Shown here one piece after another: positions 1 through 64,000 of a stretch of 64,000 nt of DNA. The translations under genes and the position numbers were made by a program. The stretch spans positions 16,926,001 through 16,990,000 of the forward strand of contig OZ365113.1 of NCBI GenBank assembly GCA_977030845.1. The letters are read 5' to 3'. Every line of letters starts with the position of its first letter. Positions within the stretch are counted from its first letter, which is position 1. The DNA comes from Fimbriosthenelais zetlandica (lineage: Eukaryota). Under the pieces are notes generated by a model that was not told where the DNA came from, did not search any database, and saw nothing but the letters and a program-made list of their open reading frames with translations.

Positions 1-3000
1 ATGTCATCTGTTATGTTAAGGTGATGTCCCTAATCAGCTCATTAAAGAGACTCATTAGTGAACGACCTATTAGCAGCCTCCTATCAATTTAACATACAGT
101 ACAGACCCTTTTCAATATAGCATACATCTACATACAGACCTTGCTTTAATGGTTACACATAGGAATTCCTGCACTCTCCGGAATGAGAACTGAATGAGAA
201 CGAGAATGTTATGTCCTCTACCCTCACATTGACAATATTATTTGCTGTACAGAGAATAGTTATTGCGGATACATTTGTCAGCTTGTTTAAACAGTATTAA
301 AACATAGCATAAATATAACTATTTTAAACCATTTTTAATTCAAAGAGCTTGAGAACAAACCATGTGTTTTTGTACCAAGTCCCCAATGGAGGAACATCAA
401 GTGGTGCTGTCCAATGATAGAGTGGTGAAGACGAGCACACTGCCCAGCTCCAAGGTCGTAGATCAAGTGGTAAAAACTGGCAGCAGTGTTAAAAGGGATT
501 TGGAAAATTTATCTCTAGGAACTGCATGTGGCCAAAAGAGCCTACAAATGGCCAATTGTCAGTCATGTATTTGCAAGTTTCCCTCTCACAACAAATACCA
601 GCGCCAGTAGAGCTGATGTATGAAAGCTGGCATACAAATGGGGGATGGCTCAAGGTGGCAAGCCCAGAGCAGGCCGAGGAAATGCCTATCACTTTGGACA
701 AGAGTAATGAGAATGGAGTCCAAGAAAGGCAGAGGGAGATAAATAAACTGACAGGCAAGCAAAGAAAATGGAATATAGGCAATATGTACTGGTGGTGACT
801 TTTGCTCCGAGAGCAGGATTTAGGACCCATGAAAAAATGGGAATAAATCAAATCAGGGGAGTGACTTCTTGAACCGTCTGCTGGAATGGGGATTTGACAG
901 AAAAATAACTTTTATGTCTATTGTGTTGCTATATTGTCATACGAAAAATGTTTAGTCGAGATAAAGAGAGGTGAGAGCTCTGATCTGCCTTATAGCAATC
1001 AGCTTCTGTTACAGCACTTGCTTTTAAGGGTATTCTGTACGAAAGTGTTCATAGACTGCCATCGTATATATACCATCTTTATGTCCTACTTATAGGGCAT
1101 CTTAATTGACAGAAACCATTTTTTCCAAGCCTAGAAGGTCATTTTTTCTGCAATAATACCAGAAACAAAAGATTCTGCCTTTTGCCATAGAGGCCTGAGG
1201 GCACTTTCAGGCCTCACAGATGGAGAAAGCGTCACAAATCGTATTGATTGTGTGGCTGGTGTGAAATCGCATCTCGGGTGAGAGCACACTCTACTTGTTA
1301 CCTCCCCATATATACTGCTACTGGGTGAAAACATATTATATAGCACATCTGACAAAGGCCGGCCTGACATCTGTTGTTATACATTGAGCCTGTATGTAGA
1401 CATGTTACACCGCGGGAGAACAGTAACAGTGATAGCAGGTAGGCTAAACCTATTTTCGACAGGTATCCACGAAGAAAAACGAGACTCATGAGAAAGGGAA
1501 CATGAATTCCTCTCAGGTCCTGGCTGGCATATATAAGGTCAATTTCGGTTTCTAGAATTCATTTAGTAGTCAATGTGGAATGGTAAATCTCACACCCTCA
1601 GACCAGCAAACCAAGGAGAGCTGATTGCCTCCACTGCCTGCACCTGAGGCAGTGAATATACAAGAACATTCTCTGCAGTTGTGCCATGAGACTTCAATAT
1701 GTGACATCGTGGAGACATCCCTTGGAATCACATGCAAGCGGCCCCAATCCTAGCATGGCTTGGCCATAGGGAAGTAAGGCCGAAAAGTGAAAACTGTCTT
1801 CTTTCTCAGGTCAAGGCCATAGCTGGACATAGAAATATAAGCCAGAATAAGGCTTCATATATACGCGCGGACAGCAGTGAAATAATAAAAACTGTCAGCG
1901 GGAAAGTGTAGTTCAGTACACTGTTAGAAATGATGAAGGAGCCCGTATAGATCATGATAATAGATGTTTGGCATCCTATAGGACTCAGTAAGATTGGTAG
2001 CTTTACGCCATATCCTCAGCCTATTTTTGCCTATTTATTCTCTTACACGCACTATGAAGAGAGGCATGTATTATTTTTGACGTCCATACTGCATCATATC
2101 ACCAACTTCTTCTCCTCTCCCTCCCTTTCCACTTCCTCGGCTTCCGGCTGCAAATGCTGCAATCGATATAGCTCATTGACATCTACCTCTAAGTTTGATG
2201 GAGAGAGAGGAGGATAGAGGAGGCCTGTATATGAGGGCATGAAGAATAAGAAGTTAAAATAATATAATACAGGAGAGGTAACAGCAGCTGGTCGGACGAC
2301 TAGATTGGAGTCTCTATAGATGATGTCATTAGAACTGTAAAGGATGAAACTGCCAAGAACGTCAAGACAACGACGGCTAGAAGTATTTAACTCACTTTTC
2401 TTTAGATTTCAGTCTGAAGAAATGCTAAAATTACATATTTTTTGGTGGCATCTATGCAGGTTTTTCTTCTCTCAACACAATTAGTGTAAGAAATGGAAGA
2501 TGCTGCCTATCGACATCGCTTACGTATGAAAGGGCAGACATTACATCATCATTGCTTTTCCAGGTCCAAGTATTGCACCGAACACTAATGATGACAGATG
2601 GAAGCAGCAATTGATGGATTGGTTATTTCTCACAGATCTGACATCTAACCAGGCCCAAAACCCCAAAGATGAATAATTGGAAAAGTAGCAAAATGGATGT
2701 GCGCACGGTTGCTAGTAAGAGATCCTAAAGCCTGGTGAATGTGCGGCCAACTGTTTTGTTTTATTTTTGTAATATGCTTCTGAAAGTTGGATACAGCTAT
2801 TGAGGTGTGTATAGCAAAAAGTGGATTCCACATCCAATGTTGGTGAGTCATAGGTTTTTGGTCAGACTTAAGGTAAGGAGGTCATAATATTTGCTATGCT
2901 GAATCTTTTCCCGAAAATACTTAAACCTAACTACTTATAGCTGAATCCCCCTCTTATCCTAACACATACCACATGGACAATCATGCACACAATCGCAGAC

Positions 3001-6000
3001 AATTTTACGCTGACAATAGGTCCCTTTCATTACAGGATCCAATTTATCAGAGCTTCGAGAACTGCTTTGCAGACATCGATGGAGCCTTCTAATACACCCT
3101 CCTTTAATCTATAGGCATTTCCAACATCAAATGACAATGCGATACCAGTTCAAAGTTCTAGGAAAATTGATTTTTACATAACTCCGTCATATGAAAGGGA
3201 GAGAGTGGAGCTGAGCCGATTTTGCTAGGAGCGGGGCTTGAGCAATATGAGACATCAGAATGACATTGCATATATGAAGGAAATTGGTGCAGGCCTGGCG
3301 GTGTGTGGGATTAGCCCATCCTCGGAGTAGATGGAGGCAGTGCAATTGTAATTAACTCCTAATGGAGAACACTTCTCTTTGTGTATCTAATCCCTTTGGA
3401 ATCCAAATGTGCCACTCCCAGGAGTAGATTCACGTCCATTTTTCTTATGTTTATTATGCTTCTTATCAGATGGAAGAGCTCTTCGCAGGGATAAAAAGTG
3501 CCGAGTCATTCAATGTCAAGATGATGATGTGTGTAAGTAGCATGGTGGGAAATGCTCTTGACAGTAATATGTCTCATATATGTAGTCTACTAAAAAGGTT
3601 TTCGATTGAACAGCAATATGATACTTATTCCTCTCTCACTTCTAATCTTTATAAGGATTAAAGTAGGAAAAACATCACATATATATGCTTTAGTATAATA
3701 TATAATGGAGAATTTTAGTTTTTATCAAACCCATGGGAAGTACTAGCTACTGCCCAGCTGTTTCTTGCATTCATTTACTACATCTGGCCCAATGCGACGA
3801 AAGTCGTTCAAGAATTGCTTCAGTGACATGTGAGTGATGTTTTGAAGGATGTTCCATAACCAAACATATGCTAAGGTCACAGACTGCTGCGAATTGAGCA
3901 ATTGAAACAACTAGAAAAAACACTGTCTTCAGATTAAAAAAGCCCTTGTTTGGGGCAGAATGACTGCCAACAATATAAGGTAAGCAGCTGGAGGTCTCTC
4001 TTAACGCTCTTTCCTTTGACTGATCTTCAACAGATCAGAGCACAAACAGAGACTGTATAAAGGGGAGATGTTAGAAGAGGAATTAGATCCTTAATCAGTC
4101 GGGGATCTGTAATCCCGGGAACACCGCTCTTCACACAGACCCCAGAATCCCTAAGATCAATGGTCAGTCGTTATCCCACTAGGGGGGCTTTGGTCACAAA
4201 GACCTCAGACCATCACACACACCTTACTGGATCCCAGTCCAAAGGCTTCCAAGTACCAAATCAATGATCTCCGGTTAAATCCAGGAAAAGGAATGTGACC
4301 CCTCCCTGAAGGGTTTAAAGCCTGGTGCCTGGTCACTCTATATAGTGGGTCCACCACCTATTGCTGGTACCGAAAAGCATCAGCGATTTACAGGTGAATG
4401 AATGAAATGAAGATTATATTACTGGTGTTAACGTAGGCTGGCGAAATGTGGTCTATAGGTGGAAAAGAAATTGCAACACTCGGTGGAGTCTTAAATATCC
4501 ACAATAGTTCTTATCAGATGACGATAGGTATCAAAGTACATATGATTCGAGTTCAACATTTGTTTTAGAGAGAAGTTTTATAGACAATTTCATATCCTAA
4601 TCAGCACAAACTCACCCAAATAAGTTTCATTTGATCCTATCTAACCCGCCAACTGAACATTTCTTATCCGTTTTATCAAACCGGATCCCAAAAGGGCCAA
4701 CTCGGCTCAACACTAAAATCCATCCTGACAAAACGGTAGACACCACTTAACATCAAGCCAGCCTAGAAAGAAGGAACCGCTGAAAAATTGGTTTGGTAAT
4801 AAATGCAATTACTGACAAGAACGTCAGAGCGAAACAAGAGGCTCTTTCTGAAGGAGCTACCTATGTTAAGGACTCAGGTTTCCAAGAGATCCAGTAATGG
4901 TAGTGACTGGAAGACGACCGGAGGACCAGCTCCTAGTCACAGAGGACCAATAGTTTTACGAAGGTCAGAGTAAATCACAGTGGATTAAGCCAGGGGTTAG
5001 CAATTGTAAAGTCCAGACAGTTTGTTTCTCGGACCAATTGCTTCTGAGATAGAACCATGGGTATTAAGAAATAAAGAGAAGGTAAACACAGAAGGTTCTC
5101 TATAACCTACTGTTCACAAAAACTAATTTCCATTCTCCTCGAAACTTTCAACTTTACATGCACTATATTGGCATATCTCTATATGTAATTCGATGTGGCA
5201 ACTCGATACAGCATTCCGCTTTAGTTCCAATTTGCCGCTAGACATCATGCTATATGCATTCCCTTGTATAGTTGTCATCCCATCTCAGTATCATAGTTCG
5301 ATTCAGAGTCACGGACCTGAATGAAGTCCTAACAGCAATGCCACAGTGCGGAATGGGCTGGCCCACAAGAAAGGAGTTAGATTATTAGGTTATCTAGCAA
5401 GGAGAAGGAGCAACTGATTGAATCTCATGTCATTCCTCACAGATCTGGACCTGAATACATTAGCCCTCACACTCGCACACAGTCAGAAATCAAGTTGGTC
5501 GAATTTTCTGCTTGAGTCACGATATGTCAGATCTAGATCTCATGTTCCAGTGAGTAAGAAGGCCATCTAAAACTGCATACAGAAAGATGACAACCCGGAC
5601 TGTCAGAAAAGTAGCCAGCAATGAATAAGACACCATTGTATGCCAATGCTTTCACTTTGGAGGGAAAATGGCGAAAAGAGATCATAAAAGCCTGGCATTT
5701 TCAGGAGATGATTTTTTAACAAACAGGTTTGATGGATGGAGGTGTGGTTGTGAGGGGGAGCAGGTCAGACTGCATATTGATTGTAACACTCATTACTGGC
5801 TAAACCAGGACTAAATGCTCATTTACTTCTCCATCACGACCAGATACTCCCTCCATGATGCATCGTCGTCTGGCGGAAGAGTGGTGGTCCAAACACGACC
5901 AAAATGACACCAGAATAAACGCCATCCACCTACCCACCCCACGCCTCCACTCCCCCATACCCTGCTTGTCTGCAGCATACTTGGAATACAAAACAGCATT

Positions 6001-6619
6001 ATTACCATCCGGGGAACGAAGCGTTGGTCAGTAGGAGATTGCCTGCAGTTCACCAGAATGCCAACCTTCATGTAGCAGCAGGGGTGAAAACAGGAGAAGA
6101 AAGCAGCCACACGTACCAGTTACAAAAGTCAATATGGGCAGGCGGGTGGCGTGAAGCCGCTGTTTGGTCAGTGTCGCTTGGGATGGATTGCCTCAGCCGT
6201 AGTGGGGATAAGTCTTTCTTTTCCAGCCACTTTCCAATTCGTATGAGTGAAATACAACTAGGAGAGCTTAGAGGCAACGTCACATGCCCAGCCCATTCTC
6301 CTTATTCATGCCTACCAAGATTAAGTCTGGTGTGCCTAAGGAGGCATCTATTTCTAAGATGTCGAAAGTGCTAAGTACAAAAGCTATAAACGGGGTCTCT
6401 GTTCTTGATTGTTTAAACTGTTACCTCTCTTTTAAACAATCCAAGATCTAAATGCTATTTCATTACATTTACAGTAGAGACAATCACGAGAAAAATAAAG
6501 TTATTCAGGCAATATGGCCAGGCGCTGTAATTCAATGGCACTGTTAAGAGTTTTAAGGCAAGCTAACAAGGGCTGATTCCTTGTTTTTTTCATTGCGGGC
6601 TGAATTTCACCCTGGAGCT

Positions 6620-7040
6620 CCAATGGGGGATGGCATGTCAAGTCCTGATTACCCCATAATTCTGATTACTGAACTGATTTAATGCTGGATCGAAGAATTT
6701 GCTTGAAGAAGTTTAAAATCTCAATTGCATTTGGCATGTCAATTCCAGGCCCCACAAAGCAAGAGCACTGTTGGGCCACTGGGGACAATCTTTGGCCAAA
6801 CAAGATTTTTTTTTTACATTGGCCCAATCACACTATGTCACTTTCAATATTTAGTTCCAACATCGCCTTGACCATTCATCAGGTTTGAAATGACCATATG
6901 GCAATATCTCAGAAATGTTTTTAATGAAATTCCCATAGGGTACAATCTATCAATAATCCTTCATGCATGAGGTCAGCACCATCCTCCAAATAGAAAGATC
7001 TATCAACCAAGAGAGATACCATCCAGAGTGGGCGTGAATG
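6620..7040 (-). mobile_element. Possible decayed BEL/Pao LTR retrotransposon RT fragment
   Basis: The minus frame contains DRSFYLEDGAD (cf. RNFYVDDG), ELNIESDIV*LGQ and KQILR, interrupted by stops. Weak. Confidence 0.25.
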
Positions 7041-10000
7041 AGTATGAAAGGGCCCTTAGATAATATGGTATAAGAGTATCGAGGACAATCTAAATAGGAA
7101 ATCGTTCAACAAAACTAGTGCCTGCGAAAAAGGAATAAGTATTGCGATGAATCATTGTCAATCTATAATCTTCTATTCCCTATCCTCAAATGTACATGGC
7201 CTGCAGACGTGGCCCCCAGTCATTGATCAAGCCAAGTGAAATATAGTTCTATCTATACAATATCCCCCTAACACGGCTGGCGGCACGCCCAAGGCTGGAT
7301 GTAGCTGCCTGGAGAGTGGAGCAAGGAGAAGATGGAAACCTGAGCCATTCTCCTTCTTCTCCCCTGCCACCCATCATCTAACCTAGAGTTTATATCTCAC
7401 CAAATGTGACGTTCTGATCATGCTTCCTACGCCTGGCCATCATCAGGCCAACCTAAAACGAAATTAGGATGGAATACTCCATTTCCCTGTTTCTTTTCTG
7501 TATGGAGAAGACTGAGGCAAGAAAAGAATGCAATAGCTAAAATTAACAAGCTGAACTGTTGCAAATACTCAAGAAGAGGAATGAATTTTTACATGCAATA
7601 AAACTTTCCGAGATACAATTTGTTATATTTGATAACATTAATCACTTGAAATAGTAGGAACTTCCTTTGACAATGTTGTCCACTGACATTTACTGGTATA
7701 ATGGCATCGTGCAGCACAATACTGCACTGACGGAATAAAGAAATCTTGGAAAGATTTATCCAATAAAGGTCAACTGAAGAGAAATCACTCAAGAAACATT
7801 TGCTTCCCTCCTTTCATTCTTGTCCTTGGCCTTATAACTCAGGGCCGTCCACTGCAGAGCCTCAGTGAGCACTAACCCAATCACCAACGGAAGAGCCAAC
7901 AACAACTTAGCCCCCCATTACCGGAAGTCCCATTCCGGAAGCCATTACGCCAGCCTCAATCCTGTCTCAGCATCTTTTTTCATGATTGTCCCAAATCCCT
8001 TTTCCTCATGAAGATTGGTAGTGAGCGCTTGCCGAAATCAGAGGATGAAAGGTGTCCAGATGATTCTTAAGCGAGATGCAGTAAAAAAACAGAAAGTACA
8101 TGGAGTAATGCTTTATAGGATGAAAGACTTGAGGTCAAATTTGCGTCCATTACTTCTGAAAGACCTATTTTCGACGGTGCCAGTGACTATATTACTTTAG
8201 GAAAGAAGGGAAATTCAATTCAGCTAGTGTAAAAACACACCCTCTCATTGAAGTACGTTAGTGAGAGGAGAAGAATGAGGACCCCTGGGTTTCTGTAGTT
8301 ACTCAAGCAAGATGCTACCTACATTAGGGTTGGTCCATTGATTTCTCATTCTGTATATTCAGGTCAAAACAGGGAGAGAGAACTCAGTGTGCAGTACTAC
8401 TTAACAGCTATGAAAACTGATTATGTACTGTTCAGGGAAGGACATTCATATCTCAGTGAATCAGTGAATTAAAGATGCTAGCGATTGTAATCTGTTATCC
8501 AGTCCTATTGGAAACTGTCCTGGCACATGACATTCATTTTCCACGCTGACACTATAGCTGCACGGTCAGTCCATGGAAGCCTGGGTAGACGGCACGCTGG
8601 AAGCCAGAACAGCAAAAGAAGCCAGATTGAAAAGCCCTGGCAACCTGCAAGCAGGTCGACTGGCGCCTACATTGTGAACCAATGTTTATCTAGTGTCTCT
8701 GGGAGCCAGCTGAGGTCCTACAGGCCTTTCTCCATCTCCCTCTTTGTCACATTTCCTTTATAGTCCTTTACAATGTGTCTCCTACCCTAACAAATCCACG
8801 CTGGAGGCAGAGACAATGCCAGGAGAGGCAAACCAACATGAGAAATGTATGACAGCTTTATGTAAGTGATATGAAGAGTGACTTAACACCCATGTAAGTT
8901 TTAGCCAAAGGAACCTATGGAAGGACCTCCTGGGACAAAAAAAAATGCAGAACTGATCAACCCTGTCTCATGCGTAGGGAAAAGAGATCACACATAAAGT
9001 GTTGGGTAACTTTGTAGAGGCTAGATAGGTTTCATGTCCTAGCATGAACTGGCTGCCTTACAATCTAATGCAGAGGAAATCACTCTCTGCTCATGACTTG
9101 GCTGTATCAAGGGAGGCCCAAGTAGGCCCAGCTTAGCCAGGGTTGGTTCTTAGGGCATCCTACTTTAGACCTGCCAACATTTCCCATTTTGACCTAAAAG
9201 AGGCAACAATCAATGAGGCCACAACTCAACGAACCTGCTCCCACAGCAACTGTCAAAGACCTCACATACACACACTCCACCACTGCCCCACAGCCACAGC
9301 AGTAAAAGGGTACTCCACAACTGTGGTTAAAAGTCTAGAACCACAAACTTGACCGCCAGAAATAAGGTTGAAATACAGATAATTTCAAAAGTGGAAAGGG
9401 TCATGGACCTAACCCCTTCCTTTACAATGACCATGATCCCATCCTGAGGGAAGCATCTCTTATATGCTGAGCATGTTTCACAGCCTCATCTCAACCACCA
9501 CTTTCACCCTACTCACCACCTACCCTCCAAACTATTGACATCCTTCCTCAGTTCTGCCCTTCATTGCAGAATGAAAAGGGAATACTGAACAGAAGCGAGA
9601 GGCCTGATCGGCTGTGGGCCCAGCTTGGTCCATACACCATATATATACAAGCCACCATCTACAGCTGGCAGCCTATAGGACCCTGGGGTAAAGGTCTATG
9701 AGGCTGGGGAAGGGAGTCTGTTTGAGCGGGAACAAGGGCCTCATGAGGCCGGCAAACCAGTGGCCACGAGCCTGGGAAGGCCGATTCACAGAGGAGGGTA
9801 CTATGGACCATTGATCCAGCACATTACATGGTGGATTGGGCGGGCCCTATAGAGACTTTCCGATACAGCGCCCCCTTCTTACCCGTCTGGGTGTGAATGG
9901 GGAGATTGGCTCCGGAGGTGGAGGAAAACTCCTTGTGGCTGTACACTGTTAAAGCTGTAATGTGGCATGTTATAACACTGACAGACACATCTCTATGAAC

Positions 10001-11559
10001 CAGAATCTTTCAGAACCACAAATAGTTAGCCCCAACTCACTGTTACCAACTCATTACTTCAGGAAACCATTTGCCAGGTCTCATTTCAAGTAGTGACGAG
10101 CACACTTAAACGTTTTAGAGTGTAGTTTTGCATCTTGATGAGGTGCTGCAGCCAGGAATGTCAAGCCAAGAAATAGAGTCGTACTGGGTGCCGACTCACT
10201 GGGTCAGATACAGCCAAATTTGTCAGGGAGGTTGTGGGTGGAAATGCCAGGCGGAAAAGTAGAAACAATGAAACAATGACCCACTGCATGAAAGTGGGTC
10301 CACACTCTAGGGCCTATATGGATTGTCCTTATTAATCTACTTACCATGAATAGCGCCCAAACACACTAGAGACCATCGGTATTCTGGCATATTATTATAT
10401 TGATTTAAATCTTTCTTAAATTATTCAGAATCTTATCCGAGACAAAATTTAGGATAAAATATACCCATGCAGCGCAGTTTGCCAGGATATTATATTTACA
10501 GATTTAAAAAGTCTTCTCTTTCCTACTTGAATCTTTTATCTGGCTGTTTATTTGCGAAATAGACAGCCACCATAGTCTTTCTTCTACCAGACATTTACGG
10601 ACGATGCAATCTCTACTGAAAGCATGTATTACAAAGGCCTAGCTGAGGCCTGCTATTCGTTACCATGACAATGCCTCTCTGTACCATCTCCACCCACTGG
10701 AAGGCACCGGGAGGCCCAGCGGGGCTGTGTCCTAAATGGATTCCACTGTAAATACATTAGGAAGGTAGGGGCGTTTAAGGGAGTTAAGTCTAGGAGATGG
10801 GTCCCTTCCTCCAGTCACACAGCTGATTGATGGAATGCCTGACACCATATTCTAATGAGCCAGGATCTCATGGAGTACGGTTTCTTGGTGGTCCCCTTGC
10901 TTGTTCTATGTGTATTCACCCGAATATTTAAGTCAAAGTACAATGCAATTTATATACAATAATCAACAATATGTTTTTATTTATGTTCATCACCACTAGG
11001 TACAGCAGTAGCGCTATACCCCAAAACAGTTGATCACCCAATCAACTTCTTCATTCAATTCTCGCCCACCAACTGAATTCAACACCTGCTCCATATATTC
11101 TTCTATTCATTCAGTTTCTTCACTATTAAACTTAGGAATCCTTCATGACATATGATTCATCAAAACCTAGAGCCCCTGAATCCAGCCTATAAACCTGAAG
11201 CAATTGGTGAACAACACACCTGGAGCCTACCATTGGATCACATCATCCACCTAAAAATCCAACCAGCAAGTCCTCCCATCAGGATACATCAGGTGAGGAC
11301 AGGAATGGTCGGCCAGATAACAGTGCCCATCTATACCAAAGCTGATGGACCCGCTGTTTCCACATCAATCCCTGTCTCCCATCCATGGAAGTATCTTGAA
11401 ACATACTAACCCCCACTTAAACCTTCCTTTCAATTGCATAATCCTCCTGTTTCTGCTGAGGACAAAGACTACTCAGGCACAATTTACTGTTCTTTGTAGC
11501 GTCTCCTGGAGAGATCCCTAAACCAACAAACTACACCTCCTCTGGCGACGGCCAACCAC

Positions 11560-11850
11560 AGCTGGAGGAAGGCTGCTGACCCCCCACCTTCAACCAATCA
11601 CAGCCCTGGAAGGCATACAAGCGCCTGGATGAGCAAGAGGCTGGAGAAGGAGGAGGAGCAGGAGGAGGTGCTGGTGGTTGCAGTGGTGGCACTGCTGGTG
11701 GTGATGGTGGCTTTGGGTAGTTTGTAAAGGGAGGTCCAGAGTCCATGGTGGAGTAAGCTGTAGGATGTGTAGTATAGTAACTCTGCAGCCCCCCAGCCCA
11801 ACATAGGGATCCCTGACTCGGGTGGAGCAGGAGGTGGAGGCAGCCTGTAG
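11560..11850. repeat. Low-complexity GGA/GGT/GCA trinucleotide-rich tract (Gly-rich on +, Pro-rich on -)
   Basis: GGAGAAGGAGGAGGAGCAGGAGGAGGTGCTGGTGGT...; it produces several overlapping short, biased ORFs. Confidence 0.6.
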
Positions 11851-14800
11851 TCGATAGGATTTACTGATCCTCCTGGTCCAACAATGCACCAGTGCATGGT
11901 GAAGAAGAGACCATCAAGGCTTTGTGAACTAACAGCTGATTGTACTCACTCACAATCACTCGCCTACATCAACATCATCACAATGCTTACTTAAGACTCA
12001 AGAATACTTTCCACTGCCGAGTTTTTCTACCACACCACCTAGGGCTAAAATCGAGGGACAAGAAACTTGCATTTGTCAAGGAAGCAGTTGGGGTGTGTCT
12101 GACAACTAACTGTTACGCTTACCTTATCAGAATCATCATTCATTACCAGTAAATGTTCACGGGGGAGAGCACCTCTCATAAATAAGACCGAGGCCTCGCC
12201 AGCCACTTGTTACCCACGGATCAGGTCACATGAGATAAGGTCTGCTGCCTCACTTCAGTGAGAAAGGCATTTTGTGGAACTAACTTCAGAGAGGCAAACA
12301 GAGGAGGGCTGGATTAATGGATGTTGGGCAGAGCGTGGTGACCGTGGTCCTGACACTGTGAAGTTAGCCCGGATATGATACAGTGTTTCCAGCGTCAGAA
12401 GTAGAAGGGAATGTTCCACATGGTCGTGCATGACCGAGACCTGGTCCTGCTGCCTCGCAAGGGGAGTGACAGGTACAGAGAGGAGTGACAGGAACATTTC
12501 ACGAGTCAAATCACAGGTATGTTAACAAGGTTAAAAAAATTACCAAAGAAGTCATAGACAAGCTGGTGAAGGTCCAAATCTGAGATACTTGTAGTTATTG
12601 CATTAACGTAGGGCAAACTATCTTCAGCAGTCAAACACAAAATAGTAAAACACATCGGAAAACATGAATAAATGAACAGAAGCTTAATGATCAGAGATTT
12701 CCATGAAGTTAACGTATCAAACTTCCAAGCCTTGTCCTGATTCTTAGGATGAATGTCATCCAATTAGGCCTAATGTCCCAAGTTGATTGTCAAATGACCT
12801 TTGATCACTATAACGATAATCAATAAAGCACAATTATTGGTTGCTTAGGCAAAGAATTACCCTCCTTTGGCAGAAAAGGAACCTTAACAGACAACATTAG
12901 CGATATTCACGACATCACACCTGAAGGCTAGACAGCAAACTGCCAGGATTCTGGTCGCCAGGTGATAAAGTTACACAGGCAGATGAAAGCATGCTGGGAT
13001 GGGGAAGGACATGGACTGAGGCTCCGTCTGTTTCTTTCTGAATCCAGTACACAAAAGTTAACCTCTCTCCTTTAGTGCATCACACTCAACATGGTCAGTT
13101 GGGTGGGAAGAAAGAGCCTTTGGTGGGAAGTCTGATCATGCAAAGGCCAGCAAGCCATGGTGACTTTTGTTTTAGCAAAGATGACCTTTAGATATATATA
13201 CAGTGATCTTCAGCCTTCATCCAAGTTCAAGTGCACCTTCCTCCCTTATGGTATAAATAGTGCTCACTCAGTGGACTAGAAGGAGGAAACAGCAGGAACT
13301 ATGTTGCTTTCCAATCCAGATGAGGGAAGCATAATACAAATCAGTTGCCTACTTGGTACCAAGCAGAATGCTTCTGATATAATATAAATTTATCTTTAAA
13401 CAGGGCATTGCACATAGAAATTGACCAGGCATGAAATAAATATCGACTTCTTTAAACAAAGGGAAACATTCCCTTACATTAAGTCATACTGCATGCCATA
13501 TATATGACAGTGGCCCAGAACAAAACAAGCACATACACTATCGAATAACATGTCGGTGTTTTATCCTTTGGGCTTTGATATCCTACCAAACAGAATAGAT
13601 TGGACTCACGGGGAAAATTTAGATGAAAGCACCATATCTACACAACAAAATGCTGGTGTTCTTCCAAGACCAGAGCAACAAAAATACCATCAACGACTTG
13701 GGCAAACTCCAATACTGAAATCCAGCGTAATGGCAAAGATCCATGTTAATGGAACATCAAGTGTTTCATTTCTTTGTCGGGTCTTCACACACACACAAAC
13801 AGAAAGGACAATACCTTTATAGGCGAAGTTATTATTTTAATCTAAAATTCCAAACAGACTAATTTATCAGGGGAGTGACTGAAGCATTTAAAATGGTTCA
13901 GTTGTAAAATCGAATAAACAAAAGATAGTTCATAACTCACAGTGAATACTAAACACCATACAAAGTACTTGGCAGATTACAATGCCCTTTTTCACAAATC
14001 ATTTTAAAAGACCTCCGCCGAGCTGTAATTAACTGGTTTATTTCAGAAGCTTGAGGTGCAAACAAACTCATTTTAATATAGAGCTCTCAGTTGCTTGCCA
14101 AGTGGTTCCACGGAAGTGGCTTAAGAGGCCGTCCAATATTTGTTTTGAGCTGTTCACTAGAAGATCAAACGACTAAGCTCCCTAGAATAAATATCAAGTA
14201 AACTTTCTTTTCTCTAAGAATGATGATGAGCTAGACGTGCCTCAGATTCTGTTTTCAATTTGAATTCTTGGAGTCTTGGATTGTAATATTCTTATTTGAC
14301 ACGTTTTAATCACATAGCTGGATCTGTTGTTAGCATTGGCATGATCTGGTAAAATCGCAATGAATGTGGCCATTGGACAGCTCCATAGCCAGCAAATAAT
14401 GACTAGTTTCAGACCATGTACTGCTGGTAGGCTGATTAAGCAGCAATGTTCTCTCCATAAAATAAAAAGCAGCAGCGTCCCCTGTTGTTATCCTCAATTA
14501 TGTGGGCTTTGTGAATAATTAAAGCAGCAAACATTTATACCTGCTATTACTAGAACATGTCTGATGTAAAATGTGTCATTAACAGACCTGCGTCAGATAG
14601 AAGAGTGATAAATGATAGTGGTTTGGAGCATTATGGAGCTGTATTCACAGAGGTGGTTATCTGTCTGGTTTATAGAGGTCGTATTATGATTCTACCGACA
14701 CAACCACCAGTTCTCACAGTGAACCAAGAAATTCTAGACAGGGTACTCCCATCAGCCTGCCCTTAAACCCTCGTGGTGGGCATTCCATACAAACTAGTGG

Positions 14801-17129
14801 CTGCCACTGTTCAAGAGAGCTCAAGAGTGAAAGGCTAGCCTTAGGAATGGCCTTCGTTTGACCGGCATTCAATTAGTCGGCATGACAAAGCCAGTGAGCG
14901 TGCCCAGTGCTGAGTGGCCATCAAATAATCCTGCCCATTGTTGTCATGGCAATTGTGAGAGCAAGGGATGACGGGACATGAGGTGCTTGATGGGAGATGG
15001 AGAGGACGGTCCATTGAGACCCCTCGTAATAGTGATACCATTTAATGTTTGCACTGTTAAGACCAAATGCTGCCCACTAATGTTTAACATTTATTTTATG
15101 GCTGTGTACCATGAGAGCATTCAGTTGAGGCCATGTAAATTGATGCCTGATACACATATATGTACCTTCTTGTCAAAATATAAAATCAAAATGTAGCTTG
15201 ACGTTTTGTCGGTGCTTGAAGAACTTTTATTTTGCCATAGTAAGTTGGAAGACAGCTGCATCAAATGACAAGAAATACCTGTAGGTTTTAACATTGTGAA
15301 CAATACTATTTTGAGAGTGGCCAGGGACAGATACATCATACTCACTGTACAATCAAATGTTACATTGAGTTTTAGCCATAGCATATACGAGCTGTTTCTT
15401 CAGGGTATACATTGGTACCACTTGGCAAGAACTAATGCTAAATGCCTGAGTAAATGGTCACTGCATCAGTCCAGTGACAACAGAGAAAAGCATGTTAAAG
15501 CTCGGCAGGGTTAAAATGCCTTATTCACAATTCCCTGACGTATAATACAGTATCTGAATGTTGCAGGCAGCTGATCACAGGCCACAAAATACGGCACACT
15601 CTGGGGTTGTACCTACAGCATGCAATCCATGGCTAGGAGACCACGCAATATGCTGATAAGCACAGAAAGGTCAAAATGGATCGTTTGCCCTGGCTCCACC
15701 TGACAAGACGAGGACTGGGTGTCTCTGCTATAGATCCAGCCAGTAATCGATGGTTAGGAGCCTTTTATTCGCTTTGAATACAGCACACGGCTCTAATGAA
15801 GCAAATTTCGCGTCTCGTAAACGGATCTTACAGGCCACGGGGGTGAATGGCAGATTGAAACATTTTCTTGGTCATGAATAAATTCTCCCTCGTTATATTG
15901 CTCTAATGAAAAGATGCCATGCATGGGGGCCAAATGTGAATGCAATGTAATGGATGCACTTGCTTTATTTTCCAATGAGCAATACAAAGGAAGGCTGTCA
16001 ATGGCAATCTCTCTGAAGCAACCTGTTCATGCAGGTCTCAAGGAGAACCTTGGTCTCCTTTGTAGAACCATTAAAAGATGATAGCTGACATGGGCCCAAT
16101 TAAAAGGGCCCTTTCCGTACGCCTTTATTCATGGAATAGATGCCTAATGGGAGCTAGAAGGATCGACACACACTGTCCTTAAAATGTAAGGTAATATTAG
16201 AGCAAGATAGTGTAATTCTATCATATATTGAAGGCCAGAGTAGAAACTGATAGATTTGCAGACTACATGTACAAAGAACACAAGGACATACAGATACATG
16301 ATACAATTGTATCAATCGATGACGAGGCATGCCACATTAATTCTCAGTCAGGGATCAGCATAGTCTAAGGCTAAATGTAATAGATCAGGTTTTGGTAATA
16401 GGAGGCAGTCCTACGCTCAACATCTAGAGCATCTCGTATAACTTCCCACATGACCTTTCTTATAATTCTCCACCACAATCCCGTGGGAGGCAGAGGCATA
16501 AGCCTCTACAGCACTTGCTGTCTCAGGGGAAGTCCTAAGTACCTGAATGTGCATTACAATGTTCCCTCCACCGTAAGAACTCAATGTGGAACCAGCTCTT
16601 TGGGTCTCCTTAATATTTTGCATGAGAGTGTCAAGGAATTTCACAGGCATAAATAGCGTTTCCTTGCAAGGAACTTCTGCAAATAATCTTCCCCAAATCC
16701 CATATTGAAATGTGAACAGTGCTCTGCCTAATTAATGACGGGAATAGAAAGGAGGTCATTAACCAAGAAGCTTTCAGGTCATCAAGGATAGAGATATTCT
16801 TCTGAGGATTCCCTACTACACAAATACTGGCCATTGGTGATCGACAAAAGGGCACAATACAAATTAATGAACAACAGATTAAATCTAAAACTGTTATTCG
16901 CAGTAAAATTCTCAGCCAGCCATCAATCTGTGGGGGGATTACACTGGCATTCTTCTTTCATTTCCCTCTTTTATCGAGATGGATTACAACCAGTCTCCTG
17001 CTGTTACCAAGTGAAGTGGCCATTTTCCAGATGATGAACAAACATGGAAACCTGCCATTGAAAATCTTCAAGCGTAGCCTCGGCATAATACTGGTTGTTT
17101 TTCAATCCTGACTTTGTTTTGTACAGCAA

Positions 17130-17330
17130 TCAAGAAAACGTCTGGATTACACAAGTTGATTCCATAACGCCAAGATGTACAGTCATAATAGCAGAATTCT
17201 ATCTTCTAACTCCAAGTTAATCCACCCAGAATTTGGACAGCCTTTAATTATGAGGCCCACTTCTTCATCCGCTTCTTTAAACATATCAAAATGCTGTCAC
17301 TGAATAGGAGGAGGCCATGCAGAATTGGGA
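17130..17330 (-). mobile_element. Decayed non-LTR RT N-terminal fragment (L2/CR1-like)
   Basis: The minus frame reads FDMFKEADEEVGLIIKGCPNSGW...LALWNQLV*SRRFLDC, resembling F..V..EV.KII..L....G.D...LFN.SL..G.FP..W. Has stops; judged by eye. Confidence 0.3.
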
Positions 17331-20300
17331 TCATGCAGGCATAGCTGCAATTGAGCTGCCTGAATAGTAGATTCTTTTTTATCTAAGTTGAATAGTGGTT
17401 GGCAATGTTTAAATGAAGACAACACAGAGAGTAAGAATTGGGCCATCTGATGTGGAATATATTTTCCACCCAGGCTGCTGAATTAATTTCACATCAAAGA
17501 TGCATGGGCCTTATCTGCATCCAGCAGAGCTAGAAATCATCATAATTCGACCGCAGAGGTCACAACTATAAATAAAACCATCCTTGGCCAACTTGGCACT
17601 TTACTTTGGAACCATTTCACCCCAAAAGTGGGCAAACAGTGATTACGAAAAGTAATGCTGTTTGAAGGCTATTTGCCAGCATGACATCATTAGGTCTACC
17701 ATCAATATATATATACACTTTTTAAATGTAAAAAACAATATGATATGGCACATTAGTGCTCTAAATCGATTGAAAATAACCAGGAATGGTTTCATGAAAT
17801 AGAAGAAAACAAATATTGCTGACGTATGCCTACTTCAGCATCTAATATATCTTCTATACATTCTGAACCAAGCCTCATATGAAGAAGGATTTCCCGTGTC
17901 ATCAACATAATCAATTGATCTCCCTTGGTTGTTAGATGACTGGCATAACCTCTTCACGTACAGTAGAATATCCCATGGTGAATATCAGAGCTGGTAAGGC
18001 ATGGACTCACACTGGTCTGTAATGCTATCAAAGTAATCCCATCTGGCCAACTTGTGGCTTCAACCCTGAAAGTGGCTTCCATTTGCAGTACACCCATGGT
18101 AAACACTTGTAAGAAAGGGGAAACTCCCGAGCATCTGATGCTCTTTGGTAAATGAGGCTAATTGTTGCTGCCCAGTCTCCAGGCTGTAAGACAGGGAGGT
18201 AACCTCTACCCATGTCTCATATATATACTGGTAAGAAGCCTCATTAGACCCGAGGAAATTAAACTGTGTAGATCAGACAAGAAAATGGAGAACCAAACAT
18301 GCCTAGTTGTAACACCCAGAATATTTGTCAGGCAAGAATAATGACGTCCAATTTCCTGCTCTGCGAGCTACACTTTTACCTGCTCGCATGTCAATGGTAT
18401 AAAGATGTAGTGCTTTACAAAATGCACTGAGGCCTGAAGTAAGACAGTTTCCGATGCAGCAAAACCATACTCGGGGCTTATTTTAAGAGTGCACTCAATG
18501 TCCCTGAAATACAAGGGCTGTGGAAGCTGCAGCAGCTGAGACAAAAAGGCTGCAAATCCGAGTAAGAGGAGATAAATGAAACATAGCTACAGGCATTGGT
18601 GTATCCCCATTGTCACTTTCTTATGTGCTATATGTCAGGGCAAAAAGAAGATTACGACTCATATAGAACCGTAAGAGCATATATATAAGAGATGCTGAGG
18701 TATACCTATCATATTGGGCTATACACTGCTCTATAGTGCTGTGTAGTAACACCTCCCTCTATGCTGGCCAATATAAGTTGTCTTTGTGTGATTCCCGAGG
18801 CCCAATGACAACAGAAAAAGGACTAGAATTTGAAAAGACAATAGCCCTAAGCACTAGAATCTACAATTCAAACCGAACTTTCGTATATTGACTACATAGA
18901 GCGTAATATAATATACCTGTACCATGAAGAAGTAAGTGTTGAACTCGATCCTAATACGTCTGAGTCATTGATTTTACAATGGCCCAGAATAGATTCAACC
19001 ACATATTTCACTTCCAAAGCAGACAAATTTAAATCAAGCAGGCATTATAGTGTTTCCTGTGTTAAAAATATGACTGCCTTTTGCTGTATATACAAGGGTT
19101 TAATTTGAAGCTTTTTCCCACCTTATCTGCCACCAGCTCTGATCATCGACTACAAAGAAGGCTGTTGTGGCAAGGGATGGATGAGCTGTTGACAACCATC
19201 TATTTTTAACCTGGTTCCGCCATCTAGGATCCTTTGTAAATATCATCATTTCTTTTGGTCCCTAAAACGAGGGAGTCCCCCGTGATTTAAAGAATTAGTG
19301 GAGGCGATTAAGACAATTAAGATGATTAAGTACAAGGCTGATGAGGAAGCTAATGAACAAGGCGAGACGAATGGTTAGTGAAGACTTGGTAGCCCCCGAG
19401 TGAGCCGACTCATTACTGTCAGGCAGGTGTAAAAACAGGCACCATGGTTGGTAGTCGTGGCCTCCAGGGAAGGACATCCCTCACAAGTAAGGAGCCGACC
19501 AGGATTTCAATTTGGCATTTTTTTCCTGGCCGTTTTCTCTGAACGAATAGGTAGACCTATACATGAAGTTGGGGACACAATTGTCGTTATGAGGTGAAGA
19601 TGATTTGGCAAGGTGTGAATCCTTATCTTGAGCAAGAAGTAGTCAAATTGTAGTAGTCAAAAGTTTCATGAAAACCCAATGACCAAAGGTGAAAAACTTC
19701 ACAAAGAAGACAATTTTTAAACAAAGCTGCAGAATGTGTCATAACAAGGTATAAACATGACACATACAACAACCCAAACATCCGTCAGGAGGAAACATGT
19801 AAAAGAAAACAGGATGAGAAGACCTCCAATTAGTATGTTGATGGTGTGAAATATGAATTTGGGATGGTCAGGCTGCGACAGGAGGAAACCATTAACATAT
19901 GAGATGGTCAGAAGTCAAGGGACACGGGGGATGGGACATGACTTTCATTATGACCTCGAGTGATTAACTTTACAATGAAACAGGTAAAACAAAATACACA
20001 ATGTACACCTTCAAATATTCAGATGCCCAGAAACGACATTGAAGATCGGGGAACTGTGACAAACTTGATTCCATTGATACATCTGCTGTTGACAGAGATA
20101 CAACCAATAAAAAAACGCCAACCCACTCGTCAAGATAGCAACTAGAAGCTACTTTGGCTGCTGTCAAGATGGCAAAAAACAGATTTTGCCAGAGTCGTCA
20201 CACGAGCCATATCCACTGATACAAAACCTCTGCTTATAGCAGTGACACTAAACCATCATGCAATGAGTCCTTTTTACGATGAAATCTGCCTGAGCCCCAT

Positions 20301-23300
20301 CACCATCTGCCACTATCACTGTCACTGATAATGCCACGTGCTGTCAATGGAACAATATTCAGTAGATGGAAGGATTTACACAACTGTCAAAAGCTCCCCC
20401 CATTCTGCTCCTCCCAAATGGCATCCACAATACTGTATTGTCATGTTAAATACCACATTCAATAACCAAGCTTTTAACCCTTTACCAGTTCAATAGCAGG
20501 GATGCGTGCTCTATAAGTTTTGCACTAGCGATTGCCTCCTGACAGTGACAATTGCATGATCATCGAAACGTGGCGAAGAAAATCAGGGGAATAGATATAA
20601 AAGGAAGGAACAATGGAGGCATCACGTCGTTGATAGTATTGTTAATGTCCGAGAGTTTCATATAAAGTTCTATCGATTTGTGTATACCACAGTCGATAAC
20701 GATGGGGCATACATGCCTTATTAACCCATGAGGCTAATACATAGAAAATAGATCTAAAGTCTGCATTAGATAATTAATTAGGGTGTCTATACCAGTCATC
20801 TGGGGTTCATTGGTGGGATATTCAGGTCCCTGAAGCATACAGTGAGATGTAATACAGCAGTATCACAGTAATAGACACTATAAGCGAATACCAGCTAACA
20901 GTTCATCTGACATCCATCCTATCATCTGGCAAGCTTAACTGACACCTGAACGATTGACTGTCAGGTACAGCCAGCTGACAGCTTCCAGATGCTTAGTGTA
21001 AGGGCTAATCTTCAGGTGAAGCAAGTATCTGAGAATAAGGTGCGTAAATGTGTGCATTAGGTTAATATAATATGCCTTTTCACAGAACTTCATTTGAGAA
21101 ATCTTCATGCCATCATTTAAAGACAAATTTACTGACATATATACTTAGCGAATGGAATTGCAATAATCATAAAGAATTATTAAAACGAATGGCCATTTCT
21201 AACATGTTGCCCTGAAGTCATCACCAAGCTGTTTGCCATCAGCAGCGTACCCGCCTTCTCTACCCAGAAATAGCAGTCATGATATATAGACATGTTCAGC
21301 TGAAGGTTCTCATCCCATTTCATACGGGACGTCAAACATGTCATCAGAGTACATGCATATGGAGAAATAGTGGTATACACAGATACTGGCATCCATGGGA
21401 AAGGGCAAAGACAGGTTTTCTCGCATATAGAACATTTTCTATAGCCTATGTTTCTGATTCCCTTCACATTTCTTAATTTTTAAACAAGTTGTTTTACAAG
21501 CAACACTGACGTCATTCAATTGAAACCCACTATAAAGTTAATACCAGCTCATGTTGGAATATTGCAAGGTGAGCAAAATAAGCAATAAATCTTTTATGGT
21601 ACGTGACAACTGCATCAAAGTTCCCAAATCCTTTGATGCTAAAAGGTGACACCAGCAACTTTACATTAGTCAGTAATAGCTTGGATCACTTGGATTCAAA
21701 TACGATATGTTTTCCGATCACTTTCTCTTATTGCAATCTGGTGCAAATTAACTGCAGGGTCTTGTATGTTGAGATGCTCACTTTCCCCTCCTCATCCACC
21801 TCCTATAGCCCTTTCTCCACCTCAAGCTCATATGCCAGAAATGATTTACAAGCCAGGCGTCCACACAGGAGGAGGCTAATGCAGACCTAAATTCTACCTA
21901 TTCACCAGCTGTGTTCGATTTGCTATCCATAAAGCTGTGAATCTTTTCAAATGTACAAACATTCTGAAAACTGAAGGATCTGGGAAACTTTTCAGTTAAA
22001 GAAATCTTCGCCAGTGTATTTGCGATTAGTCGATCGCTGGTCATAGGAAGAAAAAGGGTGAGAATGACGAAGATGAAACATGGGGGAAGTGGGAAGGGTC
22101 AACTGGTAATCATCATAGCAATCCACACGATCAGCATAGCTTATGAGCCAGATAATCCAGATCAGTGCAAAATCAACTGATTACCTCACTTGAACGAGTT
22201 TCTCCTCTGACCCTCTGCATCAAACCACCAATACCACCCAGCACAGACTTCCTACCCTTCCTATTAGGGAAAGGAGACGAAGACTCGAACGTGTTCTTCC
22301 TATAGCTTATCACCACCACTGGTCTACTGCACCTGCCTAATGGTCCCTGAATAGGCCACAATGCAAGGCTTTCCACGGCCTCAAGCTATCCCTCCATTCA
22401 ATACTCCAACCAAGCTGCTTTCTCTGTGAGATTTCCCCAGCCAGACAGCACGCATGTTAACCATGCATTACTACTCTGCCATAGATATGCTATGAATATT
22501 GCTCATTAGGCCAAAGGAGATAATGCCTTTGCTCCGGGTGCAGTAGCCAAGACTTTCCCTAATGAGGAGAGAAAGACAAGGAAGGCTTTAGCCTCCCTAA
22601 GCTGACTTCATCAGAAATTGATTCACTGCCTGGACATGTACTCCCAACTTAGTACAAGGATCTTCATGGTCAACAGCCAAAAACCTGTATTGAAAGGTCA
22701 TTTATAATACCCAAGTCAGACGTAATTAACTTTCTTGTGTATTTCCTCATTATAATGTAGCTGGCCTCTATAGGTTACACTTTAAATAAGATAATTAAAC
22801 AGATTTACTCGTTTTAGTCCCACTGATTTCGAAGCTTCGCTTCACCCGGATTCAGATCACAAAGGAGTTTTTTCCACTAAGTTACGACCACCCCCACGAA
22901 TAACCCATCGATAATACACACACCGTCCCATCATCCTTATTAGCCGCTCTGATCTCTACCCACTAAACTAGACACCGATAATTGACCAGTATTTTTTCTT
23001 ATCGGTCCCAACAACTGTCGGTGCAGGAGATAAGTCTGATAAGCCCTCATCAGAGATAAACTTCTGCCTGTTTGAGCTGAGCCAGTGACCCTGCACCGAG
23101 TGTTCCCATCCCTCCTTGATCCCCCTGCTGTTGCTCTCCTGTTTAAATAGGGAGCAGTTAATGTGGGCTGCCATAGGGCTGGGTACAGCCTAATGCCACC
23201 GCGATCACCCCTGCTGCTTACAGCGCTAATGTAACTAAGAACACCCGCCTAGCTGGAGGAAACCTGCTGTAAATCCTTTATTATAAAATGCTTCATCAAG

Positions 23301-26300
23301 AAAAAAGTGGATAGGAAGAATATATTCTGTTCCATCATCACCATTCTTTGGTTTCTGCCAGTAGAGAACAAACAAAATACAATACATTGATGGGTGGTCC
23401 TATTATCAGATCCAAGGAACTGAGTCTATAAGTGGACGTAACCTAGCCACTAATCATCATTAAGTATAAGAAAGTTGAAAAAATAAATAACATGGTTGAC
23501 TCGAGCACCAGCTCCATTTTGCTTCAATATCAGTGCACCTTCTAAGGTTCCTATTCAATGGATGGTTCCTGAAGTAGAGTGACAGAGATTACGTATATAA
23601 AGGAAGCCTGTTGAAAGGCAATAGCTTCCCATATACGGGCGAAGGTACTTTGAGCATGAGGTATCTTTGTGGTTTATGGCTTAAACTTTTCAAACCATTA
23701 AACAGACTTCTATATCATGCATGCTTTCGTGAGTGCTTTCCGGATGTAACACTATCAAAGATACCCCCCAACATATCATCCCCACAAATGAAATGGGGAC
23801 ATAAGTTCGTTATATCTAACACATGTAAGGCAATTGACCTCTATACAGTTGGGAAGATTCTCAAATGTTAAGTCAGTCTCATGGCCCTAATTCCCTGAGA
23901 GGCATCAGCATGTGGCTTCCAAAATTGATTTATTCCCTCATATATGTAGAGGCTTTATGGTTTGTCTCTATTAGATGAAGCCATCAGCGAACAAGGGGGA
24001 GAGATATAAGATGGGAGGAGTGTATAACTATAGAGTCGCCCATAGTTACCATGTCATAGATCCTGTAGACTATTTCAGATCGATGATATATGATTAGGAG
24101 ATGGTGTCACACAGGGGAGCCTCCTGCGAGCTCTACATTAACTACTGGGAGACTTGACTGGGCTTATTTTACTGCCGACTATAATTGATGGCGACCTATT
24201 TAAAAGGGCGAGGAGGAAAGGTTAGATAAAAGAGGAAAATAAGCCAGGCAATTTGGTCTGTGGCTTCTTGGGTGTGGTGGTACGTGGGCAAGCGAGATGG
24301 AACCCTATCCAGTAGCCATTATAAATATGGTTCACTTATTTATGGTGCAATATATTAATAGGTTATATAATGATTGAATGCAGGTAAAACTAATTGGGAA
24401 TAGATTTCAATGTCTAATCAAACAAGAGGCATTAATTACGTAATGAAAAATGCCTTGGTATAAAACATCCAATTTATCATAATTAATAGACATCGTGATG
24501 GGTCAACTCATCATTTTTAATTTTTGAGACAATATTTTAAAGCGCTGTTCTCACCACTATTGGTTTCCTATATAAGCAGAGAAATAGCACAAAGATATAT
24601 GACCAAGCCAAGGCTATAGCATGTGGCACCATGAACCCTTATAATCCCCCTGTCCTATATATTGCTTCTCTTCTCCTGGCGAGCCAATAAAATCACATAT
24701 AATAGAGATCATGCCAAGCAACTTTCCCCCTGAATAAGTGCCAATCTGGATCAATGCATTGGAAAAAGATCCCAAACAGCTTCTCGCAGGCGTGAACAAA
24801 CATCTCACAATATGGTTTACGTGTTCAAGCTGCTGAATGCCGTCACCAACATCATGGTGCATAACAAGCACAGGAACGTGAGGACCGACAGTATGATTGT
24901 TTTATTACTCTTTACCAAAGAGAGGGGAATAGAAGACTATGGAAAATGTTATCAATGATCAAACAATGTCCATAGATAAACTCTTAGGGCCGTGAGTGTG
25001 TGTTGTGAGAGAAAACATCATGAGATGTTGCATGATTTGAACAATCAGGATTAGACGGGTAGAACAGCGGAACCTATCCACGGCAAGCAGGCCTGCTTTT
25101 ATCTCAAACCACGTAGCAGAACACGAACACTATATATAGGATGTCACCGAAGGACCTTTCAATCGAAACAAAATGAAAGAATATACTTAGTACAATAGAA
25201 AGATCAATGTACTGAATAACATCCTAATATGACGAAGAAGTCCAATGGGTGCAAGGATGAGGACACTTCTAAGCTAAATGAAAATTTCAGCATGTTGAAA
25301 AACAGTCACTGGTGAAAACAGATGTGTGAAGGTTTCCTTAACAGGAGCAAATGCTATTTATGAGGAGAAAAGGCACTTGGTGTGCCACAACACGCTGGAA
25401 TTCCCCTCGTCTGCTGAAAAAGGAGCATTCATGAATTGACTTGGTAGTTTTTGCGTCTAATGTTGCATGACACTAACAGCTTTGAGCTTCAGGATTGTAA
25501 AGTCAGTTCAGGCTGTGGCCCTTTGAAATTTCAGAATGGGGCCAATTATCGACCAGGGCAATTCTCGGGAGAATAAAGGGAGTAGAGCAAAAACAGCAGC
25601 CAAGAACAATTGCATATGGTAAATGGGCTGCTTGTTGATGCGCGTTTATTGGGATTAATAGAAATATTAAATAAAGACAACCGAATTAAAACTCAACAGA
25701 CATGAGGCTCTGATATGAAGAGGACCTGAACATGGTCATACAAAATGTGATGCCCTTAGTTTTACACTTGAAGTTTTACACTTGAAGACGCATGTTTCCT
25801 CACAGCTGAGAATACATATAATGCACTGCAGTCATGAGTCGACCACTCTGTACTTGGGTAATGTCATGTTTATGAGTCCAATAAATGACAGGGGAATGAA
25901 AAGTGCCATAAAGGAGGGTGTGAATCTCACTTGCTTTCCCTCTGTAACTCCCTCTATAATATTGATCTCTCCCTCTTATCCTCAACCCGACCATTCCAGC
26001 GCAGGCTGCCCGTGGCTAATCACGGCCGATAACGGTCACTCTTCCGCATGATAGGACTAAGCTTGCATGCTTGCTTGAAGAATGTTCTGGTCGGCCTCTC
26101 TCTGAATTGCGCGCCCTCTTACACGAACATTCTGTCCTCCAATTCCAGTCACACGCAACAACGCTGTCAGCGAAAAGAGGCAATTTGCTAATGTCCAAAC
26201 TGTGAAAATCCCTTTGTTTTCATTGCCTTTTTGCCCTTGTAAGTAGATTAGATTTTCTTATAGAGACAGAGAACAATGCAGCTTATGAACGATCGATTGT

Positions 26301-28619
26301 GTTTGTTCTGAAGGTGGCCTAAGCTTTGCCATTTCTCTATTTTTTTCCAGGCTTGGTAAGATGCTTAGGAGCTTTAGAAATGGCAAGAAGCATTAGAGAC
26401 GTCCTTTATCAGTTTGACTTCTTGCTTGCTTCCTTGATTGCTAGGCTTTTAGTTCTGTTTTGCCATTTCAGTTTTACCCCGGGTAATTTCCTGCGGATGC
26501 GAGCACAGCGAAGACGTTTTTAATTTGAGATTATGTGAAGGGCAATTCATTCTGACTTTATTTTTGTATCTTGATTTCTTAGTGAACGAATGATTTTTTT
26601 GCATCTACCTAAATGGAGCAGCCATCTCCGCATAATGAGGATAAACTAAGGCTGCATTTTTAACATTTTTCTAGTCCTTACAGTTCATCTAGTGCTTTCA
26701 TCATAAACCAAGCTCAAAGCTTTAGATTTTTTGATGTTTTCCCTAATGGGGAACCTTTCCCCCACAGCATTAAGAGGGAGAGCTGAGGATTAGACAGAGT
26801 GGAGCAGCATTCATTGATTGACTTAGTTTTTCATCTTCCATCCTCTCAGGGGGCCCAGATTATTTTTAGACCAGAGTTTGGCATCCACTAAGGAGGAGCC
26901 AGTGGTTCAGACAGCAGAAGGCCTGATATCAAGGGCAGGGTAACAACATAGGAATACATTACTACGGTCTTACTATTACTGTTAGAAGAAGTCTTATCCA
27001 TTTGACAAGCCCTGGCTTTCCGAAATGGGGATATATGCATGTCAATCTTTCAGACATACCTTTCCCAGAAGCTATACAATTTTACAGGACAAAACATGAG
27101 GTTGTGGGAATACACACTCGTGGAGTTTTGCAACATTGAGAAATTACATTTTCTTAAATAACCTGTCGATCCATGAGCCATGTGAATCAAAACATATAGC
27201 AACGGTTGCATATAGTTGCATATATATGAATCTTAGCAAATCTCAGCAAATCAATGGTGAATGTCCTAAGATTCTACGCTCGTCCCCTAGACATGGATGA
27301 AAGGAAGGATGAAAGGTCATTCATCCATTGATCAAGGGGCGTGATCTAACCCCATTTAAGCCTGTGGTCAGATTTTTATGCTGCATGTTACAGACTGGCT
27401 ATGACCTAGCTTATTGATCACTTCACTCAGGTCTTCATTCTTTATTCAACTCTATCATGCAAGGCCCTTGAAGTCATTCAATGGGACGTAGTTTAAATTT
27501 TTACTGATAAAAGAGTAAAAACATAAATTACAAAATTTAAGGCAATGATATGAGTCTCTACCATAGTTTTTTTCTGATCAACCAAATCTTCTGCTGCAAA
27601 TAAGTGAGTGGTGAAATCCAAGCATTAAACCCCAGTGATCATTTTTTCTGGATCCCTTCACTATCTATCTAACATGGCAACTCATAAACCGCATGATTTA
27701 TTCATAATGGAATTTAGTCGGCCCGCACCACAAGTTTTTCGAATGGGCTTGCCCAGTTTATGTGGCGTGACATGCTAATATCCCATTTAGGGTGTCATGC
27801 GAATGATGACCGGTAATTCACAGGGAACTGGGATTTAGGAGGCTTGGGAAATGGAACACCTACAGCATACAAAGTGGATCTCGAACTAATTGTGTCAAAT
27901 TTAGCACATAAAAAAATCTTATGTAATAAAGAGAATTTTATAACTTATCAGAATGGGGGAACATTTTTCTTTTATCACGATCCGTTCATCAATATTCAAT
28001 ATCCATGCCAAATACCACATCTCAGGTATGAGTTTTGGATTAATTGTGCATGTAAGCATCATTATTGAAAAAGTTACAAAGAGAACCATAGGCCTTTGTT
28101 ACCTATCAAGTAACCCCCAAAACAGCTTGTACTATGGTCTGCAGCAAACATACAATGTCCCCATTAAGTGGAGCTTGCAGCAGCATTGCTTCTCACAATG
28201 GTATGCAACATGGACCGCAGAGAATAGCTGTAAATAACATGGCCAACACTTCATTTCAATGGCAACACTGCTTCCTCCCAACATTACCCCATTAAGCTGT
28301 TGACAAAGAAGGATCCATCGACTGGGAGGTGGCTACTTTTTATATACAGTTGTCTTTGTGATGAGCAAATGGCCTGATTCATATAACATGGACCGATCTA
28401 TTTTCTTTCTTGGTTAAGTACAGAAATCTACCAGAGGCTTTGTAATGCCTGATATGGGAAATTTCATAAATCACTGTACGCCAACAAAGGTCATTGAATT
28501 TCACTGCAATCTAATAACCTGATTGAAACAGATTTCCAACCTGCAGGTGTTTTGATAAGAGAGGGGGAAGCTAGAGACAATGACATTCAGGAAACCAAAT
28601 GCAATAGGATGTGTAGGCA

Positions 28620-28810
28620 ATATAAAATCAAGATTAAATCAGCTCTCTTTTCCATTTGCCCAGTGGGCTGTTCAACATAACATAACAATTGTATCTGCTG
28701 CCAAGCTAATTTGCACACAAAGACTGTCGCTAAAATGTATGGGGAAATCTATATTAAATTTTAAAGGAAGTCTTCAGCAGATGGGTTTATACAAGAACAA
28801 TTTAGGTCTA
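28620..28810 (+). mobile_element. Decayed non-LTR RT C-terminal fragment
   Basis: KSRLNQLSFPFAQWAVQHNITIVSAAK...ILNFKGSLQQMGLYKNNLGLV resembles LQ..L..L..W...N.M..N..K...L.G..L..V..YKYLGV. Judged by eye only. Confidence 0.3.
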
Positions 28811-31800
28811 GTTTATTGTGGAGAACTTTTCTTTCTGAAAGGTGTGACCAAAAAGGCAGCGGTACCTTTGGCAGTTACCTTCTGTTAAAGACTAAGTCGA
28901 AAACCCCACAGTAACCCTTCATTTAAAACAAACGTGCTACAGAAAGTTAAGCTATAGGAGTAAGTAGGAAGTCAAAGCACTTGTTTTCGAATAAACATAT
29001 TGTGTAGATGCTATCACAGCTGAAGAGGAAACGCCAATTGATAAACAGCAATGTGGAACCCAATGGTCCCCAAGTGACTTTTACTGTGGAAATAGCTAAG
29101 CTATTCCAGGAACTGCGCTTGGAGAACTTCCTCTGGCATGCCCTGCCAGAGACCGCTTGGTCTACTTCCAGACTCCGGATGTGCAGAGTTTGCTGTCTAT
29201 CCATGCAGAAAATAAAGGAAATGACGGTCAATGACAAAATAGCGAGCTTCTGTTTGTCTGACCTTAGAAATAGCGGGTAGCATTGACAATCTTGTTATTG
29301 GTGAGCGTCATGTCATTTACAATCTCTGTGACACAGAGGTCCCAGGAGAGGGCTTCAATGTGACAGCTTCATGTTTCAGGGTCTAAACAGCTTCATCATG
29401 CCACCACTGACTGGCACGTTTTAGGCCATACAGAACTAAAAACAGTTCCATGGATTAAAAATAATCCCTGACTATGACCTTCTATACTTAGTGTCCTGGG
29501 GCCAATTATAGGAAAGTCATTTCTCAAGGATTATATATTCCATCAGCCAAATTAGAATGTCAATGCGTCATAAGTATGCTATAATTAAATTAATAGAATC
29601 CTAAAGTAAAATGTGTCCCTTCACAGTGGGATACATCTGTAAAGTAGAGGTAATATTGAACTAGGCAGGGTATTTCAAAGGCAAACACGAAGTGCTCGAA
29701 TGTGTGAGAGTACTCAGAAACTGGGTCGAGAAAAAGACATCTTTCATTACCAACAACAAGCCTTGTCAAATAGGACACTTTCCTCTGTGTCTGAGTACTT
29801 TACTGAAACTAGGCCTTAAGTTGCGATTGAGGAAGAACCTATTTATCTGAAATCGTTAAATCCAGTGGTCTGTAACCAGCATGGGCCCCGATTTGTAGGA
29901 CATGGCTCTGCAGCCACCTCACCAGGCCTAGTGTACTCTAACATACTTTTTCATTATCCCACGCTTGAGCCCACACATCAGCAAGTGGCCATACTCCACC
30001 CAGATTTAATTGATTGCCAGAGTCTGTCAACAACAGAAAAGTCTATGTAGAGAATGAAGAGTTTCAGGTCAGGTTTCTTACAGAGAGAGCGTCAGGAAAG
30101 GTCAGTGTTTGGTTAAGTATTATGAGGGAGAACATCTGTTTGGAGTAGACACTTGTCAGCAAATGAAAATTACCACATTTTACTTTTATAGAATACAGAT
30201 TTCACAGCAAGAATATATGGTACATTCATTCAATTAATCTCTGAACTCGGCTGTACATCCCAAAACAATTACACCATTTTGTTCTTCTTATCAAATTCTC
30301 ATCAAACTCATCAATACATTTTCAAGCCATACAAATGCAGCCCTCTGGTCGTTATAATATTAAGAAGAATTATTTAAGCAGACATAAAGGTTCAGAGTCC
30401 TAGGATTCTGTGATCGGTATCTGAACAGATTATGAGTGCCTCCTACAATGTCGGCGGAGCGACTGCAGCCTCCAGTAATCCGCTTGCTTCCCATCACGCA
30501 AATACTAGCACCCACCACTTCAAATGCAGCCAAGCGAGCAATTAGCATAATCTGCATAGATTTGTACTGTAATCAATACACCTGATGTGGAAAAAAGGAG
30601 TTGGACAGCTGAGTCCTCTCCCTTTAGCTGCTCGTAGGTTGTTCGTCTTTTCCTAATGGGAAAGACCTAATACACTGTTAGAAGCAACTCTCAGTTGGTA
30701 CGCATTAACTATTGATAGTTAATGTATACATCAGGAAGCTCTTCTCTTATCAGAGTTTCCTGAGGACATGCGGACCGAAGACATCAAAGAAAATCTTGTC
30801 CTTATAATTTGCTAAACAGAGACTTCCACAGTCCTGGTAAGTTTGGTCCCAACTCCCCTTTAACCATACCAGGATCTGGCTTACTAATATTCTTACCAAT
30901 GTATAGGAGTCATGCTCTGCCATAGCCTTTTACTACAGGCAAATATTGAACATACGGTGCTGGTATTTGAAGCGATTAATACCGAAGGCGGAATCCTTCA
31001 TTAGCAGGGCAATCCATGCTGCCTACCAGGCCTGCTTTGATGTGATGGCTATATCAGGAACACAGGGGAGACACTGACGCCACACCGGAAAATGCCTGCT
31101 TGACTTTAAAGTACACACATCCTTGAGCCTGTCTGGCTGAATAGGGGGCTTCCCAAAAAATGAAAGATAGTTTCTCAGATCTCATAGTGTTTTATACCAG
31201 GGAGAATAAATGCCTTTGATGGTGACTAAAGTGGCTGCCTAGCAAGGAAAGGATAAACAAAAGGGATGTCTACCGAGGTTAGCCTCAGGCTGCGTACCGC
31301 AAGGCCCACAGAGCCCAAGAAATCACAGCTTCTATGGGTTCCGAAATCCCATAATAATAACTGACTGACAACCTTCTTACAGCACAAGGTAATATGAGAA
31401 ACAATACCACATTTTAAGGCTAAAGGGCCAAGAGAGCCACAAGCAGAAATCGGTCATCATTGATAAGCAAAAACTTTGGTCATTCAAGGCTTTTCCCTCG
31501 TGGTTTACATTTGTTTCACGTGAGTCGATTCAGAAAGAAGAAAAGACCGAGAAGAAAGCATATGTATACACGCATCAGATCCAACATGCAGCACCACATC
31601 TATTAGCAAAAGATCTCATTCATCAAGACCGCTTTCATGTTAAATATCAGCAAGGGCAGGGGTTGCCACAGAGAACCTATGGGGTCATTTCTCGTGGTTA
31701 GGCTGAGAAGATGGCCAACAAGTGACCCAGCAGAATTACTATAAGATATAGCTAAGACAAAACCTGGTGAGCCTTCTAAAGGTTTTTGAGTGCGTGTGAC

Positions 31801-31983
31801 AGGGACTCATGGTCTCGGGTCGGTCGTGATTAAATAAATGTCCTCAACCACAGTCCATCTAATGAATCTCTGGGCTCCCTGTGGTAATCAACTTACCTAA
31901 TTAGGTCAGCCACTAATGAGATGATCCTGAACCCGGACACATAAGTACCTGCAGCAAATGAGCGCAAAATGTACCAGAAGGGT

Positions 31984-32129
31984 TAATGCAGCATACGTCT
32001 CCTGGTAAAATCTTCGATAGTCATTAGTAGACTGTCGCTAAATTTGGAAGTACTCAGGTCATCAGCATACTTAATGAAGGCTGCTTCACTTTTCCCTGCA
32101 AATTCAACATCATTTAACCCAGGCAAACC
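31984..32129 (-). mobile_element. Decayed non-LTR retrotransposon RT fragment (L2/CR1-like)
   Basis: The minus frame reads GLPGLNDVEFAGKSEAAFIKYADDLSTSKFSDSLLMTIEDFTRRRMLH*, with the RT catalytic YADD at 32069-32058 in a plausible ND...YADD context. Confidence 0.5.
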
Positions 32130-35100
32130 TAAATAACATACCCTGCTCTCAGGATTTCAGCTCTGTAGTTTCGACCCTGAAACCTAACAAGGTTGTAAGG
32201 TCCTGGAATGCAAAATTAGAGCGGTTAATCCATGAAGCCTCCTCTGCAAACTAAATCCTCAATGTAGGTGTTGCCATGCCATTAGTACGCATATCAGAAA
32301 GAGTGCTCATCCATATGTGTACTCAATATGCTCATGGATGTGAGAGCAAAGGGGAAGGGGAGAGAGCCAGGTCAAATATCAAGTCCACAAAGTGCAACCT
32401 ACACCTAAAAGCAATCGTTGGGACTGGGCCTGCCAAACATCTGACACGTTTTCCTCAATATTGTATATTAAACCTCTGGCCCATGGAGCCTTACTTCTGA
32501 CGTTGGAAGGAAAGCAGGAGGGGTGCTGTAGATAGAAGTAATTCCCTGGGAGAAGGGCAGCAGAGGGGTCAGCTTGCGGGAGGCCTTCTGACGCTTCATT
32601 CCGGCCTTGTCACGTAGCCAGCCTGGACCAGAAGGGGTGACCTTAATACTGTGTGAGTAACTAGACCTGACACACTCTGCACAGCCAGCACTTGCTGGGC
32701 CCAAGACCAAGGGAAGGTCGCCCTAACAATAGCATTCTGTTGGCAAAGGGTCAAAACTGGCAGAAACTGGGATCTCTCTGGATGGTTTGGTTCATAAAAT
32801 TTCAATATAGTTTTATATCATGAATACCAGGAGTTCATATCATACCCGTAGTTACGAGAGAGATTAATATTGGATCCCTGTGAGGCTTCATGATCAGGTC
32901 TCCAATTAAGTTGATTCCTCTTTAATGTGGGGTGCTAGGAATATAACACCGAACCCTTCATATTTCCAGCGTTAAACCTCCTTGCTGTATTTCCGCTATT
33001 ACCAAGAACAGGCACATTTTCACAATACAAAAAATGTTATGATTTATCATCTCTTATCTTAAAGAGACAGAATTGAATGGAATTCCAACGATTTTCCCTT
33101 CAAGGAATATCAAATCAATCATTGTGAGTGGCATAACCAATGGCAGCTTAGGAGCAGTCATCTGCCACAGGCCATTCAGAAGACTCGTTACAATACATTG
33201 TTTCGTTTGGCATGGCTACACGCTGCTAGGCTCAGCCTGTGATAGATTATTAAGGGGTCTCACCGAGTCCTCTGGTCACTGCTAGATGGCCTGTTTGATA
33301 GATGTGGTCAGGGCTTAAAGTGGGAGCATGAGGGGATGTTACAGCACCAACTCTGCCTGTATAATGCTGCCCAGGCCTCCAAGGTCCCGACACCTAAAGC
33401 ACTTAGACAAAGCTTTTGCTCCTATTCCAGCTTAGAAAAAGCTTAGATTTAGCTCTAAGGGCAGGTCATGTCCACATTTGTTTTAAAACGGAGGAGGGGG
33501 ACAACGAAAGGGTTGCATGAGTGGACTTCCAAGTGCTTTATCACAGAGCAAGAGTGTTTAGTCTCAAGGACTACTGAAAAACAATACCATAAATCATTAT
33601 GCTCATATATTGAAGCGAAAAAGTCCTGGTAGATCTGCAGGATGTTTTAGATTGCCTGTGAGTTCAGAAGCTCTATTATCAAAAGGGGCATGAATCAAGC
33701 ATTAATCTCAAGAACCATCATCTGCATCCCGATACCCATAAGGCCCTCAGAATAAAGCAACATAAATTTGACTGCGGAGGAATAATTTTCTTGTGTAAGA
33801 TCTACAAGGATATCTCCTGCAATAAGACCAATTACCACCTAGAGTGACGCTACACATTCCAGGTTTTTCCCTTTCCTTCGCTTTCCATTGCACATCCCTG
33901 AGGCCCAACCAATCAATCTGCTCTGGGGGACTGTTGCAGTCATGACACGAGATCTGCACACGTAAATAAAGAATGATGTGCCATGCCACCAGCAGGCCAG
34001 CATCGCGTACGCATTTGGAGTCCAGGTCAACAGCAGAAGCAGTAGAACACTAAGAGCGCCACAATTCCTGTGTGAACCACAAAGGCCCATTAATGTCAGA
34101 TTTATTGCCTTGCATATGTATCATAAGGGGGCAATAGCATGGGACACAGGCTGCTGGCAGAGAGGCATGGAGCCTGTAGCAAGGGACATATTGTTATATT
34201 GCCTCTCAACGGGGCCTGAACCTCCTGGGGTGATACGAGGAGATCTGAGGTTACTCTCATTGTTGGCTACCTCATGAAAGAAATACATACTATTATAATT
34301 ATTCATTGGGGTGTTCCATATCAGACAGTGCATCTACAAAGGAACTGTATTACAATATTATGCCAGCTTATTCCAACGGTGACACATGTCTGGATGCAAA
34401 AACTCAAAGTAACAAAGTAACTTTGTACTACACAACAATTCTGAAGTTGTATTTCTGTTCCAATACAGATTATTGCACGTGGAGCAAAGGAGACACTTGA
34501 TGCGATGACCACATTAGCTTCTCATGTACATACAATGAGCCGGTTCCCAATAGTTCTGCTCATATTGGCCCATTTCCCTAGGTACACATCTTCAGGGACC
34601 GAGTGGTAGAAAGCCGGGCTGGTCGAGGGTCGGCAGTATTGATGGAAGGCACCGTTGACAAGTCTGTGGGTGGGCTGGGGTGGTAATACTTTATTGACAC
34701 TACTGACTGGGCCAGGCTCGATGCCCCATGTCCAACACTTCCATAAATAAAACAGCCAGAGCAAGCTTAGTCCTTGTAATATTAAGGTGACCGACCTCCC
34801 AGCCAGCTCATCAGGTTGGCATATACTGAGTAGACTCCTAAAACATTTCTTGCATTCAACAGAAGCACATGAATCATTTCATAACACGATTTCTCCATTT
34901 AATCTTCCCTCTGTTAGACCATCTTTATTCATGAATTCAGTTCGTCCAGAGTATATATGAGCCAGGATTCTACAGTTGAATATCGTTCTGACTTGGTTCA
35001 TCCAACAGCACTCATTCAAAGAGGGCCACAAGTGCTCTTCAGAAAAGGATGGTCTCTATCTGCCCTACATTGGGCTACAATAACACTACTTCAGCACATA

Positions 35101-37264
35101 ATCAATAAACCATTATGAATCGAAGCTAGCCACCAGATATACCGCTCCCAAAAGAGTTCTGCCTTCCAAAGATGATGTTTCTGCTTCTTCTTTGTGTAAG
35201 GAAACCTAGCGAGTCTGAGCCAATCAGTAAGTTCAAGAATACCTCACAATCCAATTTCCCTCCATGAGGATTTCTCAAAGACTCATGAGAAAGAGCGAGC
35301 AGCTGTACAAATAGGCTCAGTGGATCCCTCCCTTTGCCAAGACACATACCATCTAATTCCATTGAAACTTCTAATAGGCACATCCACAGTGTAACCTCCA
35401 GGAATGGTTCAGGATGGAGAGATACGCTGGCAAGGCTTTACTGGCAAGGTATTGCCAAGAGCCAAGACTAACAGTCTCCCAAGCAACTCGAAACACATGA
35501 ACAGCGAGGCGAATCGCCAGAAATCAAACATCGAAATAGATCATCCCACGATCTGAAATATATATATGTAGACTGTAGAAGCCCTACCAATAGTAACACC
35601 AATGATTGAGCAATTCAATGCTGCAAGGAGTCCATCTCCTTTAAATACATCAGGAGAAAGGACTAAGAAGTAAGATTTATATCCCAATTTATAGGGACAC
35701 CCATCAGCAGAAGGATAACAAATACGTGAAGTATGATGTGGCATCATATCGGCAGCCAATGTACAGACATATAAGTAGTAATTCTATCAATGATTTACTG
35801 GTTAGCCTTGATGGGCCTATAGCTCAGTGGTGCTCAGCAAGCATGCCTGCTTGGTTTTTGTACCATAGTATATATATGAGAGCTAATCAAGCATATCACT
35901 AATGGCATTTAAACGAAGGGGGATATTACACAGTCGACCACACATCAATCCACATACAGAAAGGAAGTCTTTTAGCACAGTCTATGATAGACTATAAAGC
36001 ATATTCCATCTTCAGTATGGAGCTTAGAAACATTGATGGCAAACATGTTTCCAACAAAGTAAACCCATTCTGAATTTAATATGAACCTGGCGTGGAATAA
36101 AAAGCAAATGCAAAGCCCTCAAACGAGAGAGAACTTTCCACATTATAGGAGCCATAGTTTCTTATGGCACTTATGATACTGAAGAGTCTTTAGGCTTCAC
36201 AATGCCTTTTAATATTACACAGGGGAACTTGGTGCAGCTTTACTGATGTTCCGATGCAGCATAATCACAATGATTTGTTCGGTGCAAGTAGGAGTTACTT
36301 GGCTCGCTTTCGCATGACAAAAAGGTCTTTATTTGTGCAGAGTGAAGGGTGCTGAGATTGCGGTTGTAAACGCTAGCTTGCTGAAGTGTATTTTCAGGTA
36401 ATTATAAGACATGCTGATTGCATGTACTCGATGATCCTCAATAACAAACACTGGCGAGCAGAGGAGGAGCTCATCTACTAACGATATTAAAGTTCATGAG
36501 TAAGTTCGTACTGCAAGGTACTTAACAGGACAAAAACACTTGGCGAATAGTCAGAGGCAAGATGAATATGGATTAATCTTGGGACTAAGAAGTCTCACCT
36601 CTACTCTTGAGTAGAATGTGCAGAAAGATTTTTTTTCTTTTCACACACTAAATGTTAATTGACCTGAGAAAATGGGAACAGGGCACGGGATTCAGAGCTT
36701 TCATGACAAGGTGTTAGGTCAAACAGCGGTTACACAGGTGTCAGCTTCACATACTAAAAACCTCCCAAAGCAATAGATACAATGTTATTACGGTCCAGCG
36801 TAGGGAGTAGATGCAATAAACGAAGTCTCTTCTTTTGCTTTCGCTTCCTTCCATGCCATACTAGGCTTGCCAGGCCTGGGGATTGTCGAGAGGACAAATG
36901 AAGTCTCACAGATGATTCCTTAGAGCCCACATCTTGTGCCAAGCCTGGGGACACAGTGCACAGGAAATATCACTTCTGTCACGAAGGAGCCTCAGGCTCT
37001 AGAAGTATGATTGCCACAACATAAACCACCAGCACAGTTGTTTATGTGCAAGGAGAGGACCATGTTCTTACTCTCATAATGTCACGCAAAACGTGGGGTT
37101 ACCGTGACAGGCTGCTATTGCCCTTTTACGCCGCTCTGCTCTCACAGTAAACCCTAATGGTCCTTGCCTGAAGCACGGGGACATCGTTCTGATCCATGAC
37201 CTTTCCCATGATGCCTTAGGTCGGCTTGCTCCCAGTAGTCGAGCTTTTATGTGAATATATAGAG

Positions 37265-37360
37265 CCCTACCAGACAATACTTGCCAGAGGTGTTCACTCA
37301 AGAGAAGGAACAAGCTCCCTTGTACTACTAGATAAGTACCAGAAACTCCATTCACACAGG
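37265..37360 (-). mobile_element. Decayed non-LTR RT fragment (motif B region)
   Basis: CVNGVSGTYLVVQGSLFLLLSEHLWQVL resembles VNG..S....GVPQGS.LGPLLFL.YINDL with deletions. Confidence 0.3.
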
Positions 37361-40300
37361 TCCCCAAAGCAGACAAGTCATACCCGAATTGAATTCAAGG
37401 GGAATGTTTTGGAATACAAAATCTATTGCCTCGCAGCCTCCTATACATATATACATATGGACTTGCTGATGAGGAATGTAGGCCGATGGCAGTCAAATCA
37501 GGGGTGTTTTTTTTAACTTAACTCTGTTATATCAGGCTACAGAGAAGCACACTGCATGAGCTAATGTGACAAGACCCCGAGAGACTTGTTTTCTATTCTG
37601 GCAGCAATATCCTGAATCTTGTCCCCGGGAAAAGGGGACGCATTAAAAAAACATCACTGAAAGCTTTCCATCAAACAGGAGCTTTGGTGTAGGGGAGGAG
37701 CCTGATAATTTTGAGCCAGAGACATTTGTATCTAGCCCTAGCTTAGCGAGCAAACACTGGCCATCCACTTTTTCACCAGTTGCTCGGGGCAGGCAGGCCT
37801 TTCATCGCAAAACATCCTCTAGCCCGGAGCAGCCTTGGGACGTATCGCTCTTTTAAGCGAATGATAGCAGCCAGCCGTTGACAGGTGGTTGGCTCAAATT
37901 GACCGTTTGATCTTAATGCAGGGCCTTGCTGTCAATCAGTTACAGCAAACTCAGCTTTATGTGAGGGCCTGTGAGAGAGCCAAGGCAGTACTTTTAGTCT
38001 TACAGTCTTTTACTAGATCTGGCTCAAGGAGAGAACAGTCCTCGGAACACCCTGCAGGCTAATTTGCTAAAGTTCTCCTGGTACCATGCTGTGGTCTCAA
38101 CGATGCCATTTCACACTCTTCAGGAAATGCTAAGGAGATGGATGTCTTGATGTTTTGGCTTCGGTGCTAATGCTTTTGCCAAAGGCAGACTCGCACTGGA
38201 TAATTAAAGTAGAATTGAAGGGAGGTGTTAGCGATTTCCATTTCTGGGATATCAAATGTCAGTGGAAATCCCCTATGCCAGATCATTCCATACTTGATGG
38301 AAATGGATTAGTCTTCACAAAAATCTTTCTGATTAAAGAAGGCTTATGATGATAAATTCCAATGGTTCTAGGAAGTAGTGAAATGTAATACATTGTCAGG
38401 CTGAGTGCTTGGAGACATCAGAGGGCTTTTACGTTTCCTACATATATAACTTGAGTATGTACATGATAAAGGCTGGAGGAAAAAATGAAGAATAATAAAT
38501 CATTTTTCAAAACCCGCAGGATAAGTAGGCCTCAGGTCCAATTCAGATCTTTATCATGTATCACACAGGAGGCTGAGGAATAAAAAGCACACCCTGGCCC
38601 GGGGTTATATTACTATATTCATGCAGGTCTGCCAGCCCTGCTATAAAACCTGCAGCATTCATCGTGTTAATATTCTAGAAAATTATCACCACCATTAACG
38701 TCAAACTCTCGTATAGTAAATCAAACTATGAAACACGAGGAAAAATGTCAGGGGTGGATGCTCCCATAAATAAGAACATACAAAAGAACATTAAAAAATG
38801 AGCCAGCTAATATAACCACACACTCCTGGATATTTGACTCCCCCATCCAGTTACTTGTCATATTTTCAGTGATATAAAATCTAACATATATCAACACCAT
38901 GCACAAAAACTATTTTTCCTATTAGTAAATAGGTTACTTAACATATAATATTACAGAAATACTATAATAAAATGTGAACCGCAAACTTATGCTAGCCATT
39001 TTCTGGCTTTCAACATTACAAAAAAACTCGATATCAACCCAGCTTCCATTCCCGATATTTCATGATCTTTGCACGCTAGATGCCCCTGGTTATGTTCCAG
39101 GCAAATAATGGCCAAGCCCATGCAATCTTATCCAATTTATGAAATTGAATCCTATAGATTAGACTGTCCCAATCTAGACTGCCCATCATGTGCACGCATA
39201 CTCATAAATCTACATCATAGTGGACGTCTCACAATGATTAGTGGAAAATCAATGCCCTTAATGTGCCTTGGGGGCTTTCTTCCAACTCTCATTCAAAGGG
39301 GTCAAGACACGAATGTTGGAAAAGTTACAAAAGAGATTTATAATGCAACCTCTTATATTCTGGAATGCTCCTAATAATAATATAGGAAGGATCAATAGAG
39401 ATCTACGCTCCAAGAGTAAAGGCTTTTCGTAACATCTCTTCACTATCGATCATATGCTGTTCGATCCTTGCCATATTTGCTCAGTGGAGATGACTTTCCC
39501 TAGTCACACTCCCCACATAAACAGATTACATGCACACACAGGGTGTAAACAATGCCTTTGTTACATCATTGATTGCCGATAAATGAATTCTGCCTTACGC
39601 CTAATACCTCTTGTTTATTCTTGCAGGGCCCACGATGGGATGTGGATGGAAACTCCTTCATGAGGCATAAAATATTTCAACTCATCCATAAGGGAACGAA
39701 GATAAAAACAGCTTTGCCTGGCAGAGTTAATATGTTTGGCTATTGCCCATTGCCAAGATAGAGGATTGAGATACATACATGCTGTATGTAATGGACATAG
39801 AAAACAGGGAACTTCTTGATGTATATATCTTTCAGCAAGGGATACCCAATATCAGCCAAGCAATAATGAATATCTAGATTGATCTCACAGAAGCTTCGAT
39901 TATTCATGATTTTTCTCTTCACGGAAAGGGGGAGAGATACATTTGGAATGTGGATGGATCTTGGATATAGGGGTGGATGACAAGGGCTGATACCATGAAT
40001 CAATTCCCATAACAAGTGTAAACACTCGCCAGCATCTCCTCAAAAAAAATACTCTCAACTCGACAAGCACATCTCCACACAGACAGACTACTTCCAACTC
40101 CACAGAGATTCATTTTAGATTGGAGAGCCAGCAAGAGAAGTAAATGAGGGGGGAAAAAGAACCCTCACCCTCAATGGGACATGTTTTGAAAATTAATGTC
40201 ACCCCATGGGAATCGATAGAACAGAGAGATACTGCTGGATCCCATCTTGGGAGGAAATGATATTTCAGTGGAGGAGTTGTCACTGGTGAGGTTTTGCTGA

Positions 40301-41081
40301 TTGATTAGGAGCCGTGGTGGTGTGCCTGCCAATGAGGCACGTGGAGAAGATTGCGGATACGTCTCCAACAGGGCTCCAGTCAATTGTCTGCAATTGGTGA
40401 CTGGCTGCTGACTAGTGAAGCCTTGTACCACGGGGAGGTGTTAGTTATTAGCGATTCCAAGCACACATACGTGTTTTTTGTTCCATCTGAAGCAGGGTCC
40501 GTGTCAGACTGATCCTCTGGATCTTCCGGATCCCTGGGGACTTGCCAGGCATTGAGATGCACTGCGGTGGATCCCACACGGCGTGAATGACGTGTCGCGA
40601 ATGCCACACCCGAGTCTATCCTACATCATACATACAGATTCAGGGAGAGAAAAAGGAGCGGCGTGATGGAGCAATATCCAATTTATCCATGATTTATCAT
40701 CACGATATCCATTAATCCAGATCATACAATAAAGGTTAGCACCCCGGGGTATGGGAAAATAAATATATCACGTTTATACTCCAAGATAGTCCAGCATCTG
40801 AATTTCTGAACCTCGCCCCAGTCTCACCTAGTGTCAAATATCTCACACACTGATCAAAATCAGGACCCACTGGGAAATCAGGATGATAAAGACTGGTCCC
40901 ATGGCTGGTCTGTAACTAAATTCCATGGTCGAAAAGGAAAGGGTGCTCATCTGGGTCGGATTTCTTTTATCTGAAGACTGGGGCTAATCAAAGGAAATGA
41001 AGGGAAAAAGCTTTCCTTTTACAGCTGACAGGAGAATATTAGGGGAGGAAAATTAATAGTGAAGCAGCGTAAGAAGTGGCA

Positions 41082-43298
41082 ATGTCTTCACGAGAGAGGA
41101 TGTTATTCTTCCCACCACAGCTGTGTTTTAACAACTGTGCCGCTTTGATGAGGATCATCATGGGAGGCTGGTGGTGGCTTTTATTATGGGCAGGCTTAAC
41201 ATCCACATTACCAAAGGTGAAAGGTGAGCTAGGCGAACTCATCCCGTGGAATGCCACTTGTCCCATTAAGTGTATTTGCAGTATAAGGACCTCTGATGTA
41301 TTGCCTGATAGACATGCTCTGTACAGGACAGCTGACTGTACTAATAGAAAGCTTCAATCCTTGCCATCAAACATGCCTCATGATACAGAGGTGCTCTTAT
41401 TAAGGGGGAATGGTATCATGGCTTTTCACGAGCATCTCCCGTTCCTGGACCATCTCAGACAGGTTGACTTATCACATAACAATATTGGTACACTAGGCAT
41501 CCACCCTACCTTTGAGAACCTCACCCACATGCTGAGTCTTAACCTCGGCTATAATCAGCTCAGAGCTTTATTGCATGAAACTTTCAGAGGTCTGACAGGC
41601 CTGAGGGAGCTAAGGCTCAGACATAACCACATTCACTCCATAGAGGACCATAGTTTTGATGGCCTTAAGTCCCTGGAAGTGCTCGATCTTACAGGCAATG
41701 AGCTGCTCTCAGTGAGCCAACACTGGTTCGAGGCACTCCCGAACTTACAAGAGCTCATACTTGACGACAACCGTATAAAAACGTTGATTAACAGTCCATT
41801 CCAACCGTTAAAAAAACTCTCCAAGCTTTCGCTCCGGGCAAACTTTTTGCAAGGTCTAGACAAAGCCACATTCAGAGGTCTTGAATCCTTACAGATATTG
41901 GACATGAATTATAACAGGTTTGAAAAAGTTCCTTCAAGAGCTTTCACAATATTCAAAAGGCTCAAGTTCCTATCTTTAGATGGTAATCCAGTTGATTCTT
42001 TAGATGGCAGGGATTTCCATGATTTTGCTGTAAGTGAAATAAGCATGAATTTCCTCCCGGACTTGGAGCTGGTGGACAGGGAATCATTCTCTAATCTCCC
42101 AGAGTTGACAACCCTCCAACTTCATGACAACCCTAGGCTGGCTTTCATCGATGTCGAGGCCTTTGTCAACCTCCCTAAGCTGAAGACTTTGTATGTCCAT
42201 AACAACCATCTCCAGGCTCTACCGCAGAGCCTGCTGGAATCCCTGCCAAGCTTGAAGATGGTGTCTTTCTATAACAACCCCATCCGCTGTGACTGCAACA
42301 GCTACTTTATCAAGCTGCTGATCAACAACACCCAATTACCTGACACTTCCATCCATTTCTTAAAACCCACCAAACTCAAGTGTGATTCCCCTCCAGCACT
42401 TAGCAACCAGCTCCTGCAGGATGTGGCACTGGAGGACTTGCCAGTGACCTGTCCCCCAACAGCAGTCCCCTTCTTCAATGATAGCTACCAACGAGAGCTC
42501 GGTGACTCGATCAAGTATGAGTGTCGAGCGATAGGCGTCACCCAGCCCCATATTCACTGGATTCTTTCTAATGGAAAGGCTGTGAATAACACTTCCAACT
42601 TCAGTCGGGTGAGGCTCAGTGCTAAAGGTAGTCTGGAAATCCAGCATCTGAAACCAATAGATGCAGGCACGTACACATGTGTCGCCACTGACGAGTATGG
42701 TTACGACACAATATCAACAGTGCTTCGCATACACAGCAGCAACATTCATATTTTACACAAAGGGGTGGCAACCAACTTCATTACGGTTACCTGGAATGGA
42801 ACAGACTCGACGATAAGTACCAGTGATTATCTCATAATGTATCGAGAACATGGGTCAGAAGACGACTATAGCATGATACATCTAAAGCCTTATATGAGAG
42901 CTTACACCATCACGAACCTACTACCAGAGACAACTTACGAGTTCTGTATAGCCTACGAACACATGGAGCAGATAGCTAAGCTCCACTGTACTGACATTAA
43001 AACCAAGCATAGGATGTACGTGATGGCTGGCATAAAGACAGTAGGCAATATGGCAGTTGTCATCCCAGTGACAGTCACGCTATCATTTATCGTCTTATTC
43101 TGTGTCGGGGTCACAGCGATGAAACGCTGGCGCCGGAGAAAAGCTTATAAGGAACCTGAGGGGGTCACAATAACTCCTAATGCAGGTGCCCCTAAGATGG
43201 GAAACATGTCTCAGATTCCTTTAGATAATCTTTACCATCCACCATCTACACCCATCTGTACTTCGCGTACGTCGCTCATTGGACACAGCAATGCATGA
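41082..43298 (+). CDS. LRRN: Leucine-rich repeat neuronal protein (LRRN/NLRR family): signal peptide, LRRNT, ~13 LRRs, LRRCT, Ig, FN3, TM, cytoplasmic tail; single coding exon; nested antisense in an IMMP2L intron
   Basis: Open ORF to TGA at 43298. First ATG is 41082 (the track start 41076 is GTG); the likely start is ATG 41148 or 41160, just before the hydrophobic WWWLLLWAGL signal. Motifs: LRRNT CPIKCIC...ADC, repeated LxxLxLxxN, LRRCT NPIRCDC, Ig ECRAIG...HW...DAGTYTCVA, FN3 ITVTWN...LLPETTYEFC, TM VVIPVTVTLSFIVLFCVGVTAM followed by KRWRRRK, tail LDNLYHPP (cf. vertebrate LRRN LNELYPP). Confidence 0.92.
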   Translation: MSSRERMLFFPPQLCFNNCAALMRIIMGGWWWLLLWAGLTSTLPKVKGELGELIPWNATCPIKCICSIRTSDVLPDRHALYRTADCTNRKLQSLPSNMPHDTEVLLLRGNGIMAFHEHLPFLDHLRQVDLSHNNIGTLGIHPTFENLTHMLSLNLGYNQLRALLHETFRGLTGLRELRLRHNHIHSIEDHSFDGLKSLEVLDLTGNELLSVSQHWFEALPNLQELILDDNRIKTLINSPFQPLKKLSKLSLRANFLQGLDKATFRGLESLQILDMNYNRFEKVPSRAFTIFKRLKFLSLDGNPVDSLDGRDFHDFAVSEISMNFLPDLELVDRESFSNLPELTTLQLHDNPRLAFIDVEAFVNLPKLKTLYVHNNHLQALPQSLLESLPSLKMVSFYNNPIRCDCNSYFIKLLINNTQLPDTSIHFLKPTKLKCDSPPALSNQLLQDVALEDLPVTCPPTAVPFFNDSYQRELGDSIKYECRAIGVTQPHIHWILSNGKAVNNTSNFSRVRLSAKGSLEIQHLKPIDAGTYTCVATDEYGYDTISTVLRIHSSNIHILHKGVATNFITVTWNGTDSTISTSDYLIMYREHGSEDDYSMIHLKPYMRAYTITNLLPETTYEFCIAYEHMEQIAKLHCTDIKTKHRMYVMAGIKTVGNMAVVIPVTVTLSFIVLFCVGVTAMKRWRRRKAYKEPEGVTITPNAGAPKMGNMSQIPLDNLYHPPSTPICTSRTSLIGHSNA

Positions 43299-44366
43299 CC
43301 CACGTTGGACCCCTCCGCTGCATCTGGAGAGGTCGATTATGAAGCCGTGAATTAAAGAAAAAGACACATATTGTACACTCCCTGTGTTGATATAGCAAAG
43401 TAAGGGAGATGTACGAAGTGAATTACCAATGTGATATTACACTGTAGTTAGATTAGCAAGCAATGGTTCTGAATCAGAAGAAAGCTATGTGATTGCTTGT
43501 CACATTTAAATTATAACTTAGCAATAGTGAAAGATAACACTAATTCTATCTCACTCTATTCATTTCCAGCTCACATCAATTCCCTTAATAAATCATGACA
43601 ATTCAATATAGTCTACTGGTACTTAAAGAATTCATCCATCATAAATGAGGTTGGTTCCTATTCCATCCAATCTGTACAGCAGTTCATCTTCAGAATGAAG
43701 AATCTTGTCTCAATGCTTGTAGAGCAGTATTTTCAGTATGATGTATATAAACCCAGATTATTCAATCGTTTCAAAATTATGCAATGACTAATTGGAAAAC
43801 GTGTGTATATATTTGGCTGCAATCTATATATCAAGTTGTATTCAAAATGGAACTAAAACCGCTAGGAAATAGGGGTAAAAAATATACTGGACCACGGCGC
43901 GTGTGGAACCAAAAGATCCCCTACTATTTCCACTTCATGAAAAATGATGGTGATATATACCCTAATGAAATCAATCACCTTTTCAACACAATTCTGTTAA
44001 ACTAAATTCAAACTCTATAGATTTATGTAAATGTGAATACAAGAGTGTCTTCATCAAAGCCTAACTTGTACATATGTCAGGGTATTGAATTAACCGTACA
44101 TGGAACCGCATGTGGACCGCATATCATGAACCATGATATGATTTGAGTGTACATTTCTGAACGTGTATATATACAACTATATATATATAATATAAGCACA
44201 GCATTATAATGTACATGTAGCCTCAAGTTCTTAGAAGTATACAACTTCAAAGCTCTATATTTTCTTTGTCCAAAATCTGTCTCGGTGAGACTAGATGTCT
44301 AGATAAAAAGATAATCTAGTTAACTGCTATCATGTACAATTAATAAAGCACACTGAATTGTGCGCC

Positions 44367-44625
44367 ATGAAAATGTGACAATAAAAAGTATCTGCCTACG
44401 TCAAATTTGCTCCTCCAATAATGAGTTTACATTTGTGACAATCTAGTTATTGTGTAAAAATAAAGTGATAACACCAAGATGTATGTAACAAGATGAAAAT
44501 GTGACATTAAAAATGATATACCTACGTCACCTCCGTGTTTCAATTAATGACTTTATATTACAATTTTCCCCAGAATGGGAAATTAGAGTTTTTTTGGGGG
44601 AAATTAGAGCTTTTGGGAAAAGTAA
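44367..44625 (+). repeat. Short local duplications: ~45-bp imperfect direct repeat (period 126) and GGGAAATTAGAG x2 plus a partial third copy
   Basis: ATGAAAATGTGACA...CCTACGTCA occurs at 44367-44403 and 44493-44529; GGGAAATTAGAG occurs at 44577 and 44598, with GGGAAAAG at ~44615. Confidence 0.7.
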
Positions 44626-44899
44626 CAAAGAAATAATTTCGCTAGATGGCACCAGCTTACACGCCATTTAGCCACAGACAGTTATATTGGATACCACAAG
44701 AGGGCTCAATGTACCACGTGTAATAAGGAAACAGAACTGGATACTTTCCCACATGCACCAATATGGTGTAGTTATTATTTCCTTTGGATATACGCTTCCT
44801 ATTCCCAATACAGAGACTCAACTACTACAAAACTGCATCAACATTCTGGGCTACTCTGGAATTAATAGACCTGTGTATTATAATTAAATATTTACTTAC

Positions 44900-45003
44900 G
44901 CTAAAGAGACGACCTCTCCACGCTCAAATTTGTAGTCTCTGATGCTCCAACGATCCAGCAAGACATAGTCAACTCCTTTCTGGACATCAGGGTTTAGAGC
45001 AGG
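44900..45003 (-). CDS. IMMP2L: IMMP2L second coding exon (104 nt)
   Basis: attccag|PALNPDVQKGVDYVLLDRWSIRDYKFERGEVVSL GC|gtaagt matches IMMP2L PSLNP...DVVLLNHW...RGDIVSLV. Phase 0 in, phase 2 out; joins in frame with 48868-48978. I did not find the downstream exons (IKRVIALEGD, WVEGD) in the window. Confidence 0.9.
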
Positions 45004-46337
45004 CTGGAATAAAATCAGTGAAATCAAAATGAAATAAAAATGTATATTATAATTAACTCATCGTCAATTTTAGGTGAGCGCTTCTAATTAAGATTTGCAC
45101 TAATTGCTATAATATTATTTTAGGGAGAGCAGACTTTAACTGCTACAATGTTCTCGTGTAATGCAATGTTATGCTGCAATTATTTGAGTTGTTGGAAATA
45201 CCCTTGAATTATAAAACATCTGTATACATGATCCTGAATAGGTTTGACATGAATCAGACATGCCTGTGTTCCGCTCCACTTGGCAGGCTTAGCAAGGCCA
45301 TTACTTAGCAACTCTCCGTTGGCCAACACTTGGCAGGTAAGTGGTTTTACCCCTTACCCCACCACCACGAACCAAGCCCCCGACATGGTTATATGAATTA
45401 ATGCCTTCCAGAGGCATGTCTTCTAAGAACCATGAATCAGAGGCCTTATATTATCTCATACGGTGTTTGTATGAACACACCTATCTTTTATTGTGTACAG
45501 TGGACTGGGCTACCGGATCTCATAGGTCTACATGGTTTAATAACAGATCAGTTATATTCTATTATAAGACGCCAAGTTAGACAAATGTTGAGAATATTTC
45601 TTCTTGTATACTCAAAATTGGGGTAGAATTGACAATAGTGAATACGGGTCCCCCTTCATTCTCACTACCACACCAACCACACACCCTCGTCTCTCCACAT
45701 CATGGGTCCCCGTCCTGTCCCCATTGCTTTTATGACCTCGACCTCTTTCAAATCGGAGCACTCTATTTAAGTTATACCACCCGAGCATTAAGTGACATAC
45801 TCAACCCGATAGAATGTGGGTAGGGCGAAGGAGCAGGGGGTGTGGGGGCTTGCCCCCACATTATAAAGAAAGAAGGAATAATATAATTAAACCAAAATTG
45901 TTAGGAAGTGAATGAATGAATGTATTTATCATTTTTGAAAATAAGATATTTCTATTATTAGGTAGCTGGAGCACACAGCCTAAAATAAACAAATATGCCT
46001 TTTGCATGGGAGGAAAGTCATCATTGGGGTATGGGGGTTGGGGGGAATTAACTGTGGGTTTAGCAACTGAAATGGTGGTTTTACCCGCTTGTGTCTATAC
46101 ATAATATAACATAGATTATATCCTGGAACTCGTGGAAGGATCTGGGCAATCCCCACCATGATCAAACCGGTGATCATATTAGAAAGATTGACCTACTGTT
46201 TTCCATCCTGTTTAGCATTCATTCATTCAGTATTCATTCACCTGCACGAGGGTTCGACTTCTATCTTATTTAAAGTACACTGACAGAACTTTTATTCCAG
46301 CAAATCACCTTGTACTCACATCTGTGAATCCATCACT

Positions 46338-48501
46338 ATGGGTCAGGAATGGTCTCGGCGTGTTGCAGGTGACTGCCCAGAGAGGATCTACACACCAGCT
46401 GAGACAATACACTTTATCAGAGTGAGTGAATGAAACCCAAGCTGTTTTAAATGTTGCTAAGGAATGTGAATAATTTCAGACGTTTTATTTGAATTATATC
46501 GCGTGTAGATTCTGAGCCAAGTTGAAAAATGATTTTGATTAATATTCCAGGAGTTGATGAAGCTTGATCAGCAGTATACCCAGTGTGTAGAAAATGGTGT
46601 TTATAGTTTTCTCGCATTCCGCATGGCTGATATGGGTAAATCAGAAGAGGTACGTCAGGCAGTGTCAAACCCAGAATATGTAAGGATGGCTGGGAGCTGT
46701 GCTGAGGGTGCAGCCATCTGTCGGTGGTTCAGGACTGGTATTCCTGATATTGAATTGGACATAAACTACCAGGTGAGCTTTTAATGCTTGACAGTCAGCA
46801 TGACAGTACCTACTTGTGAATCATATATATGCTCTTTTATAGCGTTGCCTCACTGAGGTATCAGTTGCATGCACATTACATGATTCCTCGCCCAGTCACA
46901 TTATCCTGACACCAGGCCGACCATTCACAGCACTGTCCCGTTAATGCCAAGTGAGGGAGCTACTAACTAATTTTTAGGTCTAAGTCTTTGGTTGTAATTT
47001 GAACTGTGATTGCTTTCTACCTGTACCAGAAATCTTGCCTATAGGCTAGGCCTACCCCTTTAGGTCTCATCATTTTGACTCTCTACTTCATTCATAATCC
47101 ATTCATTCAGATCTGTTCCTATTATCATAAACATGTCGATATTTCAGGTAGGAATCATATCTGCCGAGCAGGAAAAAAGGATATTGGAAGAAATTCCTGA
47201 AAAGCCTGGTTTTTTGAAAATCTACAACTCAAGGGAAACTTATGACTGTCTCCATCCACTCCTACGTCGTGCCCGCCCAGAGCTGAGCCAACAGTTCAAT
47301 ACGGGGACTTCTGACCAGACGTTTATCAACACGATCAGCATGCAGGATGATATATCTGCTATTTGGCCACACATGGATGGTGATAACGTTATTGGAAAGA
47401 TTAGTGCACTATTGATGGGTGTGGATGAATCGCTCATTGGTCAAATTCTAAAAGAAGAGGTGGTAGGTCCGTCAAACATGATGGAACTGGTAATCACACT
47501 GCGTGATGAGCCGGCCATTGCCTACTCCGCAGACAGTGTACTCACTCTCAAAGTGGAAAAACCGCCAGATGTCTTTAAACCCAGTCTTGAGAGAATACAG
47601 AAGTTCCTCTCTCCTGCTCTCATGCAAGAGTTACGACAGGCTTATACAGAAATTGTACCTAAGAAATCCCCTGGGGCAACAACAGAGGAGGAATGGAGGA
47701 GGTCCACCACACACCTGGAACATATCCTTATGAAGACTTGGAAGGAAGATGGAAATGACCAGAAAATGGTGTGCTACTTCACATTGAAGTCTCTCTACTA
47801 TCGCTACATCAGAGGTAGTATTTCATTACCATTATCTTAACACATGTCATATCAATTTAACCAAGAAATTCCCTTAATTTGCTGGTGGTGCCTGGTGGCC
47901 CAAAGTTATTTAGCGCATACATGTATCACAATAAGAAGCTTGGTTCAAAATGTTTCCATTCATGGATGGTTCTAGAACAAGTAACAAGGAGTATCTTTCT
48001 GATGCAGGTATAGTCGTGCAGGACAAGTACATTAGTTCCTATGCGGTGAAGACGGAGATGCTTTGGTTGGTGGAGGAGTTACCACCATCTGAATGGACAG
48101 ACGCCAATTTCCTGAAGAATATTAAGCGAGTTTTTCAGCTCCTTCTTGATGACTTGAAGAGAGGAAACATCAAGAATTACTTCATCCCGGAAATGAATGT
48201 CATTGACCACCAGGAGTACTCAGATAAACTCATCAGAGAAGTCATTGTAAAGCTCGAAGAGTTGACAAATCACCTTGAGGCTTTCATGCCATGTGACTTG
48301 GAGAAGATGGTGAAACAGGGTGAAGCGATTGTGTCAGGAATGAATGCCATTTTGATTATCATTAAATATATGAAAACCAAAGCAGATCTCAAACGAAGCC
48401 GCACTCGGCAAGATCCTCTAGCTGGGGCAGCTGAGTTCATACAGATGCTCGATGGAGCAGGGGTCAATGTACCTCACTTTCTCCAAGGTTTCTTCAAGTG
48501 A
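46338..48501 (+). CDS. cGAS-like receptor (cGLR) / Mab-21 family nucleotidyltransferase, 4 coding exons, 488 aa
   Basis: Exons 46338-46421 (MGQEWS...HFIR|gtgagt), 46551-46772 (ttccag|ELMK...INYQ|gtgagc), 47148-47814 (tttcag|VGII...YIR G|gtagta) and 48008-48501 (gatgcag|GT ATA...FFK*). Phases 0/0/1 are consistent; total 1467 nt. Nucleotidyltransferase motifs: GS (46692), E-x-D (46752, 46758) and a third Asp (47532, SADSV). Mab-21 motifs: PGFLKI, WRRSTTHLEHIL, SSYAVKTEMLW, YFIPEMNVI. Confidence 0.88.
46880..47015 (-). mobile_element. Decayed tRNA-derived SINE fragment (antisense) in cGLR intron 2
   Basis: CAGTCACATTATCCTGACACCAGGCCGA...TTAATGCCAAG...AAGTCTTTGGTT resembles, from memory, the antisense strand of SINEs widespread in marine invertebrates. 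The family is not assignable without a search. Confidence 0.4.
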
Positions 48502-48867
48502 ATAAATTAATCAAGCGATGCGAGACCGATGCGGACAAAGGGTGTTGTCTATTGTAGATTTTTCAAGATTTAGCTTAGGTACCGTAATTTGAAGTGATTC
48601 TACATAATTATAGGGCCTACCGATAGCTATCTTTTAAATTCATTCCATATTTTTTTTCTATAATATGGGGTTGAGGGGTTTGCAGGAGGGTGAAGGGTTC
48701 TTTTCCTTAAGGGGGTTCGTGAGAAATGCCACTTTTCTAGAGATAATAAAGGGTTTATAAATGTTGGCCCACCTAATGACATATTAGTTTACTTATTTTT
48801 CTTCAGTTTTAACAAAGACTAAAGGCTAAGCCTGGGATCTACTCAATCAATCAGTGAATCAATTTAC

Positions 48868-48978
48868 CTGCATCGAAGCTCCTTCAACTTTGGCAACGTA
48901 TCCGAAAAGATCGAGGCATGTCACAGTCACAGGGACCACAAAGCCCACAGTACCGACAACTACTCGCCATGTAGTCAT
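48868..48978 (-). CDS. IMMP2L: IMMP2L first coding exon (mitochondrial inner membrane protease subunit 2, peptidase S26)
   Basis: Translates as MTTWRVVVGTVGFVVPVTVTCLDLFGYVAKVEGASMQ|gtaaat, matching IMMP2L VPVAVTFLDRVACVARVEGASMQ including the catalytic Ser. Phase-0 donor. Absent from the ORF track. Confidence 0.9.
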
Positions 48979-49420
48979 ATTAAATATCGGCAAAGTTGCC
49001 TACAACGTTCTTCAGTCTCACTCAACATCCATCAGCCCGCAGCCTGAAATATACAATACATGCATGGTAAATGAATGAATGAAACTGACTCAGTCTCAGA
49101 GAGTGGACGGTGGTGATGACACGTCGGGAAACTGAACAATTTAACTTCAAACTAATGATGACACTTGAATAATATATAGGCCTACTTGGTTCACTTTTTC
49201 TTCTGTTTACTTGGTGCCTTTCATTCAGAAAATACAGGACCCTCCCGGGGCACGCCCACCCCAATGTTTATTGTTATGGCCATGAGGTGGGCCGGTATAC
49301 GCGCGATCAACGACCTCAGTGCTTCAACCAGTACATAAGGTTTAATCTAGGCCTAGCCTATGTCATTTCGAAATTTCTATACAAAAGAATAACACTAAAG
49401 GTACTTAACATGTTACCTAC

Positions 49421-49520
49421 CTCAATCACGACACACGCCGCTGAGTAAATCCGGGGATTTCCTTTTCTTGTCATTCACAGCACGTGTAGTCGACCCAGCC
49501 ACCCGGCAGCCGCCATGACA
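49421..49520 (-). promoter_or_regulatory. Probable IMMP2L non-coding first exon / promoter-proximal CpG-rich segment
   Basis: Minus-strand donor gag|gtaggt at 49421/49420 and candidate acceptor tatttcag| at 49044/49043 ahead of the ATG exon. The segment is locally CpG-rich and has a YY1-like ATGGCGGC on the minus strand at ~49510-49517. The left boundary is read from the donor; the right boundary is approximate. Confidence 0.45.
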
Positions 49521-51733
49521 CCTCGTTAAGCAAATGCAAAATTATCACCATAAATAAATAAATAACGTGTTAATCATTCTTATACAATAGAAAATGATTC
49601 TAATAAATTAGTTTTACATTTAACTACTCATAATGCAGATAATTGTTTAGAAAATACCTGAAAATTACTGTTTTTCATTTACGAGGCAAACGCAGATTCT
49701 GGGGCCAATTGCTGAATTGAAACTAGGTCCATAGACTCAATAAGTGGTGCGGTATAATAAAACCTCCGCCAAAAGAAAGTAGTCTCAGCTTTGGCGCTCT
49801 GATCCCGTGGCTATCTACAGCACTTCATGATAGTCTTAACAAGCAGCTATACTTTATGAATTTCGATTATAAAAATAAATACATAGAACCAAGGATAGGT
49901 GCCCCAAACAAATTTTATTGTGACAATCGATGAATCTCTACAAAGGAGTTGATTCATTTCATCATGAATTCATTATTCAGCAATACCTTAGGCTGAGGTG
50001 AAGCGATGTCATGTTAGTCATATTTAACACATCAAACAAAATATGATTCTTTGCAACTACCGTACACATTAAGCGACAATTTAAATATATCATATGAAAC
50101 AAATACCGGTACCGGTACATACATGTACAGGTACGGTACTATGTAGTCTAGTGAAGCACCATCCATCGGACCAAGAACATTGCCCACATATATCTGTAGG
50201 GTGCACGCCTCTTCCATTATTCCATAAGGGCCTAAGCTTACACTCAAATCAAATTAATTAATTATTTCATTGTTATTATAGATGTATCTGACGTGGACCA
50301 TGGACAAAAATAATTCAAATAATATCGGCGAAAAATACCAACGCCTAATTAAGTAGGCCTACCATTATCACAACCTTCACATACAGGTTACCATATTAAT
50401 TCGCAGAAGTGTTTTCACAATAATCTGACAACACAAAATTGAATATAAATACTCATAGGAAGTACCGATAGACATCAATTTAATTCCTCAAGTTCTATTA
50501 ATTCTGTTCGAAAATAAAAGCTTTATAATTATGACATTCCCAACGTTCTACTGATTATTACCGTTTCGAGCAATTTTTGTCATACGATACTTTAATGCAT
50601 TATAATATGCATCAATATTATATGTAACAATCTTTAAAACTTCGGCAACCTGATACTGCATTTCTCATGCATAATGATGCCAATAATTATGTATGGGCCT
50701 ATAATTTACATATATACACGATCTCAGAACATCGATATTTATCATACTAATTATGATTCATACACACAGGATGAAAGGCTGTGATTCCTGCCACAGGAAA
50801 AGCCCTCGAGATAATAATAGAAATAATTAGTCTCCGAAATGTTTAACGAAAGACAATCTACAACAGACACAGGTCTACGACCAACTAAGTTTTGATTCTG
50901 GGCTTGATCATCAAACTTGTACAGATACAACAAAGAAAAGTGCAACAGTATTTTGACATAAAATACAAATACCAATATTAAGCATGTATGATGTAATGTA
51001 AGAAGTAGTAGAACTAGTCTGCAATTCGGTTTAAAAAACGGCATCCAGATAGAAAATTTAAGCAAAAGAATCTTATGTACAAAAAGCAAATCTGGGTCCT
51101 ATGTAGGGCTACCGGCAACAGGAATATTAAGGAATGTCCCAATTTAATCATTGTATTGTATATTTAAAAAAAATTACATTAAATAAGCAATGCGAAAAAG
51201 AGACAGGTCCCCACTCCATATGCATCAGAGATCATGCATGTAATGTAGTAGAAATACTTTGCGTCGGGAATGTTCAAGTAAAGGGCAAAAAGGACATCCC
51301 TTGATTTCTTCTATGTATATCACAATTATAAGCAACATTTCCAATATTTCTCAAACTATGCATGTTTTTTTTTCTGACGGATCACTACAATTCAACGCTA
51401 TTGCACTTGGTATCAATATTCTAGAATATATATGCATTAACATTCAAGATAGAAAATTCACAGAACTATATTATCACTGAGCTTTATCATTATATCCGTC
51501 TCTAATTTTTAGAGAAAGTAGATGTTACCAGATTCAGGTAGCATCATTTTGGTTACTTGCCACAGCAGTAATTTTTGACAATTTTTGTTAAACCTTCAGG
51601 ATGCTTTGTAATTAGCATCACCATATCTGCTTCTATCATTAAGTTATTATGCCTCAAAAGTAAGACGTCTAACGGAGAAATACTTGAGGCCTCACCCTTG
51701 ACGCTAAGTCTTTATGACTGTCTCTCTGAATTT

Positions 51734-54700
51734 CTAGAATTTATGAAGGCGACTCATGGCCTCGGATGCCTTGATCCGCACCTCAGGCGAAGTGTCTTTC
51801 AGCAACATGACCAGAGCTGGAAATATAAACCAAACAATCATCTACACACATCAAACATACAAATTTGTCATACCTTTCCTATAATATCCATAATTATCGC
51901 TAAATCATTCTTTTTTTTTAGGTTTGTGTAAAAAAAAAAATCAAAAAAAAAATCGATCTACCTGAGCAGACATGTTCCTTGGACACCTCGCCATACTGTT
52001 CTGTAGGGGTGTTACCAAGGAGGAAACCAACAAACATGGCGGCGTTCGACTTGATCTCACTCCACGTGCTCCGGAAGTACGTCACATTCCCCATGACGTA
52101 AAAATTCAGTTTGTCAGGGAAGTCCACAACCTGAAACAAATGAAATAAAATGTTTAAAATTACAACTATTTGTAGACATCCCTGATATCTATATAGGTAA
52201 GCTCACGGTCATGAGGAAAATGAAACAATAATGTTATAACAATCAGTAAAGATTTATTTTTTCAAAACTTATATGGAAGGAGTACTCACGATGGCCTTGG
52301 CCAAGTCGTTCATGAATTCTCCATAGTGAAGTGTAGACCCCTCGCGTAGATGTTTCTGGAACATGTTGTTGATGGTGTCTGACCCTATCAGTGGACCAAG
52401 CAGCCTCAACGAGTACTTACAGGCCTGAGGAGAAATCAACAGTCTCATAAATCCTCACCAAATATATTCTAAAATGTTTGTAAAATTCTAAAAGTAAAAG
52501 TTAGTACAGGAGTTATGGGTCTACTACTTACAGTGCGAACCTCCATGTCTGGGTCGTTTAGGTGGAGTAGGAGACTGACAAAGTTGGTGTGGATCTGCTC
52601 CAGGAAGGGCGCCTTAGAAGGACCATCACCAAACCGTGACAGGTTACCGAAGAGAGTGAAGGCAGCTGCACGTACAGCAGCCTTCTCCTGTAAGGAATCA
52701 ACAGGTTTAGTATAATTTAGAAAAACGATTTAAACAAAAAATAGGCCCAAACATTAGAAAATAGCAAAAATAGTCAAACCAAGAGAAAAATAATAAAATT
52801 CTGGATAAATTTCAGAGAGAATCTGACCTTCTCAAAGCAGGGTCTGATTCGGAGTGCTATATTGATGAGGATAGCACGGATGTGACTCTCATCAATCTGG
52901 GCGAGGATACGTGAGAGACCACTCATAGCCTCCAGTGTGATATCATCCTCCAAATCCTCCTTATCATCCATACCGGCCATCATGGCTGACAGCACGGTGG
53001 TCGAGTGACGCTGGACCTGCTCAGATGTACAAGTGATAACTATTCAACCAACAAGGATTCTCTTTGAAATCAAGGGCCAAAATGTTAAATGGAAGGCTGC
53101 TCCAAGTTTGCTATCTGTATATTAAGTAATCTTTCATTACCGGTACTTTGGAATTACATGTATAGGCCTAGGCCTACATTGATAGAGGTGGGTGAACCTC
53201 ATCAAATGCTATTCTTGATCAAGGAAGTAATAATAATTGTGTTGTTTCATAGGCCTACTAGTATTCTTTAACCATGCACGTATAAAATGATTGAAATTTA
53301 GTCTGAATGACTCAGTATGTAAATGAGTGTAATTTGGCAATTTTTGCAACGGAAATCCACAGAAATGGAAAATATTGAAAGGAATTTTCAATGAAAAGCA
53401 GGGTATAATGGAGCAAATGAATTGGCACAACAGAAAAATGTCAGAATAAACAATTCAACACAATGCAATGGGGGGAAATTGTGACAAAGTATAACACTCC
53501 AGTGTTTATGAGTTCATCAAAAAAGGTTTTAGGCCTAACATATTGGCAAAATTATATAGGGCCTACGTAACGTACTAGTACCCAGGTCGTTTCTTTTAAG
53601 AATCCAAAACATTATTCCGAGGGCACCAGTAGGACAGTCAAGATTCCCGGAATTAGCCTACATTTATCGCTCTCTAAAATGGAGAGCGCCCTGCATCTCG
53701 GTCGATTTTCCTTGGTCTGGCTATGATACAGTGCAGCCACCTAGTGTTTACCTTGTGCATCGAGAGTGAACTGAGCTCCACCGCGCCTTTACCTCAGCGG
53801 TAAACCACCAGGTGCCTGCACTGTTTCTAGTCGCCGCCATCAGCCGAGTGCCCAAGGCCAAGCCGGTTAATGCCGGCGTCGCTAGGAATTTTCAGATGGC
53901 GTATGTAGATCTATTAAAGCACCTAAATCGGCCAGAATTGAAATCAGTTGGTAAATTTACATGGAAAATCTATTTCATCCAAAAGAACAGAGCTACGCTG
54001 CCTGTAAACCTGTAAAGGCGAGAGAAATTGGAAGTGAGCGATAATAGGGGTTTTGGCAGATCCCGGCCCAGTGGCTCCCTCGCGATCTATACGGCAAACG
54101 AAGGAACTAAGATATAAGAGAACTTTCTGCCCCATGCGACTACCCCACCACCGGCAAAAGCGGGAACTAATGCTCAATGCTAAGTGAATGGTAGCCATTG
54201 AACATTGAGCGTTAGTTCCCCCTCTTGCCGTATAGCTGTGCTCACAACACTGCTTCCATTCACTCGCCGTTTACAGGTTTTCAGACAGCATACCTCTGTT
54301 CTTTTACATACGATGAATTCTTCTTGAGAATCTACCGACGAATTCCAATTTAGGCTCATTTTGGTGCTTCCAAATATCTGCAAATGCCGTCTGCAAATTC
54401 TGAGCGCGCTCCATTGACTTAGCATTGAGCGTTTGTTCCCGCTTTTGCCGGTGGTGGGGTAGCGTAGTCGCATGGGGCCGAAAGTGACTTACTTTGGGGG
54501 TGCTCTGAAAAAGCTCGCCTAAATTTTGCAGGGCGATGAAAATGAGATTCCGGATATCTTGACTATAATGGGCACCAGAGAGAAAGAGAGAGAGGGGGAG
54601 TTGATTAAGTGATGCAGAAGACAATGATGAGAACAAAATGTTAATGGTCTAATAATAAAAACAAAATTCCTATTGCCTATTTTTAGAGGAAGTCCCGTAG

Positions 54701-57700
54701 ATAAGGCTATTGACCTGCACTATTTTACCAAGGTAACCGATACTTTCTCAGATATTTTTTTCAGGAGTGTGTGCCATGCAAGTTTGTTAAGTGAACTATA
54801 ATTCATGACCTATCATGCTAGGTTACCATATCTTAATTATACTCACTGTTATCTCATGATAATTTTCTATGTACTAATCATAGTGGGAGAAAAAGGCATA
54901 ATCAGGGAATGAACAACCAAAAATTCTTCCACTGTAAATCAAATGAACATAGCTTGATAATAAAGCATCGATTCTTGCCACGGTCAACTTAGTCAAACCT
55001 TCATTTCTACCTTGCGAGAAAAAAAACAAATTTTGATATGCTGCTATCTGTATGTTCATGTTCATGTCCTTTAGCACTAAGTGTTATTCACAGACTAGAG
55101 TACATATAATTTAGTATTCTTTTCCCCTTTATATTTAGTAGAGTGTAATTATATTTGGGATATATTTATTAGTATTTTAGTTATTTTTTATACCAATTTT
55201 AGCTTCTGGAACGAAATACCTACATGTTAATTATTTTTGTCAATTTCTAATTGTTTTAGAGGTGATAAACTTACCTGTTCACGACCAACACTGGCCACAT
55301 TGCCCAGACCACGAATACACAGCTTCCTGACAATATGCGAGGAGTCGACCAGGCGACCGAGAAGGCTGTTAACCAGCATCTCCACCAAAGCCAGGTCCCC
55401 AGCACACTTCTGATTTATCATCTGTAAAATTCATGGCATTAATTTCACTTTAATTCATTTTTATTTTTTGGATGAAAAATAAAGCAGAGTTAGGTTGAAT
55501 GAGGCATACCTCAGCAAAGACAGCAGCTACCATGACCCGCTGTGGTTCATAGACGCTGGCGAGCACAGGGTTTAACACGTTGATGAGCTTACATACGTGT
55601 TGTGGCTGCTGCTCCACCACCAAGCTGGGTATGAAAGATAAATCAAATATTAATGTTTTAACTTTGCTGTATAAGAGAGAAAAACTGTACAGATTTATTA
55701 CAGAATTATTGATAAGTGCCTCTTGAGAAATTTGGGCCCACGATTCAATGCTGTCAGAAGGTAATGAAATACGCAGGGAAAACATAAGACTAACCGAGCC
55801 AGTAAAGTGAAGGCTTCAGGGAAGAGCTCCTCATCAGCAAAGTTGGGCCAGGCCTCCTCCTCCGCCATCTTGTCTATGATATCCTGACCTTCACCAGCCA
55901 TGAGCAGGTCACGGAGCGCCTCAGTAGACATCTGACTGGGGTCGATCACTGGCGCTTTAGTCTTATCCTTCTTGTCCTTCTTATCTTTCTCTTTGTTTTT
56001 TTCATCCTATCATGAGACAAATTACATTATATATATATGCAGATGACAGGGTACTACAAAGAGAAAAGTCAGTATAAATGTACCGATAAGGGTGGCTTAC
56101 CTTGGGACGTTTAGGAGGTTTAACATCGACCGTGGAGGCCACTCTGACCATGACAGCGCCCAGGATGCTAGGGTAGAGCTGAGATAACTGATCTGCTGCT
56201 TCTTCCACCTTAAACAACTCAGCCAAGGCACAGGTCGCCTAGACCAAGTGATGAATCAGTTTATATTACAACAGGCTATACAAGATGGAACCGTAATATT
56301 ATATTCACTAGTATACAAGCATAGACTAGGCTAAAGAGGGTGTAGCCGTACCAAAGCCTCAACTACAGGCAATGCTGTCTAATTCTCAAGAAATGAAATA
56401 ATATATTAGGCCTTAATGGCAAGATTTTCATTTGTAGAAACCTCAAAACATTTTGAGCAAATATATTTTGAGCCTGAATAAGTAAGGAAAAATGCTTACA
56501 GCTAGAGGTAAGGGAGTGGCAGTGCGCTCACTCTTGTCCTTCTCTCTGGCGCCAGGTTTCTCCTCGTAAGGTAGACTTTTATTAAGTACTTCCAGGAGGT
56601 GATTAAACATGCTCCCCACTAGTGACTTCTCTTCACCAATCACACGCCAACAGGCCAGATTATGTCTAGATAGCACAAAGACATTCACTGTAAATTTCAT
56701 TGGATTTCCTACAGAAACCATATCAATTCAACAGATTTTCTCAGAAACTTACTCATTGAAGGGTAGAGGGTAGTTGAGAAGAGCTGTCATGGTAGCAAGC
56801 AAATGGTGTGAAGCCAGAGTTCTTACAGCACGTAGAGTGCCCGTATACGTCTGTTTACAAGTGACGAGAGGCAGGCGTTCTAACAAGGCGGCTAACATAG
56901 GCTCAACCTGGATAAAGAAAACCGGCAATCATCATCAATGTAATGTATATATTCCCAGACATTCTCTAAAAAAAATAGGAGATAAAGTTTCTTTTATGGT
57001 CAAGAGACATTTCTTTTACACAGCATGAGAACTATGAGATACTATGCCTTCTACGTGAGAATGAAGATGTCTAAAAAATTAAAGCCCACATTTACAGATA
57101 AATTTAGGCAATGACAGAGCACATTGCGAGTTACAAGTTTACCTCATGAGGGAGAGCTCCGCCACGAGTCTTGACGATAGTATTGAGGATGACACAAGTG
57201 CCAGAGGAGCTCTGACCATGTGGATCAGCAAGTCCTTCATATAACTGACCCAACAGAGGTAGCAACTGATCAGCAGGTACCAGCTTACTGACCAACTGCA
57301 ACAGAAAATGGCATTGTATCATTGTATACATAATTCTTACATGAAAGATAGAAATTATGACTAAATATTTATACTTAGAAGCTTTTCTGCTACATAATTA
57401 CATATATCATTAGGTTATTTTTCTACACACATTTATTTTTTGCTCAGGCTACCACTGATTAGGGTCTAATACCTATACATGTATGTATATATGTACTCCT
57501 TCTATCATAGAAATTATGAATTTATTGAGCTTTGATTAAGATAGGGAATAATACAAAACATGTAATAAAAATAATGCAGTCCTAATATATTATACGTAGA
57601 AATGAAGTGCAAACTACGATACTAACAATTTTACCTATAATATAAAGAATTACTATATGACAAACGCGCATGAATAATTCAGTTTATAGATGGGAATAAA

Positions 57701-60700
57701 AGCAAGACTTGGACTACATTGAAGTAAAAGGGAACGACGTATGTGCAACCATGTACTATGTACTATATCAACCAAGCAAATAAAATATCAAAGACATATA
57801 TATAATAGACTGAGATACTGAAACGTAAATGATTATATATAATGAACAATAATAAGTTCCAAACCTTCTCATTAGGACTTTGTATAAAGAGCTGCAACAT
57901 ACAGAACTGCGCCTTAATTCTCTGTGCATATTCATTGATAATATATTCTCATATTTCCAGGTCAGATGGTTTCTCTTTTAAATTTATTGCAACATGTAAA
58001 TTTGTCTTGAGAGAAATATAAAAATCTAAAAAGACTTTCAACATTTTATCGGCCCACTCAGGTTAAATAGAAAGTGATTGTAGCTTACCTTGCCAATATC
58101 CTTGGAGACGTTGAAGAGAGTCGTTGAGTCTGTTTTCTTGATACGTTCACGAAGAGTAGGCATCTGTTCAACCATCTCATCCTGGTAATCCGCACCATGA
58201 CCTGAAATCATGGAATCATGGAATGGAATATTTTAGATTAAAATAATAAACTTCCATTAATGAACACCTCTGATTAAGAACCACCTCTGAATAGTGAACA
58301 CCAAGTCCTGTACGGTACCTTTGATGAGGAAATACCTTCATATATAATAATATATCACTAACCTTGATATCTTAGGGCAATTTTGAGTACCGTCTGAACA
58401 CAATCTATGGCAGTCTGTCTAACAGGGAGATGAGGGTCGGTACAACGGGGTACCAGGCGACCCAGCAGCGTGCCCAGGTTAGAAAAGTGACTTGTCATCT
58501 GAAGAAAGATGAAAAATATTGCTAACCGAGGGGAATATTAAAAAAATTCTTGATGTAAATTAATATTGGCCTTGAGCCACTCAATCAACTTTTAAGAATA
58601 TTTCAGGAAGACTCACCCCTATCTTGACTTGTAAATTTTGAAGATAGAGAGAGAAGAGTGTGTAACATAATGTCAAGGATCGCTCCCTCTCATGATCGTT
58701 GTTTGAACTACTCCAGGTATGCAGGTGCTAAAAAAAGTCAAAATGAAAATAATTATAAGAGAATAATTCACATGTAAGTTGATTATTTTAAAAATGATTT
58801 TTTTCTTCAGTTTTGACTTTCTGTATACCTTATAAATAGCCTCTAGCCCCTCGGGCGTAGGCTGCTTTAGGAGCAGCTCGCGAATGAGGCCCTCCAGACC
58901 AGAAATGACGTCATTCATGAGCGTTTCAGTGTGCACGAGTTCCTCGTATGTCTCTTCTTTAGACTTCCGGTTGGGACAGCCCCCTGGTGGCAGAGTCATG
59001 ACTGAATCTAGAGAGGCCTTGAGCAGCTCAGACGATTCCTCGTCTTCAAGTACAGGGTCCAGTTTACTTCCAGAGTCAAGGCTTTTATGGATCTATGTTA
59101 CTGAAGTTCATAATACATGTATTATTTTATATGGTTTAGTGTCTGTAATCGTTATTCGGATTAAATTATACATAACAAGGTCTTTTTAAACCAAGGATAC
59201 ACAAGTGTAGCCGCAGCTCTTAATGCTAAAGATCTAGTCTCTGTAGTCAGCAAACCGGGTGGCTCCATTTTCAGGTAGTTCTGGAACCAAATACAAACAG
59301 TGAATACATGCCTAAGTAGTACGTTATGGGATGCTTTACATTCAAATTTAATATTGGTCTCAAAACAGTGGGGCGGGCAGACCCAAAAAGTGGAGGGGAA
59401 AGAAGGTTTCCCTTGTAACCTATGTGATTAACACTACGGGCATGGGCATATGAAACCCTAAAAAAGCCAGATTCAGAAGACCTTCAACGACCCTTCATAG
59501 TTTGTGACACCGCTGCAAATCCAGAACTGGATTACGTAACGATGATAATGACATTACCTGCATGTGAGTGAGGAGTTCTGCCCGCTGGTTAAACAGTGAC
59601 TGCGTCATGAGGTGCTCTGGGTGCATCGTTCTACCTATCATCTCTGATGTCTCAATCAAGGCATGTTTAATACAGATATCCTGAAAATGATCAAACAAAA
59701 ACATACTAAAAAATGTATAAACATTCTCAAAACCATCCCCATTCTGATAATCTTACTTAAAAATATATCTGAACATTACAATTCATTAAGCCTTATTAAC
59801 ATAAATACATTTTAGTACACATGTACACAATGAATTAACGCATTATTCTATAACTATACATATATACAACCTACACAAAAATGAGATTTGATTGTTTTTC
59901 CACTCGTCTCAACACACGAATCAATATCTATAGATTGAAATATTGCCTCTTAAAATATTAAAATCTGGTATGGACAATGAAAAGCACATTTATACGTCAG
60001 CGGATACAATGGGAGTGCTTTCTACAGGCCTTTCTACTTTCCCATTTACTTAAGTAAAAAATGGGGTTGGGCGGCGGTATAGATCTGACATAAACTCTGG
60101 ATCTGAATGTCCTACCCACATAAATGTCATACTTCGATAGAATTCAATTGGAGGGCGATACCCACATAAATGTCCTACCCCAATAGAAATAAACTGGAGG
60201 GCGATACCCACATAAATGTCCTACCCCAATAGAAATAAACTGGAGGGCGATACCCACATAAATATCCTACCTCAAAAGAATTCAACTGGAGGGCGATACC
60301 CACTGGGGCACTGGGCCGTTTATGCTATCAATACCGGATTACACCAAAATAAATAAATATAAGAAATAACCTTAAATCTATCACTCACACTGTGTCCCTG
60401 CCTCAAAAGATCTTTCTCTTTCTGTCAAGCATGGATGAAAATCAAATCAATGATGTCTTTAGTAATTATCATATCGTATTTGTCTAAATTATAAATATCT
60501 GAATAAATAATATATCAGGACAAGAAAGAAGTAGGTCTACCATTAACAAGTGGAGAAACCAAATTGATATAATCACCTTGACTACAGGGAAGTGGGGAGA
60601 AATGGCTTTGATGATGGTCGTTTCAATCCTGGAAGCAATGATGGAGTGTGGGGCAAAGAGGCATACATAGCCATAGCTTAAGATGAGAGTGGATTTAGTC

Positions 60701-63700
60701 TTATCATCGACATCTGACCGACTGACCGAATCCTGAATAAAATCCAGACGACATGATTAAGATCACTGCCCGATATTGAAGTGCAATGTATATTTAAGGC
60801 TAGACAAATTTAGGATATCTAACTTGGAATTTTCGATATCATAGAAATTATTTTCAGCTGACCTTTATGAAGCTGAAGAGACCAGAGGAGCGTTTTCCAG
60901 TTTCGTTTTTCCCCACTGACTCAAGTTTGACAAGGACATTATCTAGATGGGCCGCGGCCACAAAGCCCATAGCCATGGCACATCCCTTGAAACAAATTAA
61001 AACAATACAAGTTAGAAAAACTACAACACATAAAGTTGATACAAATATAATTAAGAAAAATACGTAAAAGCAAAAACCGTACCTCTCTCTCGACCTCATT
61101 GGAATGTTTGACATTAGAGAATATGATATCTAGGTGTTTCAAGACAAAGTCTTTCTTGTTGGACTTCCTCATTACGATGCCGAGCGCCTTGAAGGCGAAG
61201 TTTTTCTCCTCGGGTAGACTGGAGTAATGAGGGAGTTGGCGGCCGAGGATATCCCCGAGGCCCTCAGTCCAGTTCTCATCATTGATCTGATCCAGAGTTT
61301 TAGACAGCAGCTGGAAGGCCGATGATATAAGGGTTCACATTTAAGTCTATGTATAAATGTCTGGAAATTTAAACTAATAAAGTATAATTCAAAGACAAAC
61401 CTTTAATACTAAATCTTCCCAATTTTTCTGTGACCATTTCTCTGGCTCTTCCTGGTTTTCCTCGAAATAGTGGACCATTTTTGGAATGACTGTATCCCAG
61501 AGTTCAACAAGCGAGGCGTCAATATTCGGGGATAGGGCACGTAGGGCGTTCAGGACGTGAGCACCTCGGTTACGACCTCCAGTGGGTCTCCCATACATAA
61601 CCTGAAATGCACCAAGATAAATCAGAAGGACTGCTTAATACTTCCAAAAAGGTTCTTTAAAATATTTATTCAAATCAGTTTACCGCATCTCAACAAAATG
61701 ATACAACAACTGGAACCTTGAAGTGTATGCCATTTCTACAAATCATTGTATCACTCAATATTAATCTATGTAACACCAGAGCCCTTAGCTAAAGTAAGGA
61801 GGGTGGGTTTGTAGCAGGATAGGGGTTAGTTTGACAGATCAGTTGGGAGGATGTGGGGTTGGATTGTATGAGAGCAGTTGTAGAGTAGACGGGGCTTGGA
61901 AGGTGGATGGGTATATTAAATTAAGTATAGGAAGTAGACTGAAGTAGTTAGTAGCTATAATGTGTACCTTAAGATTAAAAGGTTGGCCTGACATCACCTA
62001 TATTGAAAATTAAAAAAAATAAAATCTTGAAACTACCAAAAATCACTTATAAAAGATACACAGACCCTAAAATGAATTTTTAAAAAATATTCCCAAAGCA
62101 TACAAAAAACAGCAAATCTTTAAATTATAATAATCTTCGCTTATTTGTGTGTGGGTTAAATTGCTTGAAGTAAATAAACTTATTTTGTCTGCTTACATAT
62201 TCCTAAAATTTAATGAATACTTAAAAGTGGTGCTTCCTAGAACCCAGCAATGTTATTGAGTAAGAACAAGATCGGCTAACATAGTCAAAATATTGTAACC
62301 TATCATAACGTTCTTAAAGAATATATAAATTTTATACTCACAAGTAATCTAGCAAATATCTCCTGGGGTTTAGGAACATTAACTGAAAAAAATGCTTATT
62401 ACATTAATATATATGTTTTTAAAATACACTTTAAACTATGTTGATATGATACCAATTATTAAATCGATCATAATGAAATTGGACAAACACGAGAGGAGAA
62501 CAAAGTTTAGAAACGTATATGAATCTAGTCTGATTCGGGACTCAATCTTACCATCTTCTTCAAAATTAACCATATAATCTGTAGCATTCTCATCTCTCTT
62601 CTTTTGCCCAATACTCGCCACACAACGACAGATAGCTCCCATTGCATCAAAGTATTGTTCCGGGACCAGAAATTCCAAGAGGTAAGGCCACAACACCTAA
62701 ACATAATTGTCATAGTGCAATATAGTTCTAGATGAACAAAATGTCAGATAAGAATTACCAGAGATTAATGTCTTAAATACGTTTAAAAATGAATTTCCTC
62801 TACTTACCGTATCCAAGTCATCCACTGTGGTGCACATCAGCTGTAGCACATTCTCACACATTGAACGCAGAGCTTCATTACTCACATACTCAGGATCGTT
62901 AGGCCGTTTACTCTAAAAGCAATAAACACAGGATCAACCAATGGATGAACAGACAAAATTTTGCTTTAAATGCTTAAATGATTACCAATAAATAAGAAAT
63001 AAAGAAATATAAGGTGAAAGTTTACCTGAGGGTCGTGAGAGACACAGCACTGTCTGGTGATAAACTCAATCATGAGAGGTCCACCATCCAGCTCTAGGTA
63101 ACCATGGTGACTCATAGCCATCACAGTCTGAGCTAACTCCTTCTTTACCTAAAAATACAGTACATAAATACAGTACATAATAACTCATATATTCAATGCT
63201 GAAGTGAGGAAAATTTAAGCAACATGCAATCAATGAAATACACAATAATTCGGATATTTTATCTAAGTAAGGATGGTATCTTCCCAAAATATAATACTAT
63301 TCATCCATTAGATAGGAGAGTGAGAGAGTATGGGGTTATATTTACTTTGTTACTGGTTTCATTGAGGAGTATCTTTAGACCAATGAGGATGTGTTGTTTC
63401 TTGTCTTCCAGCACACTATCAGCACTGTTAATCAGGTGACGGAGGATGGACACAGTAGCTACACGTGTCCTCTCATTGCCTCCCTCTAACTTCTGTAGGA
63501 GATAAGGCACCAGCCTCCCGGAATATGGCTCAGCTGAATAGGAGAATGCGAGGAACCATATAATAAGATAACTACATGTACATGTGTATAAGAAAGGATA
63601 GGAATAAAGAGATTGTATTGAGAGTATACGCACCCAAAGTTGTATAACATCTCAGGAGCTCATTGTGGTTCTTCACAGTCATTGGGTTATTATAATCTAC

Positions 63701-63712
63701 AGGTTGACACAT
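51734..63712 (-). CDS. MROH1: Maestro heat-like repeat-containing protein family member 1 (HEAT-repeat scaffold), 3' 28 exons; 5' part lies beyond the right edge
   Basis: Exons (5'->3'): 63712-63634, 63533-63346, 63148-63026, 62912-62808, 62696-62552, 62382-62342, 61601-61401, 61310-61083, 60985-60863, 60732-60577, 59680-59558, 59280-59201, 59066-58829, 58727-58617, 58498-58363, 58201-58089, 57295-57143, 56907-56753, 56665-56500, 56238-56101, 56006-55795, 55624-55510, 55421-55275, 53016-52828, 52687-52532, 52424-52290, 52130-51962, 51816-51734 (TAG). All are GT-AG with continuous phase. Motifs such as NHNELLRC, AMSHHGYLE, VLWPYLLEFL, LGRLVPRCTDP, IRGLGNVA, LLLHLNDP and LLKDTSPEVRIKASEAM match MROH1. 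Confidence 0.9.
53630..54569. mobile_element. Non-autonomous foldback/MITE-like DNA transposon with several internal inverted repeats, in an MROH1 intron
   Basis: Flanked by a 9-bp direct repeat GGGCACCAG (53621-53629, 54570-54578). Subterminal IR: AGTCAAGATTCCCGGAATT (53636-) versus the reverse complement of ATTCCGGATATCTTGACT (54547-54564). Further IR pairs at ~53880-54040/54245-54406 and 54122-54192/54411-54485. The outermost 5-6 nt do not match perfectly. Confidence 0.65.
59067..59200 (-). other. U12-type (minor spliceosome) GT-AG intron of MROH1
   Basis: The 5' splice site is GTATCCTT (59200-59193), with a CCTTGAC branch site (59081-59075) 8 nt before the intron end and no polypyrimidine tract. 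This splice joins ...ATL-V-KLDPVL in frame (phase 2). Confidence 0.8.
60114..60303 (+). repeat. Intronic minisatellite, 46-bp unit x ~4.1
   Basis: The unit ACCCACATAAATGTCCTACCCCAATAGAAATAAACTGGAGGGCGAT repeats head-to-tail; copies 2 and 3 are nearly identical, copies 1 and 4 diverge. Confidence 0.9.
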
Positions 63713-64000
63713 CTGAAAGATTTATAATATCAATACAGGTTACTGGTACACATCTGTCGAAAAGACTATAATCCAAATTCTATAATCCAAGATCAAGGAT
63801 TGCTGATAACTCTTATTCTTTCTAACTTCCCTTGATGTTTTTTGTCAAAATAACTATAATATAAAAATATATTAATTACAAATCATAAATGTATTAATTA
63901 CAAATCATATATATCATATATAAATCCAGATAAATGAATGGCATAGTCGAATCAGTGCAATAAACTGGAAATAAAACATTTAATTAATGCTACAGGTCAA

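What the first reader, a model, noticed from the sequence alone, without database searches (positions are those of the whole stretch)
44900..48978. cGAS-like receptor nested antisense inside an intron of the mitochondrial peptidase gene IMMP2L
The whole 4-exon cGLR (46338-48501, +) lies between the two IMMP2L coding exons (48868-48978 and 44900-45003, -), in a 3.86-kb intron. Seen in sequence: both gene structures and an intact GS/ExD/D catalytic set. Established: cGAS-like receptors make cyclic dinucleotides in innate immunity, and IMMP2L processes mitochondrial intermembrane-space proteins. Inference: an immune sensor inserted into a conserved housekeeping locus, possibly co-regulated with it or in transcriptional interference. 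I know of no description of this arrangement but could not search. Any functional link to mitochondrial nucleic-acid sensing is speculation.
Basis: partly seen in the sequence, partly recalled or inferred. Interest (0 to 1): 0.8.

Follow-up and report, generated by a model that had tools for sequence, protein, structure and literature searches.

The report
cGAS-like gene inside IMMP2L intron
An intact cGAS-like (Mab-21 family) gene really does sit backwards inside the first coding intron of the mitochondrial peptidase gene IMMP2L, but four related genomes have the same intron empty, so it is most likely an ordinary, lineage-specific nested gene and not a designed immune-mitochondrial pairing.

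Summary
A 4-exon plus-strand gene (46338-48501, all GT-AG, 488 aa) lies wholly in the 3,864-bp intron between two consecutive IMMP2L coding exons on the minus strand (48978-48868 and 45003-44900). It belongs to the Mab-21/cGAS-like family. It has a Pfam Mab-21_C hit, and a profile of its family hits Sp-cGLR1, MB21D2 and cGAS in the PDB. An AlphaFold model of a homolog matches those folds. G76-S77, E96/D98 and D231 are present.

New here: the locus LRRN(+) / IMMP2L exon B(-) / exon A(-) is conserved in four other spiralian genomes, including Owenia fusiformis. The same phase-0 intron there is 539-3,457 bp and holds no Mab-21 trace. One relative keeps its two closest homologs on other contigs. 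The gene therefore entered this intron in the window's own lineage.

Nothing supports a functional link to IMMP2L. Nested antisense genes are common, in the literature and in this scan's notes on this genome. The copy has diverged at 13 of 48 family-conserved positions, so catalytic activity is unproven. No sequencing runs were listed, so the splice junctions have no RNA check.

Verdict: a real, well-dated, ordinary nested gene; a new member of known kinds. This scan has noted other Mab-21 genes and many nested genes elsewhere in this genome.

The parts
48868..48978 (-). IMMP2L first coding exon (exon A): ATG..VEGASMQ, 37 codons, donor gtaaat
   Evidence: It is 74-88% identical to the matching exon in L005, L007, L008 and L009. 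The Atlas lead is Peptidase_S26.
45004..48867 (-). IMMP2L phase-0 intron of 3,864 bp that holds the whole cGLR-like gene
   Evidence: The same intron position is 1099, 539, 1549 and 3457 bp in L005, L007, L008 and L009, with no Mab-21 HMM hit.
44900..45003 (-). IMMP2L second coding exon (exon B): PALNP..EVVSL, acceptor ttccag, donor gtaagt
   Evidence: It is 62-76% identical to the matching exon in four other genomes.
46338..46421 (+). cGLR-like exon 1 (28 codons), starting MGQEWSR
   Evidence: The homologous first exon in L001 starts MGQKWTR; the whole stretch is 47% identical.
46551..46772 (+). cGLR-like exon 2 (74 codons) with G76-S77 and E96-L-D98
47148..47814 (+). cGLR-like exon 3 (222 codons plus 1 nt) with the third catalytic Asp D231, VPKK and WRRSTT
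   Evidence: Pfam Mab-21 NTase E 7e-4, scored as a fragment. phmmer best hit is P0001 at 48% identity, E 3e-45.
48008..48501 (+). cGLR-like exon 4 (Mab-21 C-terminal helical domain plus a helical tail), stop TGA
   Evidence: Pfam Mab-21_C E 2.4e-11, 44.1 bits against a cut-off of 24.1. PDB hits include MB21D2 and cGAS.
48501..48506 (+). AATAAA polyadenylation-type signal overlapping the stop codon, about 360 bp before IMMP2L exon A
   Evidence: Read from the sequence. No transcript data.
41082..43298 (+). Context: single-exon LRRN (LRR-Ig-FN3) gene in the next IMMP2L intron. It anchors the orthology of the locus.
   Evidence: The Owenia host gene is annotated Peptidase_S26 and spans its LRRN.

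Best explanation
A complete, independently transcribed Mab-21/cGAS-like receptor gene was copied or moved into the first coding intron of IMMP2L in the lineage of this spiralian genome. The insertion enlarged an intron that is about 0.5-3.5 kb in relatives to 3.9 kb.

Shown: the gene is intact, the locus is orthologous, and the gene is absent from the same intron in four other genomes.

Inferred: the product is a cytosolic, possibly N-myristoylated, nucleotidyltransferase-type pattern-recognition receptor that makes a nucleotide second messenger when it binds a ligand. It uses its own promoter in the 1.3 kb upstream of its ATG and its own AATAAA signal. Its position inside IMMP2L is an incidental outcome of dispersal of a fast-evolving immune gene family, not a functional coupling.
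For: Gene model with canonical splice sites and an open frame. The junctions are ungapped against homologs.

Mab-21_C is above the Pfam cut-off, and the NTase domain is seen in a fragment. Homologs P0001, P0015 and P0003 pass both Pfam domains.

The family profile hits Sp-cGLR1 (8gjy) at E 4.5e-34, MB21D2 at 2.9e-26 and cGAS at about 1e-15. The third Asp aligns to the cGAS SVD.

The AlphaFold2 model of homolog P0015 has pLDDT 82 and pTM 0.83. Its top Foldseek hits are MB21D2, Sp-cGLR1 and cGAS at probability 1.0.

The order LRRN, exon B, exon A is conserved in L005, L007 (Owenia), L008 and L009, with the same intron position but no Mab-21 relic.

In sample ERZ25767047 the closest homologs sit on other contigs of similar coverage (38x, 40x and 43x).

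No repeat or TE signature flanks the insert, and there is no second copy in the window.

Nested genes are common and usually have their own promoters (PMC3325483). Many are noted in this genome.
Against: No RNA evidence could be obtained, so expression and splicing are unverified.

The closest relative available, L006 (LRRN about 88% identical), ends before the intron. The insertion is therefore dated only against more distant genomes.

The strict cGLR motif fails on spacing: 132 residues between D98 and D231 against the published 50-90, and A instead of Q/T before GS.

The copy has changed 13 of 48 family-conserved positions, clustered at residues 238-270. This could mean a changed or lost activity.

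Loss from four lineages, instead of one gain, is unparsimonious but not formally excluded.
Confidence: 0.75

Rival explanations
1. The nesting is functional. Transcription of the cGLR gene runs towards the IMMP2L first coding exon and promoter, which lie about 0.4-0.8 kb beyond its stop. Immune induction of the sensor would then lower or tune IMMP2L by transcriptional interference, or the two genes would share chromatin control. This would link the sensor to mitochondrial state.
For: The geometry alone. The cGLR stop and AATAAA at 48499-48506 lie about 360 bp from IMMP2L exon A, on the opposite strand. Interference has been proposed for the LRRN3/IMMP2L pair in human (PMC3565204).
Against: The pairing is absent from the same intron in four other genomes, and the closest homologs in a relative are unlinked to IMMP2L. 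Most nested genes are regulated independently of their hosts (PMC3325483). There are no expression data. Papers holding both IMMP2L and cGAS concern mtDNA release in ageing, not gene arrangement.
Confidence: 0.07
2. The nested copy is a drifting or non-catalytic Mab-21 paralog. It would be either a young pseudogene that is still open, or a protein that kept the fold but no longer makes a nucleotide signal.
For: It keeps only 35 of 48 family-conserved positions, against 42/43 for P0001 and 42/44 for P0015. It has lost three conserved Trp, one Pro and the GCH motif between residues 238 and 270. Other Mab-21 genes of this genome were noted as having lost catalytic residues. No transcript evidence exists.
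Against: The 488-codon frame is open across four exons with perfect splice sites. GS, ExD and the third Asp are retained, as are VPK, R-x-S-x-T and SSY at the positions of the cGAS nucleotide-contact residues (the mapping to cGAS is from my own knowledge of cGAS). Two other family members keep a similar share of conserved positions: P0006 72% and P0003 80%.
Confidence: 0.15
3. Assembly artefact: the two IMMP2L exons belong to different copies, or the cGLR segment was mis-joined into the intron.
For: None found. It is only that no reads could be laid on the region.
Against: The window has no N runs. The order and orientation LRRN, exon B, exon A are the same in four independent assemblies. The two exons join in frame at the conserved SMQ|P(A/S)LNP site with matching splice signals.
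Confidence: 0.03

Closest known systems
Animal cGAS-like receptors (cGLRs) as defined by Li et al. 2023 (PMC9980059); closest solved structure is Sp-cGLR1 of Stylophora pistillata (PDB 8gjy), then human MB21D2 (7lt1) and cGAS
   Same: It has a Mab-21 NTase core plus a C-terminal helical domain. The GS loop, the [DE]h[DE] pair and a third acidic residue are present. The family profile hits 8gjy at E 4.5e-34. The predicted fold of a homolog matches over more than 400 columns.
   Different: The subfamily has 132 residues between the ExD pair and the third Asp, against the published 50-90. It has A or S instead of Q/T before GS. It has a helical C-terminal tail and an MGQxW start. The family is small in the databases: 14 phmmer hits at E<=1e-3 among 1.84 billion representatives. 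No activity or ligand is known.
LRRN3 nested in IMMP2L intron 3 in human (PMC3565204, PMC3933685)
   Same: The host gene is the same, and the internal gene lies on the opposite strand, wholly inside an intron. This window also carries an LRRN gene in the intron after the second coding exon.
   Different: The LRRN nest is old: it is present in all five spiralian loci examined and in vertebrates. The cGLR nest lies in the preceding intron and is found only in this genome.
Ordinary opposite-strand nested genes of metazoans (158 in human, about 800 in Drosophila; PMC3325483)
   Same: The whole gene lies within one intron in antisense orientation, apparently with its own promoter and polyadenylation signal.
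   Different: Nothing distinctive, apart from the small size of the host intron (3.9 kb) and the closeness of the nested gene's 3' end to the host's first coding exon.

Membership tests
cGLR (Li et al. 2023, PMC9980059) | Active-site motif h[QT]GS X8-20 [DE]h[DE]h X50-90 h[DE]h | tested here: inconclusive
   The residues are present: G76-S77, then 18 residues, E96-L-D98-I, and A-D231-S. The strict pattern does not match. A stands before GS, and the second spacer is 132 residues. The whole subfamily shares this. The family column holding D231 aligns to the cGAS SVD.
cGLR (Li et al. 2023, PMC9980059) | [quoted passage not shown] | tested here: met
   Exon 4 hits Mab-21_C at E 2.4e-11. Exon 3 hits Mab-21 at E 7e-4 as a fragment. 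The model aligns to P0001's gene over residues 56-449 at E about 2e-108. Homologs pass both Pfam cut-offs.
cGLR (Li et al. 2023, PMC9980059) | Predicted structural homology to known cGLR/CD-NTase enzymes | tested here: met
   Tested by proxy only. The AlphaFold2 model of homolog P0015 (36% identical to the window protein) has pLDDT 82. Foldseek puts MB21D2, Sp-cGLR1 and cGAS at probability 1.0 and TM 0.6-0.69 by target. The spliced window protein itself could not be submitted by reference.
cGLR (Li et al. 2023, PMC9980059) | Ligand-dependent synthesis of a nucleotide second messenger | not testable with these tools
   This needs recombinant protein and an NTP assay.
IMMP2L (mitochondrial inner membrane peptidase subunit 2, peptidase S26) | N-terminal membrane segment followed by the catalytic-serine box G-x-S-M-x-P | tested here: met
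   ..VAKVEGASMQ|PALNP.. runs across the exon A/B junction. The Atlas lead is Peptidase_S26. The likeness to human IMMP2L rather than IMMP1L is from memory of the human sequences.
IMMP2L (mitochondrial inner membrane peptidase subunit 2, peptidase S26) | Catalytic-lysine box and C-terminal S26 boxes | not tested
   The remaining exons are not in the window. No motif hits were found on the minus strand of 1-44900.
IMMP2L (mitochondrial inner membrane peptidase subunit 2, peptidase S26) | Orthologous locus: hosts an LRRN gene in the intron after the second coding exon | tested here: met
   LRRN at 41082-43298. The Owenia host gene is annotated PF10502 and spans its LRRN. Human LRRN3 lies in IMMP2L intron 3 (PMC3565204).
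Nested (intronic, opposite-strand) gene pair | The whole coding region of the inner gene lies within one intron of the host | tested here: met
   46338-48501 lies inside 45004-48867.
Nested (intronic, opposite-strand) gene pair | Both genes transcribed and spliced as modelled | not testable with these tools
   No sequencing run was listed in two searches.

The most novel reading that the evidence does not exclude
The nested gene represents a small, undescribed spiralian subfamily of membrane-anchored cGLRs. These would have an N-myristoylation-type MGQxW(S/T)R start and a roughly 45-80-residue insertion in the NTase core. In this lineage, the gene's placement head-on against the IMMP2L 5' end would let induction of the sensor dampen IMMP2L, tying an innate immune signal to mitochondrial protein processing.
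Probability: 0.05. Interest if true: 0.6.

Novelty: new member of a known kind. Interest (0 to 1): 0.27.

Why it matters
The finding gives a cleanly dated example of a fast-evolving innate-immune gene landing in a short intron of an old housekeeping gene. That host gene already carries one of the most ancient nested genes known, LRRN.

This is useful for annotating the genome and for studies of how nested genes arise. It does not open a new mechanism.

The protein itself would be a reasonable candidate for a biochemical cGLR screen. It is a divergent cGLR-like enzyme with a conserved myristoylation-type start and an enlarged NTase core.

Tried and rejected
1. RNA evidence. Two run searches, one with the whole locus for RNA and one with the gene alone for any kind, listed nothing. 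Read laying was therefore never used.

2. Full-length protein id for the window gene. It is not in the protein collection. A search with P0001 found only P0001 and P0015. A search with the exon-3 ORF found nothing. Pfam, PDB and structure work had to use exon pieces or homologs.

3. Closer relative. L006 (LRRN about 88% identical, 75% at DNA level) ends 1.2 kb after LRRN, before IMMP2L exon B. It cannot date the insertion more finely.

4. TE-mediated capture. No convincing terminal repeats or target duplications flank the insert, and the window holds no other copy of the intron DNA.

5. Non-coding RNAs in or near the intron. No Rfam hit at E<=0.1 in 40000-52000, and no tRNA in the window.

6. 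Further IMMP2L exons in the window. None were found by motif scans.

7. P0018's locus gave no DNA.

8. Single exon pieces against the PDB gave only weak cGAS and MB21D2 hits, plus a chance flagellin match. The family profile was needed.

9. Bacterial-type promoter and terminator scans gave counts at or below those of shuffled sequence, and they do not apply to a eukaryote.
Full report
**1. What is in the sequence**

The window is eukaryotic DNA, about 41% G+C, with no N runs.

On the plus strand, four open segments join through canonical GT-AG introns. The exons are 46338-46421, 46551-46772, 47148-47814 and 48008-48501. The introns are 129, 375 and 193 bp. The coding sequence is 1,467 nt and gives 488 aa with no internal stop. 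An AATAAA overlaps the stop codon at 48501-48506.

On the minus strand there are two IMMP2L exons.
- Exon A runs from an ATG at 48978 to 48868. It reads MTTWRVVVGTVGFVVPVTVTCLDLFGYVAKVEGASMQ and is followed by gtaaat.
- Exon B starts at 45003 after ttccag. It reads PALNPDVQKGVDYVLLDRWSIRDYKFERGEVVSL and ends at 44900 before gtaagt.

Joined, the two exons give the serine box ..EGASMQPALNP.. of a type-I signal-peptidase-like (S26) protease. The intron between them, 45004-48867, is 3,864 bp and contains the whole plus-strand gene.

**2. Identity of the nested gene**

Pfam was run on exon pieces because a spliced protein cannot be passed by reference. It gave Mab-21_C on exon 4 (E 2.4e-11, 44.1 bits against a cut-off of 24.1). 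It gave the Mab-21 nucleotidyltransferase domain on exon 3 as a fragment (E 7e-4).

An exhaustive phmmer search of exon 3 against 1.84 billion representatives found only 14 proteins at E<=1e-3. The best was P0001, at 48% identity and E 3e-45. The hits that were scanned carry the Mab-21 NTase domain above the cut-off, and most also carry Mab-21_C above it.

In a MAFFT alignment of the model with eight homologs, all three exon junctions fall in ungapped, conserved columns..FIR|ELM....NYQ|VGI.. and ..YIRG|IVV... Most of these homologs are encoded without introns at these points. This is good indirect evidence that the splice sites are used as modelled.

A profile of the family hits solved structures:
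- Sp-cGLR1 (8gjy), E 4.5e-34
- MB21D2 (7lt1), E 2.9e-26
- many cGAS chains, about E 1e-15

In these alignments the family's S-x-D column aligns to the SVD of cGAS that carries the third catalytic Asp.

An AlphaFold2 model of the full-length homolog P0015 reached pLDDT 82 and pTM 0.83. P0015 is 36% identical to the window protein. Its best Foldseek matches in the PDB are MB21D2, Sp-cGLR1 and cGAS, at probability 1.0 and with 400-456 aligned columns.

**3. Catalytic residues**

The window protein has G76-S77, E96-L-D98 and D231. It also keeps VPKK, W-R-R-S-T-T and I-S-S-Y, which lie where cGAS has K362, R376/S378/S380 and S434/S435/Y436. That mapping rests on my own knowledge of cGAS, not on a tool.

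Measured against the published curation rule of Li et al. 2023 (PMC9980059; h[QT]GS X8-20 [DE]h[DE]h X50-90 h[DE]h), the residues are there but the strict pattern fails. An Ala precedes GS, and 132 residues separate D98 from D231. The whole subfamily shares this enlarged core.

The window copy is also unusually diverged. It keeps 35 of 48 positions that are at least 85% conserved among the other members. Its nearest relatives P0001 and P0015 keep 42/43 and 42/44. The losses cluster at residues 238-270 and comprise three Trp, one Pro and a G-C-H motif. I therefore file it as a Mab-21/cGAS-like family member with the catalytic residues present. Activity is unproven.

**4. Identity of the host and orthology of the locus**

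A single-exon LRR-Ig-FN3 gene (LRRN, 41082-43298, +) lies 1.6 kb from exon B, inside the next IMMP2L intron. No further IMMP2L exons are found on the minus strand down to position 1. That intron is therefore at least 44.9 kb long. In human, LRRN3 is nested in IMMP2L intron 3 (PMC3565204, PMC3933685).

Searching with the LRRN protein gave an unnamed relative at 90% identity (by tblastn 88%) and two more at 63%. The nearest named protein is from the annelid Owenia fusiformis (45%), and a bivalve protein follows at 33%. The genome is therefore spiralian.

I fetched four of these loci. The same layout was found in each: LRRN (+), then IMMP2L exon B (-), then exon A (-).
- L005: ENA sample ERZ25767047
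- L007: Owenia. An annotated 190-aa Peptidase_S26 gene on the minus strand spans its LRRN.
- L008
- L009

The exon A and B peptides are 62-88% identical to those of the window. This rules out the idea that the two exons belong to different copies or to a chimera.

**5. Dating the nest**

The intron after ..SMQ sits at the identical phase-0 position in all five genomes. Its length is 539 bp in Owenia, 1,099 bp in L005, 1,549 bp in L008 and 3,457 bp in L009, against 3,864 bp here. A family HMM run against all six frames finds the three large exons in the window (E 1e-90, 6e-52 and 5e-28). It finds nothing in the other four introns (best E 0.011 at 5.8 bits).

In sample ERZ25767047, the two closest homologs lie on 0.88-Mb and 1.35-Mb contigs. 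These are P0001 (45% identical over residues 56-449) and P0015. Those contigs have the same coverage class (38x, 40x) as the LRRN/IMMP2L contig (43x, 1.0 Mb). No IMMP2L or LRRN homology lies within 10 kb of either homolog.

The simplest history is a single insertion into this intron in the window's lineage, after its split from the ERZ25767047 organism. The closest relative, L006, ends before the intron, so the date cannot be narrowed. I found no terminal repeats, target-site duplication or repeated DNA that would name the mechanism.

**6. Is the arrangement special?**

I found no paper describing a cGLR in IMMP2L. Papers that mention both IMMP2L and cGAS concern mtDNA release in ageing.

The class of arrangement, however, is ordinary. 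Nested genes number 158 in human and nearly 800 in Drosophila. They mostly have their own promoters and expression patterns, and are regarded as the outcome of a stochastic process (PMC3325483). They are most often antisense to the host (PMC3565204). In this scan, 275 notes on this same genome matched the words 'nested intron antisense'; those listed include other immune-type genes inside introns, and separate notes record other Mab-21 genes.

The lack of conservation of the pairing argues against an ancestral functional link. One geometric point could matter. The nested gene's 3' end lies only about 360 bp from IMMP2L's first coding exon, and the two are transcribed head-on. Read-through could therefore interfere with IMMP2L initiation. 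This is speculation without expression data.

**7. Mechanism, with what is shown and what is inferred**

Shown:
- an intact four-exon Mab-21/cGAS-like gene
- catalytic-type residues present
- nested antisense in an orthologous IMMP2L intron
- absent from that intron in four other genomes

Inferred:
- it is expressed from its own promoter
- it acts as a nucleotidyltransferase-type sensor that makes a cyclic nucleotide signal
- its start, MGQEWSR, is shared as MGQKWTR by the first exon of its closest homolog in L001. It fits an N-myristoylation-type signal, suggesting membrane anchoring
- the nest is incidental

**8. Verdict**

Novelty: a new member of known kinds. Interest is low to moderate.

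Noticed in passing
window 41082-43298 (+); L005:10064-12262, L007:10001-12172, L008:2589-4802, L009:10001-12082: The LRRN gene nested in the IMMP2L intron after the second coding exon is present, in the same order and orientation, in all five spiralian loci examined. It matches the human LRRN3-in-IMMP2L nest. This looks like a very old nested pair, conserved at least between spiralians and vertebrates.
   Followed up: partly
window 46338-46421; L001:8754-8939: The cGLR-like protein starts MGQEWSR, and its closest homolog's first exon starts MGQKWTR. An N-myristoylation-type start (G2, S/T6) is thus conserved between two species. More distant paralogs (P0015, P0003) start differently.
   Followed up: partly
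window 46422-46550, 46773-47147, 47815-48007; L001:8943-9995; L004:10001-11416; L002:909-2237: Intron positions are not shared within this Mab-21 subfamily. The window gene has three introns. The L001 homolog has one, at a different site (KPEE|VRQ, where the window reads straight through GAG GTA CGT). P0015 and P0003 are encoded by single uninterrupted ORFs. This points to intron gain or loss, or to retrocopy history, in the family.
   Followed up: partly
window 47148-47814, protein residues 238-270: A cluster of changes at otherwise conserved family positions lies just after the third catalytic Asp (W to P, W to S, W to F, P to L, GCH to YTE). This may be local accelerated evolution in the nested copy.
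   Followed up: partly
L009:14719-16431 (+) and L009:18133-18908 (+): In one related genome, a 570-aa ORF with no Pfam match lies between LRRN and IMMP2L exon B. Two short ORFs with no Pfam match lie in the 3.5-kb exon A-B intron. IMMP2L introns may have picked up other unrelated inserts in other lineages.
   Followed up: partly
window 63301-63633 (-): An exon-like ORF matches Maestro-type HEAT repeats (PF23210, E 1.6e-13). It is a neighbouring gene upstream of IMMP2L on the same strand.
   Followed up: no
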